Origin: a virus
Taxonomy: Duplodnaviria > Heunggongvirae > Uroviricota > Caudoviricetes
Virus record (IMG/VR): IMGVR_UViG_2648501873_000005
Length of the DNA stretch: 36,416 nucleotides
Strand: one strand, 5' to 3'
Part shown: positions 1 to 36,416 of the stretch, piece by piece
How the letters are laid out: each line of letters begins with the position of its first letter
Position numbering within the stretch: the first letter of the stretch is position 1
Made by a program: the position numbers and the translations under genes
Notes under the pieces: model-generated
What the model was told of the DNA's origin: nothing
What the model saw: the letters and a program-made list of their open reading frames with translations, nothing else
Databases searched by the model: none

Positions 1-822
1 ATGAAACTGGAAGATTTACCGAAATACTACTCCCCAAAATCCCCTGGCCTGACCGATGCATCGGCCTCAACGTCAAAAGATGCGCTGAGTATCACTGATG
101 TGATGGCCGCGCAGGGCATGACACAGAATCGGGCTGAGATGGGGTTTTCTGCGTTCCTGGGGAAAATGGGCATCAGTATGAATGACAGGGCGCGGGCAAC
201 AGAATTACTGGCAGATTATGCACTCAGTCGGTGCGATCGTGTGGCGGCGTTGAGAAAACTTCCGGCAGAAATAAAACCGGTAGTGATGCGCATTATGGCT
301 TCGTATGCGTTTGAAGATTATGCCCGTAGCGCGGCGAGCAAAAAACAGTGCCCCTGCTGTCACGGAAAAAAATTTATTGAAAGCGAGGTTTTTACAAACA
401 AGATCCAGTATCCGGATGGTAAGCCACCAGTGTGGGCAAAGTGCACAAAAGGCGTGTATCCGTCTTACTGGGAAGAATGGAAAAAAGTCAGGGAGGTGGT
501 AAAAGTTGCCTGTCCGGAGTGTGGCGGAAAGGGTGAGGTTTCCACCGCCTGTAAGGATTGCCGTGGGCGTGGTGTCGCCATTCATCGTGAAGAGTCGGTA
601 AAACGTGGTATGCCTGTTATCAGAGATTGCCAGCGTTGTGGTGGTCGTGGCTGTGAAAGGCTGCCATCAACGGAGGCATTTAATGCCATATGCAAAGTGA
701 CGAGTGCTATCACGCTTGATACGTGGAAAAAATCAGTGAAACGCTTTTACGATACGTTGGTGGTTCGGTTTGACATTGAAGAGGCATGGGCGGAGCGGCA
801 GTTAAAGAGGGTAACGCGATAG
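1..822 (+). CDS. Late-gene antitermination protein Q-like, with four DnaJ-type CxxCxGxG zinc-finger motifs; may be 5'-truncated by the window edge
   Basis: 273-aa ORF starting at base 1. Motifs CPCCHGKK, CPECGGKG, CKDCRGRG and CQRCGGRG are visible. A lambda-like pR' and terminator follow immediately. Family assignment is from memory of lambdoid Q proteins. Confidence 0.65.
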   Translation: MKLEDLPKYYSPKSPGLTDASASTSKDALSITDVMAAQGMTQNRAEMGFSAFLGKMGISMNDRARATELLADYALSRCDRVAALRKLPAEIKPVVMRIMASYAFEDYARSAASKKQCPCCHGKKFIESEVFTNKIQYPDGKPPVWAKCTKGVYPSYWEEWKKVREVVKVACPECGGKGEVSTACKDCRGRGVAIHREESVKRGMPVIRDCQRCGGRGCERLPSTEAFNAICKVTSAITLDTWKKSVKRFYDTLVVRFDIEEAWAERQLKRVTR

Positions 823-827
823 TGTTG

Positions 828-855
828 TTGATTTTTCCCGAATCTGTGGTAAATT
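828..855 (+). promoter_or_regulatory. pR'-like late promoter (-35 TTGATT, 16-bp spacer, -10 TAAATT)
   Basis: TTGATT at 828-833 and TAAATT at 850-855. The downstream string TAAATTTGCTCTAACGATGGG closely resembles the lambda pR' initial region TAAATTTGACTCAACGATGGG as I recall it. Confidence 0.55.
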
Positions 856-903
856 TGCTCTAACGATGGGCGTTTTATGCCTGACGTTAGAAGATTTTTT
901 ACA

Positions 904-926
904 CCCCGCCGCCTGGCGGGTTTTTT
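904..926 (+). terminator. tR'-like intrinsic terminator
   Basis: GC-rich hairpin CCCGCC-GCCT-GGCGGG followed by TTTTTT, about 70 nt downstream of the putative pR' -10. Confidence 0.6.
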
Positions 927-1048
927 ATGACTGAAATCGCGTCAGTACAGTAAACGCGCTGGTGGCGGTGAATACCTGTCTTTCAGCTTGCTGGCTTTTT
1001 CGACAAGAGTTATTGGTGTGTCACGTTAACCGGAAAAGGGAAAAAGAC

Positions 1049-1246
1049 ATGCTAAAACAGCAGGATATGACAGAAACCGCCAGAGTGGTGTTTAATGAAT
1101 TAAGCGTTACCGAACCGGCGACAGTCGGGGAGATAGCGCAGAATACTTACCTTTCACGCGAACGCTGCCAGTTAATACTGACCCAGCTGGTTATGGCGGG
1201 TCTGGCAGACTATCAGTTCGGTTGTTACAGACGCCTTCCGCAGTGA
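1049..1246 (+). CDS. Small hypothetical protein (65 aa)
   Basis: ATG at 1049 preceded by AAAAGGG. The stop lies inside a hairpin plus U-tract. The longer track ORF from 962 has no ribosome-binding site. Confidence 0.4.
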   Translation: MLKQQDMTETARVVFNELSVTEPATVGEIAQNTYLSRERCQLILTQLVMAGLADYQFGCYRRLPQ

Positions 1247-1258
1247 AGGCTTTTTTAT
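1233..1258 (+). terminator. Intrinsic terminator-like hairpin
   Basis: GCCTTC-CGCAGT-GAAGGC followed by TTTTTTATTT. Confidence 0.45.
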
Positions 1259-1396
1259 TTGTGGTAAATGGGCGGCTGGTGGGTGTTAGGGGCACCCACC
1301 AGCCATCTGCTCATGCGTTGGGTTCACAAGCAAACCTCAGGCCCACTGCTTTGCGCAAAAGCAGAATGAGCCTATCAGAGACAGGCTTAATGATCC

Positions 1397-2446
1397 ATGC
1401 TTAATACTGTAAAAATATCCAGTTGTGAGTTAATCAACGCCGACTGCCTGGAATTTATCCGGTCGTTACCCGAAAATTCTGTTGACCTGATAGTCACGGA
1501 CCCGCCGTACTTTAAAGTGAAGCCTGAGGGCTGGGATAACCAGTGGAAGGGCGACGATGATTACCTGAAGTGGCTGGACCAGTGTCTGGCGCAGTTCTGG
1601 CGGGGGCTGAAACCTGCCGGAAGTCTTTACCTGTTCTGTGGTCATCGCCTGGCATCTGATATCGAAATCATGATGCGTGAACGCTTCAGTGTGCTGAACC
1701 ATATTATCTGGGCGAAGCCGTCCGGACGCTGGAACGGATGCAACAAGGAAAGCCTGCGGGCGTATTTCCCCGCCACAGAGCGCATTCTGTTCGCGGAACA
1801 TTATCAGGGGCCGTATCGTCCGAAAGATGCCGGGTATGCGGCGAAGGGCAGTGCACTGAAACAGCATGTGATGGCCCCGCTGATTTCTTACTTTCGTGAT
1901 GCGCGCGCGGCCCTGGGGATAACGGCAAAACAGATTGCAGATGCCACAGGAAAGAAAAACATGGTGTCGCACTGGTTCAGTGCCAGTCAGTGGCAGCTAC
2001 CGAACGAAAGCGATTATCTGAAATTACAGTCGCTGTTTGCCCGGGTGGCAGAAGAGAAACATCAGCGCGGTGAACTGGAAAAGCCCCACCACCAGCTGGT
2101 GGATACGTATACGTCACTGAACCGGCAGTATGTGGAGCTGCAGAGTGAATATAAGCATCTGCGGCGGTATTTTGGTGTGACGGCGCAGGTGCCGTACACG
2201 GATGTGTGGACACATAAACCGGTGCAGTTCTATCCCGGGAAACATCCGTGCGAAAAACCGGCAGAAATGCTGCAGCAGATAATCAGCGCAAGCAGTCGTC
2301 CGGGTGACCTGGTTGCAGATTTTTTTATGGGCTCAGGTTCAACGGTAAAAGCTGCACTGGCGCTCGGGCGTCGTGCGATTGGCGTTGAACTGGAGACCGG
2401 ACGTTTTGAGCAGACAGTCAGGGAAGTTCAGGATTTAATCGTTTGA
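1397..2446 (+). CDS. DNA N6-adenine (or N4-cytosine) methyltransferase, orphan phage type
   Basis: 349-aa ORF with the catalytic motif IVTDPPYF (DPPY) near the N-terminus. No adjacent restriction endonuclease gene. Confidence 0.8.
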   Translation: MLNTVKISSCELINADCLEFIRSLPENSVDLIVTDPPYFKVKPEGWDNQWKGDDDYLKWLDQCLAQFWRGLKPAGSLYLFCGHRLASDIEIMMRERFSVLNHIIWAKPSGRWNGCNKESLRAYFPATERILFAEHYQGPYRPKDAGYAAKGSALKQHVMAPLISYFRDARAALGITAKQIADATGKKNMVSHWFSASQWQLPNESDYLKLQSLFARVAEEKHQRGELEKPHHQLVDTYTSLNRQYVELQSEYKHLRRYFGVTAQVPYTDVWTHKPVQFYPGKHPCEKPAEMLQQIISASSRPGDLVADFFMGSGSTVKAALALGRRAIGVELETGRFEQTVREVQDLIV

Positions 2447-2495
2447 AACGGATGAGATTGCAGAATTAATTACGCACCATTATTATTCTGCTTCC

Positions 2496-2571
2496 GGCCC
2501 TTTAGCTCAGTGGTGAGAGCGAGCGACTCATAATCGCCAGGTCGCTGGTTCAAATCCAGCAAGGGCCACCA
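2496..2571 (+). tRNA. ileZ: tRNA with anticodon CAT, Ile2 (lysidine) type
   Basis: Hand-folded cloverleaf: acceptor GGCCCTT/AAGGGCC, D-stem GCTC/GAGC, anticodon loop CTCATAA, T-loop GGTTCAAATCC, 3' CCA. Closely resembles E. coli tRNA-Ile2 (ileX) as recalled. Confidence 0.85.
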
Positions 2572-2578
2572 TCACATA

Positions 2579-2655
2579 CCGCCATTAGCTCATCGGGATA
2601 GAGCGCCAGCCTTCGAAGCTGGCTGCGCGGGGTTCAAGTCCCCGATGGCGGTCCA
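2579..2655 (+). tRNA. argN: tRNA-Arg, anticodon TCG
   Basis: Acceptor CCGCCAT/ATGGCGG, D-stem GCTC/GAGC, anticodon stem CCAGC/GCTGG with loop CTTCGAA, T-arm CGGGG-TTCAAGT-CCCCG, CCA end. 5' boundary uncertain by 1 nt. Confidence 0.8.
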
Positions 2656-2668
2656 TTATCTGCATCAT

Positions 2669-2712
2669 GCGTTGTTAGCTCAGCCGGACAGAGCAATTGC
2701 CTTCTAAGCAGC
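2669..2712 (+). pseudogene. Degenerate or truncated tRNA-Arg(TCT)-like 5' half
   Basis: Good acceptor 5' strand, D-arm GCTC-AGCCGGACA-GAGC and anticodon loop CTTCTAA, but a weak anticodon stem and no recognisable T-arm or acceptor 3' strand downstream. Confidence 0.45.
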
Positions 2713-2904
2713 TGTGGTTGCACTCCTGTTGTTTCTGGTGGTGATGGTGGACTTCAGCAGCCGGATAATGTCGGTGCTGTCTGATGGTGTTTTGGTGGCG
2801 GGTGTGTGGTTGTTGCTTTCCCGTTGCTGAAAAAGAAAGCATCAGGCGATTAGCAGGGTATCAGTTACCCGTTGAAATTTTTAAATACCTCACAATTCCA
2901 CAGC

Positions 2905-3108
2905 TTGATGATTGTCTGGCTGCCGGAGAATTTGTTAAAAATTACATCGCATGGTGAATCCCCCTCAGCGGCGGGGCATCTGGCAAAGTGTATGATCCAG
3001 AGAACATGCAAATTCAGTAGACAGGCTGAATTTACCGGGAGGCCCCTGGCACCATGCGACAGACAGAAATTAGGCTATACTTCAGCCCCTCTCCGGAGGG
3101 GCTTTTCT
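2905..3108 (+). repeat. Copy 1 of a diverged direct repeat of about 200 bp, ending in a terminator-like hairpin
   Basis: Blocks shared with copy 2: TTGTCTGGC..TTTGTTAAAAA..TCGCATGGTGAATCCCCCT, ACCGGGAGGC.C..GGCACCATGC, and the identical hairpin GCCCCTCTCCGGAGGGGC followed by a T-run. Confidence 0.6.
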
Positions 3109-3371
3109 GTGCAGGATGTGTCACAGTTTCCTGAATTCTGAGTACTGTCCTGTTACTCAGGGTGCTATATTTTCTGACGTGATGAAAGTCTGCCGGAAGG
3201 CGGAACGTATCGGAAATGACCCAGTAGAGAAAACGTTGACTCAGATACCGATGCTGAGTTACCGGGAAACCGGCATCACATGACCGCTATCCTTCCAGGC
3301 TCGCTCCGGCGGGCCTTTTTACTGCAGAAAACAGTTTTCCCGTAAAATGCCACGTTGCTCATAATTCAGGC

Positions 3372-3570
3372 TGGCGATTATTGTCTGGCCGGCGGGAAGT
3401 TTGTTAAAAAATTTCGCATGGTGAATCCCCCTGTGCGGAGGGGTAATCAGCGAGTAGGTATATGGGATAATCGCGGATTCAGGTGCTGGTACTGAATTCA
3501 CCGGGAGGCACCCGGCACCATGCAATGGCACATAGCGCCACTCTCCAGCCCCTCTCCGGAGGGGCTGTTT
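3372..3570 (+). repeat. Copy 2 of the same diverged direct repeat
   Basis: Same conserved blocks and the identical GCCCCTCTCCGGAGGGGC hairpin at 3548-3565. Confidence 0.6.
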
Positions 3571-3601
3571 ATATTGATTTTGTCAGATGTGAGTAAACTG
3601 C

Positions 3602-3937
3602 TTATGGACTTTGTTGTTTTAGCCCATAAGGACATATTTGCAGAGTGCAACGGTTATTAAAGCATTCATTCAATACGTTATCTGTATTTGTAGGGCATTC
3701 CTGGCTGTTTTTGATTAAATTCCAGAATGTTTTATTGAATGGTACTACGTTGTAAATGGTTACAGGTAGCACTTTGTTATTGAGCATGATGCCTGTGTGA
3801 GTCAGTGTAAATATACTTTCAGGAGGTAAGAAAGCATCCGATTGATACCAGATTATTAATTTTATTTTACTCCATATGACTGAAAAAGATATTCCGCATG
3901 ATGGCTGGATAACTGTATCAATCACAATCCACTTCAT
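3602..3937 (-). CDS. Hypothetical protein (111 aa) in an AT-rich island
   Basis: Minus-strand ORF with AAGGAAAC ribosome-binding site 6 nt upstream of the ATG. The surrounding 3600-4180 region is visibly AT-rich against a roughly 50-55% GC background. No recognisable family. Confidence 0.4.
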
Positions 3938-4197
3938 TTAGTTTCCTTGTTTATGCCTTGCTGGTGATGTTCTGAAAAGTATAAATGATATTTTTGATTG
4001 TAAACCATAGAGCAGAATTATTTTTCTGATGTTGTTTATTGTTTATTTAAATGCAGGGTGGTTTATATCTCGTCTTGTAGTTTATCCATGCATATCTGCT
4101 TGATGATGAGGTTTTTATTTAAGGTATGGTTTTGTGTTTTTTCTGTATTACATGTCAGGTATTTTAAAGAATCATTTTTCAGATGGTGGAAAGAACC

Positions 4198-6092
4198 ATG
4201 GCATTTAAACACTATGATGTTGTCAGGGCGGCGTCGCCGTCAGATCTTGCGGAAAAGCTGACACATAAACTGAAAGAGGGCTGGCAGCCGTTTGGTAGTC
4301 CGGTGGCCATAACCCCTTATACCCTGATGCAGGCGATTGCAGCAGAAGGTGATGTGGTCGTCAGTGGTGCAACTGAGCCGGAGTGGTACTACGTCATCGT
4401 ACTGGCCGGGCAATCCAATGCCATGGCTTACGGTGAAGGGCTTCCGCTTCCGGATTCTTACGATGCGCCCCACCCACGCATTAAGCAACTGGCCCGTCGC
4501 AACACAGTGACTCCCGGTGGTAAAGCATGCGCATTTAACGACATCATTCCGGCAGACCACTGCCTGCATGATGTTCAGGATATGAGCGCACTGAATCATC
4601 CGAAGGCAGACCTGAGCAAAGGGCAGTACGGCTGTGTCGGCCAGGGCTTACATATTGCCAAAAAACTGCTTCCGTATATCCCGAATAACGCGGGGATCCT
4701 GCTGGTACCATGCTGTCGTGGTGGTTCGGCATTCACCCAGGGCGCGGAGGGGACATTCAGTGCGGACACGGGGGCCAGCCAGGATTCGGCACGCTGGGGT
4801 GTGGGTAAACCGTTATATCAGGACCTGATCGCACGCACCAAAGCGGCATTACAGAAGAACCCGAAAAATGTGTTGCTGGCGGTGTGCTGGATGCAGGGCG
4901 AATTTGACATGAGCGCTGCCACCTACGCACAGCAACCGGACCTGTTCACGGCCATGCTGAAGCAGTTCCGTACTGACCTTTCCGGATTTAACGCGCAGTG
5001 CCATGGCGGCAGTGCTGCAGTTGTACCGTGGATTTGTGGCGACACGACGTATTACTGGAAAAACACATACGGCACACAGTATGACTCCGTCTACGGCGCG
5101 TACAAAAACAGGGAGAGCGACAACGTTTTCTTTGTGCCGTTCATGACCGACGGTAACGGCAACAACACGCCCACCAACTTACCGGCAGAAGACCCGGATA
5201 TTGCTGATGCAGGTTATTACGGCGCGCAATCCCGTAGTAATGGTAATTGGGTATCGTCAAATCGTCCGACACATTTCAGTTCATGGGCGCGCAGGGGCAT
5301 TATTTCGGATCGCCTGGCAACCGCTATTCTGAACGCAGTTGGTCGAACCAGCGCCTTCATCAGCGGTACCGCACCGGAGATTAAACCCTCGCCCGGCGGC
5401 GACACGCCATCGGGGCCGTCTGATGGTGACACATCCGTTCGTACAGTCTCCCTGCTGCCGACAGCCGGAGAGGCTGCTGCGCAGGGCTGGACCATCACCG
5501 GCGGCAGTGTTGCGCTGGAAGATGGTGTGTTTAAGGTTACCAAGCAGAGCAATAAAACCTGGTCCCTGATGCATCCGGTGGATGACGCAGTCTCCCTGCT
5601 GACACGGGGTGGCAGACTGAGCTGTAAGTTTCGACTGTCAGGCGCACTGACCAACAACCAGTTCGGTCTGGGAATTTATCTGTATACCGATGTAGCGTTA
5701 CCTGACGTCGTGGCGATGACCGGGACTGGTAACCCGTTCCTGATGTCGTGGCGATGACCGGGACTGGTAACCCGTTCCTGATGTCGTTCTTCACCCAGAC
5801 CACAGACGGCAAACTGAATCTGATGCATCACAAGAAAGCCGGAAACACAAAGTTGGGCGAGTTCGGGAATTACAGTAACGACTGGCAGACGCTGGAGCTG
5901 GTGTTCACCGCCGGCAGTGCCACGGTTACTCCGAAACTGAATGGAGTGGCTGGCCCGGCATTCCAGGTCATAAAAGACAGTCTGACACTGGGGCTGAATG
6001 CGCTGACGCTGACGGATATTACCAAAAATGCAGCGTATGGCGTTGAGATAGAAAGTCTGGTGCTGGAGATAAATGCACCGGCATCATCATAA
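4198..6092 (+). pseudogene. nanS-p: NanS-p-like esterase (DUF1737 N-domain plus SGNH/SASA sialate O-acetylesterase domain), frameshifted
   Basis: N-terminus MAFKHYDVVRAASPSDL and SASA-like block VIVLAGQSNAMAYGEG. The reading frame breaks at a 38-bp tandem duplication at 5707-5782, so the gene appears as two track ORFs (4183-5757 and 5748-6092). Family assignment from memory. Confidence 0.7.
5707..5782 (+). repeat. Perfect 38-bp tandem duplication (2 copies) inside the esterase gene
   Basis: GTCGTGGCGATGACCGGGACTGGTAACCCGTTCCTGAT occurs twice consecutively. 38 is not a multiple of 3, so it causes a frameshift. Confidence 0.9.
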
Positions 6093-6168
6093 AAAGTGAG
6101 CCAGTCAAATGGAAGGTATCGTTAAACTCACCGGTAGTGTCAGTGGGTCGTCTGAGATGCCTGCATGA

Positions 6169-6207
6169 GTTATCAGAGCCATCAGTACTTAACTGGTGGC
6201 TTTTTTT
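6169..6207 (+). terminator. Terminator-like hairpin upstream of the holin
   Basis: Imperfect stem GCCATCAG/CTGGTGGC followed by TTTTTTTATT. Confidence 0.35.
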
Positions 6208-6242
6208 ATTGTTGTCAGCTTCCGGATAACGGGAGACGGGGT

Positions 6243-6458
6243 ATGTACCAGATGGAAAAAATCACAACAGGTGTGTCATACACCACGTCAGCGGTGGGAA
6301 CGGGCTACTGGTTCCTGCAGTTGCTGGACAGGGTTTCCCCGTCTCAGTGGGCGGCAATAGGCGTGCTGGGGAGTCTGCTGTTTGGGCTGCTGACATATCT
6401 GACTAACCTGTATTTCAAAATCAGAGAGGACCGTCGTAAGGCTGCACGGGGAGAGTAA
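6243..6458 (+). CDS. S: Class II holin / pinholin, phage 21 S-like, with dual-start motif
   Basis: [71 protein letters not shown]. Two Met codons 3 codons apart (typical antiholin/holin dual start), two transmembrane segments, basic C-terminus. Resembles S21 as recalled. Confidence 0.85.
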
Positions 6459-6462
6459 TTCA

Positions 6463-6807
6463 ATGACTCAAAACTATGAACTGATTGTGAAAGGGATCCG
6501 CAATTTTGAGAATAAAGTTACGGTAACTTTAGCGTTACGGGACAAAAAACGCTTTGACGGTGAAATTTTTGACCTGGACATCTCGCTGGACCGTGTTGAA
6601 GGTGCCGCGCTGGAGTTTTATGAGGCAGCAGCCAGAAGGAGCATCAGACAGGTCTTCCTGGATGTTGCTGCCGGGTTATGTGAAGGGGATGAGCAGTCGC
6701 CGGAAAAGCGCCCCGTAATTTTAGAGGCGCAGGATGTGTTGATAACCTACAGAGGAAAACTACCGGGAATAATTACGGGTTCTCTGAAGAGTCCGCCGAA
6801 ATGGTAA
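6463..6807 (+). CDS. Hypothetical protein inserted between holin and endolysin, possibly YdfR/DUF1327-like
   Basis: 114-aa ORF with GGGGAGAG ribosome-binding site. Position matches ydfR in the K-12 Qin prophage; sequence identity to that family is unverified. Confidence 0.5.
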   Translation: MTQNYELIVKGIRNFENKVTVTLALRDKKRFDGEIFDLDISLDRVEGAALEFYEAAARRSIRQVFLDVAAGLCEGDEQSPEKRPVILEAQDVLITYRGKLPGIITGSLKSPPKW

Positions 6808-7045
6808 TTTTACCAGCATATTTTTCATCCAGTAATACAGCAAGCCGCCTGAAAGAGTCTTGTTGTTCCTGAGACCATTTGGGATTGCATGATTCAAACT
6901 GGATTGATGCCAGCGTTGATTGCATCTGTTCCCTTGGAATTGAGAATGCCAGATATGAGAAGGCGACGGTAAGGGTATTCACGTCTTCCCGAAGCCTGGA
7001 AATGCTGTCGAGCAACTCCTGTAGAGAAATGGTGTTATTGTCCAT
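6773..7045 (-). CDS. Hypothetical protein (90 aa), convergent with and overlapping the preceding ORF
   Basis: Minus-strand ORF with strong ribosome-binding site (GAGGATTATTT then ATG). Its 3' end overlaps the 3' end of 6463-6807 by 35 bp. A 7-bp palindrome CAGCCTG..CAGGCTG lies in its upstream region (7069-7091). Confidence 0.4.
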   Translation of the reverse strand: MDNNTISLQELLDSISRLREDVNTLTVAFSYLAFSIPREQMQSTLASIQFESCNPKWSQEQQDSFRRLAVLLDEKYAGKITISADSSENP

Positions 7046-7150
7046 AAATAATCCTCATGATTGTATTGACCTGTTAGCAGCCTGAGGCAACAGGCTGGAA
7101 CTGATAAACATATCCAGGGCTCAGAAACCGATAAATCCTGATAAATATCC

Positions 7151-7684
7151 ATGAACGCAAAAATCAGATACGGCCTGTCGGCTGCCGTTCTGGCGCTGAT
7201 TGCCGCTGGTGCGCCTGCGCCTGACATTCTCGACCAGTTTCTGGATGAAAAGGAAGGTAACCACACCACGGCATACCGTGATGGCGCGGGTATCTGGACC
7301 ATCTGCCGCGGTGCCATCCTGGTGGATGGCAAACCTGTCGTTCCGGGCATGAAGTTGTCGAAGGAAAAATGCGACCGGGTTAACGCCATTGAGCGTGATA
7401 AGGCGCTGGCATGGGTGGAGAAAAACATCAGAGTGCCATTGAGTGAACCCCAGAAAGCGGGGATCGCGTCATTCTGTCCGTACAACATTGGCCCCGGTAA
7501 GTGTTTTCCGTCGACGTTTTATAAACGAATTAATGCAGGTGATCGCAGGGGAGCGTGTGAGGCGATTCGCTGGTGGATTAAGGACGGTGGCAGGGACTGC
7601 CGTATTCGCTCAAATAACTGTTACGGTCAGGTATCCCGTCGTGACCAGGAGAGCGCGCTGGCGTGCTGGGGAATCGACAGATAA
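7151..7684 (+). CDS. R: SAR endolysin (lysozyme, R21-like)
   Basis: 177 aa. N-terminal hydrophobic Gly/Ala-rich signal-anchor-release segment LSAAVLALIAAGAPAP followed by a lysozyme-like domain. Resembles R21-type endolysins as recalled. Confidence 0.85.
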   Translation: MNAKIRYGLSAAVLALIAAGAPAPDILDQFLDEKEGNHTTAYRDGAGIWTICRGAILVDGKPVVPGMKLSKEKCDRVNAIERDKALAWVEKNIRVPLSEPQKAGIASFCPYNIGPGKCFPSTFYKRINAGDRRGACEAIRWWIKDGGRDCRIRSNNCYGQVSRRDQESALACWGIDR

Positions 7685-7774
7685 GCAGAATATTTTGCTA
7701 ATAAATGACGTTGGCCAAGGCGGACGGATAACACGAAATCCTGCGAACTGGCAAAATGTAAGTGAATAAAAGTA

Positions 7775-7812
7775 AAAACCCCGTTTGTTGGCAGCAAGCG
7801 GGGTTTTGTTTT
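7775..7812 (+). terminator. Bidirectional intrinsic terminator-like hairpin
   Basis: AAAACCCCGTTTG-loop-CAAGCGGGGTTTT, a 13-bp stem with one mismatch, flanked by an A-run upstream and a T-run downstream. Confidence 0.5.
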
Positions 7813-7976
7813 TATGGCAGTAAGCTATGGGAGGCTGCCTTGATTGATTTTAGCAAACTGATTAGGGAGTTGCGACTCATGATTAGTCAATTACCAAACT
7901 GGAAATTTTTGCTGGTCTGGAGCATCCCTTTTTTATGGGTAGTATCCCAGTTAATTGTGGCAATTAAGGGGTAGCT

Positions 7977-8108
7977 ATGTCAGACAAACTCATAACGCCG
8001 GCAAAGGTCCTGTGTGTGATTGTCGGTATTTCATTTTCACTAATGCTGGTTGCTCTTTTTCTGTCCCTCGCCTGGGTGATGTTGTCTTCGTCGGGGCTGC
8101 TGGGGTGA
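7977..8108 (+). CDS. Small hydrophobic membrane peptide (43 aa)
   Basis: ATG preceded by AAGGGG. Translation MSDKLITPAKVLCVIVGISFSLMLVALFLSLAWVMLSSSGLLG has one predicted transmembrane helix. Confidence 0.35.
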   Translation: MSDKLITPAKVLCVIVGISFSLMLVALFLSLAWVMLSSSGLLG

Positions 8109-8110
8109 CA

Positions 8111-8227
8111 GTGACTGATGACATCAGCAGAGCGCTGGCTTTTGCTATTAAGTGGGTGGCTGTTGGTATTGCTGTGTCTCCGATGCTGTATGGGCTGGCA
8201 AAACTGGTCATTGCGCTGAAATCGTGA
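8111..8227 (+). CDS. Small hydrophobic peptide (about 38 aa, GTG start), paralogous to the next ORF
   Basis: VTDDISRALAFAIKWVAVGIAVSPMLYGLAKLVIALKS. Shares the core RA[LM]AFAI[KR][WI]VA[VI] with the downstream peptide. Start codon uncertain. Confidence 0.3.
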   Translation: MTDDISRALAFAIKWVAVGIAVSPMLYGLAKLVIALKS

Positions 8228-8238
8228 ACTTTAAAAAG

Positions 8239-8325
8239 ATGAGTGCTGAACTTATTCGGGCAATGGCATTTGCCATTCGTATTGTGGCCATTGCTGTTCT
8301 GGTCTGGGCAATCCGTTGGTGGTGA
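8239..8325 (+). CDS. Small hydrophobic peptide (28 aa), paralogous to the previous ORF
   Basis: [28 protein letters not shown]. Its stop codon is 1 nt before the Rz ATG, suggesting translational coupling. Confidence 0.3.
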
Positions 8326-8326
8326 T

Positions 8327-8794
8327 ATGAACCGTGTTCTGTGTGTGGTGATTATTGTCCTGCTGGTAGCCTGTGGTGTGCTTAGTCTGGGGCTGAATCA
8401 TTACCGCGATAACGCCATCACCTACAAAGCGCAGCGCGATAAAAAAGTCAGTGAGCTGAAACTGGCGAACGCGACAATTACTGATATGCAGATACGCCAG
8501 CGTGATGTCGCTGAACTTGATGCCAGATACTCGAGGGAATTAGCCGATGCGAGAGCTGAAAATGAAACTCTGCGTGCTGATGTTGCCGCTGGTCGTAAGC
8601 GCCTGCGGATCAACGCCACCTGCTCCGGTACCGTGCGTGAAGCCACCGGCACCTCCGGCGTGGATAATGCAACCGGCCCCCGACTGGCAGACACCGCTGA
8701 ACGGGATTATTTCATCCTCAGAGAACGGTTGATGACAATGCAGAAGCAGCTGGAAGGGGCACAGGACTATATCCGCACTCAGTGCCTGAACTAA
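8327..8794 (+). CDS. Rz: i-spanin Rz
   Basis: N-terminal transmembrane segment followed by [16 protein letters not shown] and C-terminal [16 protein letters not shown], closely matching lambda Rz as recalled. Confidence 0.85.
8547..8732 (+). CDS. Rz1: o-spanin Rz1 (outer-membrane lipoprotein), embedded in the +1 frame of Rz
   Basis: [22 protein letters not shown].. with a lipobox and proline-rich body ending [23 protein letters not shown], matching lambda Rz1 as recalled. Confidence 0.8.
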
Positions 8795-9132
8795 GTTTTG
8801 CTGATGCGCCGTATCGTCGCTGTATTCCCTCATTAACAGAGACCGCAGCCCGACAGGGAGACTCCTCTGCGCGAGTGTGCGGGGATAATCAAAAACGATA
8901 CACACCGGGGTTTACCGCGTTAACGGAGCGCGGCGTTGTCCCCTCATAGTCGCCAGTCCGGTGCGATGGTGGAAGAAACAGGACGATGTGTTACCTCGCA
9001 AGCCCTGTTATGTCATGTGTCTGATTTGTGATTTAAGTCGGATAATTGTCGTTGCCATTAAGCAGAGGATTGATGACCGACAGGGCGGCATTGTTAGAAT
9101 AAGACTTATTCTTATCTGTGCGGGGAATGAAA

Positions 9133-9459
9133 ATGAAAAGAAATCTTCCGTTAATTATTTTGTTGTCTTCTCTGGTTATGGGCTGTACGCAACATAAAAC
9201 AGATATGCCCCGACAGTTGGTTAAGGCATTACCACAATATCCGGCCTATGCAGCGGCAAATTATATAAAGGGACGGGTTGATGTGAGGTTTGATATTGGT
9301 GCTGATGGTACTGTCACCCGAATTGAGTTTATTCGTTCAGAGCCGCACCATCTGTTTGATGAGCAGGTTGTAAAGGCGATGGCAAAATGGCGATTTGAGA
9401 AGGACAGGCCGTGTAAAGGCGTGAAGAAAACGTTTATCTTTAGTCCTTCTGCACACTGA
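9133..9459 (+). CDS. Lipoprotein with a TonB C-terminal-like domain (moron)
   Basis: Signal peptide and lipobox (LVMGC). Body YPAYAAANYIKGRVDVRFDIGADGTVTRIEFIRSEPHHLFDEQVVKAMAKWRFE fits the TonB_C pattern (YP..A...G.V.V.F.I..G.V...I..S......A.....W.F). SD GGGGA 6 nt upstream. Start could be 9127. Confidence 0.55.
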   Translation: MKRNLPLIILLSSLVMGCTQHKTDMPRQLVKALPQYPAYAAANYIKGRVDVRFDIGADGTVTRIEFIRSEPHHLFDEQVVKAMAKWRFEKDRPCKGVKKTFIFSPSAH

Positions 9460-9590
9460 TTATTTCATCAGAAATTAATTATCACTCTGTTGTTATTCTG
9501 TACATCCCGGCAGGGTAAGTATTGTTCCGTCGGATATGAAGATGAAATATTGTTGGAGGACAGTGGGTACCTGCTCCTGTAACCGAACGT

Positions 9591-9791
9591 TCATTTCTCG
9601 TTATTTGTCATGCTGGCCGGGCGCAGATGCGTTGCATCTGTTGCCAGCCTTCTCCTGCAGGCTTCAATAACCCACGCTGAAAAGTTACCGGACCCTTTAT
9701 GCTCAAGGGCGATGTTGATCTGTTCAATCATGTGATTGGGGAAACGGATATTGCGGGTTGTGGTTCTGCGGGTACGGTTTTTCGATGACAT
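9591..9791 (-). CDS. Small DNA-binding-like protein, YlcI/DUF3950-like
   Basis: Minus-strand ORF starting MSSKNRTRRTTTRNIRFPNHMIEQINIALEHKGSGNFSAWVIEACRRRL with AAAGGAAATAAAT then ATG. Resembles DLP12 ylcI by position and sequence as recalled. Confidence 0.45.
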   Translation of the reverse strand: MSSKNRTRRTTTRNIRFPNHMIEQINIALEHKGSGNFSAWVIEACRRRLATDATHLRPASMTNNEK

Positions 9792-9832
9792 ATTTATTTC
9801 CTTTACTGATTGCCATATGACGGGGATTTTAC

Positions 9833-10198
9833 ATGGCTGAGCTTCGTACACTCCAGAGCAGAATCAAAACACTGAATACCCGACGGGTGAATATTCTGAA
9901 GGGTGAACAGCGTCGTGTCAGTGGCAGTGCACGTGTTTCCCTCAAGCGTCATATCTGGCTCAGGGACGCCGGGCAGTGCCGTCTCTGTGGTCGTGTGGTT
10001 GACCTCTGTGACAGTGAACTCGATCACCGAATTGCACTTCAGTTCGGTGGTGGTAATGAGGAGACGAATCTCTGGACGCTCTGTACCGAATGCCATCGAC
10101 AAAAGTCTGCTCGTGAAGCGGCGAGTGATATGCCGGACCCGACGCTGCCGGAGGTGTCCGGAGGTAGTGGCAGAGAGGACGACATCATCGGACTGTAA
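9833..10198 (+). CDS. HNH endonuclease (packaging-associated)
   Basis: HNH motif CGRVVDLCDSELDHRIALQFGGGNEETNLWTLCTECHRQK. Sits directly upstream of the cos-like region and terminase, as in HK97-like phages. Confidence 0.8.
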   Translation: MAELRTLQSRIKTLNTRRVNILKGEQRRVSGSARVSLKRHIWLRDAGQCRLCGRVVDLCDSELDHRIALQFGGGNEETNLWTLCTECHRQKSAREAASDMPDPTLPEVSGGSGREDDIIGL

Positions 10199-10488
10199 CC
10201 CGACCCCGGGGGGGTATCATCCGGCGTAAAAAACGATCGCTTTGGACACCGCGCCCCCTCTCACGCAGAGAAAAAATTCCCGTTTCAGGGCAGTTAACAT
10301 GTTAACTGGCTGCCCGGGCATTTTTGCGGTTTTTATCTTTATTATTCAGTTTGTTGTGCGGAAAAAATGTTAACAGGCTTTTTCAGCAAATGTTAACCAG
10401 GCAGCAGTTAACATTTGCGGCATGAGACGCCGGGAAAAATGGGCTGAACCATACCCGGCTGAGTGCGTTCTGGACCCGGGAGGAGGCT
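10199..10488 (+). promoter_or_regulatory. Putative cos / terminase recognition region with clustered GTTAAC motifs
   Basis: Five GTTAAC palindromes at 10303, 10311, 10369, 10392 and 10407, mostly as ATGTTAAC or GTTAACAT, in the non-coding gap between HNH and TerS. Confidence 0.45.
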
Positions 10489-11052
10489 GTGCTGACAACG
10501 CAAAAACGAAAATTTGCGCTGGCGCTCATGTCCGGGAAAAACAAAACAGCGTCAGCCATTGCCGCCGGTTATTCGGCGAAGACCGCCAGGGTTAAAGGCT
10601 CGCAGCTGGCAAAAGATCCTGAGGTGCTTGCGTTTATAGCCCGTAAACAATGCGAGACGGTGGAGGTGGATGAGGTTCCTGTTTACCGGCAGAAAAAATC
10701 AGAGCAGGAGGATAAACCCCGTCGCCGTGAGGCGGCTGCAATACCACAGCCGGACGAAAACAATCTGGAGATGCCACCGTCCGCGGTGATGTCTCCTGGT
10801 ATTGAATATATGGAGGATGGTCTTCCCGATCCGGTGAAAGCCATGGGGCGGATCCTGGTGGAAAACCTCTGCATTGATCCGAAACTGGCACTGGATGCGG
10901 CCTGGCGTCTGGCGCAGTTCACGCACCATAAAAAAGGGGATACCGGGAAAAAATCGGCAAAAGGTGATGCCGCGAAAAAAGCGGCTAACCGTTTTGCGGT
11001 GCCACCGCCCCCCCGACTGGTGGTGAATAACGATAATGAGGGCAACGGATGA
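10489..11052 (+). CDS. Terminase small subunit
   Basis: 187 aa, GTG start after GGAGGAGG. N-terminal helix-turn-helix-like region; overlaps TerL start by 4 bp (ATGA). Confidence 0.75.
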   Translation: MLTTQKRKFALALMSGKNKTASAIAAGYSAKTARVKGSQLAKDPEVLAFIARKQCETVEVDEVPVYRQKKSEQEDKPRRREAAAIPQPDENNLEMPPSAVMSPGIEYMEDGLPDPVKAMGRILVENLCIDPKLALDAAWRLAQFTHHKKGDTGKKSAKGDAAKKAANRFAVPPPPRLVVNNDNEGNG

Positions 11053-12710
11053 TACCTGTATGGAGCACAGCCTGCCCGGACTGGGCAGAGCGCCTGAAAA
11101 AGGGGCTGTCGATTATTCCGGATCCGATTTATCCGGACGAGGCCGCACATGCCCTGGCGATTTTTAAACAACTGCGGATTGTGGATGCACCTGGTAGCCC
11201 TACGTTCGGGGAGTCCTGTGCACCGTGGGTGTTTGACCTGGTGGCGGCCCTGTTTGGCTCCTACGATGCGCAGACCGGTGTACGCCATATCAAGGAAGTT
11301 TTTATCCTTATCCCCAAGAAAAACTCGAAGTCCACGCTGGCCGCGGGGATCATGATGACTGCACTGTTACTGAACTGGCGGCAGGCGGCGGGTTACACGA
11401 TTCTGGCCCCGACTGTGGAGGTGGCGGCCAACGCCTTCAACCCTGCCCGGGATATGGTACGACGTGACGATGATCTGGATGACCTCTGCCAGGTACAGAC
11501 CCATATCCGGACCATCACCCACCGAGTGACGGACACCACCCTGAAGGTGGTGGCAGCCGATCCGAATACGGTGTCCGGTATCAAGTCCGTGGGTACGCTG
11601 ATTGATGAGTTGTGGCTGTTTGGCAAGCAGTGCAAGGCGGAGGACATGTTACGTGAAGCCATAGGCGGCCTTGCCTCCCGCCCGGAAGGGTTTGTGGTGT
11701 ATACGACCACCCAGTCGAATGAACCGCCCGCCGGGGTGTTCAGACAGAAACTGCAGTACGCCCGGGATGTGCGCGACGGCAAAATTCATGATCCGCACTT
11801 TCTGCCGGTGATATTTGAACACCCTCCTGAAATGGTGGAAAGCGGGGCTAACCTGCTGATGGAAAACCTCGCCATGGTCAATCCGAATCTCGGCTATTCA
11901 GTGGATGAGGCCTTTCTGTACCGGGAGTACCGTAAAGCCCGGGAAGCCGGTGAAGAGACATTCCGGGGGTTCATGTCAAAACACGCCAATGTGGAAATTG
12001 GTCTTGCCCTGCGCTCTGACCGCTGGGCGGGGGCTGATTTCTGGGAAGAGCAGGGCCGTTGTATCAGCCTGGACGATATCCTGCGTCGTGCTGATGTGGT
12101 GACGGTGGGGATTGACGGCGGAGGGCTGGATGATCTGCTGGGGATGTATGTGATTGGGCGTGACCGGGAGACCCGCGAATGGCTGGGCTGGGGCCATGCC
12201 TGGGCGCATGAAACCGCGGTGGTCCGACGGAAGAGCGAGGCGTCCCGGTTTCAGGATCTTGTTGCCTGTGGAGATATGACCATTGTCCGGCGTGTCGGGG
12301 ATGACACGGCGGAAGTGGCGGAATATGTGCGTCGCATTCATGAGGCTGAGTTACTGGACCATATCGGTATTGACCCGTCAGGGGTGGGGCAGATTCTGGA
12401 TTCACTGGCGGAAGCCGGGATCCCCGACGGAATTGTGGTGGGGATAAGCCAGGGCTGGAAACTGGGCGGGGCCATTAAAACCACCGAGCGCAAACTGGCT
12501 GAAGGGGTGCTGGTGCATGGTGACCAGCCCCTGATGGCCTGGTGTGTCGGCAATGCCCGGGTGGAGCCTAAAGGTAACGCCATTCTTATCACCAAACAGG
12601 CCAGTGGACGGGGAAAAATTGACCCGCTGATGGCGCTGTTCAATGCGGTCTCCCTGATGTCCCTTAACCCGGAACCGAAAAAGAAAGAATATGCGGTTTT
12701 TTTCATATAA
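11049..12710 (+). CDS. Terminase large subunit
   Basis: 553 aa, directly downstream of and overlapping TerS, with HK97-like ATPase/nuclease architecture. Family by recall. Confidence 0.85.
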   Translation: MIPVWSTACPDWAERLKKGLSIIPDPIYPDEAAHALAIFKQLRIVDAPGSPTFGESCAPWVFDLVAALFGSYDAQTGVRHIKEVFILIPKKNSKSTLAAGIMMTALLLNWRQAAGYTILAPTVEVAANAFNPARDMVRRDDDLDDLCQVQTHIRTITHRVTDTTLKVVAADPNTVSGIKSVGTLIDELWLFGKQCKAEDMLREAIGGLASRPEGFVVYTTTQSNEPPAGVFRQKLQYARDVRDGKIHDPHFLPVIFEHPPEMVESGANLLMENLAMVNPNLGYSVDEAFLYREYRKAREAGEETFRGFMSKHANVEIGLALRSDRWAGADFWEEQGRCISLDDILRRADVVTVGIDGGGLDDLLGMYVIGRDRETREWLGWGHAWAHETAVVRRKSEASRFQDLVACGDMTIVRRVGDDTAEVAEYVRRIHEAELLDHIGIDPSGVGQILDSLAEAGIPDGIVVGISQGWKLGGAIKTTERKLAEGVLVHGDQPLMAWCVGNARVEPKGNAILITKQASGRGKIDPLMALFNAVSLMSLNPEPKKKEYAVFFI

Positions 12711-12734
12711 CCCTGTTCACACTGTAACCATCAC

Positions 12735-12756
12735 GAACCGCTCCGGCGGTTTTTTT
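12735..12756 (+). terminator. Hairpin plus U-tract between terminase and capsid gene
   Basis: AACCGC-TCCG-GCGGTT followed by TTTTTTATTTT, just before the ribosome-binding site of the next gene. Confidence 0.4.
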
Positions 12757-12773
12757 ATTTTCAGGAGGCTGAT

Positions 12774-14711
12774 GTGACTCTTAAACGGGCCTGTTCCCTG
12801 CTGACGGTGAAATCCTTCAGTGAGGATGAACGGGTGATCACCGGGATTGCGTCAACGCCTTCTCCGGATCGGGATGGTGACATCCTGGAGCCGGAGGGCG
12901 CGGAGTTTGGCAGTGCGATCCCGTTTCTCTGGCAGCATGACCATTCCCGCCCGGTGGGGCAGTGTACGGTGCGCCGGGTCAGCGAAGGGCTGGAAATCAC
13001 GGCAACACTGGTGAAGCCCGTACCGGATATGCCGTCGCAACTGGCTGCCCGGCTGGATGAGGTCTGGGCGGCCATTAAGACCGGGCTGGTCAGGGGGCTG
13101 TCCGTGGGCTTCCGTCCCCATGAATACACCTTTCTGGACGGAGGCGGACTGCATTTTCTGCGCTGGGAACTGATGGAGGTGTCTGCCGTCACCGTGCCCG
13201 CGAATGCGGAATGCACCATCCGGACCATTAAATCTTACGACCGCCCGTTTTCTGCCGCGTCCGGCAACCGGAAACCGGTGGTGAAAATCGCATCTTCTGC
13301 CGGCGCTGCGGCACAGTCAACAACCGTTTTTCATAAGGAAAAGACCATAATGAATATTGGCGAACAGATTAAAAGTTTTGAAAACAAGCGTGCAGCGCTG
13401 GCAGCCTCCCTTGAGGAGGTCATGACCAAAGCCGCAGAGGAAGGGCGCACGCTGGATGTGGAGGAGGAAGAGCATTACGACAACACCGCAGCGGAAATCC
13501 GTCAGGTGGATGCGCACCTGAAGCGCCTGCGTGAACTGGAAGCCGGTAAGGCCGCCACGGCGCAGCCGGTGAAACAGGCCGGTAACGGGAATGTGGCCGC
13601 GGTGGCTTCTGCGCCGGTGATCCGTGTGGAGCAGAAACTGGATAAGGGGATTGGCTTCGCCCGCTTTGCCAAATCGCTGGCTGCGGCTAAAGGCGTCCGA
13701 TCTGAAGCCCTGGAAGTGGCCCGTCGTCAGTATCCGGATGACAGTCGTCTGCATCATGTCCTGAAATCGGCAGTGGGCGCGGGGACCACCACGGATCCGC
13801 AGTGGGCAGGCAGCCTGTCTGAATATCAGGAATACGCACAGGACTTTATTGATTACCTGCGTCCGCAGACCATTATCGGGCGATTTGGTCAGGGCGGGAT
13901 CCCTGCACTTCGTCAGGTGCCATTCAATATCCGTGTGCACGCCCAGGTGTCCGGCGGTGCTGCCGGCTGGGTGGGTGAGGGTAAGGCAAAACCCCTGACG
14001 AAGTTTGATTTTGAATCCATCACCTTCAGTCATGCGAAGGTGTCGGCCATTGCGGTACTGACGGAAGAATTGATCCGTTTTTCCAGTCCGGCTGCTGATG
14101 CACTGGTCCGTAATGCGCTGGCGGAAGCGGTGGTGGCGCGTCTGGATACAGACTTTGTGGACCCGAAAAAAGCCGCAGTGGCAGATGTCTCCCCGGCGTC
14201 CATCACCCATGATGTGAAGGGCACGGCATCAACCGGTAACCCGGATGCGGATGCAGAGGCTGCGTTTGGACAGTTTGTGGCAGCAAACCTGCAGCCCACC
14301 GGTGCGGTCTGGCTGATGTCCAGCACCAATGCCCTGGCACTGTCCATGCGTAAAAATGCGCTGGGTCAGAAGGAATACCCGGACATGACCCTGCTGGGTG
14401 GCTCCTTCCAGGGGCTGCCGGTGATTGTCTCCCAGTACGTGGGTGACCAGCTGGTGCTGGTGAATGCCCCGGATATTTATCTGGCGGATGACGGCGGCGT
14501 GGCAGTGGATATGTCCCGCGAGGCATCACTGGAAATGCAGTCTGAGCCGACCGGCGACAGTACCACGCCGTCCCCGGTGGAGCTGGTTTCCATGTTCCAG
14601 ACAGGCAGCGTGGCCATCCGTGCGGAGCGCTGGATCAACTGGCGTCGTCGCCGTACTGCGGCGGTGGCGGTGATCACCGGAGTGAACTACGGCAGTGCGT
14701 CCGGCGGCTGA
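12774..14711 (+). CDS. Prohead protease fused to major capsid protein (HK97 family)
   Basis: 645 aa, GTG start after AGGAGG. The N-terminal ~180 aa fit the HK97 prohead protease pattern (TGIASTPSPDRDGDILEP..VSAVTVPAN); the remainder has a coiled-coil delta-like region and a capsid-like domain. Confidence 0.75.
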   Translation: MTLKRACSLLTVKSFSEDERVITGIASTPSPDRDGDILEPEGAEFGSAIPFLWQHDHSRPVGQCTVRRVSEGLEITATLVKPVPDMPSQLAARLDEVWAAIKTGLVRGLSVGFRPHEYTFLDGGGLHFLRWELMEVSAVTVPANAECTIRTIKSYDRPFSAASGNRKPVVKIASSAGAAAQSTTVFHKEKTIMNIGEQIKSFENKRAALAASLEEVMTKAAEEGRTLDVEEEEHYDNTAAEIRQVDAHLKRLRELEAGKAATAQPVKQAGNGNVAAVASAPVIRVEQKLDKGIGFARFAKSLAAAKGVRSEALEVARRQYPDDSRLHHVLKSAVGAGTTTDPQWAGSLSEYQEYAQDFIDYLRPQTIIGRFGQGGIPALRQVPFNIRVHAQVSGGAAGWVGEGKAKPLTKFDFESITFSHAKVSAIAVLTEELIRFSSPAADALVRNALAEAVVARLDTDFVDPKKAAVADVSPASITHDVKGTASTGNPDADAEAAFGQFVAANLQPTGAVWLMSSTNALALSMRKNALGQKEYPDMTLLGGSFQGLPVIVSQYVGDQLVLVNAPDIYLADDGGVAVDMSREASLEMQSEPTGDSTTPSPVELVSMFQTGSVAIRAERWINWRRRRTAAVAVITGVNYGSASGG

Positions 14712-14755
14712 GTCTGATAAGGAGGACGGGAGGCGTGCGCCTCCCGTAACAGGTT

Positions 14756-14977
14756 ATGGCAAAGATCCGATATCTGCAGGGCACGCATGATGCCCGGGCC
14801 GGGGATATCCGTGATGTGGCACAGCCGTGTGCGGAGGTGCTGGTTCGCCTGGGAAAGGCGGAGTACATCACGGTGCGACGTCCGGCAGGTCAGAAAAAGA
14901 AACGTGATGCGGAGCATGGCGAATGTGGAACCTTTTACGGCGAACCCGAAAAAACCAGAAATCAGGACGTGACGTAA
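14756..14977 (+). CDS. Small hypothetical ORF (73 aa), doubtful
   Basis: ORF between capsid and portal with no clear ribosome-binding site; overlaps the putative portal start. Confidence 0.2.
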   Translation: MAKIRYLQGTHDARAGDIRDVAQPCAEVLVRLGKAEYITVRRPAGQKKKRDAEHGECGTFYGEPEKTRNQDVT

Positions 14978-24239: not shown

Positions 24240-24937
24240 TGCAGGATATTCGCGAAGAAAGTCTGAACGAGTCGGTTAAGTCAGAGCAGTCACCGCGGGT
24301 GGTACTCTGGGAAATCGACCTGACGGTACAGGGCGGTGAGCGGTATTTTTTCTGTAATGAGCTGAATGAAAAAGGGGAGCCGGTCACCTGGCAGGGGCGG
24401 CAATATCAGGCATACCCGATTGACGGCAGCGGTTTTGAGATGAGCGGGAAGGGCAGCAGTGCCAGACCGTCGCTGACGGTGTCCAATCTGTTCGGTCTGG
24501 TCACCGGGATGGCGGAAGACCTGCAGAGTCTGGTGGGGGCCACGGTGGTCCGCCGCCGGGTGTATGCCCGTTTTCTGGATGCGGTGAATTTCGTTGCGGG
24601 CAATCCGGAGGCGGACCCGGAGCAGGAGCTGAGTGACCGCTGGGTGGTGGAGCAGATGTCGCAGCTGACAGCCATGACGGCCTCGTTTGTGCTGGCTACA
24701 CCGACCGAGACGGATGGGGCGCTGTTTCCCGGTCGCATCATGCTGGCGAACACCTGTATGTGGGATTACCGGGGAGATGAATGCGGGTATAACGGTCCTG
24801 CGGTGGCGGATGAGTTCGACAACCCCACCACGGATATCCGTAAGGACAGATGCAGCAAGTGCATGCGCGGGTGTGAACTGCGCAGGAATGTCGGCAATTT
24901 TGGCGGTTTCCTTTCCATTAATAAACTTTCGCAGTAA
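24239..24937 (+). CDS. L: Minor tail protein L
   Basis: 232 aa, near-collinear with lambda L as recalled (MQDIR..VVLWEIDLT..GGERYFFCNE..; C-terminal Cys cluster). Confidence 0.85.
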   Translation: MQDIREESLNESVKSEQSPRVVLWEIDLTVQGGERYFFCNELNEKGEPVTWQGRQYQAYPIDGSGFEMSGKGSSARPSLTVSNLFGLVTGMAEDLQSLVGATVVRRRVYARFLDAVNFVAGNPEADPEQELSDRWVVEQMSQLTAMTASFVLATPTETDGALFPGRIMLANTCMWDYRGDECGYNGPAVADEFDNPTTDIRKDRCSKCMRGCELRRNVGNFGGFLSINKLSQ

Positions 24938-24947
24938 ATCCCGGTTT

Positions 24948-25691
24948 ATGACACAGACTGAATCAGCGATTCTGGCGCATGCCCGGCGGTGTGCGCCTGC
25001 GGAGTCGTGCGGCTTCGTGATAAGCACGCCGGAGGGGGAGTGGTATATCCCTTGTGTGAATATTTCTGCAGAGCCGGAGGCGTATTTTCGTATCGCACCG
25101 GAAGACTGGCTGCGGGCAGAGATGCAGGGGGAGATTGTGGCACTGGTCCACAGTCATCCCGGTGGGCTGCCCTGGCTGAGCGAGGCTGACCGGCGGCTGC
25201 AGATAAAAAGCGCACTGCCCTGGTGGCTGGTCTGCCGGGGTGACATTCACAAATTCCGCTGTGTGCCACATCTGACAGGACGGCGCTTTGAGCATGGGGT
25301 GACGGACTGTTACACACTGTTCCGGGATGCTTATCATCTGGCGGGGACTGAAATGCCGGATTTTCATCGCGAGGATGACTGGTGGCGCAACGGTCAGAAC
25401 CTTTACCTGGACAATATGGCGGTCACCGGCTTTTACCGGGTGCCCCTGTCCTCTGCACAGGCGGGCGATATTCTGCTGTGCTGCTTTGGTGCTTCGGTAC
25501 CGAACCATGCCGCCATTTACTGCGGCAACGGTGAGCTGCTTCACCATCTGCCTGAACAACTGAGTAAACGGGAGAGGTATTCCGAAAAATGGCAACGACG
25601 AACGCATTCTGTCTGGCGTCACCGCCACTGGCACGCATCTGCCTTCACGGGGATTTACAACGATTTGGCCGCCGCCTCAGCCTGTATGTGA
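24948..25691 (+). CDS. K: Tail assembly protein K (MPN/JAB plus NlpC/P60 domains)
   Basis: MTQTESAILAHARRCAPAESCGFV.. matches the lambda K N-terminus as recalled. The track ORF begins earlier (24687) but the first ATG with homology is 24948. Confidence 0.85.
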   Translation: MTQTESAILAHARRCAPAESCGFVISTPEGEWYIPCVNISAEPEAYFRIAPEDWLRAEMQGEIVALVHSHPGGLPWLSEADRRLQIKSALPWWLVCRGDIHKFRCVPHLTGRRFEHGVTDCYTLFRDAYHLAGTEMPDFHREDDWWRNGQNLYLDNMAVTGFYRVPLSSAQAGDILLCCFGASVPNHAAIYCGNGELLHHLPEQLSKRERYSEKWQRRTHSVWRHRHWHASAFTGIYNDLAAASACM

Positions 25692-26269
25692 ACACGGCAG
25701 CGGAAGCCATCCGGGCGCTGTCGTTACAGGTGCCGGGCTTTCGCCGTCAGATGAACGAAGGCTGGTACCAGATACGTATTGCCGGTTATGACACGGCACC
25801 GGAGGCGGTGTACGCCCGTCTTCACGAACAGCTGGGTGAGGGAACGGTCATCCATATTGTGCCGCGACTGGCCGGGGCCGGAAAGGGGGGACTGCAGATT
25901 GTGCTGGGGGCGGCAGCCATCGTGGGCTCTTTCTTCACTGCCGGGGCATCAATGGCGTTATGGGGTTCAGCCCTGGCAGCCGGTGGTTTTTCTGCCACCA
26001 CGATGCTGTTTTCACTTGGAGCCAGCATGATTCTGGGCGGTGTGGCCCAGATGCTGGCCCCGAAGGCAAAAACACCGGATTACCGCGCAACGGATAACGG
26101 CAGACAGAACACGTACTTTTCCTCACTGGATAACATGATTGCCCAGGGGAACCCGATGCCGGTGCCTTACGGGGAAATGCTGGTTGGCTCCCGCCGTATA
26201 TCCCAGGACATCAGCACCCGTGATGAAGGCGGGGGCGGAACGGTCGTGGTTATCGGGCGACAGGGATAA
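25589..26269 (+). CDS. I: Tail assembly protein I
   Basis: 226 aa; ARICLHGDLQRFGRR..GWYQIRIAG..NTYFSSLDNMIAQGN matches lambda I as recalled. Overlaps the 3' end of K, as in lambda. Confidence 0.85.
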   Translation: MATTNAFCLASPPLARICLHGDLQRFGRRLSLYVNTAAEAIRALSLQVPGFRRQMNEGWYQIRIAGYDTAPEAVYARLHEQLGEGTVIHIVPRLAGAGKGGLQIVLGAAAIVGSFFTAGASMALWGSALAAGGFSATTMLFSLGASMILGGVAQMLAPKAKTPDYRATDNGRQNTYFSSLDNMIAQGNPMPVPYGEMLVGSRRISQDISTRDEGGGGTVVVIGRQG

Positions 26270-26273
26270 AACA

Positions 26274-26372
26274 TAAAAAAATCCCGCAGTGATCGCGGAG
26301 CTGCGGGGACAGACAAATGAAGATCAATGTTAAGGAGTTGTTTTTGTTACTCGGGCAAAAAAACACTAACGC
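26274..26372 (-). ncRNA. Candidate small RNA on the minus strand in the I-J gap
   Basis: Minus-strand promoter: -35 TTCACA (plus 26401-26406), 16-bp spacer, perfect -10 TATAAT (plus 26379-26384). About 100 nt downstream is an intrinsic terminator (hairpin at plus 26283-26307 followed by a U-run on the minus strand). No convincing ORF in this unit. Confidence 0.35.
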
Positions 26373-26611
26373 AGCGAAATTATAAGCGCCACAGTCAGTG
26401 TGTGAAAATGTGAAGATATTCAGAATTTTTATGCCATTACCGGTTTTAACCAACAGGATTATCGGTGGGCATGAAAGAAAACCCCGGTATCTGCTGATAC
26501 CGGGGTTTCTCTTTAGCATGGCAGAAATGTGTTTCATGCTTTTCGGGCGAAGGATATCCGACTTCTGTACGGAATGGCAAGTGGCGGTTAATTTATTCAG
26601 GGGAAGGCTGT

Positions 26612-29600
26612 ATGGGAAAAGGTGGCGGTAAGGCACACACGCCTCGTGAGGCGAAGGATAATCTCAAATCCACGCAGATGATGAGCGTGATTGATGCGAT
26701 TGGTGAGGGACCGATAGAAGGTCCGGTGAAGGGACTGCAGAGTATTCTGGTGAACAAAACCCCACTGACGGACACGGACGGCAATCCCGTGATACACGGT
26801 GTGACGGCGGTCTGGCGCGCCGGGGAGCAGGAGCAGACACCACCGGAAGGCTTTGAGTCCTCCGGAGCTGAAACCGGACTGGGCGTGGAAGTGACGAAGG
26901 CAAAACCGGTGACGCGCACCATTACGTCCGCGAACATTGACCGCCTGCGGGTTACCTTCGGGGTGCAGTCACTGGTGGAGACCACCTCAAAGGGTGACCG
27001 TAACCCGGCATCCGTCCGCCTGCTGATTCAGTTACAGCGTAACGGTAACTGGGTGACAGAAAAGGACGTCACCATTAACGGCAAGACCACCTCACAGTTC
27101 CTGGCCTCGGTGATTCTGGATAATCTGCCTCCCCGGCCCTTTAACATCCGGATGGTCAGGGAGACGGCGGACAGCACCACGGACCAGCTGCAGAATAAGA
27201 CGCTGTGGTCGTCATACACCGAAATCATCGATGTGAAACAGTGCTACCCGAACACGGCCATTGTGGGGCTGCAGGTGGATGCGGAGCAGTTCGGCGGCCA
27301 GCAGATGACGGTGAACTACCATATCCGCGGTCGCATCATCCAGGTGCCGTCAAACTATGACCCGGAAAAACGCACGTATAGTGGTATCTGGGACGGCAGT
27401 CTGAAACCGGCATACAGCAACAACCCGGCCTGGTGTCTGTGGGACATGCTGACTCACCCGCGCTACGGCATGGGAAAACGTCTGGGGGCGGCGGATGTGG
27501 ACAAGTGGGCGCTGTATGCCATCGGGCAGTACTGCGACCAGACGGTCCCGGATGGTTTCGGGGGGACCGAGCCGCGGATGACCTTTAATGCGTACCTGGC
27601 ACAACAGCGTAAGGCGTGGGACGTTCTCAGTGATTTCTGCTCTGCGATGCGCTGTATGCCGGTATGGAACGGTCAGACGCTGACGTTCGTTCAGGACCGC
27701 CCGTCGGATGTGGTGTGGCCGTACACCAACAGCGATGTGGTGGTGGATGATAACGGCGTGGGATTCCGCTACAGCTTCAGTGCCCTGAAGGACCGGCACA
27801 CGGCGGTGGAGGTGAATTACACCGACCCGCAGAACGGCTGGCAGACCTCCACGGAACTGGTGGAAGACCCGGAAGCCATACTGCGCTACGGACGCAACCT
27901 GCTGAAGATGGACGCGTTCGGCTGTACCAGCCGCGGTCAGGCCCACCGTGCCGGACTGTGGGTGATAAAGACCGAACTGCTGGAAACGCAGACGGTGGAT
28001 TTCACGCTCGGGTCTCAGGGGCTGCGGCACACACCCGGTGACATTATTGAAATCTGTGATAATGACTATGCCGGGACCCTGACCGGCGGACGTGTCCTGT
28101 CCATTGATGCTGCCACCCGCACCCTGACGCTGGACCGTGAGGTTACCCTGCCGGAGACAGGTACATCGGCGGTGAACCTGATTAACGGCAGCGGTAAGCC
28201 GGTGAGTGTGGACATCACCGCACACCCCGCGCCGGACCGGATACAGGTCAGTACCCTGCCTGATGGTGTGGAGACATACGGGGTGTGGGGACTCTCCCTG
28301 CCGTCACTGCGCCGTCGCCTGTTCCGCTGTGTCTCCATCCGGGAAAACACGGACGGCACCTTTGCCATCACGGCGGTGCAGCACGTACCGGAAAAAGAAG
28401 CCATCGTGGATAACGGTGCCCGCTTTGAGCCGCAGTCAGGTTCCCTGAACAGCGTCATCCCACCGGCAGTGCAGCACCTGACGGTGGAGGTGAGCGCAGC
28501 TGACGGCCAGTATCTGGCGCAGGCGAAATGGGACACGCCGCGGGTGGTGAAGGGTGTGCGCTTCAGTCTGCGCCTGACCAGTGGTAAGGGAACGGATGCC
28601 AGACTGGTGACCACCGCCATCACCGCAGACACGGAGCACCGTTTCAGCGGCCTGCCGCTCGGGGAATACACCCTGACGGTGCGGGCGATAAACAGCTATG
28701 GCCAGCAGGGTGAACCTGCCACCACCACCTTCCGGATTACCGCACCGGCAGCACCGTCGCGGATTGAGCTGACGCCGGGCTATTTTCAGATAACCGCAAC
28801 GCCACATCTTGCCGTTTATGACCCGACGGTACAGTTTGAGTTCTGGTTCTCGGAAAAGCGGATTGCGGATATCAGGCAGGTTGAAACCGCAGCCCGCTAT
28901 CTTGGCTCGGCGCTGTACTGGATAGCTGCCAGTATCAATATCAAACCGGGCCATGATTATTATTTTTATATCCGCAGTGTGAATACTGTTGGCAAATCGG
29001 CATTCGTGGAGGCTGTCGGTCGGGCGAGCGATGATGCGGAAGGTTACCTGGATTTTTTCAAAGGAGAAATCGGGAAAACACATCTGGCCCAGGAGCTGTG
29101 GACGCAGATTGATAACGGTCAGCTTGCGCCGGACCTGGCTGAAATCAGGACGTCCATTACGAATGTCAGCAATGAAATCACGCAGACCGTCAATAAAAAA
29201 CTGGAAAATCAGAGTGCGGCAATCCAGCAGATACAGAAAGTTCAGGTTGATACAAATAATAACCTGAACAGCATGTGGGCCGTGAAACTGCAGCAGATGC
29301 AGGACGGACGCCTTTATATTGCGGGTATCGGTGCCGGTATTGAGAATACGCCAGCAGGAATGCAGAGTCAGGTGCTGCTGGCGGCAGACAGGATTGCGAT
29401 GATTAATCCTGCGAATGGCAACACAAAGCCGATGTTTGTTGGTCAGGGCGATCAGATATTTATGAATGAAGTGTTCCTGAAATATCTGACGGCTCCCACC
29501 ATTACCAGCGGCGGTAATCCTCCGGCATTTTCCCTGACACCGGACGGGCGGCTGACGGCGAAAAATGCCGATATCAGCGGTAACGTGAATGCGAACTCCG

Positions 29601-30085
29601 GGACGCTCAACAACGTCACGATTAACGAGAACTGTCGGGTTCTGGGAAAATTGTCCGCGAACCAGATTGAAGGCGATCTCGTTAAAACAGTGGGCAAAGC
29701 TTTCCCCCGGGACTCCCGTGCACCGGAGCGGTGGCCATCAGGAACCATTACCGTCAGGGTTTATGACGATCAGCCGTTTGACCGGCAGATTGTTATTCCG
29801 GCGGTGGCATTCAGCGGCGCTAAACATGAGAAAGAGCATACTGATATTTACTCCTCATGCCGTCTGATAGTGCGGAAAAACGGTGCTGAAATTTATAACC
29901 GTACCGCGCTGGATAATACGCTGATTTACAGTGGTGTTATTGATATGCCTGCCGGTCACGGTCACATGACACTGGAGTTTTCGGTGTCAGCATGGCTGGT
30001 AAATAACTGGTATCCCACAGCAAGTATCAGCGATTTGCTGGTTGTGGTGATGAAGAAAGCCACTGCAGGCATCACGATTAGCTGA
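26612..30085 (+). CDS. J: Central tail fibre / host specificity protein J
   Basis: 1157 aa; N-terminus [22 protein letters not shown] and overall architecture match lambda J as recalled. Confidence 0.9.
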
Positions 30086-30101
30086 ATTTTATAACCCAGA
30101 T

Positions 30102-30129
30102 ACGGGCGCCAGAAATGGCGCCTTTTTTA
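30102..30129 (+). terminator. Intrinsic terminator after J
   Basis: GGCGCC-AGAAAT-GGCGCC followed by TTTTTTATT. Confidence 0.5.
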
Positions 30130-30152
30130 TTGCAGAAAAGCGAGAGGTAATT

Positions 30153-30752
30153 ATGCGTAAATTATGTGCTGTTATTTTGTCCGCAGTAGTCTGGCAGGTC
30201 GCCGCTGCTACGCCAGCGAGTGCAGCAGAACATCAGTCCACGCTGAGCGCGGGGTATCTCCATGCCTCGACGAACGTTCCCGGTAGTGATGATCTGAACG
30301 GGATTAACGTGAAATACCGTTATGAGTTTACGGACGCGCTGGGGCTGATTACGTCCTTCAGTTATGCCAATGCTGAGGATGAGCAAAAAACGCGCTACAG
30401 CGATACCCGCTGGCATGAAGATTCCGTGCGTAACCGCTGGTTCAGCGTGATGGCGGGGCCGTCTGTACGCGTGAATGAATGGTTCAGCGCGTATGCGATG
30501 GCGGGTGTGGCTTACAGCCGTGTGTCGACTTTCTCCGGGGATTATCTCCGCGTAACTGACAGCAAGGGGAAAACGCACGATGTGCTGACCGGAAGTGATG
30601 ACGGTCGCCACAGCAACACGTCTCTGGCGTGGGGGGCTGGCGTGCAGTTTAACCCGACCGAATCCGTGACCATTGACCTTGCTTATGAAGGTTCCGGTAG
30701 TGGCGACTGGCGAACGGATGCATTTATTGTTGGTATCGGATACCGTTTCTGA
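30153..30752 (+). CDS. lom: Outer-membrane protein Lom (Ail/Lom/OmpX family)
   Basis: 199 aa with signal peptide and alternating beta-strand pattern; C-terminal IVGIGYRF. Classic position after J. Confidence 0.85.
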   Translation: MRKLCAVILSAVVWQVAAATPASAAEHQSTLSAGYLHASTNVPGSDDLNGINVKYRYEFTDALGLITSFSYANAEDEQKTRYSDTRWHEDSVRNRWFSVMAGPSVRVNEWFSAYAMAGVAYSRVSTFSGDYLRVTDSKGKTHDVLTGSDDGRHSNTSLAWGAGVQFNPTESVTIDLAYEGSGSGDWRTDAFIVGIGYRF

Positions 30753-30855
30753 CAACAGACGCCGATTTATCTTCTGTAAATATTGTTATGATACGCAGGT
30801 TCATCCACCTTATGGGGTGAACTGCGTTTGAGGAAACGTAAAGTTACACTGTCCT

Positions 30856-30890
30856 GAAGCCCGTGGCGTCACTGCTGCGGGCTTTTTTTA
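30856..30890 (+). terminator. Hairpin plus U-tract between lom and stf
   Basis: GCCCG..CGGGC stem followed by TTTTTTTATT. Confidence 0.45.
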
Positions 30891-30903
30891 TTGGTGGAAA
30901 AGT

Positions 30904-33276
30904 ATGACAGTAAAAATTTCTGGCGTGCTTAAAGATGGCACAGGAAAACCAGTACAGAACTGCACCATTGTGCTGAAGGCCAGACGAACCAGCAGCACGG
31001 TGGTGGTGAACACGGTGGCCTCTGAAAATCCGGATGAAGCCGGACGTTACAGCATGGATGTTGAGCATGGTCAGTACAGCGTCACCCTGCTGGTTGAAGG
31101 TTTTCCGCCTTCACATGCCGGGACCATTACCGTCTATGAAGGTTCCAGACCAGGCACGCTGAATGATTTTCTCGGTGCCATGACGGAAGAGGATGTCATG
31201 CCGGAGGCATTGCGTCGTTTTGAGGTAATGGTGGAAGAAGCGGCACGCAACGCTGAAGCCGCCTCTCAGAGCGCAGCGGCGGCAAAGAAATCCGAAACTG
31301 CAGCGGCATCATCGAAGAACGCGGCGAAAAACTCAGAAACGAATGCAGCTAACAGCGCACAGGCGGCAGCGGCCTCGCAGACTGCATCGGCAAATTCCGC
31401 GACAGCAGCTAAAAAATCAGAAACCAACGCGAAAAATAGCGAGACAGCAGCAAAGACGAGCGAAACCAACGCAAAGTCCAGCCAGACGGCAGCGAAGGCC
31501 AGCGAAACGAATGCCAAAGCCAGTGAAACTGCGGCGAAAAACAGCCAGACTGCAGCAGCTGAGAGCGAGAGCGCAGCAGCCGGTTCTGCGACTTCAGCAG
31601 CTGGAGCAGCAACTGCTGCGGCTAACAGCCAGAAAGCAGCGAAGACGAGTGAAACTAACGCAAAGTCCAGCCAGACGGCAGCGAAGACCAGCGAAACGAA
31701 TGCCAAAGCCAGCGAAACTGCGGCGAAAAACAGCCAGGTTGCAGCAGCCCAAAGCGAGAGCGCGGCAGCTGGTTCTGCAAGCGCGGCGGCTGCTTCTGCC
31801 ACTGCATCAGCCAACAGTCAAAAAGCGGCAAAAACCAGTGAAACCAATGCAAAGACAAGCGAGACTGCAGCGGCGAACTCGGCGAAAGCATCGGCAGCAA
31901 GCCAGACAGCAGCTAAAGCAAGTGAAGACGCAGCCAGAGAGTATGCAAGTCAGGCAGCAGAGCCGTATAAATATGTCTTACAGCCACTGCCTGATGTGTG
32001 GATACCGTTTAACGATTCACTGGATATGATTACGGGCTTTTCGCCGTCATATAAAAAAATTGTTATTGGTGACGATGAAATAACGATGCCTGGCGACAAG
32101 ATTGTTAAGTTTAAACGTGCATCGAAAGCAACCTATATTAACAAATCTGGTGTGCTGACAGAGGCTGCCATTGACGAGCCACGATTTGAACGTGATGGCC
32201 TGCTTATTGAGGGGCAAAGAACAAACTACATGCTCAATTCGGAAAGCCCTGCCAGTTGGGGGCGATCGTCAAATATGGATGTGCCCGAAACAGGGACGGA
32301 TAATTTTGGTTTTACCTATGGAAAGTTTGTCTGCAACGATTCTCTGATTGGGCAAACCTCAGCCATTAATATGGCATCAATTGCTGCAACAAAGTCAGTT
32401 GATGTCTCAGGCGATAATAAACACGTGACAACCTCATGTCGTTTTAAAACAGAACTGCAGGTAAGGTTGCGTATCCGGTTTGATAAATATGACGGTAGCG
32501 CAACAACTTTTCTTGGTGATGCGTATATTGATACACAAACGCTTGAAATTAATATGACAGGCGGTGCTGCCTCAAGAATTACAGCGAGAGTCAGAAAGGA
32601 CGAAGCTACCGGATGGATTTTTGCAGAGGCAACAATTCAGGCAATTGATGGGGAGTTTAAAATAGGCTCTCAGATACAGTATTCTCCTAAGCAGAGCGGG
32701 GCAACCGTATCTGGTGACTATATTTATCTGGCCACCCCACAAGTAGAAGATGGGCCTTGTGTATCATCTTTTATTATATCAGGAGCGACGGCGGCGACCC
32801 GCGCAAGCGATATAGTTACAGTTCCAATTAAGAATAATCTTTATAATCTTCCTTTTACGGTTCTTTGTGAGGTACATAAGAACTGGTATAAAACGCCAAA
32901 TGCAGCGCCACGTGTTTTTGATACCGGCGGTCATCAAACCGGAGCGGCTATTATTCTTGGCTTCGGTCGTTCAACATATTACGACGGATTTCCTTATTGC
33001 GATATTGGAGGAGCTAACAGACGGGTAAACGAAAACGCATCGCTTGAAAAAATGGTTATGGGGATGCGTGTAAAGTCAGAGCAGTCTACGTGCTCAGTAA
33101 GTAACGGGCATATATCCAGCGAAACAAAAACCACATGGTCCTGTATTCGGAACACCGCAATTATCCGTATTGGAGGCCAGACTACAGCCGGGTTACGTCA
33201 TTTATTTGGTCATGTCAGGAATTTCAGAATATGGCACAAGGCATTGACTGATGCTCAGGTGGGGGAGTCAATCTAA
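30904..33276 (+). CDS. stf: Side tail fibre protein (Stf-like)
   Basis: 790 aa; conserved N-terminus MTVKISGVLKDGTGKPVQNCTI.., then an Ala/Ser/Thr-rich repeat region (SETNAK motifs) and a divergent C-terminal domain with lower GC. Confidence 0.8.
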   Translation: MTVKISGVLKDGTGKPVQNCTIVLKARRTSSTVVVNTVASENPDEAGRYSMDVEHGQYSVTLLVEGFPPSHAGTITVYEGSRPGTLNDFLGAMTEEDVMPEALRRFEVMVEEAARNAEAASQSAAAAKKSETAAASSKNAAKNSETNAANSAQAAAASQTASANSATAAKKSETNAKNSETAAKTSETNAKSSQTAAKASETNAKASETAAKNSQTAAAESESAAAGSATSAAGAATAAANSQKAAKTSETNAKSSQTAAKTSETNAKASETAAKNSQVAAAQSESAAAGSASAAAASATASANSQKAAKTSETNAKTSETAAANSAKASAASQTAAKASEDAAREYASQAAEPYKYVLQPLPDVWIPFNDSLDMITGFSPSYKKIVIGDDEITMPGDKIVKFKRASKATYINKSGVLTEAAIDEPRFERDGLLIEGQRTNYMLNSESPASWGRSSNMDVPETGTDNFGFTYGKFVCNDSLIGQTSAINMASIAATKSVDVSGDNKHVTTSCRFKTELQVRLRIRFDKYDGSATTFLGDAYIDTQTLEINMTGGAASRITARVRKDEATGWIFAEATIQAIDGEFKIGSQIQYSPKQSGATVSGDYIYLATPQVEDGPCVSSFIISGATAATRASDIVTVPIKNNLYNLPFTVLCEVHKNWYKTPNAAPRVFDTGGHQTGAAIILGFGRSTYYDGFPYCDIGGANRRVNENASLEKMVMGMRVKSEQSTCSVSNGHISSETKTTWSCIRNTAIIRIGGQTTAGLRHLFGHVRNFRIWHKALTDAQVGESI
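31260..31930 (+). repeat. Internal coding repeats in stf, including a 195-bp (65-aa) duplication
   Basis: Two near-identical 65-aa units (SETNAKSSQTAAK.SETNAKASETAAKNSQ..AAAGSA..ANSQKAAKT) beginning near 31447 and 31642, plus shorter SETNAK-type sub-repeats. Confidence 0.6.
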
Positions 33277-33557
33277 TGAAAGATTTAACACTCAAATTTG
33301 CCGACAGGGCCGACTTTTCGGCCTTTATGGAGAGTACTGGCTATTATGATGACGAGTCGATGCAGGATGATATTCTTATTGACGTGATAGGTAACGTGTA
33401 CAAAGAAACCGGAGAACTGACTGAAGATGGCGAACCGGTATGTGTTAAGGAAGACGGATATTTTGTAAACGTGCGCATCATTAATGATTCGCAAATATCG
33501 TCATTATTCGATGAATACGTGGTTGCTGTTGAGCATCAACTTCGTGGCTGGATGTGA
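33276..33557 (+). CDS. Small acidic hypothetical protein, translationally coupled to stf
   Basis: 93-aa ORF whose ATG overlaps the stf stop codon (TAATG). Confidence 0.4.
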   Translation: MKDLTLKFADRADFSAFMESTGYYDDESMQDDILIDVIGNVYKETGELTEDGEPVCVKEDGYFVNVRIINDSQISSLFDEYVVAVEHQLRGWM

Positions 33558-33566
33558 GGAAGAAAA

Positions 33567-34607
33567 ATGGCTACATCGACAGTAATTCCTGATGACATCA
33601 AAACGCTAAAATCCGACGTTAGCAAATTAAAAAACGATCAAGGAAGCTACGCAACAAAATTATATGTAGACAGCAAAGATGAAATCGTTGGTGACTGGTC
33701 TGCTTCATGGTATCAGCAGGTATTGCCAACTAGCGGAGCTATATTTGGGAGAAAACTCCGCTCAACTCACAGGACGGCAGGTGTTGAGGATGCGTATTGC
33801 GAACTATACCTCAAAAAATGGATAGACAGTCCAGGTAACGCAATGGCGCGCCTTAACCTGAACGATAACGGGACAAACATTTGCTGGGACTTTACCAACC
33901 TTTATGGCGGTACGATGATTTTTCCCGGTGACAGCGGATACCTCAAAATGGGTAACTGCCTTATGTCATACAGCAAGCGTGGAAGTAACGCGCTTATTAA
34001 ATTTGATTACACCGACACATTACAGATCAAATATGCCAATCATGGGTCAACCATGACATTAAACACACAGGGAACCGCTTATGCTGGTGTTACTGCTCAA
34101 TTGTGGGGCAACTCCAGCCGTCCTGTTGTTTATGAAGTCGGTGTTGATGGTGGCGCTTATATGTTCTATGCGCAGAAAAATACCGATAACACCTATATGT
34201 TAAGCGTTAATGGTGCATGTCATGCCACCGCATTTAACCAGCATTCCGACCGGGATCTGAAAGACAACATTCAGGTGATCGATAATGCAACCGACCGCAT
34301 CCGTAAAATGAACGGCTATACATACACGCTTAAAGAAAACGGTATGCCCTATGCTGGTGTCATTGCACAGGAAGCTCTGGAAGCAATCCCAGAAGTTGTA
34401 GGTTCCGTAATGAAATATCAGGACGGTGCGAGCGGATCGGAAGGTGAAGAAGGTGAACGTTATTACACAGTAGATTATTCTGGTGTTACTGGCTTGCTTG
34501 TTCAGGTAGCCAGAGAGTCAGACGACAGAATAACAGCACTGGAAGAAGAAAACGCAGAATTAAGACAAAGATTATCTGCAATTGATGCGGCGCTTGCGTC
34601 TAAATAA
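33567..34607 (+). CDS. Second tail fibre / tailspike-like protein with C-terminal peptidase S74 intramolecular chaperone domain
   Basis: 346 aa. C-terminal HSDRDLKDNIQVI..MNGYTYTLKENGMPYAGVIAQEALEAIPEVV..YYTVDYSGVTGLL..ALEEENAELRQRL matches the self-cleaving chaperone domain of endosialidases and L-shaped tail fibres. Confidence 0.65.
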   Translation: MATSTVIPDDIKTLKSDVSKLKNDQGSYATKLYVDSKDEIVGDWSASWYQQVLPTSGAIFGRKLRSTHRTAGVEDAYCELYLKKWIDSPGNAMARLNLNDNGTNICWDFTNLYGGTMIFPGDSGYLKMGNCLMSYSKRGSNALIKFDYTDTLQIKYANHGSTMTLNTQGTAYAGVTAQLWGNSSRPVVYEVGVDGGAYMFYAQKNTDNTYMLSVNGACHATAFNQHSDRDLKDNIQVIDNATDRIRKMNGYTYTLKENGMPYAGVIAQEALEAIPEVVGSVMKYQDGASGSEGEEGERYYTVDYSGVTGLLVQVARESDDRITALEEENAELRQRLSAIDAALASK

Positions 34608-34643
34608 TATTAAGGGGCCGAGCGCCCCGTTTTATTGGGTGGG

Positions 34644-34943
34644 ATGAAAATGGATATAACACCTTTCCTTCATGCGCTTTGTGCTGTGGCTGCGCAGCTA
34701 CTGATTGGTCTTTTTACCGGGAACTGGGCTTACGGGGCGATAGCCGGTTGTACGTTCTTCATTGCGCGTGAACACACCCAGGCAGAATATCGCTGGATCG
34801 AAATGTTCGGGCATGGCAAGCGAATGAATATGCCGTGGTGGGGCGGTTTTGATCCGCGCGCGTGGGATGTGGCAAGCCTGATGGATTTTGCTGTGCCGGT
34901 GGTGGCGTGTCTGCTGGTCTGGCTGTTGGTTAATCGTGGGTGA
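34644..34943 (+). CDS. Hypothetical membrane protein (about 100 aa)
   Basis: Two or three hydrophobic segments. Preceded by hairpin GGGGC..GCCCC plus T-run. Its stop codon abuts the tfa remnant. Start could be 34650. Confidence 0.4.
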   Translation: MKMDITPFLHALCAVAAQLLIGLFTGNWAYGAIAGCTFFIAREHTQAEYRWIEMFGHGKRMNMPWWGGFDPRAWDVASLMDFAVPVVACLLVWLLVNRG

Positions 34944-34953
34944 AAAAAGGTGA

Positions 34954-35082
34954 GCTGTATATGCAACGGAGGAAGAAACCTCGTTGCGGGAAGCCTGGAA
35001 GAAGTATCGGGTGTTGCTGAACCGTGTTGATACATCAACTGCACCTGATATTGAGTGGCCTACGAACCCTGTCAGGGAGTAA
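34954..35082 (+). pseudogene. 3' remnant of a tail fibre assembly (tfa) gene, last ~42 codons
   Basis: Translates to ..[39 protein letters not shown], nearly identical to the C-terminus of the complete Tfa-like ORF at 35862-36131. No start codon or N-terminal region. Confidence 0.55.
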
Positions 35083-35131
35083 TCATTGGGATTATGCCGC
35101 AGCACGTCTTAAGCAAGAACGTGCTGCGGTT
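34962..35131 (+). repeat. Direct repeat copy 1 (about 170 bp, tfa 3' end plus downstream hairpin)
   Basis: Matches 36012-36181 at high identity; includes the 10-bp inverted repeat CCGCAGCACG..CGTGCTGCGG. Confidence 0.7.
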
Positions 35132-35136
35132 GGATG

Positions 35137-35805
35137 CTATTTTTTCCCTGAAGCGGAAAACATTACTACAGTACCTTGAACCTTGGTTTTAACATTCTCG
35201 AAATGCTCTGAGAGTATATGTGTTAAGCCTTCTTCGGAATCTTTTGTGTTTGAAAAGATGCCTTTCTGATTGTAAATGCGCATCAGTTTTTGACCGAAGC
35301 TATTGTGCACAACTCCATCGCCAAGAATTGTGGCTCCGTATAGAGTTCCATCGTCAGTTAAGGCCTGCGCCGCATTGCGTATTACACAGCTTTTTGTAGA
35401 TATATTTCCAGGCAGGCAGTGAAGAAGGTAAAACATGGAAATGGAATCAAATTGACCATGTAACGCCGCGGGATAAGGTTCAAAAACATCATGGCTAATT
35501 TTATGTTTAATTTTTGATTCCCCAGCCCTTGTAGATGCCGCGTTCAGGCTAGCTTCGTTCAAATCCATTAAAGATATCAGACTACTCTCAGGTACGTGAG
35601 TAAGGTAAAACCCAGTTCCAACACCAATATCCAGATGGTTGTTACCTACATGTTCCAGAAAGTGTGGAAGAAGGTGTTCCTTTGTAGGACATCCCCATGC
35701 AAGCCGATTTGATACTCCCAAAACCCACCAGTCATAAAGCTTTAGGGTAAGTGGTGTGTAAATTTTAGCCCCATCATCTGTGTTTTTTTTCATTGATTTC
35801 ACCAT
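35137..35805 (-). CDS. Class I SAM-dependent methyltransferase in a low-GC island
   Basis: Minus-strand ORF of about 220 aa with Rossmann motif I HLDIGVGTGFYL and downstream acidic and hydrophobic motifs. Visibly AT-rich relative to flanks. Likely true start is the second ATG (plus 35793). Confidence 0.6.
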   Translation of the reverse strand: MVKSMKKNTDDGAKIYTPLTLKLYDWWVLGVSNRLAWGCPTKEHLLPHFLEHVGNNHLDIGVGTGFYLTHVPESSLISLMDLNEASLNAASTRAGESKIKHKISHDVFEPYPAALHGQFDSISMFYLLHCLPGNISTKSCVIRNAAQALTDDGTLYGATILGDGVVHNSFGQKLMRIYNQKGIFSNTKDSEEGLTHILSEHFENVKTKVQGTVVMFSASGKK

Positions 35806-35861
35806 GTTATAGTTTTATTTGTGAATTGAATCAATTATGGCGATGAATTACAAGGGGTTAA

Positions 35862-36131
35862 ATGCTGCCGCAGCATAGCGATATTGAAATAGCCTGGTAT
35901 GCTTCGATACAGCAGGAGCCGAATGGCTGGAAGACCGTCACCACACAGTTCTACATCCAGGAATTCAGTGAGTATATTGCGCCACTGCAGGATGCTGTAG
36001 ATCTGGAAATCGCAACGGAGGAAGAAAGATCGTTGCTGGAGGCATGGAATAAATATCGGGTATTGTTGAATCGTGTTGATACATCAACTGCACCTGATAT
36101 TGAGTGGCCTGCAAATCCTGTCAGGGAGTAA
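35862..36131 (+). CDS. Tail fibre assembly protein (Tfa) C-terminal-domain protein
   Basis: 89 aa ending ..[37 protein letters not shown] ribosome-binding site. Confidence 0.55.
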
Positions 36132-36181
36132 TCATTGGGATTATGCCGCAGATACGTCGTATGCAGGAACGTGCTGCGGTT
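36012..36181 (+). repeat. Direct repeat copy 2
   Basis: Matches 34962-35131. Confidence 0.7.
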
Positions 36182-36245
36182 AGTTTGTGAGCTTTCGATA
36201 GTGGTTGTTATTTTTGCCCTTATTTGTTCCGGAGGCCATGGTTCA

Positions 36246-36416
36246 ATGGTCCGTCTGCCCCCTGTGGTGATGTCAGCAAAATCAGCCACTGCGCGAACCA
36301 CAATAGCCCGGGAAGATGCTGAAGATCACCAGGTAAAGCTGTCAGCGCAGAAACTGGAAGAACTGCTCGCATCAATGGTTAAGAATGAGGTTGATCGCAA
36401 TGATGGGATTTATTGA
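36246..36416 (+). CDS. Small hypothetical ORF at the window edge
   Basis: 56-aa ORF with GGAGG 10 nt upstream, ending at the last base of the window. Confidence 0.2.
   Translation: MVRLPPVVMSAKSATARTTIAREDAEDHQVKLSAQKLEELLASMVKNEVDRNDGIY

Follow-up and report, generated by a model that had tools for sequence, protein, structure and literature searches.

The slot in which Stx phages carry stxAB is very probably occupied, in the prophage described here, by lysogen-expressed regulators, namely three tandem sRNA genes of the STnc100/EcOnc27/PasD superfamily and, on the opposite strand, the RssB anti-adaptor gene iraL. The window, that is, the whole 36,416-nucleotide stretch of DNA that was analysed, is 100% identical to a prophage of uropathogenic E. 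coli EcPF7. The prophage is a non-Stx lambdoid one whose closest characterised relative is the potB prophage of CFT073, and the locus is a cargo ('moron') slot that lies between Q and nanS-p in its late operon. Family membership, IraL identity, start-site mapping, slot boundaries and genome distribution were computed here. The function of IraL in CFT073 (PMC4045071) and the Hfq binding or Northern detection of the homologues EcOnc27, PasD and STnc100_4 were taken from elsewhere. By analogy with these homologues, we infer the expression, the Hfq binding, the targets and the 5′ ends of the three units of the window.

The initial annotation had recognised the backbone of an stx slot, and all of its elements (Q, pR′/tR′, methyltransferase, tRNAs, nanS-p and P21-type holin) were found in place (Table 1). 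Alignment with the Stx2 phage 933W, which it had proposed as a means to define the cargo boundary, showed 91% identity over positions 2345-2710 of the window. Homology stops at 2710, in the middle of argO, and is back at 4197, at the nanS-p ATG (BLAST). The third tRNA is indeed degenerate. Its sequence agrees with argO of 933W and CFT073 as far as the anticodon loop and diverges beyond (alignment), and neither ARAGORN nor the Rfam tRNA model called a complete cloverleaf. As expected from the reported lack of AB5 toxin genes, stxAB of 933W gave no BLAST match anywhere in the window; the ORFs inside the slot are those of DUF3927 and IraL. Between nanS-p and the holin gene, no PasA/PasC homologue was detected, positions 6096-6248 giving no BLAST match to the PasA-bearing spacer of E2348/69.

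Table 1. Features of the slot and of its flanks (positions in the window).
Feature	Position	Strand	Evidence
Late antiterminator Q with DnaJ-type CXXCXGXG zinc-finger region	1..822	+	PF03589, 166 bits; PGAP 'antitermination protein'
pR′-like promoter (inferred)	TTGATT 828-833, 16-nt spacer, TGG-TAAATT 847-855	+	Read by eye, under scan threshold
tR′-like terminator	905-920 plus T-run (pR′/tR′ region 828..927)	+	Terminator scan
N6/N4 DNA methyltransferase	1397..2446	+	PF01555, 147.9 bits
tRNA, CAU anticodon, ileZ type (tRNA-Ile2)	2496..2571	+	ARAGORN; Rfam tRNA 72.5 bits; PGAP tRNA-Ile; 91% identity to 933W ileZ region
tRNA-Arg (UCG), argN type	2579..2655	+	ARAGORN; Rfam tRNA 58.4 bits
argO-type tRNA-Arg(UCU), 5′ half, cut after anticodon loop; left cargo boundary	2669..2710	+	Alignment with 933W argO and CFT073 third tRNA
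DUF3927 micro-ORF, 38 aa, hydrophobic	2714..2830	+	PF13064, 42.6 bits; PGAP WP_000226111.1
Unit 1, STnc100-family sRNA gene	2919..3112	+	RF02076, 138 bits, E = 2.4e-31; fold z-score -2.6
Unit 1, parts	Extended -10 TGTTAAAAA 2932-2940 (predicted); RNA ~2949-3106 (predicted); terminator 3084-3103	+	
Unit 3 (middle), diverged relative in the same superfamily	3148..3323	+	RF02076, 30 bits, E = 0.001; fold z-score -2.4
Unit 3, parts	Extended -10 TGCTATATT 3163-3171; RNA ~3178-3321 (predicted); terminator 3297-3316	+	
Unit 2, STnc100-family sRNA gene, convergent with iraL	3388..3576	+	RF02076, 132.5 bits, E = 6.1e-30; fold z-score -3.3
Unit 2, parts	RNA ~3416-3575 (predicted); terminator 3546-3567	+	
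AT-rich island with iraL; right end = right cargo boundary	3577..4197		Composition; 933W homology back at 4197
iraL, RssB anti-adaptor, IraM/IraL/RssC family	3602..3937	-	NF007393, 162 bits vs cutoff 121, residues 1-110
iraL 5′ UTR and sigma-70 promoter	3939..4004; start 3970; -10 TACTTT 3981..3976; -35 TTTACA 4004..3999	-	
nanS-p, DUF1737 + SASA esterase + DUF6645 domains; pseudogene	4198..6092	+	Pfam; PGAP 'frameshifted'
P21-type class II holin, first gene of lysis cassette	6243..6458	+	PF04971, 112.5 bits

Two direct repeats of about 200 bp, with an identical hairpin and a U-tract, had been described in the slot and proposed as possible sRNA genes. Both repeats are real, and the 18-nt hairpin GCCCCTCTCCGGAGGGGC occurs in exactly two copies, at 3085 and 3548, with a T-tract after each. 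However, the array consists of three units, the third of which, at 3148-3323, had been missed. The proposal of sRNA genes proved correct for units 1 and 2. Both belong to the curated family RF02076, whose covariance model (Rfam) they match over its full length and above its curated gathering score of 47 bits, and the repeats are far beyond chance. Unit 3 stays under the gathering score (30 vs 47 bits). It is treated here as a diverged relative within the superfamily, like PasD2 (41.4 bits), and not as a family member by the Rfam criterion. Intrinsic terminators were detected at the 3′ ends of all three units (terminator scan). An origin of the repeats as tRNA-gene remnants or generic intergenic elements, which had also been considered, does not hold, the repeats being of the RF02076 type and the STnc100 family being regarded as prophage-associated (10.64898/2026.05.13.724894). 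In the RefSeq annotation, the sRNA genes are absent and a pseudo-CDS is called across unit 2.

The STnc100 family includes EcOnc27/sRNA103 of Stx2 phages, located downstream of stx2B. In 933W, a single copy (207.7 bits) lies 75 nt after stxB, with AsxR on the opposite strand. The units of the window are on the same strand and in the same slot, from the late promoter to the lysis genes, but are three in tandem instead of one, and units 1 and 2, with 138 and 132.5 bits, score lower than the 933W copy. In its 3′ linker, unit 1 is similar to the 933W copy, whereas the linker/terminator modules of units 2 and 3 are unlike the 933W type. PasD1 and PasD2 of EPEC E2348/69 (EcOnc13 in EHEC) belong to the same superfamily, and the relatedness of PasD and STnc100 was noted in 10.64898/2026.05.13.724894. 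PasD and the units of the window have the 5′ start motif GCAUGGUGAAUCC in common, and the order DUF3927 ORF, sRNA, nanS-p is the same in E2348/69 and in the window. In contrast, PasD is unlike the window units in its 3′ third, its proposed seed UGUGAG included, and this seed is found in none of their three linkers.

A generic promoter scan of the plus strand between 2400 and 4300 returned no promoter; those proposed here depend on extended -10 elements, their -35 hexamers being weak. At homologous positions, the units have a TGnTAAAAA or TGnTATATT element. The 5′ ends of the three RNAs were set by homology, that of unit 1 with reference to PasD2, whose 5′ end had been mapped from the coverage in RNA-seq and the size on Northern blots (PMC8550237, Table S6). 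This PasD2 end lands on the conserved GCAUGG, 7 nt after the conserved extended -10 element.

Single-sequence folding gave one architecture common to the three units, with z-scores from -2.4 to -3.3, and 7 of the 25 core pairs show compensatory changes on both sides in an RNAalifold analysis of nine family members. These results have to be weighed against a reading in which the repeats act in cis within the late operon, as terminator/insulator modules or as leaders, and are devoid of any trans role; in the lysogen, they would serve solely to keep transcription from tRNA and cargo promoters off nanS-p and the lysis genes. Three strong intrinsic terminators do stand in tandem on the strand of the late operon, just 5′ of nanS-p and the lysis cassette. 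The plus strand gave no consensus sigma-70 promoter in the strict scan, and the literature assigns no function to STnc100 (PMC12370729). However, the structured core of about 110 nt that precedes the terminator is conserved with compensatory changes, which a terminator alone would not need. Moreover, the homologues are discrete Hfq-associated RNAs (Northern blots, RIL-seq or CRAC), and the position of the PasD2 5′ end also argues against cis-acting modules. We therefore consider this reading improbable.

Another reading accepts the sRNA genes but restricts function to units 1 and 2, unit 3 being a decaying pseudogene that arose from inter-prophage recombination. This is possible, though it is not the reading that we favour. 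In addition to its low score, unit 3 has neither of the conserved loop motifs GGUGAAUCCCCC and GGAGGCACCC, and in the phage collection it is represented by only five near-identical records (BLAST). Against decay, its -10 element, TGCTATATT, is the best of the three units, its 8-bp terminator followed by a T-run is retained and its fold z-score is -2.4. Two of its helices show compensatory changes. In the closing helix, three were counted by eye on the aligned sequences, two of which appear in the RNAalifold table, and the same table gives at least one more in the 8-pair helix (alignment columns 78-85/98-105). Two hairpin loops of its minimum free energy fold read as GNRA tetraloops (GGAA, GAAA).

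The identification of unit 3 as a PasD homologue was rejected, since no PasD-carrying phage was among the BLAST matches in the phage collection and since, in the alignment, its core is common with PasD2 of E2348/69 while its 3′ module is different. GGA motifs of the core were also considered for CsrA binding. Because these motifs lie partly within stems and the loops of unit 3 read as GNRA tetraloops, the idea was set aside; PasD2 and CsrA are both mentioned in a preprint (10.64898/2026.08.12.744399).

On the other strand, the island noted as AT-rich has a G+C content of 33% across 3577-4197 as compared to about 51% in the flanks. Its 111-aa ORF, which had been singled out for its good ribosome-binding site and several Cys residues, carries the site AAGGAAAC and five Cys. 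The suggested homology search showed that the ORF is conserved, contrary to one outcome that had been envisaged. The encoded protein is identical to IraL of CFT073 (WP_000871291.1), the coding sequences being one nucleotide apart, and it matches IraM of PDB entry 8TWD. The 5′-RACE sequence published for iraL (PMC4045071) agrees with 3970..3939 at 31 of 32 positions; the -10 and -35 hexamers were read directly from the sequence. In the same study, genes were taken as iraL when their identity to the CFT073 gene was at least 95% and their promoter region was conserved; both are true of the gene of the window. As judged from these sequence comparisons, the reverse ORF is the characterised gene iraL. 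In CFT073, IraL was characterised experimentally, binds RssB and stabilises RpoS, and iraL is over-represented in UPEC and Shigella (PMC4045071).

The CFT073 locus (c1429; Hryckowian et al. 2014, PMC4045071) resembles that of the window beyond the protein and the start region. There too, iraL lies in a lambdoid prophage, from the Q/tRNA region to nanS-p, and is directly convergent with an STnc100 copy. The two loci differ in several respects. All three tRNAs are intact in CFT073, as against 2.5 tRNAs in the window; CFT073 has one STnc100 copy where the window has three sRNA units; and nanS-p, truncated in CFT073, is frameshifted but of full length in the window. In addition, CFT073 carries an IS200C after Q, and the window a methyltransferase. 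K-12 IraM (b1160, beside the e14 prophage; PDB 8TWD) is 62% identical to IraL over 107 aa. Both proteins belong to NF007393 and conserve four C-terminal Cys, and both genes are AT-rich and horizontally acquired. The genomic context of iraM is unlike that of iraL. DNA similarity between the two genes (71%) ends 2 nt past the start codon and none is found upstream of the coding sequence, indicating that their promoters are unrelated. The contact of IraL with RssB reportedly also differs from that of IraM (PMC4045071).

According to the arrangement that we favour, each sRNA unit is apparently its own transcription unit, with a putative extended -10 promoter at the conserved GCAUGGUGAAUCC. Each RNA would consist of a closed multi-hairpin core, a single-stranded linker of about 20-27 nt and an intrinsic terminator with its U-tract, the predicted linker sequence being unlike in every unit. 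By analogy, the sRNAs are most likely Hfq-bound base-pairing regulators, which would have three different target sets. EcOnc27 is Hfq-bound and visible on Northern blots (PMC7873438), the stability of PasD is Hfq-dependent (PMC8550237) and STnc100_4 was confirmed by Northern blot in EDL933 (PMC5331693). For targets of STnc100-type RNAs, nothing beyond indirect overexpression effects is reported (PMC7873438). Pairing of the linkers with the translation start regions of iraL or nanS-p gave duplex energies inside the distributions obtained with shuffled sequences, a fraction of 0.12 to 0.73 of which formed duplexes of equal or greater stability. In the lysogen, the sRNA terminators would also stop transcription from upstream before it enters nanS-p and the lysis genes and, after induction, Q-modified polymerase would pass these terminators. 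From its own sigma-70 promoter on the opposite strand, iraL would be expressed and would lead to greater RpoS stability in growing cells.

In each of the seven iraL loci that were inspected, window included, unit 2 adjoins iraL. Among 5426 complete E. coli genomes, 1440-1446 carry iraL, 1419 carry the unit 2-iraL junction (about 98% of the iraL-bearing ones) and 1008 carry the full cassette (at least 80% covered). The K-12 iraM locus has no STnc100 copy according to an Rfam scan, which indicates that the sRNA linkage is specific to iraL. The literature searched made no mention of a linkage between iraL and an STnc100-type sRNA.

Tree and colleagues are said to have described, in 2014, the prophage sRNA dyads EcOnc27/AsxR and EcOnc06/AgvB of EHEC. 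In these dyads, located in the same slot (PMC7873438), an STnc100-type sRNA likewise stands tail-to-tail with a lysogen regulator encoded on the opposite strand, but the partner is an anti-sRNA whereas in the window it is the protein-coding iraL. By this likeness, unit 2 and iraL could form a functional dyad, in which convergent transcription into a common hairpin, or a 3′ overlap, couples the sRNA level to iraL expression. The 3′ ends of unit 2 and iraL are just ~25-35 nt apart, the first stable structure encountered past the iraL stop codon is the hairpin at 3546-3567, and the junction is retained in nearly all iraL-bearing genomes. On the minus strand, however, this hairpin has no U-tract, and termination of iraL at this site is therefore not predicted. 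The linkage may also just reflect the recent spread of one cassette, with identities of 95-100%. A search for AsxR and AgvB (RF02703, RF02702) opposite the STnc100 copies gave no match at E <= 1 between 800 and 6500 of the window, while the same Rfam search recovered AsxR in 933W at 88.1 bits. Finally, no complementarity of a seed to the start region of iraL was found. Functional coupling is unlikely. A wider proposal is slightly less probable still. There, sRNA transcription or its terminator would set the 3′ end and the stability of the iraL mRNA (or the reverse), so that an Hfq-dependent prophage sRNA would be tied to RpoS proteolysis; the three units would form a seed-swapping cassette system and RpoS would be a recurrent target of the slot cargo, through StxS in Stx phages and IraL here.

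The regulators that we favour, tandem sRNA genes and iraL, also bear on the earlier view of the locus as a cargo-swapping site with a different payload. The boundaries at 2710 and 4197 with respect to 933W bear out the first part. The second does not stand as far as the repeats are concerned, since the 933W copy 75 nt after stxB shows that the STnc100-type RNA is part of the common slot, not a substitute for the toxin. The true differences between the slots are stxAB versus DUF3927 and extra sRNA units, and AsxR versus iraL. Both payloads are already published or catalogued, and nothing in the content of the locus is new. The toxin slot of Stx phages would then be a general site for lysogen-expressed regulators which, in a uropathogen-type prophage, would pair an RpoS-raising protein with Hfq-type sRNAs. 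Stress resistance and urinary-tract fitness are influenced by the RpoS level. The practical gains are an annotation fix for sRNA genes left out of RefSeq and the documentation of the close iraL-sRNA linkage; neither alters present understanding.

Two minor features of the slot and its flank may be added. The DUF3927 ORF, at 2714-2830, was absent from the initial annotation. Its score of 42.6 bits is above the Pfam gathering score (25 bits), with a match that spans only positions 11-39 of the 53 of the profile, and the sRNA is also preceded by a DUF3927 ORF in CFT073 and E2348/69. Downstream, the reading frame of nanS-p is disrupted by a 38-bp tandem duplication at 5707-5782.

The window comes from a lambdoid prophage and corresponds to its late region; over the 1.9 kb tested, it is 100% identical to the chromosome of the uropathogenic E. 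coli strain EcPF7. All the backbone elements named in the initial annotation (Q, tR', methyltransferase, tRNAs, nanS-p and P21-type holin) were found. The predicted leader RNA, from the pR'-like promoter to the tR' hairpin, would measure about 65-70 nt. Stx phages make the sRNA StxS at the equivalent position; no DNA similarity to the Stx phage 933W was detected by BLAST at 828-927. The 65-aa ORF resembles a TrmB-like winged-helix domain only weakly, at a below-cutoff score of 18 bits, and has its own terminator at 1233-1250 in the terminator scan. The third tRNA escaped detection by both ARAGORN and the tRNA model of Rfam. Alignment with argO of 933W and CFT073 extends over its 5' half (2669-2710) only, in agreement with its description as degenerate.

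Features of the late region and cargo slot (window coordinates unless stated)
Feature	Position	Basis
Q	1-822	PF03589
pR'-like promoter (TTGATT, 16-nt spacer, TGG-TAAATT)	within 828-927	below promoter scan's threshold
tR'-like terminator	905-920	terminator scan
65-aa ORF between tR' and methyltransferase	1049-1246	RefSeq: hypothetical protein
DNA methyltransferase	1397-2446	PF01555
tRNA(CAU)	2496-2571	ARAGORN, Rfam
tRNA-Arg(UCG)	2579-2655	ARAGORN, Rfam
DUF3927 ORF, 38 aa	2714-2830	PF13064
DUF3927 ORF, CFT073 (L010)	23054-23185	
DUF3927 ORF, E2348/69 (L011)	2959-3117	
sRNA unit 1	2919-3112	RF02076 (STnc100), full-length, 138 bits
sRNA unit 3 (between units 1 and 2)	3148-3323	RF02076, 30 bits, E = 0.001, below threshold
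sRNA unit 2	3388-3576	RF02076 (STnc100), full-length, 132.5 bits
iraL, 111 aa, minus strand	3602-3937	NCBIfam NF007393
iraL promoter, minus strand, upstream of RACE match	-10 TACTTT 3981..3976; -35 TTTACA 4004..3999	
nanS-p	starts 4198	Pfam, RefSeq
P21-type holin	downstream of nanS-p	profile match

Alignment to 933W, proposed earlier as the way to define the cargo boundary, delimited the slot on both sides. On the left, positions 2345-2710 are 91% identical to 933W and homology ends in the argO anticodon loop; on the right, it restarts at 4197, one base ahead of the nanS-p ATG. The slot indeed holds no toxin genes, since BLAST against 933W gave no match to stxAB anywhere in the window. In 933W the slot contains stxAB, STnc100 and AsxR, whereas in the window it contains the DUF3927 ORF, three sRNA units and iraL. 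The 933W STnc100 copy (207.7 bits) begins 75 nt past stxB, with AsxR right behind on the opposite strand. Therefore, the sRNA belongs to the shared slot and is not a toxin replacement; the idea of a different payload does not hold for the sRNA. The CFT073 potB prophage carries an IS200C transposase gene and an STnc490 RNA (146 bits) between Q and the tRNAs (L010 21568-22159) and has three intact tRNAs, showing that the same slot varies among close relatives.

The match of the window DUF3927 ORF is limited to profile positions 11-39 of 53. In CFT073, too, such an ORF lies ahead of the sRNA, and so it does in EPEC E2348/69, where the sRNA is PasD2. In three different prophages, a small hydrophobic DUF3927 ORF lies 40-90 nt 5' of an STnc100/PasD gene. 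The sRNA might share a transcript with this ORF or originate from the 3' UTR of the latter.

The two repeats regarded from the outset as possible sRNA genes (units 1 and 2) both match STnc100 well above the gathering score of 47 bits in the Rfam scan. The hairpin noted as identical in both is an 18-nt sequence present exactly twice, at 3085 and 3548. All three units are closed by terminators in which a T-run comes after a G+C-rich hairpin (3084-3103, 3297-3316 and 3546-3567); nine terminator-like sites were found in the region versus 1.6 expected from shuffles. Alignment of the window units with the 933W, ATCC 25922 and E2348/69 PasD2 copies revealed a conserved GCATGGTGAATCC with, 7 nt upstream, a conserved element whose sequence is TGTTAAAAA in most of them and TGCTATATT in unit 3. 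The PasD2 5' end, NC_011601 741157 from RNA-seq coverage and Northern size (PMC8550237, Table S6), coincides exactly with the G of GCATGGTGAATCC. Placed by homology, the RNAs of the window would span about 2949-3106, 3178-3321 and 3416-3575. Folding gave one common architecture for all three: a closing helix in which GCAUGGUG pairs with CACCAUGC, three to five hairpins inside, then a single-stranded linker of 20-27 nt and the terminator as last element. Their MFE z-scores were -2.6, -2.4 and -3.3. With nine family members, RNAalifold recovered 25 core pairs, 7 of which showed compensatory changes. A RefSeq pseudo-CDS ('incomplete hypothetical protein', 3406-3531, minus strand) lies wholly inside unit 2 and is most likely an annotation artefact of the unannotated sRNA gene.

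Alignment also showed that the 3' linker and terminator module varies across the STnc100 family. In this module, unit 1 is similar to the 933W copy and unit 2 to the ATCC 25922 and PhiR5_1 copies; unit 3 is unique. In the superfamily, the first ~110 nt (structured core) are common and the last 40-60 nt are of unrelated types, a pattern suggestive of 3' modules having been swapped among copies. When run against the STnc100 model, PasD2 reaches 41.4 bits. Zhu, Shabalina and Storz conclude that PasD and STnc100 descend from one ancestor, and place both between Q and the gene for the sialate esterase (10.64898/2026.05.13.724894). EPEC PasD1 and PasD2 are Hfq-dependent RNAs discovered by RIL-seq (PMC8550237), and EDL933 transcribes 11 STnc100 copies, one of which has Northern blot confirmation (PMC5331693). 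EcOnc27/sRNA103, an Hfq-bound sRNA, overlaps with the copy that follows stx2B (PMC12711010; PMC7873438). Two variants associated with haemolytic uraemic syndrome have been described past the end of stx2B, a T/C SNP at +90 and a T deletion at +103 (PMC12711010); they fall at 933W ~4792-4806, within 1-2 nt of the extended -10 (TGTTAAAAA) and of a T-run, respectively. This T-run directly precedes GCAUGG, the predicted start of the STnc100/EcOnc27 RNA in 933W. If the predicted promoter is true, these variants would alter the promoter and not the RNA itself.

The AT-rich island with its reverse ORF was confirmed, with 33% G+C at 3577-4197 versus ~51% in the flanks. The 111-aa ORF has no Pfam match; it matches the NCBIfam family 'anti-adapter protein IraM' (162 bits, cutoff 121), is 62% identical to K-12 IraM and matches the IraM chain of PDB 8TWD. 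By direct comparison, the protein is identical to CFT073 IraL (c1429), the coding sequences being one nucleotide apart, and the EcPF7 and CFT073 potB-prophage proteins share RefSeq accession WP_000871291.1. The published iraL 5'-RACE sequence agrees with 31 of the 32 window positions from 3970 to 3939 on the minus strand. IraL has been shown to bind RssB and to stabilise RpoS during log phase, and iraL is enriched among UPEC, prostatitis and Shigella isolates (Hryckowian et al., PMC4045071). Its mRNA becomes more abundant upon a shift to 37 °C (PMC12890032), and IraL levels are higher in a fur mutant (PMC7157518).

Other iraL loci have one to three tRNAs or none annotated, and one or two sRNA units above threshold; the unit directly convergent with iraL is kept in all loci inspected. 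Among 5426 complete E. coli genomes, at query coverage of at least 80%, the 1.9-kb cassette (2400-4300) was found in 1008, iraL with its promoter (3590-4010) in 1440 and the unit 2/iraL junction (3416-3700) in 1419. The whole arrangement thus occurs in about a fifth of these genomes, and ~98% of those bearing iraL hold this sRNA beside it. In the literature searched, iraL is not mentioned together with STnc100, EcOnc27 or PasD, nor does the Pas paper mention IraM or IraL. By analogy with the EcOnc27/AsxR and EcOnc06/AgvB dyads (PMC7873438), unit 2 and iraL could form a functional dyad. This is possible but unsupported: the hairpin that they share has no U-tract on the iraL strand, and the tight linkage may only reflect the recent spread of one cassette.

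Overall, the best-supported reading is that the late-operon cargo slot holds a cluster of lysogen-expressed regulators, and the initial annotation was sound in both observation and interpretation. IraL function has been shown experimentally for the identical CFT073 protein (PMC4045071). Homology and sequence features suggest that the sRNA units, with three different linkers, most likely work as base-pairing RNAs that are independent of one another and depend on Hfq; in the lysogen, their terminators would probably shield the lysis genes as well. Nothing indicated that the start regions of the adjacent genes iraL and nanS-p are targets of the linkers. Every component is already catalogued or experimentally characterised; the sole additions are a diverged third sRNA unit that lacks annotation, the modularity of the family's 3' ends and the near-invariant iraL-sRNA linkage.

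Downstream of the slot, a perfect 38-bp tandem duplication (GTCGTGGCGATGACCGGGACTGGTAACCCGTTCCTGAT twice, 5707-5782) frameshifts nanS-p and splits it into 4198-5757 and 5748-6092. RefSeq labels the EcPF7 gene 'frameshifted'; it is intact in close relatives such as Ecol_316. The nanS-p/holin spacer (6096-6248) showed no BLAST similarity to the PasA-encoding spacer of E2348/69. Within it lies a strong hairpin on the plus strand, with a T7 run (GCCATCAGTACTTAACTGGTGGCTTTTTTT, ~6178-6212), which could terminate nanS-p transcription or form the 3' end of another small RNA.

Follow-up and report, generated by a model that had tools for sequence, protein, structure and literature searches.

A convergent gene pair separates the holin and endolysin genes

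The lysis region of the tailed phage record IMGVR_UViG_2648501873_000005, an E. coli prophage, raises the question of why two small genes, one of them on the opposite strand, lie between a holin and an endolysin gene, and what their products might do there. The window analyzed here is the whole 36,416-nt stretch of DNA from this record. A preliminary description, made by reading the letters, had noted about 690 bp between the holin gene S and the endolysin gene R, and this gap was confirmed to be occupied by a gene of the DUF1327/YdfR family and by a 90-aa antisense gene, which we call anti90. The features of the region are as follows:

6243-6458, + strand: S21-type class II holin/antiholin gene, the late gene upstream of the pair (PF04971, E=9e-33; PHROG holin families; dual starts MYQM...)
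6463-6807, + strand: DUF1327/YdfR-family gene, 114 aa, the sense (late-strand) partner (PF07041, phrog_406)
6754-6804, + strand: C-terminal tail of DUF1327, GKLPGIITGSLKSPPKW, a motif recurring in the convergent partners of the anti90 family
6773-7045, - strand: anti90, the 90-aa antisense gene (PHROG 2411; Ybl58/hypothetical protein), from the phrog_2411 profile and conservation
7052-7056, - strand: Shine-Dalgarno sequence GAGGA of anti90, read from the sequence and kept in variants
7078-7097, - strand: leader stem-loop of anti90, CAGCCUG/loop/CAGGCUG, the predicted mRNA 5' end, from RNA folding and leader alignments
7107-7112 (7112-7107 in reading direction), - strand: candidate -10 element TATGTT of the putative anti90 promoter, from conservation across 101 leaders
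7113-7150, - strand: promoter-upstream block (CCCTGG; TATCAGG), from invariant alignment columns
7151-7684, + strand: endolysin gene R, the downstream late gene, a phage lysozyme with a Gly/Ala-rich N-terminal SAR-like segment (PF00959, E=1e-23; phrog_7)

Pfam searches identified all three components of a phage 21-type lysis cassette, a PF04971 holin, a PF00959 lysozyme and a PF03245 Rz, while the SAR character of R was read from its N-terminal sequence. The Q antiterminator gene lies at 1-822, and S, DUF1327, R and Rz are all on the plus strand, leaving anti90 alone on the minus strand. The lengths of the two open reading frames (114 and 90 aa) and the 35-bp overlap of their 3' ends, across 6773-6807, agree exactly with the coordinates first reported, and the strong ribosome-binding site that had been noticed for the minus-strand frame is real, with GAGGA at 7056-7052 lying 6 nt from the ATG. 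The promoter-upstream block at 7113-7150 doubles as the plus-strand region just 5' of the R start codon.

The sense gene belongs to the DUF1327/YdfR family

The suggestion that the plus-strand gene encodes a YdfR/DUF1327-type protein was upheld by HMM searches, in which residues 1-111 of 114 matched PF07041 (E=7.3e-43, 145.2 bits against a cutoff of 25) and the protein matched phrog_406 (E=4e-68); 'YdfR family protein' is also its label in RefSeq and phage records. The YdfR of the Qin prophage of K-12 belongs to the same family and occupies the same place between holin and endolysin genes, presumably between essQ and rrrQ, and has 103 aa compared with 114 aa in the window. Our literature search for a function of ydfR or DUF1327 found a single paper, an RNase E interactor screen, in which K-12 YdfR was reported to bind the N-terminal domain of RNase E and to co-purify with RNA, and in which its overproduction altered few transcripts (PMC13232886). 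This work ties K-12 YdfR to RNase E and RNA binding and not to a partner protein (PMC13232886).

Many phages have DUF1327 but no antisense gene, among them Stx1a phages and BP-4795, the phage in which this architecture was checked. Where a member of the anti90 family is present, its convergent partner tends to end in a shared motif, G-K/N-L/I-x(3-4)-I/L-T/F/S-G-S/D-L/I..P, which was found at the C-terminus of the partners in loci L086, L172, L183, L186 and L179 and in weaker form in L185, with many synonymous codon differences between unrelated phage contexts. More generally, sense partners combine a conserved N-terminus (MTLEQRVEALEK, or the DUF1327 domain) with a variable C-terminus that tracks the cargo, the gene encoded opposite them. 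In the DUF1327 protein of the window this 'variable' portion amounts to only about 17 residues.

The antisense gene encodes a conserved protein

The preliminary description did not recognize the antisense partner. This is understandable, but the gene is routinely annotated as a hypothetical protein or Ybl58: of 5426 complete E. coli genomes, about 1130 (about one in five) have it under the PGAP label 'hypothetical protein', and the identical protein occurs on at least 1000 contigs. The Rac prophage of E. coli B (BL21) also carries the pair, in the order essD, ydfR-family gene, WP_000370546, rrrQ. Pfam and NCBIfam searches assigned anti90 to no family, and a literature search on ybl58 returned nothing. 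Residues 1-90 of anti90 align with positions 1-90 of the PHROG 2411 profile (E=1.1e-58), which distant members match as well. AlphaFold2 (AF2) modelled the protein as three helices with a pLDDT of 71 and disorder in residues 79-90, and the model had no structural match in the PDB (E>=2). The product is small, probably three-helical and, by prediction, soluble.

Whether the minus-strand frame is a functional gene, or an annotation artefact or decaying remnant, was judged from its variation. Besides the lack of a Pfam or NCBIfam family, a non-functional frame would be consistent with the weak codon-position skew of the anti90 polymorphisms (47/39/52) and with the nonsense codon in 2 of 47 distinct DNA variants, both of which keep DUF1327 intact. 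It would also be consistent with the behaviour of the plus-strand mirror frame, whose pseudo-dN/dS of 0.165 is even lower than the value of about 0.28 obtained for the annotated frame over the 47 DNA variants. Against this, anti90 is open in the other 45 variants, with no indels over 718 nt, and its frame, length and ribosome-binding site are retained over 14% DNA divergence and again in a Citrobacter homologue of 60% amino-acid identity. Other phage contexts contain distant homologues of equal length, and in the protein alignment the hydrophobic pattern is maintained from 87% down to 24% identity. Together with the at least 1000 contigs bearing the exact protein, these observations leave a non-functional frame hardly credible. 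The minus-strand frame is a genuine protein-coding gene under purifying selection. It is conserved in homologous loci as a separate gene, contrary to what had been named as the refuting outcome, namely an absence of conservation there.

Anti90 was also considered as a mere shadow of the plus-strand mirror frame, and this was rejected since stops interrupt the mirror frame in most variants, the window included. In the variants of about 82% identity the mirror frame is open and starts ATGgTAA on the DUF1327 stop; we judge it to be a wobble-coincident shadow frame. The last nine or so codons of anti90 extend into the 3' end of DUF1327. The family is narrow, with 19 members found among 1.84 billion cluster representatives, and its phage members are always antisense within late operons and convergent with a short sense gene. 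A scan of metagenomes with the distant members gave no confirmed match, and the distant members diverge too far for their joint alignment to yield a search pattern. One apparent distant homologue, P0061 ('ybl58', 44% identity), proved to be a double-frameshifted copy and was discarded.

Anti90 lies behind a conserved leader with a candidate promoter

The promoter proposed in the preliminary description, TTGCCT (7090-7085) and TACAAT (7065-7060), did not withstand inspection. Its spacer is 19 nt and its -10 element ends only 14 nt from the ATG, so that a transcript from TACAAT would begin within or past the Shine-Dalgarno sequence. TTGCCT is not kept in variants of 82-87% identity, where TTGAAT or CTGAAT is found instead, and a sigma-70 consensus scan reported no site at TTGCCT/TACAAT. 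Spacer, distance to the ATG and non-conserved -35 make TTGCCT/TACAAT unlikely as the main promoter; it might be a minor one. The 7-bp palindrome said to be embedded in it at 7069-7091 does exist as a repeat, with its arms CAGCCTG at 7078-7084 and CAGGCTG at 7091-7097, but it belongs to no promoter and instead forms the base stem of a conserved leader.

RNA folding and alignments identified the window stem as a shortened homologue of the TCAGCC...GGCTGA outer stem of a general moron leader, invariant blocks of which are common to the window, phage 86, PhiR5_1, HK022, ES18 and locus L172. The window holds a short version, without the inner hairpin and without a second hairpin (GAUGGCUGAUUA). In the general leader the inner hairpin is 95% paired and has 3 compensatory pairs, a score equalled by 8 of 500 shuffles; there are numerous further stem variants, and the G.U pairs are compatible only with the cargo strand. 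An Rfam search found no leader match at E<=1, either in window positions 6000-7800 or in the full-length leaders of L172, L175, L185 and L186, and a literature search on the leader sequence found nothing. No second copy turned up elsewhere in the window, the I-J gap included.

Across 101 distinct homologous leaders, the stem is preceded at a distance of 7-12 nt by a TAnnnT signature (T-12 0.91, A-11 0.97 and T-7 0.91, counted from the outer stem's first base), and particular positions within -46 to -32 and -19 to -14 are conserved as well. The window equivalent of this signature is TATGTT. Both the block surrounding it, CCCTGGaTATGTT, and the upstream block CCCTGG/TATCAGG (alignment A11) are common to the window, HK022, ES18 and phage 86. 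TATGTT lacks a good -35 and received no call in the sigma-70 consensus scan. Judged by conservation, it is a better -10 candidate than TACAAT, in which case the palindrome would form the 5'-terminal stem of an mRNA leader. No terminator-like site was found after anti90 or between the cassette and R.

The leader precedes many unrelated cargo genes and the insert is variable

Of 121 matches to the leader pattern, 112 are followed 14-21 nt on by an ATG-initiated open reading frame of 63-105 aa. These cargo frames fall into at least 23 clusters without BLASTP relation, in at least 120 viral contigs, and they include HK022 gp23 ('srb') and ES18 gene 25. A search of PADLOC-DB 2.0 with both window proteins and 23 cargo representatives gave no match for either window protein or for 22 of the representatives; the remaining one had a marginal match to PDC-M14A (E=2e-4).

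The same variability is seen at the S-R site of the window. Measured from the DUF1327 start to 30 nt past the R start, this interval is 425 or 444 nt without an insert, 718 nt with anti90 and 985 or 1289 nt with other inserts, and the flanks are nearly identical with and without an insert. Behind DUF1327 cores that are 93-100% identical, the site holds nothing, anti90, or an extension of DUF1327 together with one of two other antisense genes, gp06 of Stx2 phage 86 or an 86-aa gene of PhiR5_1; BLASTP among anti90, gp06 and the PhiR5_1 86-aa protein found no homology. In phiSTEC1575-Stx2k, S21, DUF1327 and anti90 are retained and are followed by a different lysis module. Distant relatives of anti90 lie antisense between tail genes M/L or I/J, or ahead of holin/terminase genes, and their convergent partners carry the same C-terminal motif in other codons. 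The 238-aa partner in Citrobacter has no significant similarity to DUF1327 apart from this motif. Some members of the anti90 family are orphan chromosomal genes with neither partner nor leader. Because DUF1327 occurs alone and some anti90-family members are orphans, the pairing of the two is not obligatory.

The pair resembles convergent morons and the phi80 Tai/Ati system

Pairs of this kind have been annotated in other phages. HK022 gp22 and gp23 are entered in GenBank as 'moron gene product' (annotations of Juhala et al. 2000), while ES18 gene 24 is a DUF1327 gene and gene 25 a 'possible moron', each with a predicted terminator (annotations of Casjens et al. 2005). In HK022, ES18 and the window alike, the late operon contains a small antisense gene that converges on a short sense gene, the two overlapping or lying end to end. 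The region upstream of the HK022 and ES18 genes has about 85% identity to the general leader, and the window has its TATCAGG, CCCTGGnTAnnnT and CAGCC blocks. Both the geometry and the homologous upstream region of the 22/23 and 24/25 pairs are thus found in the window, the leader being shortened. Because promoter/leader and gene layout match those of HK022 gp23 and ES18 gene 25, we assign the window pair to a known kind, the convergent moron pair. It differs from the HK022 and ES18 pairs in lying between holin and endolysin genes instead of tail genes I/J or M/L, in a cargo (PHROG 2411) unrelated to HK022 gp23 and ES18 gp25, and in a leader without the inner and GAUGGCUGAUUA hairpins; it also lacks flanking terminators, which ES18 and the relatives in tail operons have.

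A moron in the sense of Juhala et al. (2000) is extra DNA that some collinear phages have and others lack, and this was found here; a terminator of its own was not, as none follows anti90. Lambda bor and HK97 gp15 (PMC3594210) are likewise extra DNA in only some collinear lambdoid phages, and the window element, like classical morons, presumably forms a transcription unit of its own that the prophage expresses. The classical definition includes an own terminator and usually one gene, whereas the window has two convergent genes without a terminator, and the product is predicted to be a soluble helical protein rather than the membrane protein or lipoprotein of classical morons. Of the three functions initially offered for the pair (lysis regulator, toxin-antitoxin-like pair or lysogen-expressed moron), the last appears to fit best, going by the moron annotation of the HK022 and ES18 genes and the homologous upstream region.

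A possible functional parallel is found in phi80, where tai is antisense within the Q operon, is expressed in the lysogen and is lowered by Q (He et al. 2024, PMC11364771), and where the product of the neighbouring late gene ati binds and neutralizes Tai (PMC11364771). The phi80 TaiEcA/AtiEcA pair and the window pair each consist of an opposite-strand gene in a Q-dependent late operon and an adjoining small late-strand gene. However, tai and ati are divergent, overlap at their 5' ends and have ati downstream, whereas the window genes are convergent, overlap at their 3' ends and have the sense gene upstream, and Tai has 204 aa against the 90 aa of anti90. BLASTP of the window proteins against phi80 gp52/gp51 (Tai/Ati) gave no significant alignment, and the conserved leader is absent upstream of phi80 tai.

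Taken together, we consider it probable that the two genes of the 690-bp insert form a convergent moron cassette like HK022 22/23 and ES18 24/25, sited in a lysis cassette rather than in the tail operon, and that this cassette follows a logic like that of phi80 Tai/Ati, by analogy the most likely logic for the pair. In such a scheme anti90 would be transcribed from its own sigma-70-type promoter with the -10 element TATGTT at 7112-7107, and this promoter, having no need of Q, would work in the lysogen. The mRNA would begin at about 7099, fold into the 5'-terminal stem-loop at 7097-7078 and be translated from GAGGA and, with no terminator, the transcript would continue antisense into the DUF1327 and holin genes. 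Upon induction, Q-antiterminated late transcription would cross the cassette in the opposite sense, which should depress anti90 through collision and RNA duplex formation. It would also yield the DUF1327 protein, whose C-terminal tail (…GKLPGIITGSLKSPP) appears to co-vary with the anti90 cargo family. As in the 'noncontiguous operon' of phi80 TaiEcA/AtiEcA, anti90 may encode a prophage-expressed accessory protein for defence, exclusion or host modulation, and DUF1327 a late-expressed cognate partner that binds or neutralizes it. The co-variation of partner tail and cargo could in part reflect physical linkage.

Alternative explanations

If the antisense transcription and not the protein is what matters, the element would be an RNA-level device whose transcript pairs or collides with the late transcripts over DUF1327 and S21; it might silence leaky holin and SAR-endolysin expression in lysogens, set lysis timing or confer immunity to homologous superinfection. 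The 35-bp 3' overlap and the lack of a terminator past anti90 would suit such a device, the conserved structured leader suggests control of RNA stability, and phi80 Tai expression drops once Q is on (PMC11364771). STnc6030, which is antisense within the BTP1 late genes of a Salmonella prophage, blocks BTP1 superinfection (PMC7067206). As a lysogen-expressed transcript antisense to late genes it may resemble the window element, but it has no ORF >60 aa, whereas the window element encodes a conserved protein. Purifying selection acts on that protein, whose sequence retains 24-60% identity where the DNA can no longer be aligned; its family is conserved at sites facing late genes of quite different kinds, tail M/L and I/J among them; an intact ATG frame with a ribosome-binding site nearly always follows the leader; and phages without the insert have the same S21, DUF1327 and R genes. 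We therefore regard this explanation as unlikely. An RNA effect may well exist alongside a protein function but cannot be the whole story.

The remaining alternatives give both proteins a role. In a toxin-antitoxin or addiction pair, DUF1327 and the 90-aa protein would be toxin and antidote and would stabilize the prophage. The genes are indeed small and adjoining with a 3' overlap, the pair has moved jointly into a different lysis module and into Citrobacter, and the C-terminus of the partner correlates with the type of cargo. However, the genes are convergent and without co-transcription, DUF1327 is common without anti90 while the anti90 family occurs without DUF1327, no toxin, antitoxin or defence model fits either protein, the two nonsense variants of anti90 retain an intact DUF1327, and overproduction of K-12 YdfR changed few transcripts (PMC13232886). 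A type I system is further contradicted by the hydrophilic character of both products, which have no hydrophobic stretch, and by an antisense partner that codes for a conserved protein. The pair thus has the hallmarks of neither type I nor type II systems, and the earlier proposal of a toxin-antitoxin-like pair, improbable on co-occurrence and architecture, was not borne out. An effector-immunity pair of the colicin type would reverse the roles of the cognate-pair idea: the late sense protein, released at lysis, would hit neighbouring cells or competing phages, and the antisense protein, expressed constitutively, would shield the lysogen. In pore-forming colicin operons the immunity gene has its own promoter and is read from the opposite strand, flanked by the activity and lysis genes, a layout like that of the window, and the conserved N-terminus and cargo-tracking C-terminus of the sense partners recall polymorphic toxin systems. 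Yet the partners are only 45-140 aa, some 17 residues make up the whole variable part in the window, DUF1327 is often found by itself, and neither window protein, of which alone this was checked, matches a secretion-signal, membrane or toxin family, which leaves effector-immunity a slimmer chance still. The convergent moron cassette with Tai/Ati-like logic accordingly remains our preferred reading.

A possible wider class of swappable cassettes

The antisense gene that had been left unrecognized can now be described as real and widespread and, on the preferred reading, as a moron-type accessory gene rather than a toxin-antitoxin component or an artefact. Its single conserved promoter/leader also flags dozens of unrelated small prophage proteins, HK022 gp23 and ES18 gp25 among them. 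We tentatively suggest, with more doubt than confidence, that enterobacterial temperate phages might carry many swappable two-gene cassettes, forming a large class not yet described as such, and that the window pair would be one member. Members of such a class would have a conserved sigma-70-type promoter and a structured mRNA leader ahead of the cargo. Besides a stem at its 5' terminus, this leader would contain two hairpins, one covarying and bearing a GGUGGGA loop, the other bearing an invariant GAUGGCUGAUUA loop. The cargo would be hypervariable, comprising the at least 23 unrelated small proteins encoded antisense to late operons, and the partner would join a conserved head (a MTLEQRVEALEK coiled coil or the DUF1327 domain) to a cargo-specific, cargo-binding tail.

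Were this wider reading true, the cargo would be a reservoir of new prophage defence or exclusion factors with built-in counter-defence, and the leader would add a new regulatory RNA motif, perhaps controlled by CsrA, RNase E or another host factor. Should the cassettes act like phi80 Tai/Ati, the leader would offer a cheap sequence handle for mining defence/counter-defence pairs in lambdoid prophages, and DUF1327/YdfR would acquire a role as a late-expressed partner module. Because the window pair sits between a pinholin and a SAR endolysin, an antisense effect, if any, would bear on lysis control in Stx-type phages.

A convergent gene pair between the holin and endolysin genes

The ORFs and genes that define the locus are arranged as follows.

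Features of the late region (coordinates, strand, feature, basis)
1-822, antiterminator Q
6243-6458, +, S21-type holin (PF04971, E = 9e-33)
6463-6807, +, DUF1327/YdfR ORF, 114 aa, ATG start (ORF list and sequence)
6773-6807, both strands, 35-bp 3' overlap of the two ORFs (ORF list)
6773-7045, -, anti90 ORF, 90 aa, ATG start (ORF list and sequence)
7151-7684, +, Phage_lysozyme endolysin (R), Gly/Ala-rich N-terminus (Pfam)
8243-8794, +, Rz (PF03245)

This confirmed the 114-aa plus-strand ORF, the 90-aa minus-strand ORF, their 35-bp overlap and both flanking lysis genes, all of which had been noted in a preliminary description made from the sequence alone. Given the positions of Q and Rz, the convergent pair lies within the Q-dependent late operon. 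The GAGGA ribosome-binding site of anti90, read from the sequence, is 6 nt upstream of its ATG.

A strong terminator-like hairpin (6175-6203, +; 12-bp stem and T-run), directly upstream of the S21 start, presumably lets only Q-modified polymerase pass. A NanS-p-like esterase gene (DUF1737 and SASA, then DUF6645) occupies two ORFs of 524 and 114 aa (4183-5757 and 5748-6092, +) and appears to be split by a frameshift; the near-identical locus L004 has a single 574-aa gene in their place. Downstream of Q are two tRNA genes and two tandem STnc100 sRNA copies (138 and 132 bits), at 2496-2652 and 2919-3576 (+), with a DNA methylase (1397-2446) that, like Q, precedes them. Between Q and the holin, the late region contains a second antisense ORF (111 aa, 3602-3937, -), annotated as PmrD/IraM-like in the related loci L003 and L004 and lacking a Pfam match at E ≤ 0.001. 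Only small hydrophobic ORFs (7762-7974, 7977-8108 and 8118-8219) occupy the endolysin-Rz gap of ~560 nt (7685-8242, +); in BP-4795 and Stx2 phage 86 the antirepressor gene ant is found at this position. Further along, between Rz and the HNH/terminase genes, one 113-aa ORF (9118-9459, +) has a TonB C-terminal domain (PF03544, E = 1e-14).

anti90 is a real gene of narrow distribution

The plus-strand ORF encodes a full-length DUF1327/YdfR protein (PF07041, E = 7e-43), as had been supposed, while anti90 matches PHROG 2411 end to end (E = 1e-58) and has no match among Pfam, NCBIfam and PADLOC models. The exact anti90 protein is present on at least 1000 public contigs, labelled 'hypothetical protein' or 'Ybl58'. 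Of 5426 complete E. coli genomes, 1130 carry the DNA at ≥80% coverage, with the ORF annotated by PGAP; the Rac prophage of E. coli B is one carrier. It is rare in the phage collection, with 3 records versus 369 that share the flanking lysis genes.

Coding status was assessed on 47 distinct DNA versions of the interval that begins at the DUF1327 start and ends 30 nt into R. Each spans 718 nt, with zero indels at a divergence of up to ~14%, and anti90 is intact in 45 of them. Nei-Gojobori dN/dS was 0.28 for anti90 and 0.42 for DUF1327. The wobble-coincident mirror frame on the plus strand of anti90 gave 0.165, below the value for anti90 itself, as expected from the geometry of this frame; stop codons break it in most variants, the window among them, and it is probably a shadow ORF. 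In variants of ~82% identity (L002-type), a mirror ORF of ~89 aa is open over the region of window 6801-7070 (+); its ATG overlaps the stop of DUF1327 (ATGgTAA), an odd coupled start.

The anti90 frame is kept in a Citrobacter homologue (83 aa, 60% identity) and in a copy from E. ruysiae. When 1.84 billion cluster representatives were searched exhaustively with a profile, only 19 relatives emerged, several of them 81-97 aa long with 24-42% identity and the same hydrophobic pattern. The AlphaFold2 model of anti90 consists of three helices (pLDDT 71), has no PDB match by Foldseek, and is disordered at C-terminal residues 79-90, the part encoded inside the DUF1327 overlap. We conclude that anti90 is a real gene encoding a small soluble protein, and that the 3' overlap is largely the anti90 ORF running on into DUF1327 up to a stop.

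A conserved leader marks antisense prophage genes

Other members of PHROG 2411 were located in the following contexts.

Placement of PHROG 2411 members in comparison loci
L172-L174, L181, L182, L185: divergent members, antisense between tail genes M and L
L183, L186: divergent members, antisense between tail genes I and J
L179: divergent member, antisense upstream of terminase
L086 (Citrobacter): divergent member, antisense before a holin
L171, L177, L184: divergent members, orphan chromosomal genes

In L086 (Citrobacter meridianamericanus, 4087-5847), inspection of translations by eye suggested that the Citrobacter copy adjoins a HicA/HicB-like pair and a 300-aa ORF whose N-terminal motif is pertussis-toxin-S1-like.

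The upstream regions of the distant relatives share a three-part element composed of the block CCCTGGnTAnnnT; TCAGCC(C) and (G)GGATGGCTGA-TTAAC on either side of a hairpin whose sequence varies; and ~15 nt followed by the ribosome-binding site and ATG. This leader is also found upstream of gp06 in phage 86 and of the 86-aa PhiR5_1 gene, both unrelated to anti90. Scanning IMG/VR contigs with the pattern TCAGCY N15-45 GGRATGGYTGATWAMC gave matches on at least 120 contigs, against a rough chance expectation of <10, and 112 of the 121 matches listed have an ATG ORF 14-21 nt downstream, mostly of 63-105 aa. These cargo ORFs form at least 23 clusters unrelated by BLASTP; among the clusters listed, only one has a Pfam domain (DUF1883), one other has a weak resemblance to a Lar-like zinc ribbon, known defence proteins are absent, and every PHROG match is of 'unknown function'.

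Across 101 distinct leaders, T (0.91), A (0.97) and T (0.91) are conserved at positions -12, -11 and -7 relative to the first T in TCAGCC, with weaker conservation at the positions between, which we read as the signature of a -10 hexamer with a predicted transcription start at the stem base; no convincing -35 was found among them. Pairing in the inner hairpin reaches 95%, and three compensatory pairs occur across five lineages (8 of 500 shuffles score as high); its G.U pairs are compatible with the cargo strand only; further stem versions include, among many, CGUCAGUG/CACUGGCG, CGACUGUG/CACAGUCG and CAUCCAUG/CAUGGAUG. A second, 5-bp hairpin shows G-C/A-U exchanges and an invariant loop, GAUGGCUGAUUA. 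No Rfam family matches the leader. The loop can also be read as a mini-ORF, AUG-GCU-GAU-UAA, with GGAGG before it (L172 3880-4003, HK022 locus L308 1527-1656, ES18 locus L309 1527-1653 and ~100 other loci), which is in frame with the cargo in L172-type copies (MADYLFKGNV-M...), and two GGA motifs separated by ~25 nt look similar to CsrA sites.

The window carries a shortened leader, comprising a candidate -10 (TATGTT, 7112-7107), one stem-loop (7097-7078) and the ribosome-binding site. The stem-loop corresponds to the 7-bp palindrome of the preliminary description, which is indeed an inverted repeat but lies at 7078-7084/7091-7097 instead of the position first assigned to it. The promoter proposed there is probably wrong: TTGCCT (7090-7085) and TACAAT (7065-7060) are 19 nt apart, TACAAT ends only 14 nt upstream of the anti90 ATG, which would put the transcript's 5' end within or past the ribosome-binding site, a consensus sigma-70 scan found no site at TTGCCT/TACAAT, and the TTGCCT hexamer is not kept in related copies. 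Our own promoter and leader assignments are inferred from conservation. The most interesting by-product is that one conserved, predicted promoter with a structured leader marks a large, hypervariable collection of small prophage genes that lie antisense and have partners on the late strand; no description of these genes as a class was found in the searchable literature.

The pair belongs with the HK022 and ES18 morons

BLAST of the general leader against named phages identified HK022, HK633, mEp213, mEp043, ES18, SPN3UB and others. The HK022 copy of the leader is located in the I-J interval of the tail genes, upstream of antisense gp23 ('srb protein; moron gene product'), a member of the largest cargo cluster that is convergent with gp22, also a 'moron gene product', just as the window genes converge. 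The ES18 copy occupies the M-L interval and precedes gene 25 ('possible moron'), which, again as in the window, is convergent with gene 24 (RefSeq: DUF1327 domain protein), each gene having an annotated terminator. The blocks TATCAGG, CCCTGGnTA and CAGCC are invariant in a leader alignment (A11) of the window, phage 86, PhiR5_1, HK022, ES18 and L172. Elements of this kind were recognised when morons were first defined (PMC3594210). As these blocks are common to HK022 and ES18, the window pair is a further example of the same kind of element, at a new position and with different cargo, and the earlier suggestion of a moron holds, the leader and convergent layout being shared with HK022 22/23 and ES18 24/25.

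Of 51 representative partner ORFs associated with the leader, the convergent late-strand genes, six have DUF1327 and three a Phage_Tail_Tip coiled coil; many begin with MTLEQRVEALEK, followed by a variable C-terminus that tracks cargo type. The window has 342 nt (26270-26611) separating tail genes I and J, the site that the 22/23 moron occupies in HK022. The leader motif is not matched in this stretch, which lacks any sizeable ORF apart from long minus-strand shadow ORFs overlapping I and J and may be a decayed cassette.

The DUF1327-R interval holds different cassettes

Relatives with DUF1327 cores 93-100% identical were compared at this site.

Content of the DUF1327-R interval
BP-4795, Stx1a phages: nothing; interval 425 or 444 nt
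Window type: 90-aa gene; interval 718 nt
PhiR5_1: 99-aa C-terminal DUF1327 extension and unrelated antisense 86-aa gene
Stx2 phage 86: 156-aa DUF1327 extension and unrelated antisense 104-aa gene (gp06)

The three antisense proteins have no pairwise similarity. The DNA absent from empty sites corresponds to window ~6800-7090, and in BP-4795 the upstream part of the antisense promoter region is still there, fused directly to the DUF1327 stop, so that empty sites look like deletions. In phiSTEC1575-Stx2k, S21-DUF1327-anti90 is kept and followed by different holins and an M15 endolysin.

Partner tails and a possible mode of action

The C-terminal motif of the window DUF1327 also ends the convergent sense gene in 7 of 8 phage contexts.

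C-terminal motif of sense partners
Window: ...GKLPGIITGSLKSPPKW
L172: ...KGNIFSDQIFGDLKKPPSY
L086: ...GKIRNEKITGSLRVPMKL
L183: ...KITGSLFAP...
L186: ...KISGDLIKIPI

Many synonymous codon differences separate the loci, and the overlap with the antisense gene ranges from 7 to 47 nt; the partner tail is conserved at the protein level alongside PHROG 2411 cargo. This is our main argument for a functional coupling of both products, which is probably also physical, and linkage alone could contribute to the conservation of tail and cargo.

[quoted passage not shown] The strand logic is alike, whereas the window genes are convergent with the sense gene upstream, and their proteins lack sequence similarity to the phi80 pair. 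From this strand logic we propose a model in which a promoter belonging to anti90 itself would drive production of the anti90 protein in the lysogen, late transcription would lower it and provide DUF1327, and the DUF1327 tail would engage anti90. The only experimental data on the DUF1327 family, that K-12 YdfR binds the catalytic half of RNase E and co-purifies RNA, with little transcriptome effect on overproduction (PMC13232886), neither support nor contradict a cognate-partner model.

A contribution at the RNA level is plausible, since no terminator follows anti90, whose transcript would extend into DUF1327 and S21 in antisense orientation, for which STnc6030 serves as a comparison; such an effect cannot account for conservation of the anti90 protein. 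The toxin-antitoxin-like pair raised in the preliminary description is unsupported, as gene orientation and co-occurrence both contradict it and neither protein has a toxin-like feature.

In tail-operon cassettes (L197, L213 and L194; ES18, L309 1501-1522), the late-strand end has a GC hairpin and T7 run directly before the next late gene, annotated as a terminator in ES18 and missing from the window copy, which suggests that the tail-operon sense partner is also transcribed independently of Q.

Follow-up and report, generated by a model that had tools for sequence, protein, structure and literature searches.

What occupies the gap between the endolysin and spanin genes of a prophage in which these two genes do not touch, and does it code for proteins with a part in lysis? 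The question is raised by the window analysed here (the whole stretch of DNA, 36,416 nt), which comes from a lambdoid E. coli prophage and represents its Q-dependent late region. An earlier note on this DNA had stated that endolysin and Rz genes are usually contiguous; K-12 Qin conforms to this, its rrrQ and rzpQ genes overlapping by 4 nt. In the window, the interval from the SAR lysozyme gene (R) to Rz is a 642-bp accessory insert.

Organisation of the insert

The insert contains a terminator hairpin, a leader with a strong Shine–Dalgarno (SD) sequence and four tightly chained mini-genes, a44, b43, c38 and d28, in this order (Table 1). The three short hydrophobic ORFs of 43, about 38 and 28 aa described earlier are all present, but their count was one too low, as the fourth ORF (a44) had been missed. 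The terminator-like hairpin noticed 3' of the endolysin gene is also present, with a stem of 15 pairs and the T-rich tail GTTTTTATGG. Concerning the borders, R is of the SAR type, as assigned by reading its N-terminal stretch MNAKIRYGLSAAVLALIAAGA, and the spacer that follows it is common to H-19B and the L088 locus, with changes. The same window contains Q (1–822) and a P21-type holin gene (6243–6458).

The gap between a44 and b43 is 2 nt and that between c38 and d28 is 11 nt. The spacing of b43 and c38 depends on the start of the latter: GTG 8111 leaves a 2-nt gap, whereas the alternative GTG 8105 overlaps the b43 stop by 4 nt and gives a peptide of 40 aa. The last ORF had been said to stop 1 nt before Rz, and its TGA (8323–8325) is indeed separated by one base from the Rz ATG (8327). 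These tight spacings tie the mini-genes together and join them to Rz. An SD-like site for Rz is supplied by the end of d28 (TGG TGG TGA), and GGTGGTGAnATG is the junction sequence of the array. The PGAP annotation of the interval has four CDS; two of their starts are poorly supported and both lack an SD, namely CTG 8072 and GTG 7762, the latter reading through the hairpin. Literature searches, among them some with the accessions of the PGAP proteins, returned no work on these ORFs. Two of the genes are probably mis-annotated at their starts.

Table 1. Features of the R–Rz interval and its borders, with positions in the window.
Feature	Position	Strand	Basis
SAR-type (phage-21-like) lysozyme R; left border of the insert	7151..7684	+	Pfam Phage_lysozyme, PHROG endolysin
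Spacer of ~90 nt 3' of R, no credible ORF	7685..7774	+	Sequence comparison
Hypothetical antisense RNA (~70–75 nt) over a44 start and SD, ending at the hairpin	7766..7840	-	Predicted fold
G+C-rich terminator hairpin and T-rich tail	7775..7817 (stem 7775–7807)	.	Fold, compensatory changes
Leader: small hairpin (~7815–7838) and a44 SD GGGAGG	7808..7839	+	Fold, anti-SD pairing
a44, 44-aa peptide	TTG 7840..7974	+	PHROG 6632 (E=1.3e-12), SD, intact loci
Hypothetical antisense promoter in a44 codons 3–12 (-35 TCGCAA, 17-nt spacer, -10 TAAAAT)	7847..7875	-	Inferred
b43, 43-aa single-TMD peptide	7977..8108	+	PHROG 4906 (E=4.5e-21)
c38, 38-aa weakly hydrophobic peptide	GTG 8111..8227	+	PHROG 3246/1115/4493 (E=1.9e-27)
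d28, 28-aa c38 paralogue	8239..8325	+	c-family PHROG profiles (E=3.8e-6), BLASTP to c38
GGTGGTGA, last d28 codons and stop, doubling as SD-like site for Rz	8318..8325	+	Anti-SD duplex, -6.2 kcal/mol
Rz i-spanin; right border of the insert; Rz1 embedded (8547–8732)	8327..8794	+	Pfam Phage_lysis, PHROG 13; Rz1 ORF

Peptide families

The peptides are hydrophobic single helices of 28–44 residues, with 19-residue hydropathy maxima of 1.9–2.9. Based on sequence comparison, the four peptides are members of three unrelated families, c38 and d28 being paralogues. The paralogy had been proposed from the shared motif RA[LM]AFAI[KR][WI]VA[VI] (RALAFAIKWVAV in one of the two peptides), and it is borne out by pairwise BLASTP (E=3e-5, with 10/27 residues identical and 19/27 positive) and by the use of different codons at conserved residues (e.g. 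AGA/CGG, GCG/GCA). A kinship between the a- and c-families was also considered and rejected (hhalign probability 0.15%).

Looking at each peptide separately, a44 has an amphipathic N-terminus and one TMD. Homology to the a45 family covers its first 26 codons, whereas the C-terminal half differs. Strong SDs precede a44 and b43; for the one of a44 the pairing energy is -10.2 kcal/mol, which ranks among the top 1% in the window. The TMD of b43, CVIVGISFSLMLV, is nearly invariant among its 103 database clusters, the full-length entries of which are mostly exactly 43 aa long. For c38, 93 database clusters were found. The d28 peptide has a short N-terminus and a C-terminus ending in IRWW, lacks an SD of its own, and has full-length relatives of 35–42 aa.

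All four peptides match PHROG families (for a45 of H-19B against PHROG 6632, E=1.2e-29), every one of which is annotated as 'unknown function', so that membership carries no mechanism. None of the four has a match in Pfam or NCBIfam (E<=1), and PADLOC gave no match for the six peptide families or for the neighbouring ORFs. An exhaustive profile search of 1.84 billion representatives returned only 21 short proteins and no tie to a larger known family.

Evidence for coding

The earlier note had proposed to look among related prophages for codon-level conservation on the one hand, and for frameshifts or stops on the other. The homologous loci have open frames, kept lengths and an excess of third-position and synonymous changes, and frameshifted alleles among them are rare. 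Each ORF is intact in 75–92 loci (a44 in 75/75) with its length conserved. The refuting condition named in the earlier note was thus not seen, and the structural part of its reading is supported: small hydrophobic peptide genes, two of them paralogous, inside a lysis cassette. A scan of viral contigs gave 316 relatives, of which the 80 kept were all identical and useless for divergence, and a scan of genome contigs with the c-family alignment gave 53 pattern matches, none of them confirmed; the diverged sequences used for the comparisons were drawn from a search for contigs encoding homologues of the peptides.

The dN/dS values are 0.04–0.46 for c38, 0.12–0.29 for the a45 relatives and 0.17–0.28 for d28. 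Between c38 and its Salmonella copy, 21 of the 27 differences are at third positions (dN/dS 0.06). For b43 the range is 0.2–1.05, mostly 0.3–0.7, which is moderate constraint, and the codon-position pattern fits the annotated frame. Judged by these substitution patterns, the mini-genes are under purifying selection. The shortness of the ORFs, the lack of an SD for d28, an alternative frame that is open across b43 and the existence of rare frameshifted alleles would all suit a non-coding spacer with chance ORFs, but the codon-level data, length conservation, SDs and recurrence are all contrary; this explanation is already contradicted by the comparative data and is hardly credible. The mini-genes very probably encode real, translated membrane mini-proteins of the late operon.

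Distribution across phages

In the searches run here, the peptides are confined to temperate phages of Escherichia and Salmonella. The arrangements found are R-a-b-c-d-Rz, R-c-b-Rz, R-ant-b-Rz, R-d-Rz, R-c-Rz, R-D-c-C-d-Rz and GH108-C-c-b-lipoprotein; such recurrence of the mini-genes in different combinations is absent from the earlier note. In all, the order of the mini-genes varies, and they follow endolysins of four types and precede i-spanins of two unrelated families. The a45 gene is found behind SAR lysozyme, GH19 and other lysozymes, and it precedes both PF03245 and DUF2514 i-spanins with the stop-1nt-ATG junction, TGGTGGTGAnATG. Such a diversity of unrelated holins, endolysins and spanins beside the peptides argues against a specific phage partner. 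In cassettes of the L084 type, which have no recognisable Rz/Rz1, a peptide array and a 51-aa lipoprotein are found in the spanin position, and the two together might be a spanin substitute.

Of the 2080 E. coli genomes that match the query (7600–8400) at all, only 587 contain at least 80% of it, so the array is carried by about a tenth of the complete E. coli genomes (587/5426). Many Stx-converting phages carry at least b43. The overlap between endolysin gene and spanin gene in Qin, together with the presence of the query in 587 of 2080 genomes, suggests that the array is dispensable.

The hairpin, the leader and a putative antisense RNA

The hairpin consists of a G+C-rich stem-loop followed by a U-tract, as in intrinsic terminators, and is predicted to terminate transcription; an A-tract upstream of it makes it potentially bidirectional. 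Its structure is conserved in nine diverged homologues (93% of cells paired, compensatory changes in 5 of 13 pairs), with a score above those of all 500 shuffles and all slid controls. In other phages a homologous leader with AAGGGAGAA precedes a45 or c60, and the hairpin is accompanied by leader and ORF start even in Salmonella phage SEN34.

This constancy raises the possibility that a recurring unit, made up of the hairpin, the leader and the opening codons of whichever mini-gene comes first, encodes an antisense RNA. The RNA, about 70 nt long, would begin within these codons, cover the SD and end at the hairpin. Until titrated by late transcription, it would prevent expression of a membrane-toxic peptide and of the genes that depend on it by coupling, Rz among them. 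A promoter-like minus-strand element (-10 TAAAAT/TAATAT, 17-nt spacer, -35 TCGCAA/TCGAAT) keeps its position in 6/6 diverged a-family loci, and modules led by c or d genes, with the same hairpin and leader, have a different but geometrically equivalent one (TATACT, 18-nt spacer, TAGTCA/TGGACA). Synonymous divergence is 0.27 in codons 2–13 vs 0.70 in codons 14–45, nonsynonymous divergence being similar, and a rare CGA codon is invariant. The predicted RNA folds with CCUCCC in a loop, followed by the terminator.

Against such an RNA, no more than 3/6 positions of the -35 elements agree with the consensus, and the promoter scan did not call the sites, the PWM scores of which are in the top 2–23% of background windows. 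The conserved hexamers could also be a by-product of a conserved peptide N-terminus or of recent recombination, and the minus-strand U-tract is weak in some homologues. Rfam has nothing in the interval at gathering thresholds and only chance-level matches at E<=5 (ohsC, E=1.3). The two Hfq-bound sRNAs of EHEC Sakai that were mapped, EcOnc33 and EcOnc52 (Tree et al. 2014, Table S2), lie outside an R–Rz gap, both at the 3' ends of upstream cargo genes. The scan called another antisense promoter (7983->7954), which was rejected since it is not conserved in relatives and occurs at chance density.

Precedents exist for antisense RNAs of this size: P22 sar base-pairs to the mRNA of ant and lambda OOP controls cII, and such RNAs are ~68–77 nt long (PMC12197685). 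The predicted RNA matches them in size and geometry, but sar and OOP are experimentally established and serve immunity or lysogeny control, whereas the candidate here is drawn from promoter-like hexamers and the suppression of synonymous changes. On both sides of this evidence, we consider an antisense RNA that gates a membrane-active peptide and, by coupling, the spanin to be unlikely.

Comparison with known systems

The small late inner-membrane proteins of known lysis cassettes include S105/S107 of lambda and S68/S71 of phage 21, in which TMD interactions set the timing of lysis. The mini-proteins resemble such holin/antiholin pairs in being small, cassette-encoded membrane proteins, and the window has a P21-type holin as well. 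However, holin/antiholin pairs have two to three TMDs and arise from dual starts within S, whereas the peptides here have one helix and separate genes downstream of R. Of the holin traits, the peptides show at least one TMD, small size and a position adjacent to the endolysin gene, but no match to a holin family in Pfam or NCBIfam. They are also unlike spanins, of which i-spanins have a domain that reaches across the periplasm and o- and u-spanins a lipobox: the peptides consist almost entirely of a hydrophobic helix, none has a lipobox, and b43 has no similarity to Rz. A role of b43 as a decoy of the Rz TMD was considered too and rejected, as the two do not align.

Hok-family toxins are encoded by independently transcribed loci elsewhere in the prophage, and families of type I toxins, Hok_Gef among them, are included in Pfam. 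The hokW-sokW locus of the Stx2 prophage Sp5 is a precedent both for a small hydrophobic inner-membrane prophage peptide that assists lysis and phage release and for its control by an antisense RNA (PMC8621323). Unlike hokW-sokW, the locus studied here has no match to a toxin family, no independent toxin promoter (6000–9073, + strand) and an antisense RNA that is predicted; the promoter-like elements and the terminator are suitably placed for an antisense RNA over the initiation region, but their consensus matches are weak.

Like morons, the mini-genes are accessory genes variably present between conserved late genes. A classical moron, as reportedly described by Juhala et al. in 2000, is expressed in the lysogen, with a promoter of its own and a terminator on its downstream side; here an own sigma-70 promoter was not found and the terminator is upstream, so the array differs from the classical type. 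Lambdoid phages tolerate DNA insertions (morons) downstream of PR' (PMC4104026).

The Mu releasin gp25 (DUF2730) is a late protein with a single TMD, the gene of which lies a few genes downstream of that for a SAR endolysin, and it controls the release of this endolysin; gp25 has 99 aa, an N-out/C-in topology and a 73-aa cytoplasmic domain (PMC9239132). The mini-proteins share its position and TMD, and gp25 regulates a lysis step; they have no DUF2730 match and only 28–44 aa, and their families also accompany GH108 and GH19 endolysins.

Expression and possible functions

No promoter-like sites were found on the + strand in 6000–9073, and the only strong terminator is upstream of the array. The lack of a promoter suggests that the mini-genes are made only late, together with the lysis proteins, and they are probably silent in the lysogen. 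Transcription would occur only on read-through by Q-modified RNA polymerase, which would give the peptides the same timing as the holin, endolysin and spanin.

Once made, the peptides would insert into the inner membrane. They could act there as dispensable modulators of a lysis step, e.g. by shifting holin or pinholin triggering through helix–helix contacts or mild depolarisation; alternatively, spanin expression may be tuned through translational coupling. A role of the mini-proteins as accessory inner-membrane modulators of lysis is the reading we tentatively adopt, with HokW and gp25 as precedents, and at somewhat less than even confidence.

Position between lysis genes is weak evidence for a lysis role, because the R–Rz gap of relatives also hosts clearly non-lysis genes (ant, an N6/N4 DNA methylase and a 231-aa ORF), and the occurrence of ant and the methylase there makes late-operon cargo unrelated to lysis a serious rival. 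The peptides would then act on host membrane proteins or competing phages, e.g. by blocking superinfection of the already infected cell or by modulating transporters or sensors, at a junction that merely tolerates insertions. The S–R junction of the window has inserts as well (DUF1327 and an antisense 90-aa ORF), a45 with its hairpin and leader lies among the baseplate genes of SEN34, b43 of the L110 locus is in a different late-gene context, and the peptides are independent of the type of holin, endolysin and spanin. However, the c/d-family gene is downstream of the endolysin gene in every inspected lysis-cassette locus where it is found, PADLOC has no match, and probable silence in the lysogen does not suit classical exclusion or defence morons, which act there. 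The earlier note had listed a lysis inhibitor, an accessory holin-like factor, a membrane-depolarising toxin and an exclusion factor as possible roles. For an exclusion or defence factor of the classical kind, made in the lysogen, the evidence is unfavourable: the lack of a + strand promoter, the upstream terminator, the tight ORF gaps (from a 4-nt overlap to 11 nt) and the PADLOC result. We consider late-operon cargo in the wider sense somewhat less likely than modulation of lysis.

A further explanation is that the ORFs are translational-coupling leaders, which would deliver ribosomes to Rz initiation after the insert broke the natural R–Rz coupling, the peptides themselves being incidental. 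The stop-1nt-ATG junction before two unrelated i-spanin families, the SD-like site in the RWW-stop codons and the tight spacing along the entire chain are consistent with it. Purifying selection, however, acts along the full length of the peptides, the TMD core of b43 is conserved, and some members are not coupled to a spanin, namely those of SEN34 and of the L084 type and a b43 that precedes a methylase. As the main purpose of the ORFs, coupling is very doubtful.

Implications

Lambdoid lysis cassettes are treated as a solved paradigm of holin, endolysin and spanin; the array adds conserved mini-protein genes inside such a cassette. The mini-genes are a tractable case of small membrane proteins, the families of which can be defined by comparative genomics. 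If the array were antisense-gated, lysis control would gain an RNA layer: an RNA-based device, not described so far, for the safety or timing of the last lysis step in lambdoid phages, including Stx1 phages such as H-19B. Should the peptides adjust when lysis happens or how phage is released, an effect on burst size would follow, and in Stx phages also one on the release of toxin.

Gene content between the lysozyme and spanin genes

The window corresponds to the late region of a lambdoid prophage of E. coli (see table). Since the lysozyme and spanin genes of K-12 Qin overlap by 4 nt, the 642 bp between the lysozyme gene R and the i-spanin gene Rz are an insert. A terminator-like hairpin, already proposed in the earlier note, is present there with 15 pairs and a T-rich tail. 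All three ORFs described in the same note also exist (here b43, c38 and d28; 43, about 38 and 28 aa), but a fourth gene, a44, had been overlooked. Its TTG opens a 44-aa ORF, which matches PHROG 6632 from the first residue, and the duplex of its SD (GGGAGG) with the anti-SD (-10.2 kcal/mol) ranks within the window's top 1%. The last two peptides are indeed paralogous (pairwise BLASTP, E=3e-5); the 28-aa peptide matches PHROG profiles of the 38-aa family (E=3.8e-6), and the conserved residues often use different codons. These c and d genes are modular variants of one family, in which long or short N-termini are combined with ...LKS or ...IRWW ends. As claimed before, d28 ends one base 5′ of the Rz ATG (...IRWW-stop-n-ATG), and its codons TGG TGG TGA provide Rz with an SD-like GGTGGTGA (-6.2 kcal/mol).

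The mini-ORFs are already annotated as hypothetical proteins, their PHROG groups are labelled as of unknown function, and no published study of them was found in the literature searched. PGAP/RefSeq places four CDS in the gap, two of them with starts lacking an SD: GTG 7762 for a44 (70 aa, 7762-7974), which reads through the hairpin, and CTG 8072 for the c gene (51 aa, 8072-8227). Both conflict with the family profiles. Because the c38 frame is open back to 7955, database entries of 58-90 aa exist for this locus.

Features of the late region and of selected related loci (window positions unless a relative's locus is named)
Feature	Position	Remarks
Q antiterminator	1-822	
DNA methylase	1397-2446	
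Two tRNAs, two tandem STnc100 sRNA-family copies (138, 132 bits)	2496-2652, 2919-3112, 3388-3576	3′ of Q and methylase, 5′ of esterase and lysis genes
SASA esterase	4183-5757	
P21-type holin	6243-6458	
DUF1327/YdfR	6463-6807	+ strand
90-aa ORF	6773-7045	opposite strand; PHROG 2411
R, lysozyme with SAR-like N-terminal domain	7151-7684	
Terminator-like hairpin (stem)	7775-7807	
Small hairpin GGCAGU...GCUGCC	7815-7838	+ strand; a44 SD in loop and 3′ arm
a44	7840-7974	TTG start
b43	7977-8108	
c38	8111-8227	
d28	8239-8325	
Rz	8327-8794	Rz1 embedded at 8547-8732
113-aa ORF	9118-9459	GTG start; right after Rz/Rz1; lipobox-like LVMGC; TonB_C domain (Pfam, 9.7e-15)
HNH and terminase genes		3′ of the TonB_C-domain lipoprotein
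Cargo-bearing relatives, L111/L112	2138-3073	
Cargo-bearing relative, L093	1859-2428	
Cargo-bearing relative, L108	1211-1906	
Cargo-bearing relative, L002	2359-3054	
GH108 cassettes, L084-L086	2616-3461	
Tandem modules, L100	2186-2640	E. fergusonii prophage

The holin-endolysin junction also carries cargo (6463-7045), namely DUF1327/YdfR and the 90-aa ORF, whose 3′ ends overlap by 35 nt. PHROG 1267, which includes the 113-aa TonB_C ORF, is labelled 'Rz-like spanin'; this looks like an annotation from position, not function.

Coding evidence

The evidence says that the mini-ORFs are genes. The window's c38 differs from a Salmonella copy at 27 nucleotides, 21 of them third positions (dN/dS 0.06; other pairs 0.04-0.46), and its segregating sites per codon position are 15/6/27 (p=0.0009). 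For d28 dN/dS is 0.17-0.28, and for the full-length 45-aa relatives of a44 (a45; H-19B, CP-1639, SPN3UB, SEN34, E. fergusonii, Salmonella) 0.12-0.29 with dS >1; the homology of a44 with a45 is limited to the first 26 codons. Constraint on b43 is weaker (0.2-1.05, mostly 0.3-0.7). Its codon-position pattern (21/14/27) agrees with the b43 frame rather than with the other frame that is open there, and across 103 database clusters (90% identity) the core CVIVGISFSLMLV is nearly invariant and full-length entries are mostly exactly 43 aa. Each of the four ORFs is intact in 75-92 loci and frameshifted alleles are rare. When 1.84 billion representative proteins were searched exhaustively by profile, the c/d family gained only 21 relatives, each 20-87 aa long; the families are therefore narrow and consist of true mini-proteins, not of pieces of larger proteins. 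The a- and c-families show no relationship when their profiles are compared, nor is b43 related to the TMD of Rz.

Distribution in related loci

At least 80% of the stretch 7600-8400 is found, identical or near-identical, in 587 of 5426 complete E. coli genomes, and 2080 of the 5426 have any match. The same mini-genes recur in different ARRANGEMENTS, in varying numbers and orders: R-a-b-c-d-Rz (the window and ~75 IMG/VR contigs), R-c-b-Rz (PhiR12_1), R-ant-b-Rz (Stx phage P13374 and many Stx-converting phages), R-d-Rz (GER2), R-c-Rz (Salmonella), R-D-c-C-d-Rz, R-c-b-DNA methylase-Rz, and GH108 endolysin-C-c-b-lipoprotein with no recognisable Rz (C and D being further mini-genes).

Each of the six lysis-cassette loci has a terminator hairpin and, with the SD AAGGGAGAA, a conserved leader in front of a45; so does SEN34, where the hairpin-leader-a45 unit lies among baseplate genes. 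In the six lysis-cassette loci inspected, a45 ends in ...IRWW, stop, one base and the i-spanin ATG; this junction is the same before PF03245 Rz and the unrelated DUF2514, and behind SAR lysozyme, GH19 or another lysozyme. Across nine diverged homologues the hairpin is conserved structurally (93% of cells paired), with both-side changes in 5 of 13 pairs, and every control scores lower. Homologous leaders have another small stem (CCTTG...CAAGG) in place of the window's small hairpin.

The L084-L086 cassettes combine holin_8, holin_3_7 and a GH108 endolysin; no Rz/Rz1 is recognisable in them, and the spanin place is taken by three mini-peptide genes and a 51-aa lipoprotein (PHROG 7528, labelled as of unknown function). 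L100 contains two tandem hairpin-leader-peptide modules, each ending in ...WW-stop-n-ATG, with TGGTGGTGATATG as a direct repeat flanking the second. Between them lies ATG TCC CGG GTA (MSRV), which resembles the N-terminus of lambda Rz and looks like a scar left by an earlier peptide-Rz junction.

Expression and possible functions

A consensus scan of 6000-9073 found no promoter-like site on the + strand, the sole strong terminator is upstream of the array, and ORF spacings lie between a 4-nt overlap and an 11-nt gap. On these grounds, the simplest model is that only Q-modified polymerase from pR' would reach the mini-genes. The peptides would be co-produced with holin, endolysin and spanin, in a coupled chain of translation with Rz last. 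A pure coupling-leader role is unlikely, since selection acts on the peptide sequences. Hydropathy supports membrane insertion, presumably into the inner membrane, with the N-termini of a and b predicted to be cytoplasmic by the positive-inside rule.

By sequence the mini-peptides do not belong to the holins, the releasin or the type I toxin families; they fail the spanin structural test and match no PADLOC defence model, and the array is not a moron in the classical definition. Lysis as such does not require the array, and therefore we tentatively favour an accessory, tuning role, which remains short of an even chance. Small membrane proteins that tune or aid lysis have precedents in Mu releasin gp25 (PMC9239132) and HokW of Stx2 prophage Sp5 (PMC8621323); the peptides belong to neither family, and would at most work like accessory membrane proteins of the lysis cassette. 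The main rival, somewhat less probable, is late-operon cargo unrelated to lysis: the R-Rz gap acts as a hot spot for cargo in general and also houses ant, methylase and 231-aa ORF genes, and a45 and b43 are found in other late contexts. In the relatives the methylase is an Rz-coupled N6/N4 DNA methylase and ant encodes an ANT antirepressor.

An antisense RNA over the first mini-gene is a speculative and rather improbable further layer. All six a-family loci carry a minus-strand promoter-like element within codons 3-12 (-35 TCGCAA/TCGAAT, 17-nt spacer, -10 TAAAAT/TAATAT; window 7875 to 7847), and c/d-led modules with the same hairpin and leader carry a different element of the same geometry (TAGTCA/TGGACA, 18-nt spacer, TATACT). 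Synonymous divergence of a45 is 0.27 in codons 2-13 vs 0.70 in codons 14-45, with similar nonsynonymous divergence (0.15 vs 0.20), and a rare CGA codon is invariant. The transcript would begin at the start codon, span the SD and end at the hairpin (~70-75 nt); its predicted fold has CCUCCC in a loop and then a terminator. Such an RNA would resemble sok, sar or OOP. The evidence against it is substantial: the -35 elements are poor, the tool's own promoter scan called none of the sites, element scores are not individually significant, a search for transcript evidence found none, and the pattern may follow secondarily from peptide conservation or from recombination.

The mini-gene array itself is genuine and widespread, occurs in Stx phages and is amenable to experiment.

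What the first reader, a model, noticed from the sequence alone, without database searches (positions are those of the whole stretch)
9133..9459. Moron encoding a lipoprotein with a TonB C-terminal-like domain
Between Rz/Rz1 and the packaging genes, where lambdoid phages often carry bor-type lipoprotein morons, this prophage carries a 108-113 aa lipoprotein whose mature part fits the TonB C-terminal domain pattern (YP..A, G.V.V.F.I, W.F). A periplasm-facing lipid-anchored TonB_C mimic could compete with TonB at TonB-box receptors such as FhuA, FepA and BtuB. That could block phages and colicins that need TonB-energised receptors, a superinfection exclusion mechanism mechanistically different from Cor or Llp.
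Basis: partly seen in the sequence, partly recalled or inferred. Interest (0 to 1): 0.65.

Follow-up and report, generated by a model that had tools for sequence, protein, structure and literature searches.

The report
Prophage lipoprotein copying TonB's C-terminal domain
This E. coli prophage carries a small add-on gene for an outer-membrane lipoprotein that is a stand-alone copy of the receptor-docking domain of the host energy transducer TonB. Related copies sit in roughly a quarter of complete E. coli genomes and in classical phage 21, and I found no paper that tests what they do.

Summary
ORF 9133-9459 (+) encodes a 108-aa protein with a lipoprotein signal (LVMGC, Thr at +2) and one TonB C-terminal domain. 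Pfam TonB_C scores 55 bits against a cut-off of 24.6. The protein is about 40% identical to E. coli TonB 153-232, and the AF2 model superposes on TonB taken from the BtuB and FhuA complexes at 1.0-1.1 A.

The gene lies in a 604-bp, low-GC cassette (8980-9583) that a related phage lacks exactly. The cassette sits between an intact Rz/Rz1 pair and the HNH/terminase genes.

The family is under purifying selection (dN/dS 0.12). Clade 1 is in 415 and clade 2 in 1225 of 5426 complete E. coli genomes, including phage 21 and Nissle 1917. It also occurs in Klebsiella prophages and as single chromosomal genes in other Enterobacterales. Databases already call it "TonB family protein".

New here: most non-E. 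coli members carry a strong Fur-box-like sequence 10-47 nt upstream of the start codon. The window has only a weak one at the same position.

The proposed function, a non-energised competitor at TonB boxes that blocks TonB-dependent phages and colicins, is plausible and has an experimental precedent, but it is untested. The phage's own J is of the lambda/21 type, not the FhuA type, so any exclusion would act on other phages. An iron-uptake accessory role is a serious rival.

The parts
8980..9583 (+). Moron cassette of 604 bp, present or absent as a unit and flanked by AAC on both sides
   Evidence: Phage vB_EcoS-569R3 joins ...GGTGGAAGAAAC directly to CGAACGTTCATTTC.... GC is 0.426 against 0.529 in the flanks. 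The junctions are conserved in IMG/VR loci. The cassette, including its upstream region, is 70% identical in DNA to the phage 21 cassette.
9073..9100 (+). Sigma-70 promoter-like site: ATGACC, 16-nt spacer, TAGAAT, with TG of an extended -10 at 9092-9093
   Evidence: Consensus scan gives 9 of 12 matches. The region has 4 such sites against 2.0 +/- 1.4 in shuffles, so this is weak on its own. The -10 block is nearly invariant in 80 clade-1 loci.
9096..9112 (.). Perfect 8+1+8 palindrome AGAATAAG-A-CTTATTCT overlapping the -10. It is contained in a 13/19 Fur-box-like 19-mer at 9098-9116 (minus strand) that ends 16 nt before the ATG.
   Evidence: A 13/19 match is common by chance (16 in the 36-kb window). 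It lies at the position where other clades have 14-17/19 Fur boxes. The block is identical in 73 of 80 clade-1 loci.
9122..9126 (+). Shine-Dalgarno GGGGA, 6 nt before ATG 9133
   Evidence: Read directly from the sequence.
9133..9459 (+). CDS of 108 aa, a TonB_C lipoprotein (WP_000828071.1, 'TonB family protein')
   Evidence: The ORF is intact in 80 of 80 IMG/VR loci, and dN/dS against the phage 21 allele is 0.115.
9133..9186 (+). Lipoprotein signal peptide and lipobox (residues 1-18; Cys18 is the acylated residue). Residue +2 is Thr.
   Evidence: Sequence pattern K2 R3 / LPLIILLSSLV / VMGC. Cys is invariant in alignment A2. The +2 residue is T, S or A in all members seen and never D.
9208..9441 (+). 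TonB C-terminal domain, residues 26-103, equivalent to E. coli TonB 153-230. Predicted secondary structure is alpha-beta-beta-alpha-beta, ending 5 residues after beta3.
   Evidence: phmmer alignment to 1u07, 2gsk and 2grx. AF2 secondary structure H38-42, E47-55, E61-70, H76-84, E94-103. Foldseek matches.
8327..8794 (+). Context: Rz i-spanin, with Rz1 o-spanin embedded at 8547-8732
   Evidence: phrog_13 at E 7e-76 and phrog_3198 at E 2e-31. The phage has its own complete spanin pair.
9591..9791 (-). Context: YlcI/YnfO (DUF3950) gene, outside the cassette
   Evidence: RefSeq annotation of the identical DNA and phrog_949.
9833..12710 (+). Context: HNH endonuclease, small terminase (10489-11052) and large terminase (11049-12710)

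Best explanation
The gene makes a small lipoprotein anchored in the inner leaflet of the outer membrane. Its periplasmic part is a stand-alone TonB C-terminal domain on a tether of about 8 residues. It has no transmembrane anchor, no proline-rich spacer and no contact with ExbB/ExbD, so it cannot transmit energy.

The most likely mechanism is non-productive occupation. Its exposed beta3 edge would pair with the TonB-box strand of TonB-dependent transporters such as FhuA, FepA, CirA and BtuB, or with the TonB boxes of group B colicins. Alternatively it could pair with TonB's own C-terminal domain. Either way it would compete with real TonB and damp TonB-dependent import.

A lysogen would then be less sensitive to TonB-dependent phages, colicins and microcins, at some cost in siderophore and B12 uptake. 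In many lineages, and weakly if at all in this one, expression appears tied to iron starvation through Fur. That is when the transporters are most abundant.

Shown here: the lipoprotein signal, the TonB_C sequence and predicted fold, the cassette structure, purifying selection, the distribution, and the Fur-box-like sites. Inferred: outer-membrane location, TonB-box binding, the inhibitory direction of the effect, and the protective phenotype.
For: 1. Sequence and fold identity with the TonB domain that docks on transporters. The model superposes at 1.0-1.1 A on TonB as seen bound to BtuB and FhuA (2gsk_B, 2grx_C).
2. The positions of the TonB YP motif, Gly186 and TonB's aromatic residues are kept: Y36 P37 for Y163 P164, F53 for F180, G59 for G186, F75 for F202, W86 for W213, F88 for Y215, F103 for F230 (alignments). 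That these residues matter functionally is from my memory of the TonB literature.
3. The best NCBIfam matches are to enterobacterial TonB models, not the generic domain model. This fits a domain derived from a TonB of the host's own kind.
4. The lipobox Cys is invariant and no member has Asp at +2. Under the established Lol sorting rule this places the domain next to the periplasmic face of the transporters.
5. Precedent: an over-produced periplasmic TonB domain inhibits iron import through transporters (Howard 2001, cited in PMC9841981). T5 Llp and the Cor proteins are phage outer-membrane lipoproteins that act on FhuA from the periplasmic side (preprint 10.64898/2026.03.26.714494).
6. It is a real, selected gene. 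dN/dS is 0.115, 80 of 80 ORFs are intact, and it is kept at the same lysis-to-packaging slot in at least four phage backgrounds.
7. Fur-box-like sequences of 14-17/19 lie directly upstream in most non-E. coli clades. The background rate for 15/19 or better is 2e-5 per position and strand, and the sitA promoter control scores 17/19. This ties the family to the physiology of TonB-dependent uptake.
Against: - I found no experiment on this protein, and ten literature searches turned up nothing on its function.
- A pure inhibitor of iron uptake that is switched on by iron starvation, and that also exists as a single chromosomal gene in Raoultella, Klebsiella, Serratia and Erwinia, is paradoxical unless the benefit is protection.
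- Transporters far outnumber TonB under iron starvation (from memory), so blocking them would need a very abundant lipoprotein.
- The phage's own J is of the lambda/21 type, not the FhuA type. There is no self-exclusion logic of the Cor or Llp kind.
- In this window the Fur-like site is only 13/19, and phage 21 has none at 11/19.
- There is no PADLOC hit.
- I could not model a complex with a TonB-box peptide with the tools at hand.
Confidence: 0.4

Rival explanations
1. It is a positive accessory factor of TonB-dependent uptake, a fitness or virulence moron like sitABCD or iss. The outer-membrane-tethered TonB_C domain would transiently hold or protect extended TonB boxes of loaded transporters, or organise transporters. 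Scarce TonB would then find them faster under iron starvation.
For: Strong Fur-box-like sites lie upstream of chromosomal and prophage members. Single-gene chromosomal copies sit in non-phage contexts. In phage 21 and in Nissle 1917 the gene travels with iss/bor and with the Fur-regulated Fe/Mn importer sitABCD. Mathieu et al. 2020 note that phage sit operons are integrated into the Fur regulon (PMC6969025).
Against: The domain has no link to ExbBD, so it cannot do work. The one relevant experiment, over-produced periplasmic TonB fragments, gave inhibition and not stimulation. The sit linkage holds in one phage lineage only: 20 of 27 sit-carrying phage records lack the gene, and clade-1 phages lack sit.
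Confidence: 0.22
2. The TonB_C fold is used here to bind something other than a TonB box. Candidates are a periplasmic or imported protein, as the TonB homologue FusB binds ferredoxin, or peptidoglycan. The protein would then be an outer-membrane tether or capture module unrelated to competition with TonB.
For: FusB C-terminal-domain structures, including the complex with ferredoxin (9hi3), are among the fold matches. Family-specific conserved motifs differ from TonB: SEPxHLFD against AKPANMFE, L/Y/H at the Q160 position, and no beta4.
Against: The closest sequence relatives outside the family are enterobacterial TonB C-terminal domains. All residues that mark a canonical TonB CTD are kept. 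No candidate ligand is encoded nearby.
Confidence: 0.13
3. It is a lysis protein, a spanin-type component, as its PHROG family label 'Rz-like spanin' says.
For: phrog_1267 is labelled 'Rz-like spanin' and matches at E 6e-42. The gene always lies just after the lysis cassette, and the product is an outer-membrane lipoprotein, as o-spanins are.
Against: The phage already has a complete embedded Rz/Rz1 pair. The gene is an optional cassette that sister phages with the same lysis genes lack. It also occurs as a lone chromosomal gene far from any lysis gene. It is a folded TonB_C domain, unlike the short proline-rich o-spanins, and it has no C-terminal transmembrane segment as u-spanins do. The label is most likely annotation transferred by position.
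Confidence: 0.03
4. It is a decaying fragment of a captured tonB gene with no function, as the label 'partial tonB-like' implies.
For: Labels such as 'Partial tonB-like membrane protein' and 'TonB fragment' appear on phage records.
Against: It has its own lipoprotein signal, which TonB lacks. dN/dS is 0.115 across clades that differ at a dS of about 1.7. 80 of 80 ORFs are intact. It has a conserved length of about 108-111 aa across at least four clades and several genera.
Confidence: 0.03

Closest known systems
C-terminal domain of E. coli TonB (PDB 1U07, 1XX3; in complex with BtuB 2GSK and FhuA 2GRX)
   Same: About 40% identity over TonB 153-232. Same alpha-beta-beta-alpha-beta fold (TM 0.91-0.92, rmsd 1.0-1.3 A). 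The YP motif, the aromatic residues and the beta3 strand that pairs with TonB boxes are kept.
   Different: No N-terminal transmembrane helix, no proline-rich spacer and no ExbB/ExbD coupling. It is lipid-anchored, probably to the outer membrane. It ends 5 residues after beta3 and so lacks TonB 236-239. Leu replaces Gln160 and Tyr replaces Arg166. It scores 59-74 bits against cut-offs of 265-448 for the full-length TonB models.
Engineered periplasmic TonB fragments that act as dominant negatives (Howard, Herrmann, Stratilo and Braun 2001, J Bacteriol 183:5885)
   Same: A TonB C-terminal domain placed in the periplasm without its energy-coupling anchor. Reported to inhibit uptake through FhuA and FecA (cited in PMC9841981).
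   Different: Those are artificial, soluble and over-produced. This one is natural, lipid-anchored, phage-borne, shorter, and diverged to about 40% identity. I could not read the paper itself.
Cor (phi80, N15, HK022) and Llp (T5) superinfection-exclusion lipoproteins
   Same: Small phage-encoded lipoproteins of the inner leaflet of the outer membrane that act on a TonB-dependent transporter from the periplasmic side.
   Different: No sequence similarity and a different fold; no Llp or Cor structure appears among the fold matches. Cor and Llp are specific for FhuA, work allosterically on its surface loops, and protect against the very phage that encodes them. Here the phage's J is of the lambda/21 type, and the expected target, the TonB box, is generic.
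Bor / Iss lipoprotein morons of lambdoid phages
   Same: Same genomic slot between the lysis genes and cos or terminase. Both are small lipoproteins and accessory genes. In phage 21 and Nissle 1917 the two genes lie about 480 bp apart.
   Different: Unrelated sequence; Pfam finds only TonB_C. bor is on the opposite strand. Its known role is serum resistance.
Specialised TonB paralogues (FusB, HasB, TonB2)
   Same: TonB_C domains adapted to particular partners. FusB is among the best fold matches.
   Different: Those are inner-membrane-anchored energy transducers with spacers. This is the bare domain on a lipid anchor.

Membership tests
TonB_C domain (Pfam PF03544 / TIGR01352) | Profile score above the curated cut-off | tested here: met
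   PF03544 55.4 bits against 24.6. TIGR01352 55.2 bits against 27.1.
TonB_C domain (Pfam PF03544 / TIGR01352) | alpha-beta-beta-alpha-beta fold of the TonB C-terminal domain | tested here: met
   AF2 model with pLDDT above 95 in the domain. Foldseek top 11 matches are all TonB or FusB C-terminal domains, with TMt up to 0.92 and rmsd 1.0 A. TolA domain III scores only E 0.1.
TonB_C domain (Pfam PF03544 / TIGR01352) | Binds the TonB box of transporters by beta-strand pairing | not testable with these tools
   The beta3 strand is present and no following strand is predicted to cover it. No complex could be modelled, and there are no binding data.
TonB energy transducer (NCBIfam PRK10819 equivalogs) | Full-length score above the equivalog cut-off | tested here: not met
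   49-74 bits against cut-offs of 265-448. Only the last 80 or so profile positions match.
TonB energy transducer (NCBIfam PRK10819 equivalogs) | N-terminal transmembrane anchor that couples to ExbB/ExbD, and a proline-rich periplasmic spacer | tested here: not met
   The protein has 108 aa. Residues 1-18 are a cleavable lipoprotein signal, and only about 8 residues separate Cys18 from the domain.
Bacterial lipoprotein (outer-membrane sorted) | n-region, h-region and lipobox [LVI][ASTVIM][GAS]C | tested here: met
   MKRN / LPLIILLSSLV / VMGC. Cys is invariant in 13 diverse members.
Bacterial lipoprotein (outer-membrane sorted) | No Asp at +2 (Lol avoidance signal) | tested here: met
   The +2 residue is T, S or A in every sequence seen. 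Actual localisation has not been measured.
Phage moron | Discrete insertion between conserved phage genes, absent from close relatives, with deviant composition | tested here: met
   604-bp cassette missing exactly in vB_EcoS-569R3. GC is 0.43 against 0.53.
Phage moron | Own promoter and terminator, with expression from the repressed prophage | tested here: inconclusive
   A promoter-like site with an extended -10 and an operator-like palindrome is present. No intrinsic terminator was found. I examined no expression data.
Cor / Llp exclusion lipoproteins | Sequence or fold similarity to Cor or Llp | tested here: not met
   tblastn of phi80 Cor against the window gives only chance hits. No Llp or Cor structure appears among the PDB fold matches, and BFVD gives no hit at E <= 1e-3.
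Cor / Llp exclusion lipoproteins | Encoded by a phage that itself uses the targeted TonB-dependent receptor | tested here: not met
   The C-terminal 260 aa of J are 77% identical to phage 21 and 56% to lambda. Only a 60-aa stretch of that 260-aa segment aligns to phi80 J, and it does not reach phi80's C-terminal end. The receptor itself was not determined.
Spanins (PHROG 1267 label 'Rz-like spanin') | Required outer-membrane partner of the i-spanin, genetically coupled to it | tested here: not met
   A separate complete Rz/Rz1 pair is present. The gene is optional and also occurs away from any lysis genes.
Fur regulon member | Fur box overlapping the promoter | tested here: inconclusive
   The window has 13/19, a score that is common by chance, though it lies at the family's conserved position. 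Other clades have 14-17/19. Phage 21 has none. No binding or expression test was run.

The most novel reading that the evidence does not exclude
A phage-borne copy of the host's own TonB docking domain, tethered to the outer membrane, acts as a general cap on TonB boxes or as a trap for TonB. One 108-aa protein would then make lysogens refractory to the whole class of TonB-dependent phages, colicins, microcins and siderophore-antibiotic conjugates. In many lineages it would be switched on by Fur exactly when the transporters are derepressed. Because between 23% and 30% of complete E. coli genomes carry one, including Nissle 1917, it would be a common and overlooked determinant of sensitivity to such agents.
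Probability: 0.3. Interest if true: 0.8.

Novelty: new variant of a known kind. Interest (0 to 1): 0.6.

Why it matters
TonB-dependent transporters are entry gates for many phages, for group B colicins and microcins, and for siderophore-conjugated antibiotics. If this lipoprotein damps TonB coupling, it would be a receptor-independent way for a prophage to shield its host, distinct from the FhuA-specific Cor and Llp proteins. It would also be a natural counterpart of the laboratory dominant-negative TonB fragment.

It could explain strain-to-strain differences in sensitivity to phages, colicins and siderophore-conjugated drugs in a large share of E. coli, including the probiotic Nissle 1917 and Shiga-toxin phage lysogens. 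If it instead helps iron uptake, it joins sitABCD as an iron-related fitness gene spread by gut phages. Either outcome is directly testable with standard assays, and the gene sits in classical phage 21.

Tried and rejected
- **Spanin role.** Rejected: an intact Rz/Rz1 pair is present and the gene is optional.
- **Cor-like self-exclusion.** Rejected: there is no cor homologue, and J is of the lambda/21 type.
- **Functional coupling with sitABCD.** All 7 phage records with the clade-2 gene carry sit. But 20 other sit-carrying phage records lack the gene and clade-1 phages lack sit, so the link is co-inheritance in one lineage.
- **Fur regulation of the E. coli alleles.** The window has only 13/19, one of 16 such matches in the window. 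Phage 21 has 11/19. I do not claim it for this locus.
- **Known defence system.** No PADLOC hit.
- **RNA element in the cassette.** No Rfam match at E <= 1. No intrinsic terminator.
- **Other viral proteins with this fold.** BFVD gave no match at E <= 1e-3.
- **Searches that failed for technical reasons.** The search for related loci with the 13-sequence alignment on genome contigs failed for lack of a conserved stretch, so I repeated it with a 5-sequence alignment.
- **Papers not held in the library.** Howard et al. 2001 (PMC99666) and the MMBR article I recalled as covering lambdoid hybrid phages (doi 10.1128/mmbr.00124-21) could not be read.
Full report
**What is at the coordinates.**
The window is a lambdoid E. 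coli prophage. The stretch 8800-9900 is 100% identical to several RefSeq chromosomes, such as EcPF7. Three in-frame starts are possible: GTG 9118, ATG 9127 and ATG 9133. ATG 9133 has a GGGGA Shine-Dalgarno six bases upstream, and RefSeq annotates the same 108-aa product, WP_000828071.1, as 'TonB family protein'.

The N-terminus MKRNLPLIILLSSLVMGC-TQ is a lipoprotein signal, with a basic n-region, an 11-residue hydrophobic core and the lipobox VMGC. The Cys is invariant across 13 diverse relatives. The residue after it is Thr, Ser or Ala in every member I saw and never Asp. By the established Lol sorting rule this predicts an outer-membrane lipoprotein facing the periplasm.

**The TonB_C assignment is solid.**
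- Pfam PF03544 scores 55.4 bits against a cut-off of 24.6 (E 8.6e-15).
- TIGR01352 scores 55.2 bits against 27.1. The top NCBIfam matches are to the last 80 or so positions of the enterobacterial TonB models, but far below their full-length cut-offs.
- phmmer against all PDB sequences returns only TonB C-terminal domains. Residues 26-104 align without gaps to E. coli TonB 153-232.
- An AF2 model has pLDDT above 95 across residues 31-100, with a low-confidence tether.
- The model matches 1u07, TonB from the BtuB complex (2gsk_B) and TonB from the FhuA complex (2grx_C) at target-normalised TM-scores of 0.91-0.92 and rmsd 1.0-1.3 A. TolA domain III is far weaker.

From the alignments, the YP motif, Gly186 and the aromatic positions F180, F202, W213, Y215 and F230 of TonB are all kept. 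Gln160 is Leu and Arg166 is Tyr. The chain stops five residues after beta3, so the last TonB residues are missing. From memory, TonB Q160L is a classical suppressor of TonB-box mutations, so Leu there is compatible with TonB-box contact. I did not test this.

**It is not TonB, not a spanin and not Cor.**
It has no transmembrane anchor and no proline-rich spacer, so it cannot couple to ExbB/ExbD. Its PHROG family (phrog_1267, E 6e-42) is labelled 'Rz-like spanin'. However, the phage has a complete Rz (phrog_13) with an embedded Rz1 (phrog_3198) just upstream, and the gene is optional, as shown in the next section. The label therefore looks like annotation by position. phi80 Cor finds nothing in the window, no Llp or Cor structure appears among the PDB fold matches, and BFVD has no significant structural match. 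PADLOC has no hit.

**It is a moron cassette.**
Phage vB_EcoS-569R3 has the same flanks but joins ...GGTGGAAGAAAC directly to CGAACGTTCATTTC.... That defines a 604-bp insert at 8980-9583, flanked by AAC on each side. Its GC content is 0.43 against 0.53 in the flanks.

Upstream of the gene lies a promoter-like site, ATGACC-16-TAGAAT with an extended -10 TG. By the scan's own statistics this is weak evidence. A perfect 8+1+8 palindrome at 9096-9112 overlaps the -10. That block is identical in 73 of 80 related IMG/VR loci. No terminator was found, and Rfam finds nothing. The gene points the same way as the late operon, so I expect it also to be transcribed late in lytic growth. That is an inference from lambdoid gene organisation.

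**Distribution and selection.**

| Group | Where found |
|---|---|
| Clade 1 (this allele) | 415 of 5426 complete E. coli genomes, up to 4 copies each; four Stx1a phages, JLK-2012, Lys8385Vzw |
| Clade 2 (about 70% aa identity) | 1225 of 5426 genomes, including Nissle 1917 and ATCC 11775; classical phage 21 |
| P0034-type and P0038-type | IMG/VR prophage contigs; Klebsiella phage ST13-OXA48phi12.4 |
| Short lipoprotein relatives (34-51% identity) | Single chromosomal genes in ordinary contexts in Raoultella, Klebsiella, Serratia, Erwinia, Pantoea and Pseudescherichia |

In phage 21 the gene is annotated 'TonB C-terminal domain protein'. It lies after bor and before cos and Nu1. So the same cassette, including its upstream DNA at 70% nucleotide identity, sits at the same slot in a phage with a different packaging module.

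The two further prophage clades again lie between the lysis genes and the terminase. One relative, in Serratia, is again in a prophage. Only 15 of 50,697 phage records encode the family, and all are temperate.

Between clades 1 and 2, dN/dS is 0.115. dS is about 1.7 and therefore saturated; dN is 0.19. All 80 IMG/VR copies are intact. This is a maintained gene and not a tonB remnant.

**A new link to iron regulation.**
I scanned the 200 nt upstream of each homologue with the Fur consensus GATAATGATAATCATTATC.
- Matches of 15-17/19 lie 10-47 nt before the start codon in 9 of 13 non-E. coli genomic loci. Only one other match of 15/19 or better occurs in 190 kb.
- The additional prophage clades have 12-16/19, most of them 14 or more, at the same position, 15-18 nt upstream.
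- The background rate of 15/19 or better is about 2e-5 per position and strand. The known Fur-regulated sitA promoter scores 17/19 as a positive control.
- The window's palindrome is part of a 13/19 match that ends 16 nt before the ATG. That is the same position, but 13/19 occurs 16 times in this window by chance.
- Phage 21 has no match (11/19).

So the family as a whole looks Fur-controlled. For this particular allele the evidence is weak.

**The phage's own receptor.**
The last 260 residues of J are 77% identical to phage 21 J and 56% to lambda J over their whole length. Only a 60-residue stretch of that segment aligns to phi80 J, and it does not reach phi80's C-terminal end. This is the lambda/21 kind of receptor-binding domain, which in lambda binds the porin LamB. 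It is not the FhuA-binding kind. The receptor itself was not determined. There is no cor gene. Any phage exclusion by the lipoprotein would therefore act on other phages.

**Mechanism.**
The best-supported reading is an outer-membrane-tethered, energy-dead TonB docking domain. It would occupy TonB boxes of transporters or of incoming group B colicins, or it would pair with TonB's own C-terminal domain. Either way it would compete with productive TonB coupling.

There are two precedents. Over-production of the periplasmic TonB domain inhibits iron import through E. coli transporters (Howard et al. 2001, as cited in PMC9841981; the paper itself was not available). Phage lipoproteins Llp and Cor act on FhuA from the periplasmic face. 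Fur control would fit a protective role, because the transporters, and hence the vulnerability, peak under iron starvation.

I put this at about 0.4. The steps from fold to binding, and from binding to phenotype, are inferred.

The main rival, at about 0.2, is a helper of TonB-dependent uptake. It is favoured by the Fur boxes, by the chromosomal single-gene copies, and by the company of iss and sitABCD in phage 21 and Nissle 1917. That linkage is confined to one lineage. A different ligand, as with FusB and ferredoxin, is possible at about 0.13. The spanin and pseudogene readings are essentially excluded.

**Novelty.**
The domain resemblance is already in public annotation, so the observation itself is not new. 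Ten full-text searches found no study of the protein's function. A survey of morons in gut lambda phages that includes a carrier, ev017, does not mention it in its main text.

An outer-membrane-anchored TonB domain as a phage accessory gene would be a new variant of two known things: phage lipoproteins that target TonB-dependent transporters, and dominant-negative TonB fragments. Three points make it worth testing. It is very common, it sits in phage 21 and in Nissle 1917, and most of the family shows an apparent tie to Fur.

Noticed in passing
L084-L090, L092, L095 (10-47 nt upstream of each homologue); L136-L174 (15-18 nt upstream); window 9098-9116: Fur-box-like sequences of 14-17/19 lie directly upstream of most non-E. 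coli members of the TonB_C lipoprotein family, both chromosomal and prophage-borne. Examples are GGTAATGAAAATCATTATC in Serratia grimesii and AGTATTGATAATCATTATC in L144. The window has only 13/19 at the equivalent position, and phage 21 has none.
   Followed up: yes
L131 8468-10501 (phage 21); L134 2861-6310 (Nissle 1917): Phage 21 and the phage-21-like prophage at icd in Nissle 1917 carry sitABCD, a Fe/Mn importer that needs no TonB at the outer membrane, together with iss/bor and the clade-2 TonB_C lipoprotein. All 7 phage records with the clade-2 gene have sit. But 20 other sit-carrying phage records lack the gene and clade-1 phages lack sit, so this is probably co-inheritance.
   Followed up: partly
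window 9133-9459: PHROG family 1267, which this protein matches at E 6e-42, is labelled 'Rz-like spanin'. Given the TonB_C fold and the separate intact Rz/Rz1 pair, the label looks like a mis-annotation that will spread to phage genome annotations.
   Followed up: yes
window 26612-30085: The receptor-binding end of J (last 260 aa) is 100% identical to VT1-Sakai and the PPompW prophages, 77% to phage 21 and Nissle 1917, and 56% to lambda. The two E. coli phage backbones that carry the two TonB_C clades, each with a different packaging module, thus share a related J tip.
   Followed up: partly
window 4183-6092: Two consecutive ORFs (4183-5757 and 5748-6092) correspond to a gene that RefSeq marks as frameshifted in the identical EcPF7 DNA ('DUF1737 domain-containing protein'). 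The gene is intact in strain AF58, where it is a SASA family carbohydrate esterase of 1857 bp.
   Followed up: no
window 2496-2655 and 3602-3937: Two tRNA genes lie downstream of the Q antiterminator region. One has anticodon CAU, which RefSeq calls tRNA-Ile, and the other is tRNA-Arg UCG. A minus-strand gene for the anti-adapter IraM follows; it is another accessory gene in the late region.
   Followed up: no
window 7762-8325: Several short hydrophobic ORFs, annotated as 43-, 51- and 28-aa hypothetical proteins in RefSeq, fill the gap of about 640 bp between the lysozyme gene and Rz. One of them matches phrog_6632, of unknown function.
   Followed up: no
window 31240-32030: The side tail fibre ORF (30904-33276) contains a long, highly repetitive Ala/Ser/Glu/Thr/Lys-rich stretch with units such as KTSETNAKSSQTAAK.
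   Followed up: no
L133 21036-21060: In the Nissle 1917 prophage a 14-15/19 Fur-box-like sequence lies about 700 bp downstream of the TonB_C gene and about 220 bp upstream of the small terminase gene. Its significance is unknown.
   Followed up: no

What the first reader, a model, noticed from the sequence alone, without database searches (positions are those of the whole stretch)
26274..26410. Promoter-to-terminator minus-strand unit without an ORF in the I-J intergenic gap (candidate sRNA)
The 340-bp gap between tail genes I and J contains, on the minus strand, a near-consensus sigma70 promoter (TTCACA, 16-bp spacer, TATAAT) and about 100 nt downstream a strong intrinsic terminator, with no credible ORF. 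The predicted RNA contains a CA-rich stretch (AACAAAAACAAC). EHEC prophages are known to encode anti-sRNAs (AsxR, AgvB) that sponge core sRNAs; this could be a member of that class or a new one. I cannot verify identity to any named sRNA from memory.
Basis: partly seen in the sequence, partly recalled or inferred. Interest (0 to 1): 0.6.

Follow-up and report, generated by a model that had tools for sequence, protein, structure and literature searches.

The report
Known prophage small RNA PasB
The promoter-to-terminator unit between tail genes I and J is real, but it is already known: it is a one-base variant of PasB, a validated Hfq-dependent small RNA of E. coli prophages, so the find is correct but ordinary.

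Summary
On the minus strand of the 342-bp I-J gap there is a TTCACA-16-TATAAT promoter (26406-26379), a 7-bp GC stem with a U7 tail (26307-26275), and no ORF contained in the transcript.

The RNA is already described. Window 26357..26275 matches the 83-nt sRNA PasB of EPEC E2348/69 at 82 of 83 positions. PasB was validated by northern blot, is Hfq-dependent and has 37 RIL-seq interactions. The published PasB probe matches window 26280-26302 exactly. The single difference (C27A, window 26331) is the published PasB/PasB-2 difference.

EcOnc22/23/24 of EHEC Sakai lie at the same I-J position and are about 83% identical. They crosslink to Hfq; EcOnc22 gave a ~85-nt northern band and was destabilised in Δhfq.

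It is not AgvB or AsxR: the locus differs, there is no sequence or Rfam match, and pairing to GcvB is at chance level. The CA-rich stretch fits an (ARN)4 Hfq-binding motif better.

Predicted pairing of the seven RIL-seq partners I tested maps to nt 34-66 of the predicted transcript. This includes a 16-bp duplex over the napF Shine-Dalgarno sequence and start codon.

My own additions are the PasB/EcOnc22 family link, a conserved CRP-like palindrome upstream of the promoter, and sodC or tandem-unit variants of the locus. Interest is low.

The parts
26275..26357 (-). PasB-2 sRNA as annotated in the literature (83 nt). It is identical to E2348/69 PasB except C27A.
   Evidence: 82/83 match to NC_011601.1 1466343..1466261. 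PasB coordinates and northern probe are from Table S6 of PMC8550237.
26275..26372 (-). Predicted primary transcript (98 nt), if transcription starts 7 nt after the -10 hexamer. The extra 15 nt are GCGUUAGUGUUUUUU.
   Evidence: Inferred from the position of the -10 hexamer. The GCGUUA 5' block is nearly invariant across 22 variants. No start-site mapping data were available.
26379..26384 (-). -10 hexamer TATAAT
   Evidence: The aligned position reads TATAAT, AATAAT, TATCAT, GATAAT or CATAAT in nearly all of 38 unique promoter variants.
26401..26406 (-). -35 hexamer TTCACA (16-bp spacer). This position is not conserved in other family variants.
   Evidence: Sp15/EcOnc22 has TTCCGG here and others have TTCTGT.
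26409..26424 (.). CRP-like palindrome TGTGA-AGATAT-TCAGA, inside a conserved upstream block (26406-26428). Its centre is at about -44.5 from the inferred start site.
   Evidence: Both half-sites are invariant in 38 unique promoter variants, the first three central positions and the adjacent -35/spacer region vary, and spacing to the -10 is fixed apart from single-base indels in three variants. A single such site in the window is no more than chance (1 found, 1.17 expected). Function is untested.
26337..26348 (-). AACAAAAACAAC, which reads as four A-R-N triplets. Candidate binding site for the distal face of Hfq.
   Evidence: Read directly from the sequence. An (ARN)3-4 pattern is kept in diverged variants although the letters differ. 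ARN motifs as Hfq sites: Tree 2014.
26307..26339 (-). Single-stranded pairing region (nt 34-66 of the 98-nt numbering): AACUCCUUAACAUUGAUCUUCAUUUGUCUGUCC. It contains the family-invariant AAUCUUC-type block (GAUCUUC in the window copy) and the PasB-specific UUUGUCUGUC.
   Evidence: The best predicted duplexes of all 7 tested RIL-seq partners of PasB fall here. No conserved structure is predicted outside the terminator.
26331..26331 (-). The single difference from E2348/69 PasB (RNA position 27: A here, C in PasB). It lies inside the predicted napF/fabR/map pairing stretch.
   Evidence: The napF duplex is -26.2 kcal/mol for PasB and -19.8 for the window variant.
26275..26307 (-). Intrinsic terminator: 7-bp stem CCCGCAG/CUGCGGG, 11-nt loop, U7 tail. 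It starts 6 nt from the stop codon of I.
25589..26269 (+). Tail assembly gene I (left flank)
   Evidence: ORF. Homologues are annotated as tail assembly protein.
26612..30085 (+). Tail tip / host specificity gene J (right flank)
   Evidence: ORF. Homologues are annotated as gpJ.

Best explanation
The unit is the gene for PasB, in the variant published as PasB-2. PasB is an Hfq-dependent, trans-acting base-pairing sRNA carried as a protein-less 'moron' between tail genes I and J of lambdoid prophages, and it is transcribed against the late operon.

Shown elsewhere for the same sequence or its homologues:
- The RNA is made in lysogens (northern blot).
- It is lost or reduced without Hfq.
- It crosslinks to Hfq and to RNase E.
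- It forms chimeras with many RNAs on Hfq.

Inferred here:
- A sigma70 -10 element drives a transcript of about 98 nt. This is found as about 83 nt, either after 5' trimming or because coverage-based end calls are imprecise.
- Hfq binds the U-tailed terminator and the (ARN)4 stretch.
- The unstructured segment between them (nt 34-66) pairs with targets.
- The best single case is napF, the first gene of the periplasmic nitrate reductase operon. PasB forms a 16-bp duplex covering the napF Shine-Dalgarno sequence and GTG start, which would block translation. The window variant keeps a weaker duplex because its one SNP lies in that stretch.
- The most abundant partner is an RNA from the region upstream of the holin gene of other resident prophages, paired through CUGUCUGUC:GACAGACAG.
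For: Identity:
- 82/83 match to PasB; the published northern probe AATCCCGCAGTGATCGCGGAGCT is exact at window 26280-26302.
- The whole promoter-to-terminator unit is otherwise identical to the E2348/69 locus, which also sits between the tail assembly gene and gpJ.
- The SNP at position 27 is the PasB/PasB-2 difference described in bioRxiv 10.64898/2026.05.13.724894.

Expression and Hfq dependence:
- Northern blot and 'Hfq-dependent stability'.
- log2 fold change -6.8 and -2.4 in the wild-type/Δhfq comparison.
- 37 interactions in the interaction summary table.

EHEC homologues:
- CLASH reads assigned to EcOnc22/23/24 read GCCTGAAAAATAACTCCATAACGTTAATCTTCA. This is the I-J gap sequence of Sakai Sp15/14/11 on the strand opposite the tail genes.
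- EcOnc22 gave a ~85-nt northern band and was destabilised in Δhfq.

Pairing region:
- RIL-seq partners, with chimera counts: holin-upstream IGR 774, E2348C_2648 71, napF 5'UTR 70, map 67, hflX 55, fabR 50.
- The best predicted duplexes of all seven tested partners lie in nt 34-66.
- The napF duplex spans -11 to +6 of the GTG start.
Against: - No data come from the strain that holds this window.
- The 5' end is unresolved (26372 inferred, 26357 published).
- Target predictions are my own duplex calculations on partners chosen because RIL-seq listed them. No shuffled control was run for them and no reporter test exists.
- Several partner sites are inside coding regions, where the regulatory outcome is unclear.
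- RNase E CLASH recovered only a handful of hybrids for the EHEC homologues (yjbJ, ECs5349, rRNA).
- A scan of the window itself found no target site better than shuffled seeds.
- The published papers state that the function of PasB has not been elucidated.
Confidence: 0.9

Rival explanations
1. It is an anti-sRNA sponge of the AgvB/AsxR class. The CA-rich stretch would mimic GcvB targets and titrate GcvB or another core sRNA.
For: - The RNA has a CA-rich single-stranded stretch and binds Hfq, as AgvB does.
- Its most abundant RIL-seq partner is another non-coding intergenic RNA rather than an mRNA coding region.
- One supplementary table of PMC5286369 labels the EcOnc22 coordinates 'asxR2'.
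Against: - The locus differs: AgvB and AsxR sit at the PR' moron site.
- There is no Rfam match and BLAST finds no AgvB match in the window; AsxR itself was not compared by BLAST.
- CACAACA is absent.
- The CA stretch pairs with GcvB R1 at -9.2 kcal/mol, against -20.0 for AgvB.
- CA-richness is not conserved across variants.
- No gcvB row appeared among the PasB rows I read. I did not see the complete sRNA-sRNA part of the table.
Confidence: 0.05
2. Its main role is in cis. It would act as an antisense RNA to the late polycistronic mRNA at the I-J junction, or as a convergent transcription block, tuning J (tail tip) expression of its own or a related superinfecting phage during lytic growth.
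For: - It is perfectly complementary to the late transcript across the gap (by position; duplex -97.6 kcal/mol).
- The locus is fixed at the I-J junction in every copy seen, although the RNA sequence varies.
- A strong terminator-like hairpin also lies between it and J.
Against: - The RNA ends about 240-340 nt upstream of the J ribosome-binding site, so it cannot mask it.
- It is expressed in uninduced lysogens, where the late operon is silent, and it contacts many unlinked RNAs on Hfq.
- Phages with the sodC insertion lack its promoter yet keep an intact-looking tail gene cluster.
Confidence: 0.15
3. It is a non-functional relic. The terminator and 3'UTR would be left from a sodC-type moron, with a chance promoter upstream.
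For: In Sakai Sp10 the same terminator and about 80 nt of the RNA body lie downstream of a Cu/Zn superoxide dismutase gene inserted at this site.
Against: - The promoter block and -10 are kept in 38 distinct promoter variants.
- The unit is in 1813 genomes, with up to 11 copies each.
- The RNA is abundant, Hfq-stabilised and interactive.
- In the sodC form the gene has its own terminator, and it is the sRNA promoter that is missing. This fits an insertion into a pre-existing sRNA gene.
Confidence: 0.02

Closest known systems
PasB / PasB-2 (Pearl Mizrahi et al. 2021, Sci Adv, PMC8550237; Zhu, Shabalina & Storz 2026, bioRxiv 10.64898/2026.05.13.724894)
   Same: The sequence matches at 82/83 positions and the northern probe matches exactly. 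The position is the same (between tail assembly gene I and gpJ, opposite strand), as are the promoter and terminator. The one difference is at position 27, which is the published PasB versus PasB-2 difference.
   Different: The J-proximal half of the gap differs: 342 bp here with an extra strong hairpin, 240 bp in E2348/69. The SNP lies in the predicted napF/fabR/map pairing stretch.
EcOnc22/EcOnc23/EcOnc24 of EHEC O157:H7 Sakai prophages Sp15/Sp14/Sp11 (Tree et al. 2014, PMC4104026; Waters et al. 2016, PMC5286369)
   Same: The I-J position, strand, upstream block, -10, 5' GCGUUA-type start, U-run, ARN stretch, AAUCUUC block and terminator are shared. EcOnc22/23/24 are Hfq-crosslinked, and EcOnc22 gave a ~85-nt northern band.
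   Different: They are only about 83% identical over 71 nt. The window has a 6-nt insertion, and the segments around and just upstream of the terminator differ (CCAUAACGUUA...CAUCGUUCUCU versus CCUUAACAUUG...CAUUUGUCUGU), so targets probably differ.
AgvB / AsxR anti-sRNAs (Rfam RF02702, RF02703)
   Same: They are also prophage-encoded, Hfq-bound, short, and have an ARN-type motif and an intrinsic terminator.
   Different: They lie at a different locus (PR' moron site) and are 51-60 nt long. No sequence or covariance-model similarity was found, and there is no GcvB- or FnrS-type mimic sequence.
Phage 'morons' (Juhala et al. 2000, as cited), e.g. the sodC moron at the same site in Sakai Sp10
   Same: It is an autonomous promoter-plus-terminator unit inserted between two late genes, in the opposite orientation, and expressed from the prophage. 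It shares its terminator and 3' region with the sodC moron.
   Different: The cargo is an RNA, not a protein.

Membership tests
PasB sRNA | Sequence of the 83-nt RNA of E2348/69 (NC_011601.1 1466343..1466261) | tested here: met
   82/83 identical; the one mismatch is at position 27
PasB sRNA | Published northern probe AATCCCGCAGTGATCGCGGAGCT hybridises | tested here: met
   Exact match at window 26280-26302, complementary to the minus-strand RNA
PasB sRNA | Embedded in the phage structural operon, between the tail assembly gene and J, on the opposite strand | tested here: met
PasB sRNA | Expressed, and stabilised by Hfq | not testable with these tools
   Shown for E2348/69 and for the Sakai homologue EcOnc22. 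Not shown for the strain of this window.
EcOnc22/23/24 | RNA from the I-J gap, antisense to the tail genes, with the sequence read in CLASH hybrids | tested here: met
   The locus is the same. The CLASH read sequence maps to L006 6853-6885. The window RNA is 83% identical over 71 nt, so it is the same family but a different variant.
AgvB/AsxR anti-sRNAs | Match to Rfam RF02702 or RF02703, or to the conserved ~42-nt 3' region | tested here: not met
   No Rfam hit at the gathering threshold or at E<=10. AgvB1 gave no BLAST hit in the window; AsxR was not compared by BLAST.
AgvB/AsxR anti-sRNAs | Located at the PR' moron site, convergent with a second sRNA | tested here: not met
   It lies between I and J, about 23 kb downstream of the tRNA/STnc100 (Q-PR') region of the window
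AgvB/AsxR anti-sRNAs | 5' variable region mimics the target of a core sRNA (CACAACA for GcvB R1) | tested here: not met
   No CACAACA. The CA stretch pairs with R1 at -9.2 kcal/mol against -20.0 for AgvB; the whole-RNA best is within the shuffle range
Hfq-dependent base-pairing sRNA (general class) | Intrinsic terminator with a U-tail, a single-stranded seed, and an Hfq-binding motif (ARN or U-rich) | tested here: met
   Terminator plus U7, an (ARN)4 stretch, and an unstructured body in the consensus fold
cAMP-CRP-activated promoter | TGTGA-N6-TCACA site centred at -41.5 (class II) or at -61.5/-71.5 (class I) | tested here: inconclusive
   The site matches 9 of 10 half-site bases and is conserved. 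Its centre is about -44.5 from the inferred start site (about -59.5 from the published 5' end), and neither is canonical. PasB is higher in overnight LB than in exponential DMEM, which is compatible but not specific.

The most novel reading that the evidence does not exclude
The I-J gap of lambdoid prophages would hold one modular, recombining family of RNA morons, in which PasB, PasB-2, EcOnc22-24 and further variants are alleles. Some phages carry them as tandem pairs, and in others the promoter is displaced by sodC.

The alleles share an activator-dependent promoter module (a CRP-like palindrome) and a terminator, while the pairing segment is swapped. Different prophages would therefore reprogramme different host genes. 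For PasB this would be nitrate respiration through the napF translation start, together with the RNA upstream of the holin gene of co-resident prophages, which would amount to cross-talk between prophages over lysis.
Probability: 0.3. Interest if true: 0.5.

Novelty: already known. Interest (0 to 1): 0.25.

Why it matters
The element is not annotated in any of the 1813 RefSeq genomes that carry it and has no Rfam family.

Biologically, PasB is widespread and abundant, but its function is still open. Three points assembled here give concrete experiments rather than a new discovery:
- It is the same locus family as EcOnc22-24.
- It has a candidate napF target site, and the PasB/PasB-2 SNP falls within it.
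- It has a conserved palindrome upstream of the promoter.

Tried and rejected
1. Rfam, at the gathering threshold and at E<=10. Nothing was found at the locus, only chance-level hits driven by the terminator.

2. AgvB/AsxR identity. Rejected on locus and on lack of any Rfam or AgvB BLAST match.

3. GcvB sponge. Pairing is no better than shuffles. Full-length duplexfold gave meaningless long duplexes, so I replaced it with windowed scans.

4. EcOnc54 as the Sakai counterpart. It lies in the L-K moron, not in the I-J gap.

5. HnrS (EcOnc10/11/12). This is a different locus, downstream of the Rz (endopeptidase) gene, and only a 35-nt flank fragment matches in the window.

6. Mapping Tree 2014 coordinates onto the current Sakai record. 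This needed a shift of about +128 to +147 nt, estimated from AgvB1 and the mirrored EcOnc10/11 copies. The CLASH read sequences then settled it directly, at +135.

7. A plus-strand small ORF, MKINVKELF... (26317-26385). Rejected because ATG is ACG in many variants and the indels are not in multiples of three.

8. Conserved secondary structure. Only the terminator stem is predicted, and it could not vary because my search pattern fixed it. There is no covariation evidence.

9. A target inside the same prophage. The best site is -17.0 kcal/mol, while 12 shuffled seeds reach -18 to -26. The GACAGACAG at window 3058 is therefore not claimed as a target.

10. Relatives outside Escherichia. The exact-pattern scan of one genome per species found only E. 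albertii plus unrelated chance matches and two hits in contigs that look like E. coli contamination.

11. Start-site and Term-seq tables for Sakai. No supplementary files are held.

12. Phrase searches for 'gcvB pasB' in the RIL-seq table. These do not work across tab characters.

Full report
**Observation.** The window is a lambdoid prophage. Tail gene I ends at 26269 and J starts at 26612. The homologous genes are annotated as tail assembly protein and gpJ in many RefSeq genomes. On the minus strand of the 342-bp gap, the scan finds TTCACA-16-TATAAT at 26406..26379, matching 11 of 12 consensus positions. It also finds a terminator whose stem, CCCGCAG/CUGCGGG, is followed by seven U (26307-26275). 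No ORF is contained in the roughly 100-nt transcript.

**Identity.** Rfam has no family for the locus.

Table S6 of Pearl Mizrahi et al. 2021 lists PasB as follows: NC_011601.1 minus strand 1466343..1466261, 83 nt, prophage PP6, northern probe AATCCCGCAGTGATCGCGGAGCT.
- The probe is an exact match to window 26280-26302.
- The 83-nt RNA matches window 26357..26275 at 82 of 83 positions.
- The E2348/69 locus is also the gap between the tail assembly gene and gpJ.
- The whole promoter-to-terminator unit is otherwise identical.
- The mismatch is at RNA position 27. Zhu, Shabalina and Storz (2026 preprint) give exactly this position as the difference between PasB and PasB-2.

The window therefore carries PasB-2.

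**What is published about PasB.**
- It was confirmed by northern blot and depends on Hfq for stability.
- Its log2 fold change in the wild-type/Δhfq comparison is -6.8 and -2.4 in the two conditions.
- It is higher in overnight static LB than in exponential DMEM.
- It has 37 RIL-seq interactions.
- Its function is described as not elucidated.

**Link to EHEC.** Tree et al. 2014 list EcOnc22, EcOnc23 and EcOnc24 in Sakai prophages Sp15, Sp14 and Sp11. EcOnc22 gave a ~85-nt northern band and was destabilised in Δhfq. Their coordinates refer to an older genome version, so I calibrated the shift. RNase E-CLASH reads assigned to these RNAs then settled the matter. They read GCCTGAAAAATAACTCCATAACGTTAATCTTCA, which is the I-J gap of Sp15 on the strand opposite the tail genes. 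These RNAs are 83% identical to the window RNA over 71 nt. A 2021 review lists their targets as unknown. Neither Pas paper I could read mentions this relationship.

**Family anatomy.** A pattern based on the terminator retrieved more than 120 viral contigs. Outside E. coli-like sequence, the scan of one genome per species retrieved only E. albertii plus chance or contaminant hits.

The gap comes in several length classes:
- about 226-254 bp (as in E2348/69 and Sp15);
- 335-336 bp (this window);
- 416-420 bp, which is two tandem sRNA units, each with the same upstream block;
- 840-846 bp, which holds a sodC gene with its own terminator inserted where the sRNA promoter should be, with the RNA body and terminator retained, as in Sakai Sp10;
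- 907 bp (a single locus, contents not resolved);
- 1591 bp, an IS insertion.

Across 22 RNA variants and 38 unique promoter variants, the invariant or nearly invariant parts are:
- an upstream block, AAAWTTCTGA-N6-TCACATTT;
- the -10 hexamer;
- GCGUUA at the start;
- a U-run;
- an (ARN)3-4 stretch;
- AAUCUUC;
- the terminator.

The -35 position, a short segment after the U-run, and the sequence around and just upstream of the terminator all vary. RNAalifold predicts only the terminator stem, and that stem could not vary because my search pattern fixed it. The unit is found in 1813 of 5426 complete E. coli genomes, with up to 11 copies per genome, and is never annotated.

**Mechanism.** The sequence features fit a standard Hfq sRNA. 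The CA-rich stretch is four A-R-N triplets. This pattern is kept in variants whose letters differ, so it reads as an Hfq distal-face site rather than a GcvB mimic. Its pairing with GcvB R1 is -9.2 kcal/mol, against -20.0 for AgvB.

I read the PasB rows of the RIL-seq table.
- The top partner by far is an RNA from the region between pasA and the holin gene of prophage PP2 (774 chimeras, 3 of 3 libraries). Its PP5 homologue has 54.
- Next come E2348C_2648 (71), napF 5'UTR (70, 3 of 3 libraries), map (67), nlpD IGR (56), hflX (55), ler (54) and fabR (50).

I fetched seven partner regions and computed local duplexes. All seven best duplexes fall in nt 34-66 of the 98-nt numbering.
- For napF the duplex is 16 bp (15 Watson-Crick pairs and one G-U) and spans -11 to +6 of the GTG start, including the GGAAGG Shine-Dalgarno sequence. 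This is the classic geometry for translational repression.
- For the holin-upstream RNAs the core is CUGUCUGUC:GACAGACAG.
- The window's C27A change lies inside the napF/fabR/map stretch and weakens the napF duplex from -26.2 to -19.8 kcal/mol.

These pairings are predictions on partners preselected by RIL-seq, without a shuffled control and without reporter tests.

**Promoter.** The upstream block contains TGTGA-AGATAT-TCAGA, a 9-of-10 match to the CRP half-sites. One such site in 36 kb is what chance gives. The argument for function is that both half-sites are invariant, the first three central positions and the neighbouring -35 region vary, and spacing to the -10 is fixed apart from single-base indels in three variants. 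Its centre is about -44.5 from the inferred start, which is not a canonical CRP position. I therefore treat CRP control as a hypothesis only.

**5' end.** The -10 predicts a start near 26372. The published end, from RNA-seq coverage, is 26357, and one RIL-seq fragment also begins there. This could be processing in the U-run or imprecision in the coverage-based call. I could not resolve it, because no start-site table is held.

**Verdict.** The sRNA reading is right, the anti-sRNA/GcvB reading is not supported, and the element is already known as PasB-2. Interest is low. The residual value lies in the PasB/EcOnc22-24 family link, the candidate napF site with the SNP inside it, and the conserved upstream palindrome.

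Noticed in passing
window 26480-26507 (within the J-proximal segment 26436-26611): A strong hairpin, AACCCCGGTATC-TGCT-GATACCGGGGTT, is flanked by U-rich runs on both strands (-28.5 and -26.0 kcal/mol, z about -8). It looks like a terminator in both directions and lies between the PasB promoter and J. A weak minus-strand promoter-like site (TTGCCA-18-TATCCT, 26580-26551) lies upstream of it. The segment is almost invariant in 46 loci, so conservation says nothing. Short-gap phages have a different hairpin here that looks like a terminator only in the tail-gene direction.
   Followed up: partly
L004 43485-44335 (Sakai Sp10, NC_002695.2 1963484-1964334): A Cu/Zn superoxide dismutase (sodC) moron occupies the same I-J gap. 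It has its own terminator, and the PasB-family RNA body and terminator lie downstream of it without the sRNA promoter. sodC read-through could still yield a 3' fragment carrying the sRNA sequence.
   Followed up: partly
L070 (gap of 419 bp), L032, L021, L090, L055: Some phages carry two tandem sRNA units in the I-J gap. Each has the conserved upstream block. The second unit has a diverged body (…AACUCCUUAAGGUGACUAUUCGUUCCUCCCG…) and a different terminator.
   Followed up: partly
window 2496-2568, 2579-2652, 2919-3112, 3388-3576: There are two tRNA genes followed by two tandem copies of the STnc100 sRNA family (138 and 132 bits). This is typical of the Q-PR' region of Stx-like lambdoid prophages. 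The 2026 preprint relates STnc100 to PasD.
   Followed up: no
window 3058-3066: GACAGACAG, the complement of the PasB segment CUGUCUGUC, occurs in the first STnc100 copy, in a stretch the Rfam consensus shows as unpaired. A scan of the whole window showed that such sites are not above the shuffled-seed background.
   Followed up: yes
window 26317-26385 (+): A 22-codon plus-strand ORF (MKINVKELFLLLGQKNTNAAKL) runs antisense to PasB. Some phage records annotate ORFs here as hypothetical proteins. The start codon is ACG in many family variants and the indels break the frame.
   Followed up: yes
PMC5286369 supplementary file 4 versus file 9: The same Sakai coordinates (2902729-2902766) are labelled 'asxR2' in one table and EcOnc22 in another. 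No paper in the searchable library uses the name AsxR2.
   Followed up: partly
NC_002695.2 versus coordinates in Tree 2014 and Waters 2016: Published EcOnc coordinates are offset from the current Sakai RefSeq record by about +147 nt at 1.94 Mb and about +128 to +135 nt at 2.2-2.9 Mb. Anyone mapping these sRNAs onto the current record will land beside them.
   Followed up: yes
L042 (gap of 1591 bp): An IS3-family insertion sequence (orfA/orfB transposase) sits in the I-J gap of one viral contig, next to the sRNA unit.
   Followed up: no

What the first reader, a model, noticed from the sequence alone, without database searches (positions are those of the whole stretch)
33276..34607. Second tail-fibre locus: acidic small ORF coupled to stf, then a short fibre with a self-cleaving S74 chaperone domain
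Downstream of stf there is a 93-aa acidic ORF overlapping the stf stop, then a 346-aa protein whose C-terminal ~110 aa match the peptidase S74 intramolecular chaperone domain, including the HSD cleavage context. Its ~230-aa N-terminal part is small and low-GC, so it is probably a recently exchanged receptor-binding or depolymerase-like module without the usual N-terminal anchor. This raises the question of how it attaches to the virion.
Basis: partly seen in the sequence, partly recalled or inferred. Interest (0 to 1): 0.45.

Follow-up and report, generated by a model that had tools for sequence, protein, structure and literature searches.

The report
Three-gene composite side tail fibre
The small acidic gene and the short self-cleaving fibre gene are probably not a second fibre locus but the outer parts of the same side tail fibre, a three-gene module shared by many E. 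coli phages, so the finding is real but largely ordinary.

Summary
orf93 (33276-33557, pI 4.05) starts on the last base of the stf stop codon (TAATG). orf346 (33567-34607) has a Peptidase_S74 chaperone domain (aa 227-278, E 4.8e-14) with Ser227 and Lys232 spaced like the T5 pb1 cleavage residues.

The window is a lambdoid E. coli prophage (99% to phage 2G7b). The low-GC block is not just the front of orf346. It runs from stf residue ~360 through orf93 to the end of orf346.

The same trio (long fibre with this C-terminal domain, ~90-aa protein with overlapping start, S74 fibre) occurs in T5-like, T1-like, Nonagvirus and lambdoid phages. That includes IrisVonRoten Gp22/23/24, where the distal fibre was modelled as attached to the proximal one.

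orf346 does have an anchor: a conserved ~26-aa N-terminal plug (M-x-T-x-T-x-I-P-x-D-I-T/K-x-L-K). In my sample this plug is found only downstream of orf93 homologues. Nothing suggests a depolymerase.

Stf carries its own variable glycan-binding head (GTA head-spike-fibre domain). So the fibre probably has two exchangeable receptor-binding cassettes around a conserved joint.

orf93's role (joint or assembly factor) is unresolved. Verdict: new member of a known kind, modest interest.

The parts
30856..30885 (+). Terminator-like hairpin between lom and stf, the upstream boundary of the stf-orf93-orf346 unit
   Evidence: 13-bp stem followed by a T-run.
30904..33276 (+). stf, the proximal side tail fibre (790 aa). 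Residues 1-131 are the virion-attachment domain, ~110-350 an Ala-rich repeat shaft, and ~361-790 an exchanged low-GC C-terminal head.
   Evidence: PF08400 phage_tail_N at residues 1-131, E 6e-67. PHROG 1419 end to end. GC 55% for residues 1-360 against 44% for 361-790.
32224..33183 (+). Variable cassette 1: Stf residues 441-760. It contains the GTA head-spike-fibre-like domain (residues 434-634) and is the putative glycan-binding head of Stf.
   Evidence: NCBIfam NF048003 GTA_spike_fiber, E 2.5e-13, 51 bits against a cut-off of 36. RcGTA Rcc01080 (PDB 6tb9), E 1.4e-8. Mean identity to the window's Stf falls from 0.9 or more to 0.60-0.79 here across 69 distinct Stf alleles. The whole C-terminal part is 41-100% identical between loci.
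33184..33273 (+). Conserved last 30 residues of Stf (TAGLRHLFGHVRNFRIWHKALTDAQVGESI), the end of a weak LamG/ConA-like match and one side of the conserved joint
   Evidence: Identity returns to 0.86-0.91. The same motif is present in T5-like, T1-like, Nonagvirus, rV5-like and lambdoid fibres. Laminin_G_3 at Stf residues 735-786, E 0.009, below the Pfam cut-off.
33276..33557 (+). orf93: acidic 93-aa protein translationally coupled to stf (TAATG). Conserved partner of the Stf C-terminal head, acting as joint or assembly factor.
   Evidence: PHROG 1361 of unknown function. No Pfam or NCBIfam match. 92-100% identical across 80 prophage loci while its neighbours vary. AlphaFold pLDDT 86.8, alpha/beta sandwich. 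No informative structural neighbour.
33556..33562 (+). Shine-Dalgarno-like GAGGAAG for orf346, overlapping the orf93 stop codon
   Evidence: Read directly from the sequence.
33567..33644 (+). orf346 residues 1-26: the conserved N-terminal 'plug' (MATSTVIPDDIKTLKSDVSKLKNDQG). A short strand is followed by a helix with I11/L14/V18/L21 at 3-4-3 spacing.
   Evidence: Most conserved part of the mature protein. The motif is shared by distal fibres of six phage lineages. 120 of 120 IMG/VR occurrences lie directly after an orf93 homologue. A query taken from the IrisVonRoten homologue Gp24 (residues 1-70) matches fibres of phages lacking the trio only from residue 27-29 onward. Helix 11-28 in the model.
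33657..33881 (+). Variable cassette 2: orf346 residues 31-105, the putative receptor-contacting beta domain
   Evidence: Highest column entropy among 58 distinct 346-aa homologues. Beta strands 58-118 with pLDDT about 80.
33882..34244 (+). orf346 residues 106-226: conserved beta-structured fibre body ending at His226, the predicted C-terminus of the mature protein
   Evidence: Conserved. The family profile matches T4 gp34 (5nxf, 4uxe, 9x3r) at E 2.5e-9 to 4.5e-8. Matches the C-terminal ends of 1200-1570-aa fibre families.
34245..34607 (+). orf346 residues 227-346 plus stop codon: S74 intramolecular chaperone with scissile Ser227 and Lys232, followed by a C-terminal helix
   Evidence: PF13884, E 4.8e-14. 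Ser227 and Lys232 are each conserved in at least 90% of sequences. S16 gp37 chaperone 6f45, E 7.6e-4 with the single sequence and 3e-7 with the profile. Helix 304-345 in the model. Same Ser/Lys spacing as T5 pb1 Ser1264/Lys1269 (PMC4690869).
34614..34636 (+). Intrinsic-terminator-like hairpin GGGGCCGAGCGCCCC followed by GTTTTATT, closing the fibre unit

Best explanation
stf, orf93 and orf346 together encode one composite side tail fibre.

- Stf trimers attach to the tail tip through the lambda-type N-terminal domain and extend through an Ala-rich shaft. They end in their own variable lectin-like head, made of a GTA head-spike-fibre domain plus a possible LamG-like end (a sub-threshold match).
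- orf346 is a short distal (or branch) fibre. Its C-terminal S74 domain is expected to trimerise and fold the beta-structured body, then cut itself off between His226 and Ser227. That would leave a 226-residue (25 kDa) mature subunit.
- The mature trimer would be held on the virion by its conserved ~26-residue N-terminal plug: a short strand plus a two-heptad coiled coil. The plug would dock onto the conserved joint formed by the end of Stf together with orf93.
- Residues 31-105 of orf346 and residues 441-760 of Stf are two independently exchangeable receptor-binding cassettes. The target is most likely surface glycan, as for the lateral fibres of related siphoviruses.
- orf93 is made in step with Stf through translational coupling. 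I take it to be a stoichiometric partner of the Stf C-terminal head, needed for its assembly and forming part of the socket for the plug.

Shown here: gene structure, domain identities, synteny, conservation pattern and co-occurrence.

Inferred: physical docking, cleavage, glycan binding and the role of orf93.
For: 1. One unit. There is no terminator-like site between the three genes, and there are terminator-like hairpins on both sides. The junctions are a TAATG overlap and a 9-nt gap carrying an SD sequence.
2. The same trio in the same order, with overlapping or adjacent start and stop codons:
   - Nonagvirus JenP1 gp23-25 and ESCO3 78-80;
   - T5-like SIA3lw 42-44, AKFV33 orf137-135 and IrisVonRoten 22-24;
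   - Drexlerviridae tinuso 68-66 and KarlJaspers 37-35.
3. The low-GC block spans Stf residues above ~360, orf93 and orf346.
4. Conservation pattern. Stf 441-760 and orf346 31-105 vary. Stf 761-790, orf93 and orf346 1-30 stay conserved.
5. Plug.
   - Otherwise unrelated distal proteins (346, 351, 224-234, 557-580 aa) share the motif M-x-T-x-T-x-I-P-x-D-I-T/K-x-L-K.
   - In 120 of 120 IMG/VR hits the motif follows an orf93 homologue, and 119 of 120 also have the Stf C-terminal domain upstream.
   - The 70-aa N-terminus of the IrisVonRoten distal fibre matches full-length only in phages carrying the trio. In DT57C LtfA, ManiWeber, phiKT and others it matches only from residue 27-29.
6. S74 domain with a conserved Ser227/Lys232 pair. 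The spacing is the same as in the cleavage site shown experimentally for T5 pb1 (PMC4690869).
7. Literature.
   - The BASEL authors modelled IrisVonRoten Gp24 as attached to proximal fibre Gp22, which has a galectin-like C-terminal domain (PMC11990801).
   - The Stf homologue of AKFV33 (ORF137) was found in virions by mass spectrometry, and that phage's fibre was proposed to consist of two proteins (PMC3326045).
   - A short conserved N-terminus mediates branch-fibre attachment in DT57C and phiEco32 (PMC4728585).
8. The Stf head is a GTA_spike_fiber domain. A paper on the RcGTA head spike fibre and tail fibre as receptor-binding proteins for an extracellular polysaccharide receptor was listed (PMC10218006, title and abstract start only).
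Against: - No complex could be modelled and there are no experimental data for this phage. Docking, and the exact socket, are inferred only from co-occurrence and conservation.
- The conserved joint could also be conserved merely as a recombination linker between cassettes.
- Phage 21, 1H12 and ev243 keep stf and an orf93 homologue but have no distal fibre gene. So orf93 is not simply a connector for the distal fibre.
- The distal-fibre homologue was not among the four AKFV33 virion proteins identified.
- Some prophage copies of the distal gene are truncated or split, so it is dispensable at least in prophages.
Confidence: 0.6

Rival explanations
1. orf93 is only a non-structural folding chaperone for the Stf C-terminal head, playing the role that Tfa plays for lambda Stf. 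It is absent from virions, and the distal fibre plugs directly into Stf. The composite-fibre picture otherwise stands.
For: - orf93 sits where tail-fibre assembly genes normally sit, immediately after stf with translational coupling.
- Stf has no S74 domain, and no intact tfa follows it; only tfa remnants remain.
- orf93 homologues persist in phages without any distal fibre: phage 21, 1H12 and ev243.
- The family is always a stand-alone ~90-aa protein and is never fused to a fibre.
Against: - orf93 stays 92-100% identical while the Stf head it would fold varies from 41 to 100% identity. From general knowledge, dedicated fibre chaperones usually co-vary with their client tips.
- It has no sequence or structural similarity to known fibre chaperones.
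Confidence: 0.3
2. One reading: orf346 is an independent second fibre or receptor-binding (possibly depolymerase-like) protein. It was recently acquired, lacks an anchor, and attaches to the virion by an unknown route unrelated to Stf.
For: - orf346 is a separate gene with its own SD sequence.
- It is short and low in GC.
- Residues 92-337 resemble the C-terminal ends of much longer fibres.
Against: - The N-terminal plug is conserved and strictly linked to orf93 and the Stf head.
- The trio is syntenic in five phage groups.
- The low GC covers the whole module.
- There is no enzyme family hit and no beta-helix.
Confidence: 0.05
3. orf346 is non-functional cargo: a captured C-terminal piece of a larger fibre gene that is expressed but not incorporated, and is decaying in prophages.
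For: Truncated or split copies exist: PhiR47_1 has 294 + 37 aa, and several IMG/VR loci have ORFs of 90, 157, 189 or 194 aa. Related lambdoid phages manage without it.
Against: - The copy here is intact, and the catalytic residues are conserved.
- The same-sized gene is kept in virulent phages JenP1 and ESCO3.
- A place covering at least 80% of the 33000-35200 query, mostly at 99% identity or more among the listed hits, is present in 445 of 5426 complete E. coli genomes.
- Variation is concentrated in one domain rather than scattered.
Confidence: 0.05

Closest known systems
Lateral tail fibre of T5-like phage IrisVonRoten (Bas32): Gp22 proximal fibre, Gp23, Gp24 distal fibre (PMC11990801)
   Same: The three-gene module is homologous and in the same order. 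The proximal fibre ends in the same C-terminal head, and Gp23 is an orf93 homologue (38% identity, E 3e-16). The distal fibre starts with the same plug motif and, according to the paper, ends in an intramolecular chaperone. The authors modelled the distal fibre as attached to the proximal one and noted a galectin-like domain protruding from the proximal fibre's C-terminus.
   Different: There the module sits on a virulent T5-like phage, whose fibre attachment involves a lateral tail fibre assembly protein (bas32_0021). Here it is grafted onto a lambda-type Stf N-terminus in a temperate phage. Gp24 is 574 aa and T-shaped with two receptor-binding domains, whereas orf346 is 346 aa with one variable domain. 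In the passages I read, the paper assigns no role to Gp23.
T5 L-shaped tail fibre pb1 and K1F endosialidase: the S74 intramolecular chaperone (PMC4690869)
   Same: A C-terminal S74 domain with a scissile Ser and a Lys five residues later. The chaperone folds a trimeric beta-structure and is then released.
   Different: pb1 (1396 aa) is a single polypeptide that attaches to the tail through its own N-terminus. orf346 is a 226-aa mature piece that needs a carrier fibre. No sequence match to the pb1 tip was found.
Branched fibres of DT57C (LtfA/LtfB) and phiEco32 (gp14/gp15) (PMC4728585, PMC10713586)
   Same: The same principle applies. A second fibre protein with no homology to tail proteins is carried by the first, and the attachment determinant is a short conserved N-terminal segment (45 aa in LtfB).
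   Different: The plug and socket differ. There is no orf93-like gene between ltfA and ltfB. The DT57C fibre shares only residues 27-70 of the IrisVonRoten-type distal fibre, inside LtfA.
Phage lambda Stf-Tfa side tail fibre
   Same: The N-terminal domain (PF08400) and its position after J and lom are the same. The fibre is presumably accessory and speeds adsorption (general knowledge).
   Different: The C-terminal half has been replaced. No intact tfa remains, only two remnants of its 3' end. Assembly presumably depends on orf93 and the S74 domain instead of Tfa.
RcGTA head spike fibre Rcc01080 (GhsB; PDB 6tb9)
   Same: Stf residues 434-634 belong to the same domain family. A paper on RcGTA's polysaccharide receptor and its receptor-binding proteins was listed (PMC10218006).
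   Different: In RcGTA the domain sits on a capsid spike. Here it forms the head of a tail fibre. The small gene upstream of the homologous RcapMu fibre is unrelated to orf93.

Membership tests
Peptidase S74 / intramolecular-chaperone tail fibres (PF13884) | Profile match above the curated threshold | tested here: met
   52.8 bits against a cut-off of 22, E 4.8e-14, residues 227-278 covering 57 of 58 model positions.
Peptidase S74 / intramolecular-chaperone tail fibres (PF13884) | Scissile Ser with the activating Lys five residues downstream | tested here: met
   Ser227 and Lys232 are each conserved in at least 90% of 52 homologues. T5 pb1 uses Ser1264 and Lys1269 (PMC4690869).
Peptidase S74 / intramolecular-chaperone tail fibres (PF13884) | Mixed alpha/beta region followed by a long C-terminal helix (trimeric coiled coil) | tested here: inconclusive
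   The monomer model has helix 304-345 at pLDDT 81-89. Residues 226-280 are below pLDDT 50, as expected when an intertwined trimer is modelled as a single chain.
Peptidase S74 / intramolecular-chaperone tail fibres (PF13884) | Autoproteolytic release of the chaperone after trimer folding | not testable with these tools
   Needs expression of the wild type and a Ser227Ala mutant, followed by SDS-PAGE or mass spectrometry.
Lambda-type side tail fibre (Stf) | N-terminal 'prophage tail fibre N-terminal' domain, with the gene located after J and lom | tested here: met
   PF08400, E 6e-67, residues 1-131. Gene order J, lom, stf.
Lambda-type side tail fibre (Stf) | Dedicated Tfa (Caudo_TAP) assembly protein encoded directly downstream | tested here: not met
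   The gene after stf is orf93, which has no Caudo_TAP match. Only an 89-aa tfa remnant (35862-36131) and a 32-aa fragment (34984-35082) remain further downstream.
Three-gene composite lateral tail fibre (IrisVonRoten Gp22-24 / AKFV33 ORF137-135 type) | Proximal fibre ending in the GTA-spike-fibre/LamG-like head with the RIGGQT...LFGH(V/I)RN(F/L)RIW motif | tested here: met
   tblastn finds the Stf head in 219 phage records. Identity is 33-68% to the T5-like fibres listed, for example AKFV33 33% and SIA3lw 68%. The C-terminal motif aligns.
Three-gene composite lateral tail fibre (IrisVonRoten Gp22-24 / AKFV33 ORF137-135 type) | A ~90-aa orf93-family gene whose start overlaps or abuts the stop of the proximal fibre gene | tested here: met
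   TAATG here. Homologues occupy the same position in JenP1, ESCO3, SIA3lw, AKFV33, tinuso, KarlJaspers and IrisVonRoten.
Three-gene composite lateral tail fibre (IrisVonRoten Gp22-24 / AKFV33 ORF137-135 type) | Distal protein with the N-terminal plug motif and a C-terminal S74 chaperone | tested here: met
   The motif was compared across 10 distal proteins. S74 was also confirmed in the 234-aa allele. SIA3lw 44 and ESCO3 80 carry S74/endosialidase-chaperone annotations.
Three-gene composite lateral tail fibre (IrisVonRoten Gp22-24 / AKFV33 ORF137-135 type) | Physical attachment of the distal fibre to the proximal fibre in the virion | not testable with these tools
   Only single chains can be modelled here. 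For the homologue, the published evidence I read is an AlphaFold-Multimer model (PMC11990801).
Tailspike / capsule or O-antigen depolymerase | Beta-helix or other glycanase catalytic domain in the mature part | tested here: not met
   No Pfam family for residues 1-226 even at E 10. The model shows short strands and a helix, not a beta-helix. The best profile matches are T4 gp34 fibre shaft.

The most novel reading that the evidence does not exclude
orf93, the last ~30 residues of Stf and the ~26-residue N-terminal plug of the distal fibre form a previously undescribed universal plug-and-socket joint. It is shared by temperate lambdoid phages and by virulent T1-like, T5-like and Nonagvirus phages. 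It lets two receptor-binding cassettes be swapped independently between phage families. In that case orf93 would be a new class of structural fibre-joint protein rather than a chaperone, and the plug would be a portable tag for hanging new receptor-binding proteins on these phages.
Probability: 0.3. Interest if true: 0.55.

Novelty: new member of a known kind. Interest (0 to 1): 0.3.

Why it matters
The most likely answer is a conserved N-terminal plug on a joint at the end of Stf, as already proposed from modelling for a homologous T5-like phage.

It also shows that a common E. coli prophage type probably carries a two-headed side fibre. A place covering at least 80% of the 33000-35200 query is present in 445 of 5426 complete genomes. 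The two heads appear to exchange independently with virulent phages, which bears on prophage host range and on engineering lambda-based particles.

The one open item is the 93-aa protein. It is widespread among Escherichia and Salmonella phages, well conserved and confidently folded, yet I found no assigned function for it.

Tried and rejected
3. Search for fusions of orf93 to fibre proteins among 1.84 billion representative proteins. There were 51 hits, all stand-alone proteins of about 90-120 aa apart from three long repetitive proteins whose matches look spurious. So no Rosetta-stone clue emerged.
4. The idea that orf93 corresponds to the small gene next to the RcGTA-type fibre in RcapMu. 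An HMM search found no similarity.
5. A genome-contig scan for orf93. Only Escherichia species were hit, plus one probably mis-binned MAG contig and one chance hit. The first attempt failed because the alignment was too diverse.
6. Sequence match of orf346 to the T5 pb1 tip. None was found, either with the single sequence or with the profile.
7. Virion proteomics for a homologue of the distal fibre or of orf93. The AKFV33 paper reports only the Stf homologue.

Full report
**What is in the sequence**

The window is the late region of a lambdoid E. coli prophage. Bases 33000-35200 are 99.2% identical to Escherichia phage 2G7b (genus Nesevirus) and 100% identical to several E. coli chromosomes. 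In 445 of 5426 complete E. coli genomes one place covers at least 80% of this stretch.

The gene order is J (26612-30085), lom (30153-30752), stf (30904-33276), orf93 (33276-33557), orf346 (33567-34607). After these come a small membrane-protein gene, a methyltransferase gene on the opposite strand, and tfa remnants.

- The ATG of orf93 shares its A with the last base of the stf stop codon (TAATG).
- orf346 follows 9 nt after orf93, behind a GAGGAAG Shine-Dalgarno-like sequence.
- A GC-rich hairpin with a T-run follows it at 34614-34636.
- The terminator scan finds hairpins after J, after lom and after orf346, but none at the gene junctions between stf, orf93 and orf346.

So the three genes look like one expression unit.

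**Check of the observation**

- orf93 is acidic: 21 Asp+Glu against 7 Lys+Arg, pI 4.05.
- orf346 matches Pfam PF13884 (Peptidase_S74, 'chaperone of endosialidase') at residues 227-278, with 52.8 bits against a cut-off of 22.
- The context NQH|SDRDLKDNI places Ser227 and Lys232 five residues apart. T5 pb1 has the same spacing (Ser1264, Lys1269), and there cleavage at Thr1263|Ser1264 was shown experimentally (PMC4690869).
- Ser227 through Lys232 are each conserved in at least 90% of a 52-sequence alignment.
- The predicted products are a 226-residue (24.9 kDa) mature fibre subunit and a 120-residue released chaperone.

orf93 is a real gene. It has homologues in 181 phage records, dN/dS of about 0.33 across 65 alleles, and a confident AlphaFold model (pLDDT 86.8).

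| Segment | GC |
|---|---|
| stf residues 1-360 | 55% |
| stf residues 361-790 | 44% |
| orf93 | 42% |
| orf346, mature part | 44% |
| orf346, S74 part | 45% |

The foreign block is therefore about 2.6 kb and starts in the middle of stf. Downstream there is an 89-aa remnant of tfa. A ~170-nt direct repeat of the tfa 3' end also flanks the methyltransferase gene. This fits replacement of an ancestral lambda-type stf C-terminus and tfa by the present module.

**The same three-gene module occurs in very different phages**

The module is a long fibre gene ending in the same C-terminal domain, then a gene of about 90 aa whose start overlaps or abuts its stop, then a fibre gene. I found it in:

- virulent Nonagvirus phages JenP1 (gp23-25) and ESCO3 (78-80);
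- T5-like phages SIA3lw (42-44), AKFV33 (orf137-135) and IrisVonRoten (bas32_0022-0024);
- Drexlerviridae tinuso (68-66) and KarlJaspers (37-35);
- many lambdoid phages.

By tblastn the Stf C-terminal domain is present in 219 phage records and orf93 in 181. In one-genome-per-species bacterial genomes, orf93 turns up only in Escherichia.

The literature already treats such loci as multi-protein lateral fibres.

- The first BASEL paper notes that lateral fibres can be one polypeptide or two or more proteins (PMC8594841).
- The second BASEL paper shows an AlphaFold-Multimer model in which IrisVonRoten Gp24 attaches to proximal fibre Gp22. Gp24 has a T5-like receptor-binding domain plus an intramolecular chaperone. 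Gp22's C-terminus carries a protruding galectin-like domain (PMC11990801).
- The AKFV33 authors predicted a fibre of two proteins and found the Stf homologue in virions (PMC3326045).

**orf346 does have an anchor**

I compared 80 IMG/VR prophage loci that carry orf93.

- orf93 stays 92-100% identical.
- The Stf C-terminal part ranges from 41 to 100% identity.
- The gene after orf93 is either the 346-aa type or a 227-234-aa type that shares only about the first 20 residues. The short type also has an S74 domain (residues 116-172).

Across phage families, distal proteins of 224 to 580 aa all begin M-x-T-x-T-x-I-P-x-D-I-T/K-x-L-K.

A back-translated pattern for this motif found 120 places in IMG/VR. 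All 120 have an orf93 homologue immediately upstream. In 119 of them the Stf head lies further upstream; the remaining locus has too little upstream sequence to tell. These loci are homologous prophages, so this result shows tight linkage rather than independent events.

The more independent test is. The first 70 residues of the IrisVonRoten distal fibre match full-length only in phages that carry the trio. In fibres of phages without it (DT57C LtfA, ManiWeber, phiKT and others) the match starts at residue 27-29. So the first ~26 residues form a separate module that appears only where orf93 and the Stf head lie upstream.

In the model, residues 11-28 are a helix with I11, L14, V18 and L21 at heptad-like spacing, preceded by a short extended segment. 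A short conserved N-terminus that mediates attachment of a branch fibre has a precedent in DT57C LtfB and phiEco32 gp15 (PMC4728585).

**Two variable cassettes around a conserved joint**

Along Stf (69 distinct alleles), residues 1-440 and 761-790 are conserved and residues 441-760 are variable.

Along the 346-aa type (58 distinct proteins):

- residues 1-30 are conserved;
- residues 31-105 are variable;
- residues 106-226 are conserved;
- the chaperone is very conserved.

The conserved block is therefore the end of Stf, orf93 and the plug, with a variable domain on either side.

Stf residues 434-634 are a GTA_spike_fiber domain (NF048003, E 2.5e-13, above the cut-off; RcGTA Rcc01080, PDB 6tb9, E 1.4e-8). 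A paper on RcGTA's extracellular polysaccharide receptor and its head-spike-fibre and tail-fibre receptor-binding proteins was listed (PMC10218006); I read only its title and the start of its abstract. The last part of Stf gives a weak, sub-threshold LamG/ConA-like match.

The conserved body of orf346 before the cleavage site matches T4 gp34 fibre shaft (E about 1e-9). Nothing in residues 1-226 resembles a glycanase.

**What orf93 does remains open**

It is a stand-alone family that is never fused to a fibre. It has no Pfam or NCBIfam match. It folds as a small alpha/beta sandwich without informative neighbours.

Two observations pull in different directions.

- Phage 21, 1H12 and ev243 keep stf and an orf93 homologue but have no distal fibre gene. 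This ties orf93 to Stf rather than to the distal fibre.
- orf93 does not co-vary with the variable head of Stf. That would be unusual for a dedicated folding chaperone.

I favour a stoichiometric partner of the conserved end of Stf that helps it assemble and forms part of the socket. A purely non-structural chaperone is a serious rival (0.3).

**Verdict**

The finding is real. It is best read as the outer two-thirds of one composite side tail fibre, not as a second locus with an anchorless protein. The architecture is homologous to lateral fibres already described for T5-like phages, here grafted onto a lambda-type Stf. That makes it a new member of a known kind. The unexplained part, and the only one with some novelty, is the conserved 93-aa protein and the plug-and-socket joint it may belong to.

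Noticed in passing
window 34963-35131 and 36012-36181; also 35137-35805 (minus strand) and 35862-36131: A direct repeat of about 170 nt (89-91% identical) made of the 3' end of tfa (tail fibre assembly gene). One copy lies just upstream of the SAM-dependent methyltransferase gene on the opposite strand. The other overlaps the end of the 89-aa tfa remnant (Caudo_TAP positions 75-130) downstream of it. This looks like a moron inserted into, or duplicated with, the old tfa gene after the stf C-terminus was replaced.
   Followed up: partly
window 34635-34943: A 102-aa predicted membrane protein (PHROG 1443, function unknown) sits right after the fibre terminator and travels with the module. In phage 21, 1H12 and ev243 it directly follows the orf93 homologue. 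In the P22-like phage 611R6 it lies next to a 37-aa remnant of the S74 domain, downstream of the tailspike and an O-acetylase. It could be a lysogenic-conversion or exclusion gene, or simply a recombination junction.
   Followed up: partly
L030 and about 44 other IMG/VR loci; tinuso_66 (L089 5967-6641); KarlJaspers bas06_0035 (L091 4270-4947): An alternative, minimal distal fibre allele of 224-234 aa. It has the same N-terminal plug, then a coiled coil, a very short body and an S74 domain from residue 116, so the mature protein would be only about 115 residues. In KarlJaspers it is annotated 'putative lateral tail fiber chaperone', which probably comes from the Pfam name of the S74 domain.
   Followed up: partly
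L003 (PhiR47_1) 5020-5904 and 5947-6060; several IMG/VR loci with ORFs of 90, 157, 189 or 194 aa; L217 (phage 4A7) 917-3333: Damaged copies of the module exist. The distal gene is split within its chaperone domain in PhiR47_1 and truncated in some prophages. In phage 4A7 three transposase genes occupy the place of most of stf, leaving orf93 intact.
   Followed up: no
window 31230-31950 (stf residues ~110-350): The Ala/Ser/Thr/Lys-rich repeat region of stf (units such as KTSETNAKASETAAKNSQ) has an extreme AT skew, up to 0.65. It produces several long spurious ORFs in other frames and on the opposite strand. The Stf homologues in phage 21, 1H12 and ev243 are about 100 residues shorter, possibly through fewer repeats.
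   Followed up: no
phage records OR848352 (Listeria phage LM 4-14-1), MG065652/666/635/692 (Campylobacter phages), and L214 (Collinsella MAG contig): Records labelled as Listeria or Campylobacter phages, and a contig binned as Collinsella, carry close homologues of this E. coli phage fibre module. Some of the Campylobacter records are comparable in size to rV5-like coliphages, and their Stf-head matches are about as strong. These labels are probably host or binning errors.
   Followed up: no

Follow-up and report, generated by a model that had tools for sequence, protein, structure and literature searches.

In an E. coli lambdoid prophage that has inserted into ompW, a gene for a predicted methyltransferase lies at the right end, antisense to the tail genes and enclosed by two copies of the 3' end of a tail-fibre-assembly (tfa) gene. 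This locus raises the question of how an enzyme gene came to lie between duplicated pieces of a structural gene, and of what that enzyme might do for the prophage or its host. The window, the whole stretch of 36,416 nucleotides that was analysed, has a GC content of 53.5%, and its locus is identical to that of EcPF7, which carries a PGAP annotation.

Results

Organisation of the locus

The features of the segment are listed below by position in the window, with the strand, or with none where a feature is given on neither, and the evidence for each.

34650–34943, plus strand: 97-aa predicted membrane protein (phrog_1443, annotated unknown function, E 5.8e-59)
34963–35131, plus strand: direct repeat copy 1 (sequence self-comparison, global alignment)
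34963–35082, plus strand: tfa remnant 1, the last 39 codons and the stop (PGAP "tail fiber assembly protein, incomplete, missing N-terminus")
35096–35130, no strand: strong hairpin (folding energy -28.5 kcal/mol for the plus strand, -25.4 kcal/mol for the minus)
35137–35793, minus strand: intact ybcY, class I SAM-dependent methyltransferase, 218 aa (Pfam Methyltransf_12; phrog_2132; K-12 ybcY identity; AlphaFold2)
35806–35834, minus strand: sigma-70 promoter-like site, TTGATT-17-TATAAC (sequence match directly upstream of ybcY)
35862–36131, plus strand: tfa remnant 2, a tfaX-like 89-aa ORF (Pfam Caudo_TAP positions 75–130 of 131; phrog_2341)
36012–36181, plus strand: direct repeat copy 2, which takes in a degraded hairpin near 36145–36180 (sequence self-comparison, global alignment, folding)
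36228–36416, plus strand: DUF4376 tail-fibre pseudogene fragment (PGAP, from the identical EcPF7 locus; phrog_1141, tail fibre; phrog_7703)

Global alignment of the two repeats, 169 and 170 nt long, gave 152 identical positions out of 170, distributed over two blocks separated by a 1-nt indel (34963–35102 against 36012–36151 at 91% identity, and 35104–35131 against 36154–36181 at 89%). A direct repeat of this kind is far beyond chance in 36 kb. Its content, the last 39 codons of a tfa gene plus the hairpin, confirms the initial annotation of a direct repeat of about 170 bp built from a tfa 3' end and an inverted repeat; the start had to be moved from 34962 to 34963. The same annotation had placed the end of the membrane-protein reading frame exactly at the beginning of the first remnant, but the stop codon lies 19 nt before it.

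Remnant 1 is 97–99% identical to the 3' end of K-12 tfaD. In remnant 2, 26 residues of unrelated sequence precede the 63 C-terminal residues of a Tfa protein. BLASTP gave 83% identity to TfaD residues 125–187, and the reading frame is interrupted in K-12 by a nonsense codon and in Sakai Sp8 by ISEc8. The hairpin at 35096–35130 is common to the 3' end of tfa and the 3' end of the methyltransferase gene and, with z-scores of -4.05 on the plus and -4.5 on the minus strand, looks like a bidirectional terminator; its counterpart in copy 2 has a z-score of only about -2. An Rfam search of the region from 34.4 to 36.4 kb returned no match.

The gene for the 97-aa membrane protein is the final plus-strand gene ahead of the slot that holds the methyltransferase. 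Its coordinates are the probable ones, the longest open reading frame beginning at 34635. The protein has hydrophobic segments at about residues 3–24 and 71–97, matched nothing in Pfam and NCBIfam searches, is found in 72 phage records, and lies at the tail-fibre end in all four of the phage loci inspected (ev243, 2G7b, ev203 and 4A7). On the far side of the slot, the DUF4376 fragment continues past the window end, and a truncated ompW (attR side) lies about 500 nt further on.

An intact form of K-12 ybcY

From 34963 to 36060 the window is about 99% identical in nucleotide sequence to the K-12 DLP12 segment that runs from the tfaD 3' end through ybcY to tfaX, which identifies the window methyltransferase gene as an intact version of ybcY, a pseudogene in K-12. 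Gene order and strands are the same in both, and the identity extends over the hairpin, the beginning of tfaX and the ybcY promoter hexamers. The arrangement is common and already annotated in K-12 as tfaD-ybcY-tfaX, which the initial annotation had missed, and it is not a new system. Literature searches on ybcY, b0562 and ECs1656 returned incidental mentions only, and no paper joining tail-fibre-assembly, moron and methyltransferase was found.

Four differences separate the window from DLP12. The window ybcY is intact, whereas in the K-12 copy (b0562) a 2-nt deletion destroys the start region and three amino acids are changed relative to the window. The upstream tfa of the window has been cut to 39 codons, which follow the membrane-protein reading frame. 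The 3' end of the window tfaX is of tfaD type and carries a hairpin, which is why the repeat is 170 nt long. Lastly, the window prophage resides in ompW and not at the DLP12 site.

The ybcY reading frame is open to 35805 (222 aa), and the true start is probably the ATG at 35793 (218 aa), the position used by all 29 aligned homologues, by phrog_2132 and by one PGAP annotation. The match to phrog_2132 is full-length (E 4e-157, 218 of 218 positions). The gene has a GC content of 41.2% and a GC3 of 35.6%, against 53.5% for the whole window, and the adjacent distal tail-fibre genes are likewise low in GC, at 42–44%.

The promoter-like site upstream of ybcY is the sole match to TTGATT-17-TATAAC in the window, where none is expected by chance. 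Genomic SELEX in K-12 lists the same hexamers as a constitutive RpoD promoter of ybcY, and also marks an H-NS site in the K-12 spacer between ybcY and tfaX (PMC3946193). A consensus promoter scan yielded matches no more numerous than in shuffled sequence, so that the published K-12 hexamers are the basis of the promoter call, which is a prediction by sequence match. As the predicted -10 box abuts the reading frame, the ybcY mRNA would be nearly leaderless. Of the promoter and terminator expected of a moron, the locus has a promoter-like site and a strong hairpin, and with these two elements ybcY could be expressed in the lysogen, where H-NS would probably damp it.

The intact reading frame might nevertheless be a functionless hitch-hiker on recombining tail-fibre DNA, silenced by H-NS in a locus that is little more than a graveyard of recombination scars. 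The pseudogene in K-12, the decay of both flanking tfa pieces, the reported H-NS site in the spacer, and the other fragments nearby (the DUF4376 pseudogene and the tfa remnants) are all consistent with such a passenger. Conservation of the gene argues against it. The full-length 222-aa cluster holds 6589 member sequences, and the YbcY family extends over many genera, in about 415 clusters at E below 1e-30, across which the catalytic and SAM-binding residues are invariant. In addition, the ybcY alleles of the window and of Sp8 or ev243 differ at only 2 of 657 nt, whereas the flanking tfa pieces in the same comparisons are only 86–92% identical. A functionless ybcY is on this evidence unlikely.

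Enzyme class and candidate active site

YbcY matches the Pfam domains Methyltransf_12, 23, 25 and 11 (37.5 bits for Methyltransf_12 against a cutoff of 30) and carries SAM motif I, HLDIGVGTG, at residues 53–61 of the 218-aa protein. The SAM motifs are invariant in an alignment of 30 homologues, and Asp81 (222-aa numbering), the acidic residue that ends beta-strand 2, is invariant in 83 diverse members of the family. The protein has a seven-stranded beta-sheet fold and scores above the gathering cutoff of a Pfam methyltransferase domain, as expected for class I, and its AlphaFold2 model has a pLDDT of 90. The earlier identification of a minus-strand class I SAM-dependent methyltransferase between tfa 3' ends was therefore correct. 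The HMM search that had been proposed for assigning a subfamily upheld the class and stopped there, Pfam giving generic domains only. The NCBIfam families CpaM, RquA and PmtA were rejected as subfamily assignments, as scores fell far below their cutoffs.

A phmmer search of YbcY against the PDB yielded only weak matches to JHAMT and UbiG. With a profile built from the 83 diverse members, the best matches were CysG and BelI (E 8e-7 to 6e-6), which by profile are the closest characterised relatives, and the best-matching set as a whole (CysG/BelI, NodS, XrdM, PmtA, JHAMT and UbiG) consists of small-molecule carboxyl, N- and O-methyltransferases. In beta-lactone biosynthesis, CysG and BelI act as carboxyl O-methyltransferases that depend on SAM and a metal (PDB 9G0K, 9FCE; PMC11408123), and CysG His122-His123 is part of a His-His-Asp metal motif (PMC11408123). 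In the alignment with CysG, which spans only residues 54–156, His129 of the YbcY family aligns with His122 and Cys130 with His123. His129 is invariant and Cys130 near-invariant in the family; the 83 diverse members have only five invariant residues, which include His129 and Asp189. CysG Asp191, the proposed counterpart of Asp189, falls outside the aligned residues. From this pattern we infer a metal or base site around His129, Cys130 and Asp189. YbcY differs from CysG and BelI in being only 16–18% identical to them, in having Cys in place of His as the second ligand, and in its setting, with no biosynthetic gene cluster beside ybcY or its homologues and the gene alone in all contexts examined. 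The gene neighbourhoods of eight homologues contained no conserved partner gene pointing to a pathway, and no informative fused domain was found in longer relatives, among which one fungal protein has an RCC1 fusion.

The best 50–60 structural matches of YbcY are mostly small-molecule enzymes, with small-molecule and lipid methyltransferases among them and DNA methyltransferases absent. The most likely substrate of YbcY is a small molecule, which may be a carboxylate. It is quite improbable that YbcY methylates RNA or protein and thereby tunes translation of the host in the lysogen, as a modifier of ribosomes or of tRNA wobble bases might. The protein has no RNA-binding extension, its best profile matches act on small molecules, and the family shares an invariant aromatic N-terminal lid (YDWWVL) and an insertion between beta-strands 5 and 6, both of which are typical of small-molecule methyltransferases.

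A bolder version of the small-molecule assignment, which we put forward as a long shot, is that YbcY neutralises one specific compound by methylation at an unusual His-Cys-Asp metal site, the target being an antimicrobial, a toxic acid metabolite or a nucleotide-type immune signal. The gene would then be a phage-delivered resistance or immunity-modulating trait present in about 70% of E. coli, and tfa scars would spread it between co-resident prophages.

The initial annotation had also suggested that the methyltransferase could serve in defence or counter-defence. In such a role YbcY would block or evade an anti-phage system by methylating nucleic acid of the phage or host, or a molecule of immune signalling. 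Prophage accessory slots often house defence genes, and ybcY occupies such a slot, stands alone with its own predicted promoter, and spreads among prophages almost unchanged. Against this proposal, the sole PADLOC match, to mad2, was insignificant (E 0.009, 12.9 bits), and YbcY contains neither a (D/N/S)PP(Y/F/W) nor a PCQ motif, the single ENV at residue 199 being without a PCQ partner. A protein of 218 aa leaves no room for a target-recognition domain, the prophage already encodes a separate DNA methyltransferase at 1397–2446, and no partner gene accompanies ybcY. The structural neighbours also point to small molecules and lipids, and in Enterobacter hormaechei and Salmonella, homologues at 55–65% identity occupy fixed chromosomal sites outside phages as single genes. 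A part in defence or counter-defence is accordingly very unlikely.

A variable cargo slot at the tfa 3' end

The distribution of the gene was surveyed in 5426 complete E. coli genomes, with a gene counted at at least 98% nucleotide identity. The 5426 genomes together contain 4882 copies of ybcY. The gene was present in 3836 genomes (71%), the left junction (tfa 3' end, hairpin, methyltransferase) in 3065 and the right junction (methyltransferase, tfaX) in 3425. Prophages at several attachment sites (ompW, DLP12 and potB) carry the ybcY block at their right end. In Sakai Sp8 the block is located upstream of ISEc8, a hydrolase gene and ompT, and inducible phages such as ev243 carry it too.

Comparison across phages and prophages showed a constant left junction, in which the 97-aa membrane-protein reading frame is followed by the tfa remnant, and a variable continuation, which may be ybcY, sitABCD, a catalase block ending in ybcY, or nothing. 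The sitABCD genes occupy the slot in phages ev203 and 4A7, with the breakpoint within the tfa remnant. The Sakai Sp8 slot contains a catalase gene, three hypothetical genes and ybcY between tfa repeats of 132 nt. An empty slot was found in 236 of the 5426 genomes, with a hybrid tfa remnant that joins the copy-1 left junction to the K-12 tfaX 3' end leading to appY, exactly as recombination between the two repeats predicts; the hybrid taken by itself fits either deletion or insertion of the cargo.

These variants bear out the expectation of a variable cargo slot at the tfa 3' end. The initial annotation had named a conserved core gene with invariant cargo, or a disrupted gene, as evidence to the contrary; ybcY is indeed common (71%) and is disrupted in K-12, but its cargo site is not invariant. 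In composition (41% GC against 53.5% for the window) and in the occurrence of empty, sitABCD and expanded variants at one junction, ybcY matches an ordinary moron.

Movement of the cassette in a site-specific manner via the hairpin, like an integron attC, in place of homologous recombination at the tfa scars, is highly improbable. A hairpin does follow both window repeats, and the Sp8 hairpin adjoins the 3' end of the methyltransferase gene with no tfa coding sequence. Against such a mechanism, a search of reading frames and annotation from 30 to 36.4 kb found no integrase or recombinase gene, the breakpoints vary between loci (34963 in the window, near 35020 in ev203 and near 35091 in Sp8), the hybrid at the empty site is one of simple homology, and the copy-2 hairpin is degraded. 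An invertible segment was rejected along with it. Like the window, the Mu G, P1 C and e14 P segments (Gin/Cin/Pin) have tfa and tail-fibre pieces in duplicate where the tail operon ends, but both tfa copies of the window are non-functional remnants. As its repeats are direct, not inverted, and neither reading frames nor annotation between the tail-fibre genes and attR include a recombinase, the locus is not an invertase shufflon, as had been stated at the outset.

Discussion

The reading that we favour, and consider probable, is that ybcY is a phage moron in a lambdoid prophage cargo slot, that it encodes a small-molecule methyltransferase, and that it is moved by recombination at tfa scars. 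The gene would be a self-contained passenger downstream of the tail-fibre genes of the ompW prophage. Its 218-aa product would be a cytoplasmic class I SAM-dependent methyltransferase, and transcription, antisense to the late tail operon, would start at the gene's own sigma-70-type promoter and run as far as the strong hairpin. The two 170-bp direct repeats would be scars and not functional sites. Copy 1 may be the remainder of a tfa gene that lost its 5' part to an incoming fibre module of another kind, comprising a 346-aa fibre with its own intramolecular chaperone and the 97-aa membrane protein, and copy 2 would be a 5'-truncated tfa (tfaX). Homologous recombination at these scars would move the ybcY block of about 1 kb between prophages and would also delete it. 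As E. coli genomes hold several prophages with near-identical tfa 3' ends, the scars would provide portable homology. Any benefit of ybcY to the host would be conditional, as K-12 lives without an intact copy.

Other morons of the lambdoid tail-fibre region, namely sitABCD in ev203 and 4A7, ompT with the hydrolase gene in ev243 and Sp8, and lom, share slot and architecture with ybcY. In each case the cargo runs opposite to the late operon, differs in composition, and is present or absent among related phages. The ybcY cargo differs in being a single enzyme, the others being a transporter, an outer-membrane protein or an effector. In slot and architecture, the O157 prophage loci with exchangeable effectors, reportedly described by Tobe et al. 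in 2006, are comparable.

The ybcY locus leaves the current understanding of phage biology unchanged. It is a clean textbook case of accessory-gene trading by lambdoid prophages, in which leftovers of structural genes act as portable homology arms, and the filled, empty and alternative-cargo alleles are all found in public genomes. The function of YbcY should be easy to test, as K-12 is a natural null mutant, and the hint of a His-Cys-Asp site offers a concrete starting hypothesis for what that function may be.

Setting and structure of the cassette

The 1.8-kb cassette region is 100% identical in E. coli EcPF7 and other strains, and in EcPF7 it forms the right end of a lambdoid prophage with the order J, lom, 790-aa side tail fibre, 93-aa ORF, 346-aa second fibre, 97-aa membrane ORF, tfa (tail-fibre-assembly gene) remnant, methyltransferase, tfa remnant and DUF4376 pseudogene, followed by a truncated ompW adjoining trpA. 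In its left part the window has the Q antiterminator, a DNA methyltransferase and two tRNAs, along with lysis and head genes. The features are as follows.

1397-2446, phage DNA methyltransferase ORF
2496-2568 and 2579-2652, phage tRNA genes (annotated Ile and Arg in an identical genome)
33567-34607, plus strand, second tail-fibre protein, 346 aa, with a C-terminal Peptidase_S74 intramolecular chaperone domain (Pfam)
34650-34943, plus strand, 97-aa predicted membrane protein (phrog_1443, function unknown)
34963-35082, plus strand, tfa remnant 1 (first part of copy 1 of the direct repeat), last 39 codons and stop of a tail-fibre-assembly gene
35096-35130, strong hairpin of copy 1 (-28.5 kcal/mol, z -4.05)
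35137-35805, minus strand, methyltransferase ORF (Pfam Methyltransf_12/23/25/11)
35806-35834, minus strand, promoter-like TTGATT-17-TATAAC (exact sequence, one occurrence in the window)

Directly downstream of the DNA methyltransferase ORF and the tRNA genes are two tandem copies of the sRNA family STnc100 (Rfam; 2919-3112 and 3388-3576, plus strand, 138 and 132 bits). They lie in the region downstream of Q that is the site of toxin genes in Stx phages.

The direct repeat proposed in the initial annotation was recovered, with 34963-35102 matching 36012-36151 at 91% identity and, after a 1-base offset, 35104-35131 matching 36154-36181 at 89%; in a global alignment, 152 positions are identical between copy 1 (169 nt) and copy 2 (170 nt), and the hairpin is degraded in copy 2. 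In an identical genome, PGAP annotates 34963-35082 as a tail fiber assembly protein with a missing N-terminus. The tfaX-like 89-aa ORF to the right begins with 26 unrelated residues, and its other 63 residues are the C-terminal end of a Tfa protein; in K-12 a nonsense codon interrupts it, and in the Sakai prophage Sp8 ISEc8 does so. Both tfa pieces are remnants.

The membrane ORF does not end exactly where the first remnant begins, as had been proposed, but stops at 34943, 19 nt short of it. Its phrog_1443 product was found in 72 phage records, and at all loci inspected it is the final plus-strand gene before minus-strand cargo (ybcY, sitABCD or nothing). Different phages have the junction between this ORF and the tfa remnant at exactly the same base, and distant relatives of the protein adjoin tail-fibre-assembly genes in Aeromonas and Halomonas phages. 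Because the 346-aa fibre, which is preceded by the 93-aa ORF (phrog_1361, function unknown), carries its own intramolecular chaperone, it can probably do without a separate Tfa, and this self-chaperoning module probably explains the decay of the downstream tfa to 39 codons. Further upstream, the side tail fibre ORF (30904-33276, 790 aa) contains a 21-nt-periodic repeat block at 31260-31930 that includes a 189-nt tandem duplication (80% identity) and encodes an Ala/Ser/Glu/Thr/Lys-rich low-complexity stretch of SETNAKxSxTAAK-like units.

The methyltransferase is an intact ybcY

The cryptic prophage DLP12 of K-12 matches window positions 34963-36060 at ~99% identity and is annotated in the same order as tfaD, ybcY (b0562, pseudogene) and tfaX. 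K-12 ybcY has a 2-nt deletion within a T-run at the gene start, so the allele in the window is the intact one. The arrangement is thus not new, being annotated already in K-12 and thousands of other genomes; in the literature, ybcY receives incidental mentions only. The ORF has a GC content of 41.2% versus 53.5% for the window, and the distal tail-fibre genes directly upstream are also low (42-44%).

Translation probably begins at the ATG at 35793, for a predicted length of 218 aa: this is codon 5 of the 222-aa ORF, where all 29 aligned homologues, the phrog_2132 profile and the PGAP annotation of another strain begin. A genomic SELEX study (PMC3946193) lists TTGATT-17-TATAAC as a constitutive RpoD promoter of ybcY and places an H-NS site between ybcY and tfaX. 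Since the -10 box directly adjoins the long ORF, the leader would be very short, and a start at 35793 is again the more likely. In K-12 (~8153-8807 of the extracted locus), PGAP calls a short ORF antisense to ybcY that overlaps both the 3' end of the gene and the hairpin. Its product is named "nucleocapsid protein" in K-12-like genomes, and other genomes have it as a 138-nt "hypothetical protein"; it looks like an annotation artefact.

Variability of the cargo slot

Among 5426 complete E. coli genomes, ybcY was present in 3836 at ≥98% nucleotide identity, with up to 4 copies per genome. The left junction (tfa 3' end, hairpin, methyltransferase) occurred in 3065 of the 5426 and the right junction (methyltransferase, tfaX) in 3425, while a configuration without the methyltransferase occurred in 236. 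The block is found at prophage right ends at several attachment sites (ompW, DLP12, potB), in Sp8, and in 15 phage records, including the inducible lambda-like phages ev243 and 2G7b.

The proposal of a cargo hotspot was borne out, as the slot past the tail-fibre genes is empty, holds sitABCD or holds expanded cargo in different phages and prophages. The empty form, seen where a full prophage occupies the DLP12 site of a strain, has the 97-aa ORF, a single tfa remnant and appY, without the methyltransferase. Its remnant is a hybrid whose left junction matches window copy 1 and whose 3' part matches K-12 tfaX, as expected if the two direct repeats had recombined with each other. Phages ev203 and 4A7 share with the window the 97-aa ORF and the tfa remnant up to about its 60th nucleotide, after which comes sitABCD on the minus strand. 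Sp8 has a full tfa and tfaX, which form direct repeats of 132 nt, 3.8 kb apart; between them lie a catalase gene, three hypothetical genes and ybcY, the hairpin remaining with the ybcY 3' end. Other cargo in the slot maps as follows.

Within 2337-4550 of the Sp8 locus (L011), minus strand, slot cargo (catalase and three hypothetical genes)
4831-7455 of the ev243 locus (L008), minus strand, slot cargo

In both ev243 and Sp8, the interval from tfaX to the integrase contains ompT and a gene for a 494-aa alpha/beta hydrolase. Two "chromosomal" genes of K-12, appY and ompT, occupy the same place after tfaX in DLP12, which suggests that they are also phage cargo.

Between the window, Sp8 and ev243, ybcY varies at 2 of its 657 nt, and identity of the flanking tfa pieces is 86-92%; such a near-invariant core within diverged arms of homology is consistent with a recent spread through recombination. 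In the proposed mechanism, the direct repeats are recombination scars. As the tfa 3' end is common to many co-resident prophages (median 3 matches per genome, up to 11), these scars could serve as homology arms that move or delete the ~1-kb block. A site-specific cassette directed by the hairpin is less likely than such homologous exchange.

With its own promoter-like site, terminator-like hairpin, distinct base composition and antisense orientation to the late operon, ybcY may be an autonomous moron, a self-contained passenger gene. These same properties mean that it could be expressed from a repressed prophage, probably damped by H-NS. A neutral hitch-hiker is a less likely reading.

The enzyme and its possible substrate

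YbcY carries class I SAM-binding motifs, and its sequence contains no DNA-methyltransferase motif and no hydrophobic segment. An exhaustive profile search placed it in a broad family of ~415 clusters (E below 1e-30), whose members nearly all have a single domain and a length of 215-235 aa; a few are fungal. In a profile of 83 diverse members, five residues are invariant (Tyr24, Asp81, His129, Gly157 and Asp189; 222-aa numbering) and Cys130, Cys39 and His57 nearly so. The best PDB matches of this profile were the carboxyl O-methyltransferases CysG and BelI (E 8e-7 to 6e-6), a likeness that is a lead and not family membership. In CysG, His122, His123 and Asp191 bind the catalytic divalent metal (PMC11408123). 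The two histidines of the CysG/BelI His-His-Asp metal motif (His122-His123 in CysG) align with YbcY His129 and Cys130, and His129/Cys130/Asp189 may be a His-Cys-Asp variant of that site. YbcY may methylate an acid metabolite as a metal-assisted O-methyltransferase, with an RNA or protein substrate less likely.

The initial annotation also raised a defence or counter-defence role, and this part of its reading did not hold up as the cargo hotspot did. Genes for homologues with 55-65% identity stand alone in the chromosome: that of Enterobacter hormaechei has a fixed site, with a DUF4156 gene on one side and a hydrolase gene on the other, that of Salmonella lies near sseJ, and those of Yersinia, Aeromonas and Klebsiella and an E. 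coli paralogue sit in unrelated contexts, some beside IS elements. No conserved partner gene was found in the homologue neighbourhoods examined, and PADLOC gave no significant match for YbcY. Together these observations make a phage-specific defence function less likely and favour a general cellular or xenobiotic substrate. ybcY is a very widespread enzyme gene of which K-12 is a natural null mutant, so that its substrate is directly testable.
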